11,573 nt of DNA, from the NCBI GenBank assembly GCA_964496595.1, contig CAZCAI010000145.1, positions 1 through 11,573 of the forward strand, in the 5' to 3' direction. How positions within the stretch are numbered: the first letter of the stretch is position 1; each line of letters starts with the position of its first letter. The notes under the pieces were generated by a model, which searched no databases, was not told the DNA's origin, and saw nothing but the letters and a program-made list of their open reading frames with translations. The stretch is from an uncultured Anaerolineales bacterium (lineage in GTDB: Bacteria > Chloroflexota > Anaerolineae > B4-G1 > SLSP01). Below, piece by piece: positions 1 to 11,573 of the stretch. Both the position numbers and the translations under genes were made by a program.

Positions 1-53
1 AACTTGTAACTTGCAACTTGTAACTTGCAACTTGTAACTTGTAACTTGCAACT
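1..53. repeat. Tandem heptanucleotide repeat (AACTTGY) x about 7.5. Units are aacttgt/aacttgc. The array begins at the window edge and may extend further upstream.
   Basis: Read directly: units at 1-7, 8-14, 15-21, 22-28, 29-35, 36-42 and 43-49, plus a partial unit at 50-53. It ends 11 nt before the GGGAGG RBS of the first CDS. Confidence 0.9.
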
Positions 54-73
54 ATTCCCCCCCGGGAGGCAAC

Positions 74-793
74 GTGCATCTATCGGTCGCGGTGAGCAAA
101 GTCAACAAATGGGCCGTGCGCAAGGGCGGCGATACTCTAGAGATGATCGAGCGGCCCGATGGCGGTCTCTCCCTGGTCTTGGCCGATGGTCAAAGCTCCG
201 GCCCCGGGGCCAAAGCCGTCAGCATCGTCGTGGTGCGCAAAGTGATCACCGAGCTGGCTGATGGCGTCCGCGACGGCGCGGCGGCGCGCGCGGCCAACGA
301 CTCGCTCTACGTGCGCTATCGAGGGCGCGTCTCCGCGACCTTAGTCATCCTCTCCGTCGATATGGCGAGCTACTCGCTGGTCATCACGCGCTTTGGCGAT
401 CCCCCCATCTACGTGCGATCGCTGGAGAATGGCGTGGGGGCGCTGCGTCGCCTGGCGGGCGCAGCGCCGGCGCTGGGCTTCCATCGCCACGTGCGCCCCG
501 CCGTGGATGAACTACCCTTGCATCCGGGCCTCGTGGCGTGCGCCTTCACCGACGGCCTGATCCATGCCGGCGCGCGCACCGGGCGCGAGATGGACATCCA
601 GGCCGCGATTGACGAGATCTGGATGGCGGAACCCTCGGCGCAGGCGCTGGCGGATCGTCTCCTCCAGCGCGCGCTGGCGTTAGATGATGGCCGTCCGACC
701 GATGACACCAGCATCGCCGTCTTGCAAATCGAAGAGGGCGAGGGCACCGGACCGCGTTACCTCACCGCCGAGATGCCCGTGCCGGACGTTTGA
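74..793 (+). CDS. PP2C-family (SpoIIE/RsbU-like) serine/threonine phosphatase, stand-alone catalytic domain.
   Basis: GTG start at 74, preceded by GGGAGG at 64-69. The translation has SpoIIE-family hallmarks: GGD..E...PDGGLSLVLADGQSSGPGAKAVS (metal-binding ADG.G.G motif), FTDGLIHA (the YTDG..E motif) and a C-terminal DDTSIAVLQI (the DD.T.. ending). GC3 is high. Confidence 0.75.
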   Translation: MHLSVAVSKVNKWAVRKGGDTLEMIERPDGGLSLVLADGQSSGPGAKAVSIVVVRKVITELADGVRDGAAARAANDSLYVRYRGRVSATLVILSVDMASYSLVITRFGDPPIYVRSLENGVGALRRLAGAAPALGFHRHVRPAVDELPLHPGLVACAFTDGLIHAGARTGREMDIQAAIDEIWMAEPSAQALADRLLQRALALDDGRPTDDTSIAVLQIEEGEGTGPRYLTAEMPVPDV

Positions 794-1182
794 CATTGTC
801 GAACGCATCCCGCTTGATCGGTATTGTGGGGCCGTGCTCCTCCGGCAAATCGACGACGGCGGAGGGTTTGCGGGAGGCTGGCTATCGCATCAAAGAAATT
901 CGCCAGGAGCACTGCGCGATGCCATCGATGTGGCAGCGGCTCACCCATCCCGATATTTTGATCTATTTAGATGTGTCGATGGCGGAGGCGGCGCGGCGCG
1001 AGGGGCTGGACAAGTCTTCTTCCTGGTGGATCGAGGAGCGCGAAGTGCGCCTGGCCCACGCCCGTCAACATTGTGATCTCTACATTGATACTACTCATTT
1101 ATCCCCCAAGGAGGTGCTGGATCGAATTTTGAGTTATCTGGAGGATAGGACTTTTCCATTCTTGCTCGAAGGGGATCGATAG
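790..1182 (+). CDS. Small (about 130 aa) P-loop NTPase, nucleotide/shikimate-kinase-like. Walker A motif GPCSSGKST.
   Basis: TTG start at 790-792 overlaps the TGA stop (791-793) of the phosphatase gene, which suggests translational coupling. Alternative in-frame starts are TTG 796 and TTG 814. The Walker A motif is IGIVGPCSSGKST, and the C-terminal LYIDTTHLSPKEVLDRILSYL resembles the tail of small nucleotide kinases. The exact start is uncertain. Confidence 0.6.
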   Translation: MTLSNASRLIGIVGPCSSGKSTTAEGLREAGYRIKEIRQEHCAMPSMWQRLTHPDILIYLDVSMAEAARREGLDKSSSWWIEEREVRLAHARQHCDLYIDTTHLSPKEVLDRILSYLEDRTFPFLLEGDR

Positions 1183-1189
1183 ATCTCCC

Positions 1190-1219
1190 TTTCACGCGCG
1201 CAAGACGAATTTTTCACGC
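1190..1219 (+). promoter_or_regulatory. Direct repeat TTTCACGC x2 (1190-1197 and 1212-1219, 22 nt centre to centre) in the 60-nt gap upstream of the flotillin gene. Possible regulator site.
   Basis: Read directly. No convincing -35/-10 pair was found here, so the flotillin gene may be co-transcribed with the two upstream genes. Confidence 0.2.
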
Positions 1220-1242
1220 AATGCACATAGCGAGGAGTTGCC

Positions 1243-3498
1243 ATGGCTAAACAATCACAACCAATGCGGGATCAAGCGGATCAACAAATATCTCAGGGTC
1301 TGAATCAGCTCGAGGGCCGGGCGGCGCACACGATTGGGGAAGCGACGGCCACCTTAGAGATGTTGCGCACCAAGACGGATCGCGTCCGCGGGCTGATGGG
1401 GTTGTTCGGGTTTGGGCGGCGGATTTTGGTGCCGCCGGATGAAATTCACGTCGTCGTTGGCGACGGGCGGCATAGCCTGATCGCCTCTAAGCACAGTCAT
1501 GTCTTCGGTCAGACGGCGGATCGCGCGTCGATCTATTGGCTGAATCGGCTGACGCAGGTCATCAAGCTGAAGACCATCAGCTTTACCGTGCCCATTCGCG
1601 GCGCGGATGATGACGGCGTCCACGCCTTAGATAGCAGCAAGGTGAGCTTTAAGCTCTGGGCGCACGCCGTCGCCAAGCTGAACCCCGATAAAGCCGAAAT
1701 CGCCGCGCAGCGCGTCGGCTTGGACGCCACCAGCCTCATCAACACCATTACCGAGGTCGGCACGGCGGAGTTGGTCGCGGCCGGCGCGACGATGACCTTA
1801 GAGGAGATCATCGCCAACCACCAAAGGCTGGCCGAGATTGCCTTCCCGCAGGTCAACCAGATTCTCTCGGAACTGGGCTACGATCTGGCGCTGCTGACTA
1901 TCACCAAATTAGATGGCGTCGCCTATCGCAAGTTAGTCAATCAGGCCGAAGCTCGGATCTCCAAGGAGACCAGCATCGCCACCAACCGCGAGCAGGTCGC
2001 CGAGTTGCAGGATGACGAGGCGCGCCAGCGGCAGGAGGCCGAGATCAAGGCCGAGACGGAGAAGAAGTTAGCCGCCGAGCGGCTGGAGGCGGAGCGCGAG
2101 GTCGAGACCGCGACGCTCAATCAGCAGGAGAACTTGGCCGTCAAGCGGCACGAGGTGCAATTGCGCCACGTCTCGCGTGAGCAGGAGCAAGCGCGCGCGG
2201 GCCACGAAGTGGCGATGGAGAAGGTGGGGCTGGGGCGTCAGCAATCCGAGGCGGAGGTCGAGCGGGATGCTGAGTTGGAGCGCTTGAAGGCCGAGCGCCG
2301 GGCCGAGATCAATTTGGCCGAAACCGAGTCCGACGCGGATCGGTTGGCGCTAGAGCAGAAGCGTCAGATCGAGCGCGACGCGGAGCGGACGGAGGCGGAG
2401 GCCAGGCGCCTGCGCGAAGAAGAGTTGGCCGCCGCGCAGCGCGCCAAGGAGGTCGCGCTGGTGGAGGCGGAGCAGTTGGCCGAGTCGATGCGGATGGAGG
2501 CCGATGCCGAGACGAAAGCCGCGCTCGTCCGCGCCGAGGCAGAGACGAAGGCGGAGTTGATCCGCGCGGATGCGGAGGCGAACGCCACCGAGAAGCGCGC
2601 CAATGCGGCGAAGATCCGCGCCGAGGCGACGCGGGCCGAGACCGCCGCGCCGGGCCTGGCGGAGGCGGAGGTCGCAGCCGCGCGCGTCGAGGTCTCCGAG
2701 AAGCAGATCGCCGTCAACCGCGCCGAGGGTCTGGCCCAGGCCGAGGTCGCCAAGGCGCAGGCGGAAGCCGACGCCGACCGCGAGCGCCGGCTCAAAGAGG
2801 TCGAGATCGAGGCGCAGCGCCAACTGGTCGAACTCTATGACAAGGCGCCGGTCTTGGTAGAGATGGAGAAGCTCCGCATGCAGTACGAGCACGAGCGCGA
2901 ACTGACCCAAGTCCAGATGGAGACCTATCTCCAGGCATTCGAGGCGTTGGCGCCCAGCATGGAAGTGCGCATCTACGGCGGCGGGGATCAGACCACGCGC
3001 ATCATCACCGAGTTGATGCAACTCGCGCAGGGCGTGCGTTATCTGGGCGCGGAGGCGCCGGTGGTCGGGCGCATCTTAGAGGGCAAATCTGGGGTTCAAC
3101 AGCCGCTCTTCTCGCGGCTCTCTCATCTGGGGCCGTACTTCGAGGAGGCCGTGGCCGATATGAACCCGCGCATCTTCTCCAGCCTGCAGTTGGCCGACCT
3201 GATGGAGCGGCTGATGCCGGTCGTCGCCGGGCAGGAGGACATCGTCGCCGCGCTGAACCATCTCAAATCGGACGCGAGTTTCCGCGTGGTGGGCAACCTG
3301 CCCGTCGCGCCGCTCTTCCGCTTGTTGGGATTGGAGACGCCGCAATCTGGCCCCTCGGATATGATGATGGCCGGGGAAGAGGCGGCGAGCGAAGCCGAAG
3401 CAGAAGCCGAAGCAGAAGCCGAGGGCGAGGAAACAGCGGGTGAATCTGACATCGAGGCCTCGGAGGAAGCTGCCGGCCTCGATGCGCGGACGCCGTAA
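1243..3498 (+). CDS. Flotillin/SPFH (band 7) family protein of 751 aa. It has a very long Glu/Ala/Arg-rich coiled coil and an acidic EAEAEA tail, and no obvious N-terminal transmembrane hairpin.
   Basis: ATG at 1243 with GAGGAG at 1232-1237. The SPFH core is VPPDEIHVVVGDG...KLKTISFTVPIRGADDDGVHALDSSKVSFKLWAHAV...TMTLEEIIANHQRLAEIAFPQVNQILSELGYDLALLTITKLDG. It is followed by about 300 aa of EA/ER heptad-like repeats (the flotillin domain) and then the flotillin C-terminal-like MEVRIYGGGDQTTRIITELMQ. There is an extra tail of about 170 aa, including (GAAGCMGAAGCA)n at 3391-3423 encoding EAEAEAEAEAE. Confidence 0.8.
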   Translation: MAKQSQPMRDQADQQISQGLNQLEGRAAHTIGEATATLEMLRTKTDRVRGLMGLFGFGRRILVPPDEIHVVVGDGRHSLIASKHSHVFGQTADRASIYWLNRLTQVIKLKTISFTVPIRGADDDGVHALDSSKVSFKLWAHAVAKLNPDKAEIAAQRVGLDATSLINTITEVGTAELVAAGATMTLEEIIANHQRLAEIAFPQVNQILSELGYDLALLTITKLDGVAYRKLVNQAEARISKETSIATNREQVAELQDDEARQRQEAEIKAETEKKLAAERLEAEREVETATLNQQENLAVKRHEVQLRHVSREQEQARAGHEVAMEKVGLGRQQSEAEVERDAELERLKAERRAEINLAETESDADRLALEQKRQIERDAERTEAEARRLREEELAAAQRAKEVALVEAEQLAESMRMEADAETKAALVRAEAETKAELIRADAEANATEKRANAAKIRAEATRAETAAPGLAEAEVAAARVEVSEKQIAVNRAEGLAQAEVAKAQAEADADRERRLKEVEIEAQRQLVELYDKAPVLVEMEKLRMQYEHERELTQVQMETYLQAFEALAPSMEVRIYGGGDQTTRIITELMQLAQGVRYLGAEAPVVGRILEGKSGVQQPLFSRLSHLGPYFEEAVADMNPRIFSSLQLADLMERLMPVVAGQEDIVAALNHLKSDASFRVVGNLPVAPLFRLLGLETPQSGPSDMMMAGEEAASEAEAEAEAEAEGEETAGESDIEASEEAAGLDARTP
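3391..3423 (+). repeat. 12-nt tandem repeat gaagccgaagca x about 2.7, inside the flotillin 3' end. It encodes the EAEAEAEAEAE tail.
   Basis: Read directly. It is low-complexity coding sequence and prone to slippage. Confidence 0.8.
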
Positions 3499-3552
3499 GT
3501 TATTCTGAGGTATATCAGAACGAAGCGATTGGACGTAGATAGAGCAGATACA

Positions 3553-3577
3553 GGGCGCGCCACGGCGCGCCCTTTCT
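3553..3577 (+). terminator. Rho-independent terminator downstream of the flotillin gene.
   Basis: GGGCGCGC (3553-3560), loop CACG, GCGCGCCC (3565-3572), then TTTCT. It lies 55 nt after the TAA stop. A smaller hairpin TTCTGA-N6-TCAGAA sits at 3503-3520. Confidence 0.7.
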
Positions 3578-3584
3578 GCCCCCT

Positions 3585-3601
3585 GTTCGTAGTCAGGCAC
3601 G
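3585..3601. repeat. 17-bp direct repeat GTTCGTAGTCAGGCACG, copy 1 of 2, lying 31 nt upstream of the mobB start.
   Basis: It is identical to 4123-4139. Read directly. Confidence 0.9.
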
Positions 3602-3631
3602 CAATGGAATGGAGTGCCGTAGGAGGATTGG

Positions 3632-4150
3632 ATGTCCGATAATGAGATTCCCATCGTCGCCTTTGTGGGGCGCTCCGGCGCGGGGAAGACGACGCTGTTG
3701 GAGCGCGTGATCGCCGCCTTAGATGTGCGCGGCGTTCGCGTGGCCGTCGTCAAGCACACGCACCACACCGGCCTGGCGACCGATCTGCCCGGCACGGACT
3801 CGCGGCGGCTGTGGGAGGCCGGCGCGCAGCACACGACGCTCTGGGCGCCGGATCGCGTCGCGCACACGCATCGCACCGCGTCGCCGCCGACGCTGGCGAC
3901 GGTCTTGCGCGACATCCACGACGTCGATGTGATCCTGATCGAAGGGGATAAGCACGGCGCACTCCCCAAGATTGAGGTCGTGCGTGCGGCTGTTGATCTC
4001 GCGCTGCTGGATATCGAAGGGCGCATCGCGTGCGTCACGGACGCGCCAGACTTAGCGTGGGAGGGCCCGCGCTTCGGCTTCGATGACGCGGGCGTCGCGG
4101 CGCTGGCCGATTTTATCCACAAGTTCGTAGTCAGGCACGAAACGAAGTGA
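3632..4150 (+). CDS. mobB: MobB-like P-loop GTPase (molybdopterin-guanine dinucleotide biosynthesis protein B family).
   Basis: ATG at 3632 with AGGAGG at 3621-3626. IPIVAFVGRSGAGKTTLLERVIAAL...VAVVKHTHH...DVILIEGDKHGALPKIEV closely parallels E. coli MobB (AIAAWSGTGKTTLLKKLIPAL...GLIKHTHH...LILVEGFKHEEIAKIVL). Confidence 0.85.
   Translation: MSDNEIPIVAFVGRSGAGKTTLLERVIAALDVRGVRVAVVKHTHHTGLATDLPGTDSRRLWEAGAQHTTLWAPDRVAHTHRTASPPTLATVLRDIHDVDVILIEGDKHGALPKIEVVRAAVDLALLDIEGRIACVTDAPDLAWEGPRFGFDDAGVAALADFIHKFVVRHETK
4123..4139. repeat. 17-bp direct repeat GTTCGTAGTCAGGCACG, copy 2 of 2, inside the last codons of mobB (encoding KFVVRHE).
   Basis: It is identical to 3585-3601. Read directly. Confidence 0.9.
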
Positions 4151-4175
4151 TGCGCTATTTTAGATCGGAGGCGAC

Positions 4176-4580
4176 ATGGGCAAGTGGGAAGAAATAGATC
4201 ACACGGCGGATTTGGCGCTGCATCTCTGGGCGGATGACCTGGCCGCTCTCTTCATCACGGCGGCGCGGGGGATGTTCTCGCTGGTGGCGGCGCCGCAGGA
4301 GGAGGGGACATCGCGCGCGCTGGCGATTTCACTGACGGCGTTGGACGTCGAGACCTTGTTAGTCGATTGGTTGAACGAGCTACTCTATCTCTCCGAGACC
4401 GAATCGCTCGTCTTCACCGGCTATGAACTCTCACATCTCACGCCCACCGCCTTAGAGGCGACGGTCACCGGTAAACCCGTGGCGATGTATTATAATTATA
4501 TCAAGGCGGCGACCTTCCATAATCTCTCTGTGGATATGACGCCGGACGGCTATGAGACGGAGATTGTCTTTGATATATGA
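4176..4580 (+). CDS. Archease (RtcB activator/chaperone).
   Basis: ATG at 4176 with GGAGG at 4165-4169, 25 nt after the mobB stop. MGKWEEIDHTADLALHLWADDLAALF...LLVDWLNELLYLSE...ATFHNLSV...YETEIVFDI matches the archease signature (KWE..EHTAD at the N-terminus, LL..WL.ELLYL in the middle, VFDI at the C-terminus). Confidence 0.85.
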   Translation: MGKWEEIDHTADLALHLWADDLAALFITAARGMFSLVAAPQEEGTSRALAISLTALDVETLLVDWLNELLYLSETESLVFTGYELSHLTPTALEATVTGKPVAMYYNYIKAATFHNLSVDMTPDGYETEIVFDI

Positions 4581-4589
4581 GTTGGCATA

Positions 4590-4610
4590 GGTCGGGATGC
4601 CATCCCGACC
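4590..4610 (+). promoter_or_regulatory. Perfect 21-nt palindrome GGTCGGGATGcCATCCCGACC between archease and rtcB, with no following T-tract. Candidate operator or RNA stem-loop.
   Basis: Read directly. The arms are 10/10 complementary, centred on 4600, and the palindrome ends 14 nt upstream of the rtcB AGGAGG. Confidence 0.4.
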
Positions 4611-4635
4611 CAGGAGCTATTCAAAGGAGGGCGCG

Positions 4636-6087
4636 ATGGTACAAAAGAACCAGTTTAAGCAAATCGATGAGTACACGTGGGAGTTGCACAAGAACTATGA
4701 CAGCCGGATGCGGGCGCCGGTGCGCATTTACGGCAACCGCGAAATTTTCGATCAGGCCTTTGGGGATCACTCGATCCAGCAATTGATTAACGTCTCGATG
4801 TTGCCGGGGATTGTGAAGTACGCGATGGCGATGCCCGACATGCACCAGGGCTACGGCTTCCCGATTGGGGGCGTCGCGGCGTTCGATTATGACGAGGGGA
4901 TTATCTCGCCTGGCGGCGTTGGATATGATATCAACTGCGGCGTGCGCATGCTGGCCTCGAACATCGAGTTCGAGGAGATCAAGCCGCACTTGAACGACCT
5001 GACGACGATGCTCTACCAGAACTGCCCCAGCGGTCTGGGCGGCGATGGCGCGGTGCAAGTCTCGACGGCCGAGATGGACGAGTTGCTGGAGGATGGCTCG
5101 GAGTGGGCGCGCCATCAGGGCTACGCCACCCGCGATGATCGGGCCCGGACGGAGGGTGGGGGGCGGCTGCCCGGCGCTCGCGCCGACGCGGTACCCTATC
5201 GCGCCAGGCAGCGGGGATTGTCCCAGGTCGGATCGCTCGGCTCCGGCAACCACTTCCTGGAGATCGACGTGATCGACGCTGTCTACGACGAGGAGGTCGC
5301 GGCGGTCTTCGGCCTGACGGCGGGCCAGATTGTGGTGCAAATTCACTGCGGCTCGCGTGGGTTGGGCCACGAGGTCTGCTCGCAATACCTGCGTCGCTTG
5401 CAAGATGCCCCGCGCCGTTACGACATCCCCATCCCCGACCGTGAACTCGTCGCCGCGCCCATCGAATCTGAAGAGGGCCAGGCGTACTTCGCCGCGATGG
5501 CGGCGGCCGCGAACTACGCCTTCGTCAACCGGCAGGTGCTGGCCCACTTTGCGCGTCGCACCTTCGAGCAGGTGCTGGCCGGCAAGGTCAGCGATTGGCA
5601 TCTCCAGCAGGTCTACGATGTGACCCACAATATAGCCAAGATCGAGGAGCATCAGGTGGGATCGGTGCGAAAGAAGCTGATCGTTCACCGCAAGGGCGCG
5701 ACGCGTGCCTTCCCGCCCGGCCACCCGGAGCTTTCGGAGGTCTATCAGCCGACGGGGCAGCCGGTTCTCGTGCCCGGCTCGATGGGGACGGCCTCCTACG
5801 TGCTCGTGGGCACGCAGTCGGCGATGGAGCGCACCTTCGGATCGAGCTGTCACGGCGCCGGTCGAACGATGAGCCGGCGGCAGGCAAAGAAGAAGACGCG
5901 CGGGGAGCAGGTGCGTCAGGAGCTAAATCAGGAGGGGATCACGGTACGGGCCGGCAGCATGCGTGGCCTGGCGGAGGAGTCGCCCGTCGCCTACAAGGAT
6001 GTGGACGTGGTGGTGGATTCCGTCGTCGGCGCGGGGATCGCCCGCAAAGTCGCCCGCGTGCATCCCGTGGCGGTGATCAAGGGGTGA
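4636..6087 (+). CDS. rtcB: RNA-splicing ligase RtcB (3'-phosphate/5'-OH RNA ligase).
   Basis: I prefer ATG 4636 (AGGAGG at 4625-4630) over the longer 4597 start in the ORF track. Conserved RtcB blocks are present: MPDMHQGYGFPIGGV, GYDINCGVR (the Asp/Cys metal ligands), GSLGSGNHFLE, IHCGSRGLGHEV, NYAFVNRQ, THNIAKIEEH and SCHGAGRTMSR. Confidence 0.9.
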   Translation: MVQKNQFKQIDEYTWELHKNYDSRMRAPVRIYGNREIFDQAFGDHSIQQLINVSMLPGIVKYAMAMPDMHQGYGFPIGGVAAFDYDEGIISPGGVGYDINCGVRMLASNIEFEEIKPHLNDLTTMLYQNCPSGLGGDGAVQVSTAEMDELLEDGSEWARHQGYATRDDRARTEGGGRLPGARADAVPYRARQRGLSQVGSLGSGNHFLEIDVIDAVYDEEVAAVFGLTAGQIVVQIHCGSRGLGHEVCSQYLRRLQDAPRRYDIPIPDRELVAAPIESEEGQAYFAAMAAAANYAFVNRQVLAHFARRTFEQVLAGKVSDWHLQQVYDVTHNIAKIEEHQVGSVRKKLIVHRKGATRAFPPGHPELSEVYQPTGQPVLVPGSMGTASYVLVGTQSAMERTFGSSCHGAGRTMSRRQAKKKTRGEQVRQELNQEGITVRAGSMRGLAEESPVAYKDVDVVVDSVVGAGIARKVARVHPVAVIKG

Positions 6088-6191
6088 GCAGTTCGGTTTG
6101 TAGTTAGCCTCGAAGCGGAAGCGGAGTGGCGTTTTTCAGCGCTTCATTTCATTTGGCATTCCATTGCGCGGCGGATGCCTTGCTACGAAAA

Positions 6192-6251
6192 GGGGAATTG
6201 AGTGAAAGATTGCGGATGAATTTGGCTTGGGGGCGAGGACTAAGGCCTCTG
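6192..6251. repeat. Copy A of a repeated 46-60 nt element (GGGGAATTGAGTGAAAGAT...GGGGGCGAGGACTAAGGCCTCTG). It is the 5' part of a densely structured GC-rich non-coding block (6192-6370).
   Basis: Matches 11528-11573: GGGGAATTG(a/g)GTGAAAGAT, then an indel (A has an extra roughly 16 nt), then GGGGGCGAGGACTAA(a)GGCCTCTG. Downstream hairpins are CCTTCCTT-ctgc-AAGGAAGG (6271-6290), GGCGC-gtta-GCGCC and CGCGCC...GGCGCG. The strand of any transcript is unknown. Confidence 0.7.
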
Positions 6252-6372
6252 GCCAGGCCCTGTCGGCCAACCTTCCTTCTGCAAGGAAGGCTCCCGCGCC
6301 CGCGTAGGCGGTCGCCTGGCGCGTTAGCGCCTGTCTCAGGACTTCAGTCCAGGATAAACTACCAGGCTTAGT

Positions 6373-6414
6373 AAAAAAGCCAGGAGCCGAGGTTATTATG
6401 ACCTCGGCTCCTGG
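6373..6414 (-). terminator. Rho-independent terminator of the minus-strand slyD-csp operon. The hairpin could also act bidirectionally.
   Basis: Perfect 14-bp stem (6380-6393 with 6401-6414) and a 7-nt loop. A6 at 6373-6378 on the plus strand gives U6 right after the stem on the minus strand. It lies 18 nt after the csp stop. Confidence 0.8.
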
Positions 6415-6431
6415 TCTAAATCAGGGATTGC

Positions 6432-6728
6432 CTACACAAAATTGTCGAATGAGAAGCCGGATGGGTTGGGCTCCTGGGTGCTGTCTTCTTCTTCTTCTTC
6501 TTCCCTTTCGCCGCGCTCTTTGCTGACCACCTCGGTGGCCTTGGGGCCGCGATCGGTCATCTCGATTTTGAACTCGACCTTTTCCCCGTCGTGAAGGGTA
6601 CGGAATCCTGAGCCTGCGATGTTGGAATAATGCACGAAGACATCATCCTCGCCATCCTCCCGCTCAATAAAACCAAACCCCTTCTTCTCATCGAACCATT
6701 TGACTGTACCGTTTAGACTGTCTTCCAT
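6432..6728 (-). CDS. Cold-shock protein (CspA family, cold-shock domain) with an unusual acidic C-terminal extension of about 30 aa.
   Basis: [15 protein letters not shown] (RNP1-like), VFVHYSNI (RNP2-like) and [20 protein letters not shown] form a classic CSD. The tail [28 protein letters not shown] is encoded partly by (CTT)6 at 6485-6502. A GGAGG RBS precedes the ATG at 6728. Confidence 0.9.
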
Positions 6729-6751
6729 TGTGACTTAAACCTCCAAAAAGC

Positions 6752-7249
6752 TTAATGATGATGCTCGGTGTGTTCGCCATGGACGTGCCCGTGTTCGATT
6801 TCCTGCGGCGTCGCAGGGCGGATGTCCACAACCTCCACATCGAAATGTAGTGTTTCACCGGCCAGGGGGTGATTGTAGTCCACCAACACCCGGTCGTTTT
6901 CGACTTCCTTGATATGCAGCATAACCGTCCCGCCTTCGCTATCTTGCGCAGCCAAAATTTCCCCCGGCTCCAGGCGAACATCTGGCGGAAAGAGTTCTTT
7001 CGCGAGCCACTCTTGCGCTTCTTCGATGTACTCGCCATAAGCCTTTTCCGGCGGTACGACTACTTCCTTCGTATCTCCAACTTCCATAGAACTGAGAGCG
7101 TCTTCCAGCCCCTCGATAACCATTTGATGGCCATGAATGTACTGTAAAGGGTCTTTGCCCTCTGATGTATCAATGACCTCGCCATTACCTAGCCGAACGG
7201 TGTACTCAATGCTGATCACATTGTCCTCGCGGACTTTCAAGTCTGTCAT
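6752..7249 (-). CDS. slyD: SlyD-type FKBP peptidyl-prolyl cis-trans isomerase with IF (chaperone) domain and His-rich C-terminus (metallochaperone-like).
   Basis: YIHGHQMVIEGLEDAL..GDTKEVVVPPEKAYGEY...LHFDVEVVDIRPATPQEIEHGHVHGEHTEHHH parallels E. coli SlyD (YLHGHGSLISGLE...NLKFNVEVVAIREATEEELAHGHVHGAHDHHHD). AGGAGG precedes the ATG at 7249, and csp starts 23 nt after its stop. Confidence 0.9.
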   Translation of the reverse strand: MTDLKVREDNVISIEYTVRLGNGEVIDTSEGKDPLQYIHGHQMVIEGLEDALSSMEVGDTKEVVVPPEKAYGEYIEEAQEWLAKELFPPDVRLEPGEILAAQDSEGGTVMLHIKEVENDRVLVDYNHPLAGETLHFDVEVVDIRPATPQEIEHGHVHGEHTEHHH

Positions 7250-7268
7250 CTAACCTCCTGGGTTATAG

Positions 7269-7309
7269 AAAAAGCCGTTCAAGTTTAACCTTCCCTTAAA
7301 CGGCTTTTT
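7269..7309. terminator. Hairpin flanked by A5 and T5 (bidirectional-terminator-like). It lies between the aminotransferase 3' end and the slyD start, so any slyD transcript must traverse it.
   Basis: AGCCGTTcAAG (7273-7283) pairs with CTTaAACGGCT (7295-7305) with one mismatch and an 11-nt loop. AAAAA sits at 7269-7273 and TTTTT at 7305-7309. Confidence 0.55.
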
Positions 7310-7339
7310 CGTTTCAATGGGAACTACATTTACCCTTAC

Positions 7340-7367
7340 AGTATATTACAGGCCATGGGAATGTCAA
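7340..7367 (-). promoter_or_regulatory. Candidate sigma70-type promoter on the minus strand for slyD-csp. The -35 TTGACA is the reverse complement of 7362-7367, with a 16-nt spacer, and the -10 TATACT is the reverse complement of 7340-7345.
   Basis: Read directly. The -35 is a perfect consensus. The predicted TSS of about 7333 gives an 84-nt 5'UTR containing the 7273-7305 hairpin. Confidence 0.35.
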
Positions 7368-7412
7368 ATTGGGCAGGTATGAGAATTTTGCACTCGATGA
7401 TAATATAGTTGG

Positions 7413-8639
7413 CTATTTCGTGGCTAATTCCTCTTTTACGAGACCGCCGAGACGCTTGATGCCAATCTCAATCATCTCTGGCTTGGAGTTGCTGAAGTTG
7501 AGGCGCATGGCAGTGTGCCCGCCGTCGGCGTGGGGGAAGAAGTGGACGCCGGCCACATAGGCGACTTTATTCTCCACGGCTTTGGGGAAGAGCGCGGCGG
7601 TATCGATGGGTTCCGGCACCCGCGCCCAGAGGAATAACCCGCCCTGCGGACGAGTCCAACTGCTGCCCTCCGGCCAACTGGCTTCCAACGCCCTGAGCAT
7701 TGTATTGCGACGTTCCCGGTAGACATTGCAGATGCTCCGCACGTGGGCCTTGAGGATACCGCGCTGGGCGATATCGTTGGCGATCATCTGATCGAAGGTG
7801 CTGGTGTGCAGGTCGGCGCCCTGCTTGGCGCGGACGAGGCGCTGGACGATTTCCATCGGCCCCATGATCCACCCGATGCGCAGACCCGGGGTCAAGGTTT
7901 TGGAGAAAGTACCCAAATAGAGCGTGCGCTCCGGCGCCATCACCGAGATGGGGGTGATGTCCTCGCCTTCGTAGCGCAGCGCGCCGTAGGGATCATCCTC
8001 GACGATGATGAGATCGTACTTGCGGGCAAGCTCCACCAGATGCTTGCGACGATCCTCCGGCAGGGTGGTGCCGGCTGGATTGTGGAAGTTGGGAAGCACG
8101 TAGATGAAGCACGGCTTTTTCTCCTTGATCGTCTCTTCCAGTTGATCCACACACATGCCATGATCATCCAACGGCACGGTGGCGAATTGGGCCTCATAGG
8201 CGCGCCACGCCTGAATCGCGCCCAAGTAGGTGGGTTGAGCCGTCAGGATGGTGGTGCCCGGATCGATGAAGACCTTGCCAATCAGATCTAACGCCTGTTG
8301 GGAGCCGGTGGTGATGAGAATGTTATCCGGCCCATGCTGGATGCCATATTTGGCGACCGTCGCGGCCAGAAATTCGCGCAGCGGCGGATGGCCCTCGGTG
8401 GTGCTATATTGAAGCGCTTGCTTTGGCTCCTTGTGGAGCAGGTAGTTACACGCTTCCTCGATTTCGCGCACGGGGAACAGCTCCGGCGCCGGCAGCCCCC
8501 CGGCGAACGAGATGACCTCCGGCTGTTGGGTGACCTTGAGCAGCTCCCGGATGGCGGAGCTTCCCATTTTTCGGGCGCGCTGTGAGAGAAAGCGTTCCCA
8601 ATCGACTGGTCCGGTCGGTGAATTAGCGTATACCGTCAT
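7413..8639 (-). CDS. PLP-dependent class I aminotransferase (2-aminoadipate/aromatic/kynurenine aminotransferase family, LysN/ArAT-like).
   Basis: ATG at 8639 with GGAGG. SAIRELLK...ISFAGGLP near the N-terminus and GTFSKTLTPGLRIGWIMGP (PLP-lysine SK motif) are typical of this family. GC3 is high. Confidence 0.85.
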   Translation of the reverse strand: MTVYANSPTGPVDWERFLSQRARKMGSSAIRELLKVTQQPEVISFAGGLPAPELFPVREIEEACNYLLHKEPKQALQYSTTEGHPPLREFLAATVAKYGIQHGPDNILITTGSQQALDLIGKVFIDPGTTILTAQPTYLGAIQAWRAYEAQFATVPLDDHGMCVDQLEETIKEKKPCFIYVLPNFHNPAGTTLPEDRRKHLVELARKYDLIIVEDDPYGALRYEGEDITPISVMAPERTLYLGTFSKTLTPGLRIGWIMGPMEIVQRLVRAKQGADLHTSTFDQMIANDIAQRGILKAHVRSICNVYRERRNTMLRALEASWPEGSSWTRPQGGLFLWARVPEPIDTAALFPKAVENKVAYVAGVHFFPHADGGHTAMRLNFSNSKPEMIEIGIKRLGGLVKEELATK

Positions 8640-8916
8640 ACTTACCTCCTAAATACGGTTGGATATTATTGGATATGGGTACTGTTCAAAAAAATAACAC
8701 CTGCCAGATCTAGCCAGGCAGGTGTGGGGTCTGATACGAATCGCCGCGTCATAACGGCCAACGTCAGGCTAAATATGGCAATCATGTTGGTTAGGCCAAG
8801 AACAGATTGCATACGTGAATTTTTCTCCCCTCGAAAGTCAGAAAGGCAATGAACTGTGATATCGTGTGTGTCACGGCGTGAGGAACACAGCTGTTTTTCC
8901 ATCATGCTTCAGTTGT
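8640..8916 (-). promoter_or_regulatory. Long (about 275 nt) AT-rich 5' leader of the aminotransferase gene, ending in an intrinsic terminator. Candidate riboswitch/attenuator of unassigned class.
   Basis: It is bounded by the promoter at 8923-8951 and the start codon at 8639. It is about 48% GC against about 65% for the flanks. It contains an imperfect dyad GGAAcACAG|CTGTtTTTCC (8882-8900) at +16 to +34 of the transcript, and the terminator at 8688-8725. Confidence 0.45.
8688..8725 (-). terminator. Intrinsic-terminator-like hairpin plus U-tract located 48 nt upstream of the aminotransferase ATG (attenuator position).
   Basis: On the minus strand: ACACCTGCC, an 11-nt loop, GGCAGGTGT, then UAUUUUUUUG. 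On the plus strand the stem is 8697-8705 with 8717-8725 and A7 is at 8688-8694. Confidence 0.6.
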
Positions 8917-8922
8917 ACCTCA

Positions 8923-8951
8923 ATTGTAGAGGAGGGTGATCTACCCGTCAA
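8923..8951 (-). promoter_or_regulatory. Near-consensus sigma70-type promoter on the minus strand. The -35 TTGACG is the reverse complement of 8946-8951, with a 17-nt spacer, and the -10 TACAAT is the reverse complement of 8923-8928.
   Basis: Read directly. The predicted TSS is near 8916, and the promoter drives the leader plus aminotransferase. Confidence 0.5.
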
Positions 8952-9058
8952 CTGCCATTTGACGAAAAATGATGTGAGGAAGGGCAAAGGTGGGGGGATG
9001 CCCGATGCGAAGTACATGCTTGAAGCGTGACGCGCGCCTCTCCCCCTGGGCCATATAC

Positions 9059-9086
9059 TTGCTTGCCCCTTCCTCTGTGTTAGAAT
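9059..9086 (+). promoter_or_regulatory. Candidate promoter for the GT2 gene: -35 TTGCTT (9059-9064), 16-nt spacer, -10 TAGAAT (9081-9086). The -10 overlaps ATG 9085, so the transcript may be leaderless and start at ATG 9094.
   Basis: Read directly. There is no SD before either ATG, and ATG 9094 lies 7 nt after the -10. Confidence 0.35.
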
Positions 9087-9975
9087 GGCCTTAATGGACT
9101 TAGGCATCGTCATTGTGAACTATAATACGCGCCAACTCCTGCGCCGCTGCTTGGAAACCGTCTTCGCTACTCGGGGTGCGACCTTTCGCGTCTGTGTGGT
9201 GGATAATAACTCCCAGGATGGCAGCGCGGAGATGGTCGCCGAGACATTCCCCCAGGTGACGTTGATCCGCAATCGGCAGAACGTCGGGTATCCGGCGGCC
9301 AACAACCAGGGATTGCGGCGCCTGGAATTTACGGAGGGATCGTGGGCGGATGCGCCGGAATTCGGCCTGCTGCTCAACCCCGATACCGAAGTCCCGCCGG
9401 ACGCCTTCGCGCGGATGTTGGCGTTCGCCGAGGCGCACCCGCGCGCCGGCGTCATCGGCCCGAAGCTGGTGCGCCCCTCCGGCGATCTGGACCTGGCCTG
9501 CCGCCGCACCTTCCCCTCGCCCGAAGTCTCCTTCTATCGCATCACCGGACTCTCTAAGCTCTTCCCGCGCCATCGTCGCTTTGGGCAGTACAACCTCACC
9601 TTCCTGGACCCCGATCAAATGGCCGAGGTCGATGCCGTGGTCGGCGCCTTTATGCTCGTGCGCCGCGATGCGATGCGCGAGGTGGGCCTGCTAGATGATT
9701 CGTTCTTTATGTACGGCGAGGATCTGGACTGGGCCTACCGCATCAAGGCCGCCGGCTGGAACGTCTACTACAACCCGGAGGTCACCGTGCTGCACGTCAA
9801 GCGCGCGGCCAGCCGCCAGAACCCCAAATCCCGCGTCGAGTTCTGGCGCGCGATGGAGATCTTCTACCGCAAACACTATGCCGCGCAGACGCCGCGCTGG
9901 CTCCACTACGTGATCCTCTTTGCCGTGCGGGCGCAGACCCGCTGGATGGCCCTCCGGGTCAAGGCGGGGCTGTGA
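9085..9975 (+). CDS. Family 2 glycosyltransferase (rhamnosyltransferase/WbbL-like GT-A fold).
   Basis: GIVIVNYNTRQLLRRCL...VCVVDNNSQDGS...NRQNVGYPAANNQG...LLNPDTEV (the D-x-D region) and FFMYGEDLDWAYR are typical GT2 blocks. The alternative start is ATG 9094. Confidence 0.85.
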   Translation: MALMDLGIVIVNYNTRQLLRRCLETVFATRGATFRVCVVDNNSQDGSAEMVAETFPQVTLIRNRQNVGYPAANNQGLRRLEFTEGSWADAPEFGLLLNPDTEVPPDAFARMLAFAEAHPRAGVIGPKLVRPSGDLDLACRRTFPSPEVSFYRITGLSKLFPRHRRFGQYNLTFLDPDQMAEVDAVVGAFMLVRRDAMREVGLLDDSFFMYGEDLDWAYRIKAAGWNVYYNPEVTVLHVKRAASRQNPKSRVEFWRAMEIFYRKHYAAQTPRWLHYVILFAVRAQTRWMALRVKAGL

Positions 9976-10007
9976 GATGATCGCGATGAAATTATCTGAG
10001 GTACACG

Positions 10008-11423
10008 ATGAAAGCTGAACGCGCGACCCGCCTTTTCATCTTCCTGCTGATCCTGACCGACATGGCGATGGCCGGGTTGGCCTTCGCGGCGGCTTATCTG
10101 CTGCGGCAAGCCATCCCCGTGCCCGATGTGGCCGAGGGTCTGCGTCCCTGGGGCGAATACGTGCCGATGATGGGCATCCACATCTTCTCCCTGGTGGGCG
10201 TCTTCTTCTTCGCGCGGCTCTATAACCTCTCGCGCGCCTCGCGCATCGACGAGTTCTACGACATCGTGGCCGCCGCGACCATCGGCACGCTGATGGGCGT
10301 GGCGCTTGCCTCCTTGACCCTCCGAGACTTCGTCGTCGGGCGGGATTATTCGCGGGCGATGGTACTCTATGCATGGGCGCTCTCCATCCTGCTGGTGACG
10401 CTGGGCCGCTTGCTCAACGATTGGCTGCGCAAATACTGGGTTCGGCGCGGTTGGGGCCGGCGCCGCCTGCTCATTATCGGGATGGGCGACGTGGCGCGGA
10501 TGATCCTCCAGAAGATTCTCTGGACCCCAGAGCTGGGCTACGACGCTGTCGGCGTGGTGACGCTGCACGAGGTGGCCCAATCGTCGCTGTTGAATGTGCC
10601 GGTCGTGGGCACGGCGGACGCGCTGCGGCAGCTCATTGCTGAGCACGAGATCGACGAGGTCATCATCGCGCTGCCGGAGGACACTTCTCACAATGAGATC
10701 CTCTGGCTGATCTCCGAATGCGAGCGCGGGCGCGTGACTATTCGCGTCTACCCCGACCTCTTCCAGATCATGGCCGGGCCGGTGAGCATCGGCGAGATGG
10801 GCGGCATTCCCATCCTCACCGTGCGCGATATCGCGCTGACGGGCTGGCGGCGCCTGGCCAAGCGCGCGATGGATATGGCGGGCGCGATGGTGGGCCTGGT
10901 CTTCTTCTCTCCGATGATGATGATGATCGCCCTGTTGATCAAGCTGGAATCGCCGGGGCCGGTCTTCTTCATCCAGGAGCGGATGGGGCTGGACGCGCGC
11001 CCGTTCCCCATCCTCAAATTCCGCTCGATGCGCGAGGATGCGGAGAAGAGCGGGCCGGGATGGACGACTGAGGACGATCCCCGGCGGACGAAAATCGGCG
11101 CGTTCCTGCGGGAGACTAACTTAGATGAGCTGCCTCAATTCATCAACGTGCTGCTGGGATATATGAGCCTGGTTGGCCCGCGCCCGGAGCGCCCCGTCTA
11201 CGTGGAGCAATTCCGCCGCAGCATCCCCCGCTATATGGATCGCCACCGCGAGAAGGCGGGGATGACGGGCTGGGCGCAGATCAACGGCTATCGCGGTGAC
11301 ACCTCGATCATCGAGCGCACGAAGTATGACCTCTGGTATATCGAGAACTGGTCGCTGCTGTTAGATGTCAAAATCATGATTCGGACGCTGTTGCAATTCT
11401 TCCGATCACCGAATGCGTATTGA
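10008..11423 (+). CDS. Polyprenyl-phosphate sugar phosphotransferase (bacterial sugar transferase, WbaP/WcaJ/EpsL family): the priming enzyme of polysaccharide biosynthesis.
   Basis: An N-terminal set of 4-5 hydrophobic segments is followed by a central Rossmann-like region (RRLLIIGMGDVAR...VIIALPE). The C-terminal catalytic domain has the family hallmarks KFRSM..DAE, DELPQFINVLLG.MSLVGPRPERP, GMTGWAQINGYRG and DLWYIENWSLLLDVKI. Confidence 0.9.
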   Translation: MKAERATRLFIFLLILTDMAMAGLAFAAAYLLRQAIPVPDVAEGLRPWGEYVPMMGIHIFSLVGVFFFARLYNLSRASRIDEFYDIVAAATIGTLMGVALASLTLRDFVVGRDYSRAMVLYAWALSILLVTLGRLLNDWLRKYWVRRGWGRRRLLIIGMGDVARMILQKILWTPELGYDAVGVVTLHEVAQSSLLNVPVVGTADALRQLIAEHEIDEVIIALPEDTSHNEILWLISECERGRVTIRVYPDLFQIMAGPVSIGEMGGIPILTVRDIALTGWRRLAKRAMDMAGAMVGLVFFSPMMMMIALLIKLESPGPVFFIQERMGLDARPFPILKFRSMREDAEKSGPGWTTEDDPRRTKIGAFLRETNLDELPQFINVLLGYMSLVGPRPERPVYVEQFRRSIPRYMDRHREKAGMTGWAQINGYRGDTSIIERTKYDLWYIENWSLLLDVKIMIRTLLQFFRSPNAY

Positions 11424-11527
11424 CGAGTATTTCGTATCGCGTATTCCGTAAAAATTTTTGTAAGAATGACAGGTGGTAGTCGAGCAGTACTTTCCCGTCG
11501 GATAGTTCATTACGCAATGGCTCATGT

Positions 11528-11573
11528 GGGGAATTGGGTGAAAGATGAGGGGGGCGAGGACTAAAGGCCTCTG
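11528..11573. repeat. Copy B of the repeated element (GGGGAATTGGGTGAAAGAT-GA-GGGGGGCGAGGACTAAAGGCCTCTG), truncated by the window end.
   Basis: It aligns to 6192-6251 with 2 substitutions, a single inserted A, and a roughly 16-nt deletion relative to copy A. It sits 105 nt downstream of the sugar transferase stop. Confidence 0.7.

Follow-up and report, generated by a model that had tools for sequence, protein, structure and literature searches.

A MobB-family P-loop protein gene is kept next to archease and rtcB in one lineage of Anaerolineae

The window, i.e., the whole stretch of 11,573 nucleotides that was analysed, carries a mobB-family gene followed by the genes for archease and the RNA ligase RtcB, with genes for a PP2C-type phosphatase, a small P-loop protein, and a long coiled-coil protein upstream (Table 1). 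As claimed in the earlier note, mobB, archease, and rtcB form a tight same-strand unit with intergenic gaps of 25 nt (4151 to 4175) and 55 nt (4581 to 4635), and a Shine-Dalgarno motif could be located before each of them (GGAGGA at 3622 to 3627, GGAGG at 4167 to 4171, and AGGAGG at 4625 to 4630, respectively). The rtcB open reading frame has two candidate starts at 4597 and 4636, of which the latter is taken as the true one because homologues are 483 aa long.

Table 1. Features of the mobB-archease-rtcB locus (positions in the window).
Feature	Position	Strand	Evidence or remark
SpoIIE/PP2C-type phosphatase gene	74..793	+	PF07228, E 8e-24
Small P-loop (NMP-kinase/RapZ-N-like) protein gene	790..1182	+	weak AAA_18/CPT/RapZ_N matches
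751-aa coiled-coil protein gene	1243..3498	+	between small P-loop gene and mobB
GC-rich hairpin with short T tail (TTTCT), weak or partial terminator	3553..3577	+	sequence, fold
Dispersed repeat copy 1 (GTTCGTAGTCAGGCACG) with small hairpin	3585..3618	+	immediately 5' of mobB RBS
mobB-family P-loop GTP-binding protein gene, 172 aa, archease-linked clade	3632..4150	+	PF03205, TIGR00176
Dispersed repeat copy 2	4123..4149	+	codes for final 8 residues of MobB
Archease gene, 134 aa	4176..4580	+	PF01951, E 1e-32
rtcB gene, 483 aa, archaeal/eukaryal archease-dependent type	4636..6087	+	PF01139, E 3e-170
Dispersed repeat, weak third copy, 67% identity (family D1)	6096..6122	+	directly 3' of rtcB stop
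Weak terminator-like hairpin	6128..6143	+	downstream of rtcB; terminator scan

The same note had placed a terminator upstream of mobB and none within the unit. The terminator scan indeed found no terminator-like site between 3632 and 6087, the first one on the + strand being the weak hairpin downstream of rtcB. The upstream hairpin (3553 to 3572, followed by TTTCT) is real, but as a terminator it is weak and goes unreported by the scan because its T run is short. Given this weak hairpin and the lack of any sigma-70-like promoter in 3300 to 6500, a separate transcript of exactly these three genes is a candidate only. No Rfam RNA family was matched anywhere in the window. The 17-nt repeat around mobB was considered as an insertion scar or as an operator peculiar to the operon and rejected: relatives of it are found at 2825 and 10492 of another locus (L001), where one copy sits after an unrelated gene, so that the repeat is not operon-specific.

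The window MobB scores well above the cut-offs of PF03205 (115.4 versus 26.6 bits) and of the MobB equivalog model TIGR00176 (105.4 versus 76.2 bits), and its full-length alignment to 1NP6 (E 7e-19, residues 5 to 164) is accompanied by matches to five other MobB entries. 1NP6 and 1P9N are E. coli MobB, the GTP-binding adaptor of MGD synthesis. Tested for the family motifs (Walker A P-loop, KH(T)HH, DxPGxD, EGxK, and PKxEVxR), the protein retains GRSGAGKTT, KHTHH, D56, DLPGTDS, EGDK, and PKIEVVR. An identity as G3E metallochaperone GTPase (CobW/HypB/UreG/MeaB) was rejected, since the protein has no metal motif and its matches stay at the level of the P-loop: cobW reaches a marginal 22 bits in the P-loop region, MeaB and HypB remain under their cut-offs, and the CxCC motif is absent from this protein with its single cysteine. 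Among the PADLOC defence models, MobB gave generic P-loop matches only and the other five proteins of the cluster gave none. The archease matches the P. horikoshii archease 4N2P, with the motifs HTAD and KAATFH conserved and the metal-tip residues H9, D12, K110, T113, and D133 invariant in alignments. RtcB aligns to P. horikoshii RtcB (1UC2; E 4e-179) with the equivalents of Cys98, Asn202/His203, His234, His329, and His404 conserved and the segments DINCGVR, GSGNHFLE, and GSSCHGAGR kept. By these alignments, MobB has all its nucleotide-binding motifs intact, RtcB its catalytic residues, and archease its metal-tip motifs.

The linkage is not peculiar to the window, since the order mobB-archease-rtcB recurs in 13 further distinct loci from diverged relatives: it is found in L001, L002, L003, L007/L056, L008, L045, L046, L053, L055, L057, L058, and L062 and, with 2.1 kb inserted between the first two genes, in L059. 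The MobBs of these loci share 44% to 89% identity with the window MobB. The mobB-archease junctions of the relatives range from −23 to +41 nt and are mostly near-zero or overlapping, and, as read from the sequences, mobB, archease, and rtcB are often translationally coupled there. The flanks vary, with PP2C and small P-loop genes upstream or, in their place, an ECF S-component (L007/L056, L046, and L053), and the downstream genes differ as well; nevertheless, the arrangement is kept across relatives down to about 45% MobB identity.

It is thus the tight mobB-archease-rtcB core of the proposed three-gene operon that stands and its strict limitation to three genes that does not, because PP2C and small P-loop genes abut mobB upstream in most relatives, where a coiled-coil gene sometimes joins them. 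A PP2C gene lies upstream in L001, L002, L003, L008, L045, L052, L057, L058, and L059, and in L001, L002, L003, L008, and L052 the small P-loop gene either overlaps mobB or ends only 1 to 4 nt before it. The small P-loop family is confined to Anaerolineae, and an AF2 model of its member (pLDDT 82.6) has the RapZ N-domain and shikimate kinase as closest folds. The 751-aa coiled-coil protein has no match in Pfam, NCBIfam, PDB, or PADLOC. Its gene is missing in L001 to L003, L008, and L045, but a one-off insertion was rejected because L055, L057, and L059 have homologues in the same place, with a stop that overlaps the mobB start.

In the MobB tree, the archease-linked proteins are monophyletic (94 of the 143 sequences) and stand apart from Moco-linked MobBs; the linked archeases are likewise monophyletic. 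The clade is around 34% to 46% identical to the canonical MobBs sampled and has residues of its own (W61, T79, R81, D122, P123, R131, T136, and L141), and the motif columns are common to clade and outgroup. The linkage is of a single evolutionary origin in one Anaerolineae lineage, so the linked loci do not count as independent events. For comparison, genome contigs were scanned with a MobB alignment, which matched through a generic Walker-A pattern; the matches listed did not include the archease-linked clade itself, and their 35 loci, from other lineages, served as controls. Among these listed matches, none has archease or RtcB within 10 kb, and individual look-up of three non-clade MobBs (P0100, P0119, and P0113) likewise revealed neither gene nearby. 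A metagenome survey from the archease side used a narrow archease alignment that reaches roughly 39% to 63% identity, short of distant phyla and archaea. Of the 80 loci in its sample, 10 have RibF as the upstream or fused partner of archease and 5 have MobB adjacent to it (6 if L059 is counted), and RtcB lies 3' of archease in nearly all archease loci surveyed.

The absence of other molybdenum cofactor (Moco) genes from the neighbourhood, to which the earlier note had drawn attention, holds for the 11.6-kb contig, which contains none; in the relatives, there are none within 8 to 10 kb where the flank sufficed. Specifically, no mobA, moeA, or moa gene was found within 8 to 10 kb of nine linked loci from the MobB look-up (listed: L001 to L003, L007, L008, L045, L046, and L053), to which this test was confined, leaving aside the metagenome loci L055 to L062. 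Close to the archease-linked clade in the tree is a separate, Moco-linked type of MobB, represented by L047 (with the order MobB-MoeA-MobB-MobA) and by an “Anaerolineaceae” locus with MobB and a MobA fragment (L010).

Two sub-lineages encode MobB and archease as a single polypeptide. These MobB::archease fusions comprise 14 distinct protein clusters with two linker types and 49% to 67% mutual identity, come from many independent assemblies, and keep the motifs of both domains; an AF2 model of one (pLDDT 90, pTM 0.77) shows an ordered linker. Several assemblies also encode small P-loop::MobB fusions of 296 aa (P0025, P0294, and P0296). Fusion alone is nonetheless weak evidence, because sister lineages carry RibF::archease fusions (at least 10 clusters) and have archease right behind nusA-infB-truB-ribF, with housekeeping ribF as its immediate 5' neighbour, indicating that archease fuses readily with any upstream gene.

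We tentatively favour recruitment: in one Anaerolineae lineage, a paralogous MobB clade would have joined the RNA-ligase operon of archease and RtcB, where MobB would act at RtcB guanylylation. A functional coupling between MobB and archease/RtcB is plausible, and the linkage and fusions suggest, rather than prove, a new nucleotide-handling partner for RtcB; its GTP-handling role in ligation is something that we only infer. Archease is known to enter the RTCB active site and to coordinate GTP and metal, and DDX1 boosts archease-dependent RTCB guanylylation in the human ligase complex (PMC10944509). By analogy with this NTPase, and with the adaptor role of MobB beside the guanylyltransferase MobA, the MobB studied here might bind GTP and work via archease at the guanylylation step (RtcB-His + GTP -> RtcB-His-GMP + PPi), where it could present the nucleotide or serve as a gate for it; alternatively, GTP hydrolysis by MobB might cycle archease on and off RtcB. 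The small NMP-kinase-like protein, which some relatives have as a fusion with MobB, may join the same nucleotide-handling assembly. That a bacterial RtcB holoenzyme includes MobB as a dedicated third subunit—an archease-docked GTP-loading or gating factor and counterpart of DDX1 that maybe forms a hand-off module for guanine nucleotides together with the small NMP-kinase-like protein—we regard as unlikely.

The main competitor of recruitment is an ordinary Moco MobB that a lineage-specific rearrangement has placed upstream of archease-rtcB, with vertical inheritance of the linkage, fusions as neutral losses of stop codons, and MobA and MoeA partners encoded elsewhere. Because the clade keeps all canonical motifs and passes the equivalog model, it could still serve MGD synthesis, and the single origin of the linkage speaks for such a scenario, too. 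Synteny among the relatives is also conserved for unrelated genes of the region (a cold-shock protein, an opposite-strand aminotransferase, GT2, and WcaJ-like genes), the RibF::archease fusions demonstrate that archease joins unrelated housekeeping genes, and one clade member (L052) retains PP2C-small P-loop-MobB with neither archease nor rtcB within 8 kb. Moreover, mobB lies apart from Moco genes in many cases elsewhere, too: MobA, MoeA, or Moa genes lie within 10 kb in about 17 of the 35 control loci, and in about half of them, among the matches listed, there are none. However, the Moco-linked MobB type close to the clade (L047 and L010) suggests paralogy and not one relocated gene, the mobB-archease junction has stayed tight or overlapping though both flanks were rearranged several times, and the MobB::archease fusions have persisted across their considerable divergence with both domains conserved. 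Altogether, we consider an ordinary MobB somewhat unlikely.

It seems quite improbable that the partners of MobB are instead the small NMP-kinase-like P-loop protein and PP2C, as a separate nucleotide, cofactor, or signalling module with which archease-rtcB would only share a transcript. The small P-loop::MobB fusions, the abutting small P-loop genes, the family's lineage restriction, which matches that of the MobB clade, and again L052 with its PP2C-small P-loop-MobB remnant all speak for such a module, but loci with the ECF S-component in its place still have MobB-archease-RtcB and the MobB::archease fusions outnumber those of small P-loop and MobB. Such a module is also compatible with recruitment into the archease-RtcB operon, so that the two are not mutually exclusive. 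Finally, archease as a general helper of NMP transfer with partners from dinucleotide-cofactor synthesis (RibF for FAD, MobB/MobA for MGD), the link thus reflecting cofactor nucleotidylation and not RNA ligation, would account for the fact that the two recurrent partners both come from pathways in which a cofactor receives AMP or GMP and PPi is released, but is very improbable given that chance adjacency is simpler for RibF with ribF sitting in an ordinary housekeeping operon, that nearly all loci have RtcB after archease, and that literature searches gave no support for such a role of archease and nothing relevant on archease and riboflavin kinase.

MobB has been an enigmatic and often dispensable GTP-binding protein for decades, and to our knowledge the re-guanylylation and regulation of bacterial RtcB are poorly understood. 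For both problems, the conserved mobB-archease-rtcB unit and the natural MobB::archease fusions offer a hypothesis that is concrete and open to test, and around 100 database entries named “molybdopterin-guanine dinucleotide biosynthesis protein B” may be functionally mis-assigned. If MobB were indeed a third subunit, the generic job of its family could be the presentation of GTP to GMP-adduct-forming enzymes, i.e., MobA and RtcB. If the linkage is neutral, it would be a useful warning case for Rosetta-stone logic, which can mislead because archease also fuses with housekeeping ribF in sister lineages.

The closest known system is the bacterial and archaeal “tRNA splicing” operon with archease and RtcB (Desai et al. 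2014, PMC3973293; Desai et al. 2015, PMC4604427), in published descriptions of which a tRNA m5C methyltransferase is the sole occasional third gene. As in this operon, archease is the direct 5' neighbour, in the same orientation, of an RtcB of the archaeal, archease-dependent type, with complete motifs, but here a MobB-family P-loop protein is the upstream, translationally coupled, and sometimes fused member. Literature searches found nothing on MobB together with archease or RtcB, and mobB-archease-rtcB is a previously undescribed version of the known operon. The E. coli rtcBA/RtcR RNA-repair operon shares the RtcB ligase, whereas neither the RtcA cyclase nor the sigma-54 activator RtcR occurs in the window or in the relatives examined, and RtcB is here of the 483-aa archaeal type and comes with archease. 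Compared to E. coli MobB, the window protein shows full-length homology with all motifs present, yet it belongs to a clade of its own that is never found beside mobA, moeA, or moa in the loci examined and that is fused to archease or the small kinase-like protein, unlike canonical MobBs with MobA, MoeA, or MoaC. MobB is described as a GTP-binding accessory protein whose role varies by organism, and the MoeA1-MobB tungsten-cofactor platform of Methylorubrum extorquens provides a precedent for MobB as a partner-specific scaffold with synteny and fusions, though with a Moco/Wco enzyme as partner where the MobB studied here has an activator of RNA ligase (PMC13197769). DDX1 from the tRNA ligase complex found in metazoans is, similar to what we propose for MobB, an NTPase that aids archease-dependent RTCB guanylylation, but its fold is unrelated, being that of a DEAD-box helicase in contrast to the SIMIBI-type P-loop of MobB.

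The alignment of the window's MobB with E. coli MobB (1NP6) is full-length, the archease matches 4N2P, and RtcB aligns with P. horikoshii RtcB (E 4e-179) with the equivalents of Cys98, Asn202/His203, His234, His329, and His404 all conserved, so that it is, judging by sequence, of the archaeal, archease-dependent type. The longest rtcB ORF begins at 4597, but we place the start at 4636 because homologues are 483 aa long and AGGAGG precedes the ATG there. With this start, the gaps of 25 and 55 nt on one strand described in the earlier note are correct; each gene has its Shine-Dalgarno motif as proposed, and a scan found no terminator-like site in 3632-6087. The putative upstream terminator is a genuine 9-bp GC hairpin, but with a tail of just TTTCT it goes uncalled by the terminator scan; a promoter scan found no sigma-70-like promoter between this hairpin and mobB. 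The reported absence of molybdenum cofactor (Moco) genes holds for the whole 11,573-nt contig, which comes from an Anaerolineae-like Chloroflexi MAG and which the window covers in full.

Coordinates of features in the window and in fetched loci (L), with MobB proteins (P) of relatives
Feature	Locus	Position	Strand	Remarks
MobB	window	3632-4150	+	PF03205, 115 bits; equivalog TIGR00176, 105 bits (cut-off 76)
Archease	window	4176-4580	+	PF01951, E 1e-32
RtcB	window	4636-6087	+	PF01139, E 3e-170
Small P-loop gene	window	790-1182		~125 aa
Coiled-coil gene	window	1243-3498		751 aa
Coiled-coil gene	L057	3329-5482
Coiled-coil gene	L059	1236-3383
GC hairpin	window	3553-3577
REP-like repeat	window	3585-3618, 4123-4149, 6096-6122
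REP-like repeat	L001	2825-2841, 10492-10508
ECF S-component	L007	9444-10001
ECF S-component	L046	7439-7996
ECF S-component	L053	3020-3577
ECF S-component	L056	4954-5508
Orphan ORF	L008	10910-11515		201 aa
Insertion	L059	3935-5670		between mobB and archease
Insertion	L111	6418-9548		between archease and rtcB
Canonical MobB	L010	204-1015
MobB fragment	L080	2-298
Non-clade archease	L080	5953-6396
MobB P0002	L001			89% identical to window
MobB P0008	L002			62% identical
MobB P0012	L003			62% identical
MobB P0039	L007			60% identical
MobB P0074	L008			52% identical
MobB P0084	L045			51% identical
MobB P0093	L046			46% identical
MobB P0096	L053			44% identical

The linkage is not unique to this genome: among contigs of MobB homologues with 44-89% identity to the window protein, 8 distinct relatives share the order MobB, archease, RtcB. 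Their mobB-archease junctions range from -23 to +41 nt, several being overlapping stop and start codons, and L008 carries an extra orphan ORF between archease and rtcB. No Moco gene was found within 8-10 kb of any of these eight loci by tblastn with E. coli MobA, MoaA-D, and MoeA/B plus Chloroflexi-like MoeA and MobA. From the archease side, the best 150 of 5,746 matches in a representative library included two MobB::archease fusions (P0125, 323 aa; P0134, 306 aa). Scanning metagenomes with an alignment of archeases (80 loci, 39-63% identity) placed MobB directly upstream in L055, L056, L057, L058, and L062, while in L059 a 2.1-kb insertion with a DNA methyltransferase and an ORF of unknown function parts it from archease. 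In 10 of the 80 loci ribF lies directly upstream of archease or is fused to it, and the remainder have assorted neighbours. MobB-linked archeases form one clade in the archease tree, with RibF-linked ones as nearest neighbours, and the linkage therefore has a single origin. In L080, a fragment of a canonical-type MobB that shares 60% identity with the MobB of L047, itself Moco-linked, precedes a non-clade archease-rtcB pair by 5.7 kb, and the intervening genes are unrelated; the insertion in L111 encodes an AccI-like endonuclease and an N6-methylase.

That the clade MobB is functionally integrated with archease-RtcB is our tentative reading, held at somewhat short of an even chance. Its main competitor, an ordinary Moco MobB in neutral synteny, appears somewhat unlikely. 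Cold-shock protein, opposite-strand aminotransferase, GT2, and WcaJ-like transferase genes recur as unrelated neighbours across relatives, so part of the conservation is plain inherited synteny, as an ordinary MobB would predict. Against this, the clade MobB stands outside its pathway context and apart from Moco-linked MobBs. At least 35 control MobB loci from many phyla (29-46% identity, from a genome scan without the archease-linked clade itself) were compared, and neither archease nor RtcB lies within 10 kb in any of the 35 listed, while MobA, MoeA, or Moa genes are adjacent in about half. Outside the clade, P0100 (46%) sits in MobB-MoeA-MobB-MobA, P0119 (45%) lies between NUDIX and RecO genes, and P0113, sister to the clade, stands alone. 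A neighbour-joining tree of 143 MobBs unites all linked proteins in a single clade of 94 sequences. Moco-linked MobBs fall outside it, among them an "Anaerolineaceae" protein whose gene precedes a MobA fragment. In this last locus (L010), only the first ~34 residues of the MobA-like domain follow MobB, the remainder being interrupted by a large opposite-strand SNF2/PLD helicase gene. Clade MobBs retain all family motifs and have a few residues of their own, such as W61, not found in the outgroup. Variants within the clade carry an N-terminal RelB-like antitoxin domain (P0056) or a ~35-residue insertion after the EGxK motif (P0060, P0061).

In a search with P0134, PF03205 and PF01951 occur together in 14 distinct clusters (90% identity). 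These fall into one group with a ~7-residue linker (61-67% identical to P0134) and another with a ~25-residue linker in which the MG(R)W start of archease is still present, a pattern suggesting that the stop codon was lost twice independently. Walker A, KHT, and EGxK are retained in every member, as are the archease motifs HTAD/KAATFH. The P0134 cluster comprises 44 members from NCBI, JGI, ENA, and Logan assemblies, all with no annotation beyond MobB of Anaerolineae, and a single member sequence occurs on up to 36 contigs. An AF2 model of the fusion (pLDDT 90, pTM 0.77, linker not disordered) fits, without proving, a fixed arrangement of the two domains. This fusion evidence is weakened by RibF::archease fusions, of which there are at least 10 clusters (~450-477 aa; P0139, P0184, P0266, P0220, P0325-P0335) and which are common in sister lineages. 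There, archease-rtcB follows nusA-infB-truB-ribF (L060, L061, L072, L075, L096, L098, L105, L108, L111, L117). Since ribF is a housekeeping gene, ending nusA-infB-(nrnA)-truB-ribF in L108 and L111, archease evidently fuses readily with any upstream gene for no obvious functional reason, a point for the ordinary MobB. That MobB differs from RibF in lying outside its own pathway context and forming a separate clade is suggestive, not decisive. The literature searched holds no mention of archease together with riboflavin kinase.

The three-gene operon of the earlier note is sound in its tight, same-strand core, but the transcription unit may instead be PP2C-small P-loop-(coiled-coil)-MobB-archease-RtcB. 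Flanks vary, with YajC-PP2C-small P-loop upstream in most relatives and differing genes downstream. An ECF-transporter S-component gene (PF12822, weak ThiT/FolT similarity) abuts mobB in L007, L046, L053, and L056, taking the place of the PP2C and small P-loop genes in these sub-lineages and of YajC as well in the first three. The small P-loop gene abuts mobB in relatives, whereas in the window a coiled-coil gene and a hairpin lie between. This gene (product 715-751 aa, E/A-repeat-rich) recurs at the same place in L055, L057, and L059, its stop there overlapping the start of mobB, and is absent from other relatives; the 751-aa protein matches nothing in Pfam, NCBIfam, PDB sequences, or PADLOC. 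The family of the small P-loop protein comprises ~209 clusters (55-93% identity), all from Anaerolineae/Chloroflexota; the nearest folds to the protein's AF2 model (pLDDT 82.6) are those of the RapZ N-domain and shikimate/NMP kinases (TM 0.6-0.68). The NCBI call of its gene on the window contig is apparently truncated (P0346, 87 aa). Small P-loop::MobB fusions of 296 aa (P0025, P0294, P0296, and others) occur in several assemblies. L052 (P0080, 52%), which branches deep in the clade, retains PP2C-small P-loop-MobB, but neither archease nor rtcB lies within 8 kb of it. A separate module of PP2C, small P-loop protein, and MobB is nevertheless quite improbable, and a general role for archease in assisting cofactor nucleotidylation highly so. 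The window and L001 share a dispersed REP-like repeat consisting of GTTYGTAGTCAGGCRCG and, after it, a short hairpin. In both, one copy supplies the final 8 codons of mobB, and another in L001 comes after an unrelated gene; the 17-mer occurs far more often than expected by chance (no shuffle with at least 2 matches).

The archease-rtcB operon is already known, and in agreement with the earlier note's claim of novelty, the literature searched holds no description of MobB as its member or of MobB::archease fusions. So far the arrangement is restricted to a single uncultured lineage, with a function predicted from genomic data. Under functional integration with archease-RtcB, the clade MobB would bind GTP and work via archease at the RtcB guanylylation step, possibly with the small kinase-like protein in the same assembly, though this specific GTP-loading mechanism is clearly unlikely. 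GTP-dependent guanylylation of a histidine activates RtcB, and archease, inserted into the RtcB active site, coordinates both GTP and metal and enables multiple turnover, while the NTPase DDX1 boosts the guanylylation step in the human complex (PMC3973293, PMC4604427, PMC10944509). MobB itself is a GTP-binding accessory alongside the guanylyltransferase MobA, and in Methylorubrum it has become specialised as a scaffold for MoeA1 (PMC13197769).

Follow-up and report, generated by a model that had tools for sequence, protein, structure and literature searches.

A candidate family of MITE-like foldback elements with a multi-hairpin core in intergenic spacers of uncultured Anaerolineales

A hairpin-dense repeat in the intergenic DNA of an uncultured Anaerolineales bacterium belongs, with a probability that we put at about 0.6, to a new family of non-coding, non-autonomous, MITE-like foldback elements carried by a narrow group of uncultured Anaerolineales. 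The window (the whole stretch of 11,573 nucleotides that was analyzed) holds two copies. The shared unit would have three parts: block 1, which is a subterminal motif of the GGGGA type; a short linker; and a 114-nt core in which, as RNA or single-stranded DNA, a closing helix is predicted to enclose four short hairpins rich in GC. Copy A appears to lie in the rtcB-csp spacer, inside an insertion of ~260 bp (6108-6367) flanked by two TTAG tetranucleotides, and copy B in the spacer after a sugar-transferase gene, where it would have broken the assembly. A transposase encoded elsewhere would move the element, the orientation of the core relative to the outer ends could flip, and any effect on the host may be incidental, for example through a stable structure in read-through transcripts beside terminators. 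The first-pass annotation had offered three options, these being a small structured RNA family, a miniature (REP- or MITE-like) repeat that targets gene 3' ends, and a conserved 3'UTR element; the MITE-like option is the best supported, by presence and absence at both sites, by an insertion in a related locus (L040), and by the target-site duplication and terminal inverted repeats found there.

The window encodes, in order, a SpoIIE-type phosphatase, a 751-aa protein, MobB, archease, and RtcB (4597-6087, plus strand), which a 344-nt spacer separates from csp; the csp, FKBP, and aminotransferase genes are all on the minus strand, and a GT2 glycosyltransferase and then a Bac_transf sugar transferase (10008-11423), both on the plus strand, come last. 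The 751-aa open reading frame (1243-3498) has no Pfam hit and contains coiled-coil-like internal repeats with a 33-nt period at 2500-2586; it is missing from L013 and present in L031, L032, and L017, where precomputed annotation assigns it to Band_7. The csp product (6432-6728, minus strand) is 98 aa long and carries an acidic C-terminal tail (REEEEEED...) after its CSD domain, and the L023 homologue has 72 aa.

The sequence GGGGAATTGRGTGAAAGAT is found only at 6192-6210 and 11528-11546 (18/19 bases identical), with none expected from 200 shuffles of the window, and GGGGGCGAGGACTAA(A)GGCCTCTG is found at 6229-6251 and 11550-11573, where 23/24 bases are identical (95.8% over 24 nt by blastn). 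The repeat at 6192 and 11528-11573 that had been picked out by eye is therefore present and beyond chance, but its description as having three point differences and one indel was an understatement: the two blocks are separated by 18 nt in copy A (6211-6228) and by 3 nt in copy B (11547-11549), a length difference of 15 nt that the ellipsis in that description concealed. Copy B is incomplete because the window is an entire MAG contig, which stops inside it, at 11573. Two copies occur on this one 11.5-kb contig and assembly breaks at both, independent Logan contigs from the same sample also ending within both copies, as expected of a repeat; the element explains the contig breaks at these points in this organism. 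The contig start lies in repetitive DNA as well, since positions 1-53 repeat the heptamer AACTTGT in tandem (7.6 copies). Each copy begins 105 nt past a stop codon (6087 and 11423), so that the spacing of about 105 nt past a plus-strand stop noted earlier is exact. The two 104-nt stretches between stop codon and repeat are, however, no more alike than shuffled sequence, and because they are unrelated we regard the equal spacing as a coincidence.

Within copy A, the TTAG at 6104-6107 may be the left copy of a 4-bp target-site duplication, a reading that is only suggestive in the window; this TTAG may be native sequence, and the left junction has no exact empty-site match. The outer 5' part of the insertion (84 nt; 6108-6191, plus strand) has no counterpart in the other copies or in the spacers of relatives. 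A 27-nt repeat, GTTCGTAGTCAGGCACG.AA.G.A.TG, occurs at 3585-3611 and 4123-4149, near the ends of two genes, and an inverted partial copy of it, matching 3593-3611, lies at 6157-6190 inside this outer part. Block 1 (GGGGAATTGAGTGAAAGAT; 6192-6210, plus strand) is the subterminal motif common to copies A and B (11528-11546 in copy B, plus strand), and is followed by the linker TGCGGATGAATTTGGCTT (6211-6228, plus strand), which the alignments place in copy A, diverged in L002 and deleted in copy B. Copy A, copy B, and L002 all retain the G-run leader GGGGGCGA (6229-6236, plus strand). The 114-nt core (6237-6350, plus strand) comprises the closing helix P1 and hairpins H1-H4. In copy B, the contig end cuts the element after the G-run and 16 nt of core (11550-11573, plus strand), a segment that is 100% identical to L002 2511-2535. 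The 3' end of insertion A, AGGATAAACTACCAGGC (6351-6367, plus strand), carries the terminal motif AACTACC, as at the L040 element end, and the TTAG at 6368-6371, possibly the right copy of the duplication, matches the TTAG at the L040/L013 junction. Outside the element, the hairpin at 6380-6414 (minus strand), which aligns to L013, L031, and L040, is the csp intrinsic terminator because it has a T-run on the minus strand, as had been proposed.

The block is non-coding, as the first reading of it had held. The 81-aa open reading frame over it has no Pfam match and no hit among 1.84 billion representative proteins, a chimeric profile of the three open frames found nothing in 5.8 billion clusters, and the frame is shifted between copies by single-base indels. 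Nor does it belong to a known RNA family: at the gathering threshold, Rfam 15 gave no hits in the window, L002, L013, L014, or L015 except one tRNA, permissive Rfam searches over three copies gave only chance-level hits, and ARAGORN reported nothing in the window (no tRNA and no tmRNA). The Rfam search proposed at the outset thus yielded no family match at either stringency, the Y RNA-like and Chloroflexi-1 families included, and with the ARAGORN result it upholds the earlier exclusion of tmRNA, SRP RNA, RNase P, and 6S RNA. A type I toxin-antitoxin system, a CsrB-like sponge, a Y RNA, and a riboswitch were also considered and rejected. For annotation, the 81-aa open reading frame should not be called, and the hairpin block should be entered as a repeat or mobile insertion and not as an rtcB-linked RNA.

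Across 185,579 species genomes, with each species represented by one genome, a search for an exact 20-mer returned a single hit, in the Anaerolineales MAG L002, whose core is ~90% identical to that of copy A and whose flanks and neighboring genes, an ABC transporter operon and a histidine kinase gene both on the other strand, are unrelated. Relatives sampled through RtcB and sugar-transferase homologues gave two further copies, one in L015 (1681-1798, minus strand; ~69-70% identical to the window core), where an RpiR-like gene and tRNA-Val are 1.1 kb apart, and one in L040 (core at 2962-3053, minus strand). These three copies each have a different gene context and lie in either orientation. 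A covariance model built from H1-H4 (R1) recovers the core in L002, L015, and L040; nhmmer and the covariance model detected nothing beyond the known copies in ~245 kb of related DNA, which contains five in all, and these model searches gave no family score anywhere in L016-L023, L035, L038, or L039. Two metagenome scans gave 0 hits and then 9 chance hits, viral scans gave 0 hits and then chance hits, and blastn against plasmids and phages gave nothing. We note several features around the outlying copies. The L002 copy is followed by five or six GCTTTG motifs with ~8-nt spacing (2675-2730) and then by a long hairpin with a T-run (2739-2805). In L015, the 3' strand of P1 can alternatively pair downstream over 9 bp (CCGTAGGTC/GACCTACGG; 1665-1686 with 1512-1529, minus strand), and an intrinsic terminator stands directly before the ribosome-binding site of the RpiR-like gene, a switch-like layout that is not conserved in the other copies.

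The comparison of filled and empty sites shows that gain or loss of the element happens over short evolutionary distances. The flanking genes of L013, L031, and L032 align to the window at 85-92%, and the alignment ends at 6088 and restarts at 6374, with 6089-6373 unalignable; their rtcB-csp spacer is 192 nt long and contains a different palindromic element. In L023 the same spacer is only 75 nt, and the element is absent from the rtcB-csp spacer in all four of these close relatives. In L016-L021 an aminotransferase gene directly follows rtcB. At the second site, relatives continue from the sugar transferase to a methyltransferase across 81-430 nt, and the core is absent from the post-Bac_transf spacer in L014, L015, L033, L034, L036, L037, and L040 (spacers read or aligned).

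These observations contradict the proposal of a conserved 3'UTR element, because the synteny comparison shows that relatives whose flanking genes are 86-92% identical in nucleotide sequence lack it after rtcB. This explanation would make the element a conserved cis-acting regulator of rtcB, such as a Y-RNA-like partner of RNA-repair genes or a riboswitch-like leader. The position of copy A, 105 nt after rtcB and in the same orientation, speaks for it, as does the alternative downstream pairing of the P1 3' strand in L015 (CCGUAGGUC/GACCUACGG) with a terminator preceding the next gene. However, the element is missing after rtcB in L013, L031, L032, L023, and L016-L021, the L040 copy runs on the opposite strand, unrelated genes flank the other copies, there is no Rfam match, no Ro/Rsr gene was found, and the alternative pairing of L015 is not conserved in other copies. 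We consider a conserved rtcB element extremely improbable.

L040, whose genes are arranged as in the window, provides a clear insertion: its copy also occupies the rtcB-csp spacer, but on the opposite strand. The filled site reads GGCGGG-TTAG-[222 bp]-TTAG-ATATAT, and the empty site in L013 and L031 reads GGCGGG-TTAG-ATATAG, with a single TTAG; in L040, 222 bp have been inserted cleanly and the 4-bp TTAG has been duplicated. The L040 copy is bounded by imperfect terminal inverted repeats of ~28 nt (GGTAGTTCCAGAAATTACCCCCAAAC versus GGCCGTTCCAAGAAAATAAGTCTCCCAAAAAC). L015 has an inner inverted repeat, GGGGATGGTTCA/TGAACCATCCC, whose motif is also present in L040, and a 3' arm is common to L015 and L040. 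Judged by eye from the sequences, block 1 probably corresponds to this GGGGATGGTTCA motif; it lies 26 nt from the core in the window, and GGGGATGGTTCA lies 30 nt from the core in L015. CTAA is found on both sides of L002 2476-2667. Overall, the element measures 222-281 bp.

The window agrees with L040 at one end. Window 6357-6430 aligns to L040 3086-3159 at 85%, ~17 nt further into the element than the empty-site alignments, which start at 6374, and the element end (AACTACC...TTAG) is in the same place beside the csp terminator in both. The two TTAG tetranucleotides, 6104-6107 and 6368-6371, bracket 260 nt (6108-6367). The terminal repeats of copy A, CCTCGAAG... versus GCCTGGTAG..., match at ~6-7 of 10-11 positions, so that inverted repeats, terminal in L040 and inner in L015, are present in the family but weak in copy A. 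Relative to the shared end, moreover, the window core is inverted and lies 6 nt from that end, versus 45 nt in L040. Because its outer parts differ and its core is inverted and nearer the shared end, copy A is rearranged and not a simple intact MITE; the window copies are rearranged or mosaic, and their core may be invertible between arms or may be a nested module. The orientation of the element relative to neighboring genes is not fixed, and the suggestion that it targets gene 3' ends is unsupported in the form proposed, the L002 and L015 copies not being downstream of a co-oriented gene and the L040 copy lying on the other strand. No copy-bearing locus contains a transposase gene or an autonomous element with matching ends.

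Other small repeats share these spacers. A second palindromic family, with perfect 15-19-nt inverted ends (ACCTTCCGGGAAGCTGCAA ... AGCTTCCCGGAAGGT) around ~60 variable nt, fills the rtcB-csp spacer of the relatives (L013 11476-11574, the same place in L031 and L032, and L040 2758-2862), occurs at L002 5590-5683 (minus strand), and is absent from the window; its GGAAGGT ends resemble IS5-type terminal repeats. Just after the sugar-transferase stop, all relatives have a long inverted repeat of heptamer-periodic motifs (GTATTNC, with TACGCAA in the other arm), at 11424-11452 and 11509-11519 in the window and at 2682-2790 in L014. Its right arm is shortened in the window, at the start of copy B, and the same kind of heptamer motif lies upstream of the L002 copy (2320-2360). 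At the place orthologous to copy B, L033 11560-11640 reads CCACTTGG CCACTTGG GTCAAAGATG and then has a GC hairpin, GCCGCCCTTCGGCGGC. This 62-nt stretch, which L014, L034, and L036 lack, includes a 13/14 match to block 1. This block-1-like 14-mer without a core may be the relic of an old insertion, or native sequence. The 14-mer had led us to consider block 1 a native flank at site B, a view set aside in favor of a putative subterminal motif homologous to GGGGATGGTTCA.

The core has a detailed architecture. The closing helix P1 pairs 6237-6253 with 6332-6350 and encloses H1 (GGCC/GGCC, 6256-6268), H2 (CCTTCCTT/AAGGAAGG, 6271-6290), H3 (GCGCCCGC/GCGGTCGC, 6296-6315), which covaries, and H4 (GGCGC/GCGCC, 6318-6331), which is conserved. 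Where copy A and L002 have these versions of H2 and H3, L015 and L040 have CCGTCTGC/GCAGACGG as H2 and GCATCC(T/G)C/G(A/C)GGATGC as H3, and in L015 P1 changes from GGACU/AGUCC to CUACGGGCG/CGUCCGUAG with pairing kept. In the four-sequence alignment, pairing is kept in 96% of cells, versus 39-45% with slid partners, and changes on both sides with pairing kept affect 6 pairs (9 cells) in two hairpins. The fold z-scores of the core range from -3.2 to -7.0. The hairpins listed in the first-pass annotation fared variously: CCTTCCTT/AAGGAAGG and GGCGC/GCGCC are real and conserved, whereas CGCGCC/GGCGCG, which is incompatible with H3 and H4 and loses its complementarity in L015, and CCTG/CAGG, which overlaps H4 and P1, are unsupported; the covarying GCGCCCGC/GCGGTCGC hairpin had been missed. 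Two other folds were rejected. A rod in which the H1 and H4 regions pair together, as in the minimum-free-energy structures of L002 and L015, is disfavored because every difference in those regions, in copy A for H1 and in L015 and L040 for H4, sits in a local hairpin loop and would disrupt the rod pairing. A local GGAC-UUCA-GUCC hairpin is removed by a 3-nt deletion in L015, and because it cannot form there the long-range helix P1 is preferred.

In the H3 loop, L015 has GAAG where L040 has the reverse complement, CUUC, and a loop flip of this kind is typical of DNA palindromes. Such a flip suggests DNA-level hairpin dynamics, which could give apparent compensatory changes without selection on RNA. 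Under the MITE-like interpretation, what keeps the hairpins would be either selection on the strand in its folded form or hairpin-templated correction. The strand cues are mixed: two pairs extending the base of H2 form on the antisense strand only, the G-U pairs of P1 form on the sense strand only, tallies of G-U versus A-C positions point both ways, and promoter-like and terminator-like sites in L015 and L002 favor the strand as written.

An alternative is that the copies are a family of small structured RNA genes, encoding a trans-acting sRNA or protein-binding RNA, duplicating, and moving among intergenic spacers, with the core as the functional RNA. Compensatory changes that keep helix lengths and tetraloops over ~30% divergence are in keeping with this, and L015 has a good sigma-70-like promoter (TTGACT-17-TAAAAT with TG) ~60 nt upstream on the sense strand of the core and an intrinsic terminator downstream; strong hairpins also follow L002 and copy A on the sense strand, and neither L002 nor L015 has a co-oriented upstream gene. 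Nevertheless, the promoter search found no conserved or shared promoter upstream of copy A, copy B, or L002, the strand cues contradict one another, the L040 site shows a clean insertion, complete with target duplication and terminal inverted repeats, and most close relatives have no element. We regard independent RNA genes as unlikely, if a genuine contender. A reading intermediate in kind joins the two: the 114-nt core may function as an RNA module, for instance as an sRNA, a protein-binding scaffold, or a guide-like RNA, inside, or captured by, a mobile foldback element in which it could flip. A detailed hairpin architecture maintained over ~30% sequence divergence exceeds the needs of a transposase and fits a functional RNA as well, and a captured module would explain helices kept by compensatory change far beyond what transposition needs. 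To this we attach a small probability, and return to the MITE-like element as the preferred reading.

Several kinds of mobile or recombining hairpin invite comparison. An integron attC site is a single imperfect palindrome bounded by RYYYAAC and GTTRRRY core sites and found downstream of cassette open reading frames. It was rejected here, where the sole GTT-containing candidate, GTTAGCG, misfits GTTRRRY and the neighbors are syntenic housekeeping genes, not cassettes. REP and REPIN sequences repeat one short palindrome, usually as inverted pairs, in genomes that carry a RAYT gene, and insertion of the IS200/IS605 type makes no target duplication. A hairpin element mobilized as single-stranded DNA by a Y1/HUH transposase, of REP/REPIN-RAYT or IS200/IS605 derivation and with the hairpins as recognition structures, would accord with several short GC-rich hairpins kept by compensatory change, with a hairpin loop flipped between copies, and with a location beside terminators in intergenic spacers. 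The L040 insertion, however, duplicates 4 bp, the four hairpins are mutually different and not one repeated palindrome, and no RAYT or TnpA gene is present on any copy-bearing locus, and we consider this origin highly unlikely. The REP, BIME, and REPIN elements mobilized by RAYT transposases (PMC3116915) are alike in being GC-rich extragenic palindromes with a hairpin kept by compensatory change and with mosaic modules; they differ from this element in its four dissimilar hairpins within one unit, its target duplication in L040, and the lack of any RAYT seen on copy-bearing loci.

IS5-family elements and their MITEs make a 4-bp duplication at YTAR-type targets. The TTAG/CTAA duplication at an A/T-rich target resembles theirs and is a lead only; the element ends (GGTAGTTCC... 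and GGGGATGGTTCA) do not match what we take to be the IS5 terminal repeat, and no IS5-type transposase was found nearby. The ERIC sequences of enterobacteria, imperfect palindromes of ~127 bp that are listed as MITEs (PMC3184786), resemble the element in core size, in being imperfect palindromes, and in a location that differs among related genomes; ERIC can be co-transcribed with neighboring genes and has terminal repeats and TA-containing flanks. They come from another phylum, are unrelated in sequence, and form a single long hairpin, in contrast to the four internal hairpins of this core.

The closest fit is to the bacterial MITEs reviewed in PMC3184786, among them Correia/NEMIS, RUP, Nezha, and Chunjie, with whose definitions we compared the features found here; the likeness is one of features. 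Like them, the element is under 300 bp, non-coding, and intergenic, near gene 3' ends and terminators; it has terminal inverted repeats and a short target duplication (in L040), a long stem-loop fold, and a presence that varies between close relatives. Unlike them, it appears to have a low copy number in the DNA sampled, and its center is a conserved multi-hairpin junction with compensatory changes and not a simple rod. The element thus adds a MITE-like family to the Anaerolineales, a little-studied and mostly uncultured group in which the intergenic spacers seem to contain several families of small palindromic repeats, and its multi-hairpin core, a modest candidate for function at the RNA level, is the sole part that is perhaps worth experimental work.

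Follow-up and report, generated by a model that had tools for sequence, protein, structure and literature searches.

A short upstream open reading frame runs into a conserved terminator ahead of an aminotransferase gene in Anaerolineae: a candidate translation-coupled attenuator

What kind of control can be exerted by a long, AT-rich leader that begins at a promoter and carries a terminator near its end? Such a leader precedes an aminotransferase gene on the minus strand of an 11,573-nt stretch of Anaerolineae DNA (contig CAZCAI010000145.1; the whole stretch analysed is called the window). The original prediction had taken it for a riboswitch-like element of a new RNA class, with a leader-peptide attenuator, or an operator combined with an attenuator, as the fallback. 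The regulated gene (7413–8639, minus strand, ATG at 8639) encodes a class I/II PLP aminotransferase of the LysN / KAT-II / multiple-substrate group and matches Pfam PF00155. The nearest solved structures are PH0207 (3aov, 1.6e-113), 1wst (1.6e-109) and the Thermus 2-aminoadipate aminotransferase (2egy, 8.5e-101), and no NCBIfam equivalog was matched at cutoff. The enzyme is probably catabolic and of broad specificity. The leader is most likely not a riboswitch and appears to carry instead a short upstream ORF running into the terminator.

The minus-strand promoter TTGACG-17-TACAAT (8951–8923) was found where it had been proposed, with TTGACG at 8951–8946, a spacer of 17 nt and TACAAT at 8928–8923. 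It was the only sigma-70-like site called in 8300–9400 (10 of 12 matches; shuffled sequences gave 0.7 ± 0.7 sites). Its hexamers and spacing, as TTGACn-16/17-TA(C/G)AAT, recur before nearly every aminotransferase orthologue. The distance from the end of the −10 to the ATG is 283 nt; transcription is predicted to start near 8916, giving a leader of about 277 nt, in keeping with the ~275 nt first estimated. The AT-richness was likewise borne out, GC being 0.465–0.51 across 8500–8999 against 0.555–0.695 in the coding DNA on either side. Adjoining the −35, the block TTTGCCCTTCCTCACATCATTTTTCGTCAAATGGCAG (8988–8952, minus strand) is unchanged in the window and in the related loci L001–L003, and the DNA farther upstream is unalignable. 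The block in part resembles one that is conserved in another clade (TCAC.TCATT...GTCA/GCACA...TTGAC); as a candidate site for a transcription factor or an UP element, it could be an operator, other than the dyad originally suggested. At the opposite end of the leader, the spacer between terminator and gene (8687–8640, minus strand) contains the codon at which the upstream ORF stops (8668–8666) and the aminotransferase Shine-Dalgarno sequence AGGAGG (8650–8645). A further promoter in this spacer was considered and judged unlikely: the scan of 8300–9400 called none here, where a weak TTGAAC-15-TAATAT match might still serve, and other lineages leave 22–28 nt only.

The terminator occupies 8725–8688 of the minus strand. 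Its arms ACACCUGCC (8725–8717) and GGCAGGUGU (8705–8697) form a 9-bp stem closed by an 11-nt loop and followed by UAUUUUUUU (8696–8688), the end of the U-run being 48 nt from the ATG, as had been described. It was missed by the terminator scan because loops of up to 8 nt are allowed there. The G+C-rich hairpin, the adjoining U-tract and the conserved structure are those of an intrinsic terminator, and the isolated hairpin (−16.3 kcal/mol, z = −3.36) was equalled by none of 200 shuffles. Orthologous hairpins, also strong (−9 to −22 kcal/mol), are located 22–57 nt before the gene in 36 loci. Comparison of orthologous upstream regions, which the original prediction had proposed, revealed covariation of the stem: five of ten pairs change on both sides, with 27 cells against 9.6 ± 2.3 after shuffling (0 of 500), a score inflated by the choice of the set for pairing. 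The CCUG/CAGG core is invariant in all 16 distinct hairpins, while the adjacent pairs covary. It is present in 26 of 30 leader terminators and absent from all 63 other terminator-like hairpins, on which count a generic clade-wide terminator motif was rejected. Promoter and terminator are both above chance and both conserved at orthologous loci. Judged by its sequence, the hairpin is a terminator, conserved and placed as an attenuator would be.

In the window's lineage the leader has an extra 5′ part of 105 nt with conserved hairpins. At 8916–8895 this lineage-specific untranslated part (8916–8813, minus strand) repeats the −10 region in degenerate 11-nt copies, whose number differs between the window and L001–L003; it also contains the SD-like GAGGGGAG (8832–8825), 12 nt from the AUG of the upstream ORF. 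It is non-coding, because indels of 10–11 nt occur in it. The dyad GGAAAAACAG|CUGUGUUCC pointed out originally is present at 8900–8882, but it does not hold up as an operator: its stability is that expected by chance (−3.3 kcal/mol, z = −0.92), and the three closest loci do not preserve it. Further downstream, the hairpin GCAAUCUGUU / AACAUGAUUGC (8810–8778, minus strand) takes in the G of the upstream ORF AUG. All 10 of its pairs are invariant among the four sequences of the window's lineage and its loop is variable (−9.9 kcal/mol, z = −2.52). No covariation was observed in these four sequences, so that structure is inseparable from coding conservation here.

The original prediction had overlooked an upstream ORF that is the conserved feature of the leader. 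In the window this ORF (8812–8666, minus strand; 48 codons and a stop) encodes MQSVLGLTNMIAIFSLTLAVMTRRFVSDPTPAWLDLAGVIFLNSTHIQ and crosses both the stem (8725–8697) and the U-tract. Coding selection was assessed over its first 28 codons in the window and L001–L003. In the proposed frame 28 of 76 differing codon pairs are synonymous (37%) and stops are absent; the two shifted frames gave 7 of 67 (10%) with 17 stops and 1 of 64 (2%) with 3 stops. The variable columns number 12, 9 and 22 at the first, second and third codon positions, and the indels inside the ORF are of 9 and 12 nt. The upstream ORF of the window's lineage is under coding selection. It is atypical in that it starts 111 nt 3′ of the −10, with its AUG inside a hairpin and 12 nt away from the SD-like element, and the frame in which its tail is read differs in L002 and L003. 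An in-frame ATG at 8905 would extend it to 79 codons (8905–8666); this longer ORF was discarded as the unit under conservation, because indels of 10–11 nt break up its opening 31 codons in L001 and L003.

The recurrence of this arrangement was studied at 91 related loci; the evaluable orthologous loci numbered 86. A long leader with terminator is present in 36 of the 86, and in 23 the same promoter lies 33–67 nt before the gene and no terminator is found. The leaders fall into 13 families that are mutually unalignable by blastn. Promoter and terminator are kept at homologous loci, and the leader sequence itself is not kept between lineages. All 13 families have a common design: the same promoter, a hydrophobic rare-codon ORF of 27–60 codons and a CCUG/CAGG terminator that the ORF reaches or crosses; in most lineages a leader of ~100 nt is wholly taken up by the ORF. 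Scoring by script covered 11 families, and in each of them an ORF of 27–60 codons begins at an ATG 4–23 nt after the −10, the exceptions being the window's lineage and L055/L061 (111 nt after the −10), and the last base of the stop lies 1–69 nt past the first base of the stem, never upstream. By hand reading, the stop of L015 falls in the terminator loop and that of L025/L065 falls 5 nt before the extended stem. Shuffle tests gave per-locus p values of 0.003–0.3, and their Fisher combination for all 13 families, three of which were entered at p = 1, was 1.1e-6. A scan of both strands of 958 kb yielded promoter, ORF and terminator together 36 times, each time before the aminotransferase. A type I toxin was rejected as an explanation, the cassette being orthologous and syntenic before one gene and found nowhere else in the 958 kb.

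The leader ORFs encode hydrophobic peptides and are rich in rare codons. The base T makes up 47% at codon position 2 against 21–22% at positions 1 and 3. Leu accounts for 20.4% of residues (9.8% in the aminotransferase), and Leu, Ile, Val, Met and Phe together for ~47%. Hydropathy is 0.86 in frame; the other two frames give 0.17 and −0.37. The rare codons CUU, CUA and UUA provide 41% of Leu codons in the ORFs versus 15% in the gene, and AUA provides 34% of Ile codons versus 3%. The peptide sequences show no conservation between leader families.

These observations lead us to favour, with somewhat better than even confidence, a region that combines the promoter of the aminotransferase gene with a transcription attenuator coupled to translation, of the pyrBI type. 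Transcription would start near 8916 and yield a leader RNA carrying the hydrophobic, rare-codon ORF 8812–8666. Because the upstream neighbour is divergent, the aminotransferase would be transcribed only through the terminator, and every transcript would have to pass 8725–8688. A ribosome translating the ORF close behind RNAP would cover the hairpin's 5′ arm, so that the terminator would not form and the gene would be transcribed; when translation of the ORF is absent, late or stalled, the hairpin would form and transcription would stop. Termination would in this way be suppressed by the ribosome on the upstream ORF. The pace of translation may be set by the supply of charged Leu/Ile/Val tRNAs at rare codons, in which case the aminotransferase would be on when amino acids are plentiful. 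In the window's lineage, the hairpin over the AUG could gate initiation. Since ribosomes seldom reach the polymerase within the first 100 bp (PMC4824070), suppression by the ribosome would need a pause here. In most lineages the 60 nt 5′ of the terminator have more structure than shuffles do (mean z = −1.63, p = 0.003), and this segment is possibly a pause hairpin that synchronises ribosome and polymerase; the window's own segment shows no unusual structure (z = −0.17). The ribosome-occlusion model leaves the invariant CCUG/CAGG core unexplained.

The closest known parallel is pyrBI (pyrL) of E. coli, where the terminator likewise lies inside its own leader ORF and no antiterminator helix is required; there, a ribosome tightly coupled to RNAP prevents the hairpin (PMC4824070, PMC5021804). 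In E. coli, a stop 5 bp before the terminator cut termination from ~90% to <10%, and full termination needed >27 nt (PMC4824070; PMC5021804). The two systems differ in what they sense and control. With pyrBI, UTP is sensed by way of polymerase pauses at U-rich sites and the genes controlled are those for pyrimidines, whereas the element studied here precedes an aminotransferase gene, encodes a hydrophobic rare-codon peptide and belongs to an mRNA that looks leaderless in many lineages. No NTP-sensing feature was identified in the leader. By analogy, the element may work like pyrBI and is not a member of its regulon. Leaderless polycysteine short ORFs of mycobacteria are comparable in that a leaderless first cistron serves the genes downstream as a ribosome-dependent sensor (bioRxiv 10.1101/834739); in the present element an intrinsic terminator is the target, and there is no single-codon run.

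Regulation could also follow the classical leu/ilv/trp scheme, in which stalling at Leu/Ile/Val codons during starvation would favour an antiterminator, so that a biosynthetic aminotransferase of branched-chain type would be turned on. The peptides are indeed Leu/Ile/Val-rich with rare codons, and a short ORF of this kind with a terminator before an amino-acid gene recalls ilvL and leuL of E. coli and the ilvB-II uORF of Corynebacterium, a motif first taken for a structured ncRNA (PMC10272879). Several lineages have a second, intra-ORF hairpin before the terminator with some compensatory changes, and in three families its 3′ arm resembles, by eye, the terminator 5′ arm. As an alternative pairing, however, this resemblance was not supported by the duplex statistics: in none of 25 leaders did an upstream partner for the terminator 5′ arm beat shuffles in duplex energy (p 0.06–0.99; 0.68–0.99 in the window's lineage), so the antiterminator pairing that the original prediction had proposed to look for did not materialise. 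Folds of shortened leaders gave no consistent partner for the terminator, and consensus folding gave local hairpins and the terminator only. No antiterminator helix was detected in the leader, and the mutually exclusive antiterminator and terminator helices of trp, leu and ilv were not found. In amino-acid attenuators the terminator is >20 bp from the leader ORF (PMC4824070; PMC5021804), whereas here the stop is at or inside the terminator, and in none of the leader families is it >20 nt upstream. Residue runs are seen in some families (e.g. LLIIIILL in L005), but no tandem run of one regulatory codon is fixed in position across the peptides, and the longest Leu/Ile/Val run of the window peptide is two. 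The classical scheme is thus unlikely at this locus. LysN-type aminotransferases belong to the 2-aminoadipate lysine pathway, and in Thermus thermophilus the leader peptide of a lysine gene cluster, with tandem Lys codons, is an attenuator tied to that pathway. The peptides described here are not Lys-rich, and no lysine-pathway neighbours of the aminotransferase are found within the window.

The ORF might instead encode a genuine small membrane protein and have a terminator to itself, in which case the aminotransferase would be expressed by constitutive leakage with no signal sensed. The hydrophobic composition fits such a protein, as do a helix-length hydrophobic segment under coding selection and the position of the ORF between a promoter and a terminator. 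Against this, the arrangement is conserved between families and the peptide sequence is not; the C-terminal frame varies inside one lineage; codon usage is poorly adapted; and the ORF always runs into the terminator. Clean absence of the cassette from close relatives such as L082 and L007 disfavours an essential product, and a search of 5.8 billion proteins with the 79-codon ORF 8905–8666 returned the window's own sequence only. Such a protein gene is an improbable explanation of the cassette.

The invariant core could point to attenuation that depends on a factor, i.e. an RNA-binding protein or other trans factor acting at the CCUG/CAGG hairpin, perhaps joined by a transcription factor at the conserved block 5′ of the −35. 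The core stays unchanged amid covarying pairs and is particular to the leader terminators. It is read by the upstream ORFs in all three phases, and coding constraint does not account for it; the block upstream of the promoter is also conserved. On the other hand, common descent together with constraint on the stem could explain the invariance, no candidate regulator gene linked to the aminotransferase is found within the window, and the conserved ORF would be left unexplained. Dependence on a factor is quite unlikely.

A riboswitch or other RNA-only sensor, in which a ligand-binding leader fold would control the terminator, had been the preferred reading of the original prediction. Rfam gave no match at gathering thresholds over the whole window and none at E ≤ 10 over 8560–9160, the T-box model included, in agreement with the reported absence of a T-box motif. 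No aptamer-like conserved structure was found in the related leaders, nor an aptamer competing with the terminator. Although a promoter followed by a long leader and a terminator is a fitting geometry, and the extra 5′ part with conserved hairpins in the window's lineage fits too, a riboswitch is very unlikely, because whole-leader folding equals that of shuffles (z = −0.34), nothing but the terminator is conserved in sequence or structure across families, the terminator has no alternative pairing and the ORF fills the leader in most families. What came nearest to the favoured reading, a pyrBI-type attenuator, was the fallback of the original prediction, without its dyad as operator.

A bolder form of the attenuator can be put forward tentatively, as a possibility well short of even. 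The nascent rare-codon hydrophobic chain could be an active sensor, of branched-chain aminoacyl-tRNA supply, of its own membrane insertion or of an arrest, and together with a sequence-specific CCUG/CAGG core it would make up an undescribed class of ribosome-dependent attenuator that serves a single broad-specificity aminotransferase across Anaerolineae; a structured 5′ UTR would also gate initiation in the window's lineage.

A search of the literature turned up no account of such an element from Chloroflexi. The design of an upstream ORF running into a terminator appears, from the genomes compared, to occur in many relatives and to be new to the Chloroflexota literature, the kind of attenuator itself being known. 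Leaders that look like riboswitches can be disguised upstream ORFs, as in the case of ilvB-II in Corynebacterium. The element would be a natural instance of a terminator inside a leader ORF without an antiterminator, outside the enterobacterial pyrBI attenuator. It would also offer a handle on the role of LysN/KAT-II-type aminotransferases, whether catabolic, i.e. on with plentiful amino acids, or biosynthetic. Anaerolineae are abundant in digesters and sediments, and gene regulation in Chloroflexota is, to our knowledge, almost unstudied. A cassette of upstream ORF and terminator that recurs before one enzyme gene, and that close relatives have cleanly gained or lost, would count among the first cis-regulatory devices to be defined in Anaerolineae.

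In the window, the aminotransferase gene starts at 8639 on the minus strand, with AGGAGG at 8650-8645 in front of it. The promoter placed upstream by the original prediction, TTGACG-17-TACAAT (-35 at 8951-8946, -10 at 8928-8923, minus strand, 17-nt spacer), is the sole sigma-70-like site found in a promoter scan of 8300-9400. The leader between promoter and start codon measures ~277 nt, against ~275 nt expected, and is AT-rich as had been noted (GC 0.465-0.51 vs 0.555-0.695 in the adjacent genes). It carries a minus-strand terminator composed of the stem ACACCUGCC / GGCAGGUGU (8725-8717 / 8705-8697), an 11-nt loop and the U-tract UAUUUUUUU (8696-8688), which ends 48 nt before the aminotransferase ATG. 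This 9-bp hairpin, also predicted, has an energy of -16.3 kcal/mol (z = -3.36; 0/200 shuffles as stable) and was skipped by the automated hairpin scan solely through its loop-size limit. Folding of the entire leader stays at shuffle level (z = -0.34); the proposed dyad at 8900-8882 (minus strand) exists and is weak when compared with shuffles (z = -0.92). The upstream neighbour, a family-2 glycosyltransferase gene (9085-9975), is divergent from the aminotransferase, so the terminator cannot belong to another gene.

Orthologous aminotransferase loci from related genomes (L numbers) were compared. TTGACn-16/17-TA(C/G)AAT is kept at nearly all of them. When 86 evaluable loci were classed by leader type, 36 had a long leader with a terminator, 23 a promoter 33-67 nt before the gene without a terminator, 12 an intermediate leader and five a long leader with no terminator under the strict rule; at 10 the promoter was not found. 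The terminator-bearing leaders fall into 13 families that are mutually unalignable by blastn, and an ATG ORF of 27-60 codons is present in 13/13. It mostly starts 4-13 nt past the -10 and thus appears leaderless; such genes were predicted to be infrequent in Chloroflexi (PMC3160421). One clade has the start 16-23 nt past the -10, preceded by AGGAG. Scoring by script in 11 families put the last base of the stop codon 1-69 nt beyond the first stem base, while hand reading placed the stop in the terminator loop at L015 and 5 nt before an extended stem at L025/L065. For the longest ATG ORF reaching the terminator, dinucleotide shuffles gave p values of 0.003-0.3 per locus, and Fisher combination of the 13 families, with three unevaluable families entered as p = 1, gave 1.1e-6. 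A blind scan of both strands of 92 loci and the window (958 kb) returned 36 instances of promoter, ORF and terminator in combination, 36/36 before the aminotransferase.

Across loci the leader terminator hairpins range from -9 to -22 kcal/mol. In 16 distinct hairpins aligned on their core, CCUG/CAGG is invariant, as it is throughout the 13 leader families, and both-side changes occur at 5/10 stem pairs (27 cells vs 9.6 +/- 2.3 in shuffles, 0/500). The covariation score was 0.494 vs 0.168, with slid controls <= 0.17, in a set picked for pairing whose hairpins had originally been detected by a generic terminator rule. The core is present in 26/30 leader terminators vs 0/63 other terminator-like hairpins at the same loci, and is specific to the aminotransferase leader. 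In the lineage formed by the window and L001-L003, the upstream ORF crosses the core in each of the three reading phases; the constraint on the core is therefore not a coding one. A trans factor may recognise CCUG/CAGG. At L023 (~180-400) and also at L064, a terminator-like repeat (GAGGGGAACGCCAGTTCCCCGCTTTTAG) occurs three times in tandem 5′ of the aminotransferase promoter.

Besides a covarying stem, which the terminator provides, the original prediction had envisaged an antiterminator pairing with the terminator 5′ arm. No consistent partner for this arm emerged from leaders folded minus the 3′ arm. The best duplex of the 5′ arm with the upstream leader never beat shuffled leaders (p 0.06-0.99) and tended to be worse than shuffles in the window's lineage (0.68-0.99); consensus folds gave local hairpins and the terminator, nothing more. 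In most lineages the 60-nt segment just before the terminator shows more structure than chance (mean z = -1.63; p = 0.003 by t-test), but in the window it is at chance level (z = -0.17). The peptides encoded by ilvL, leuL and the Corynebacterium ilvB-II uORF (PMC10272879) are alike in composition to those of the leader ORFs, but the architecture is not. In amino-acid attenuators the terminator lies > 20 bp from the leader ORF, and a ribosome at the stop thus does not repress it (PMC4824070); here the opposite rule applies, the ORF ending at or past the terminator. The missing antiterminator and this stop position disfavour a classical starvation-induced leader-peptide attenuator.

In the alignment of the window with L001-L003, the promoter is conserved just after an invariant 37-nt block (8952-8988, minus strand, 5′ of the -35) with unalignable flanks. 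The block is partly similar to a conserved block of another clade, GAAGAAAGTCACGTCATTCAGnCACAGATAGCGT, which is kept there with or without a leader, and may be a transcription-factor site. The transcript varies over its first 105 nt, with 11-nt repeats of changing copy number and 10-11-nt indels. The 11 nt containing the -10 (ACAATTGAGGT) are tandemly repeated just downstream (window 8895-8927, minus strand; L001 2712-2760), in ~2 degenerate copies in the window, 3-4 at L001, one at L002 and two at L003. These repeats generate -10-like TATGAT/TACGAT elements early in the transcript, which may be sigma-dependent pause sites.

High conservation sets in at ATGCAATCTGTT (8812), and the terminator shows an invariant stem and a variable loop. 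The upstream ORF (8812-8666, minus strand) has indels of 9 and 12 nt, and 12, 9 and 22 variable columns at codon positions 1, 2 and 3. In frame, 28/76 differing codon pairs are synonymous with 0 stops; the shifted frames give 7/67 with 17 stops and 1/64 with 3 stops. These sequence criteria identify the conserved stretch as an ORF. Its product in the window begins MQSVLGLTNMIAIFSLTLAVM, and reading crosses the terminator and ends at the stop codon 8668-8666; the stop lies in the terminator 5′ arm at L001 and in the loop at L002, and L003 reads on. Past about codon 28 the frames diverge among these loci, so that peptide selection is demonstrated for the hydrophobic core only. A 79-codon ORF from the in-frame ATG at 8905 was rejected, the frame of the extension not being conserved; it had no homologue but itself among 5.8 billion proteins. 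A 10-bp hairpin covering the G of the ORF AUG (8810-8778, minus strand; -9.9 kcal/mol, z = -2.52) is invariant in 4/4 lineage sequences, and an SD-like element (8832-8825, minus strand) lies far from the AUG.

Leader peptides have no sequence in common between families and are all hydrophobic. T occupies codon position 2 in 47% of cases vs 21-22% for positions 1 and 3, hydropathy averages 0.86 in frame vs 0.17 and -0.37 in the other frames, and Leu makes up 20.4% of residues vs 9.8% in the aminotransferase. Codon choice is poor for GC-rich host genomes: CUU/CUA/UUA account for 41% of Leu codons (15% in the gene), AUA for 34% of Ile codons (3%) and GUU/GUA for 70% of Val codons (25%). Against a free-standing small membrane protein stand the non-conserved peptide, the poor codon usage, the drifting frame and the fact that close relatives cleanly lack the cassette. 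ORF and terminator are exactly absent at L082 (1466-1500) and at L007, L014 and L056 (upstream of 3001/1501); in cassette-less close relatives the SD region of the ORF (GTAGGAGACGAAATCT) is joined to the aminotransferase SD. A GC-rich 242-nt replacement is found instead at L022/L063. The riboswitch-like class originally proposed is the least supported reading, since Rfam gave no match at gathering scores nor at E <= 10, the leader folds at shuffle level and the families are unalignable.

With the upstream gene divergent and, in several families, a gap of just 22-28 nt between terminator and start codon, any transcript of the aminotransferase has to pass through the terminator. At L040 and L027 a ~190-nt insert lies between terminator and gene. 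We infer a translation-coupled attenuator from the ORF ending at or beyond the terminator, from the likeness to pyrBI, where the terminator is situated within the leader ORF (PMC4824070), and from coupling data in E. coli. There, termination fell from ~90% to < 10% when a stop codon was moved to 5 bp upstream of a terminator, and uncoupled translation abolished this repression (PMC4824070); at pyrL, tight coupling across the ORF is required to prevent its terminator (PMC5021804). The mode of action would be that of pyrBI, although the aminotransferase leader is outside the pyrBI regulon. A ribosome trailing polymerase along the upstream ORF would prevent the hairpin, and lagging or absent translation would lead to termination. 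An extra gate on initiation may exist in the window's lineage, given its long 5′ UTR, distant SD-like element and AUG hairpin. Mycobacterial polycysteine ORFs share the leaderless-uORF theme but affect translation, not a terminator (bioRxiv 10.1101/834739). Literature searches gave no account of the aminotransferase leader element in Chloroflexi. The predicted arrangement, real and conserved, is reclassified from riboswitch-like to a putative leader-ORF attenuator of unusual geometry.

Downstream, an FKBP-type isomerase gene has its own promoter (TTGACA-16-TATACT, 7340-7367, minus strand), and the aminotransferase is therefore probably monocistronic. The divergent glycosyltransferase gene shows, at 9059-9096 (plus strand), TTGCTT, 16 nt, TGT-TAGAAT (9081-9086), 7 nt and ATG at 9094, and looks leaderless; the alternative ATG at 9085, its start in the ORF listing, overlaps the -10. 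TGCTAGAATG-N6-ATG precedes the same gene at many loci (L008, L013, L035, L037, L050 and others). Elsewhere in the window, a 751-codon ORF (1243-3498, plus strand) had no Pfam or NCBIfam match, and 3632-6087 (plus strand) encodes consecutively a MobB-like NTPase, archease and RtcB RNA ligase, an RNA-repair pair with the NTPase as an unusual upstream partner.

The aminotransferase is a class I/II PLP enzyme, 91-93% identical to the L001-L003 proteins (three Anaerolineales/Chloroflexota MAGs) and 64-77% identical to ~80 further proteins. Its nearest match is Pyrococcus PH0207 (1.6e-113), followed by a Thermococcus multiple-substrate aminotransferase (1.6e-109) and the Thermus 2-aminoadipate aminotransferase (8.5e-101). 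With these matches and no NCBIfam equivalog above cutoff, the LysN-type label first considered reflects resemblance to a family and assigns no function; there is no lysine-pathway gene nearby. We suggest that charged-tRNA supply would set the pace of leader translation through the rare Leu, Ile and Val codons. Plentiful amino acids would then switch the aminotransferase on, and such induction would suit a catabolic, broad-specificity enzyme like its Thermococcales relatives.
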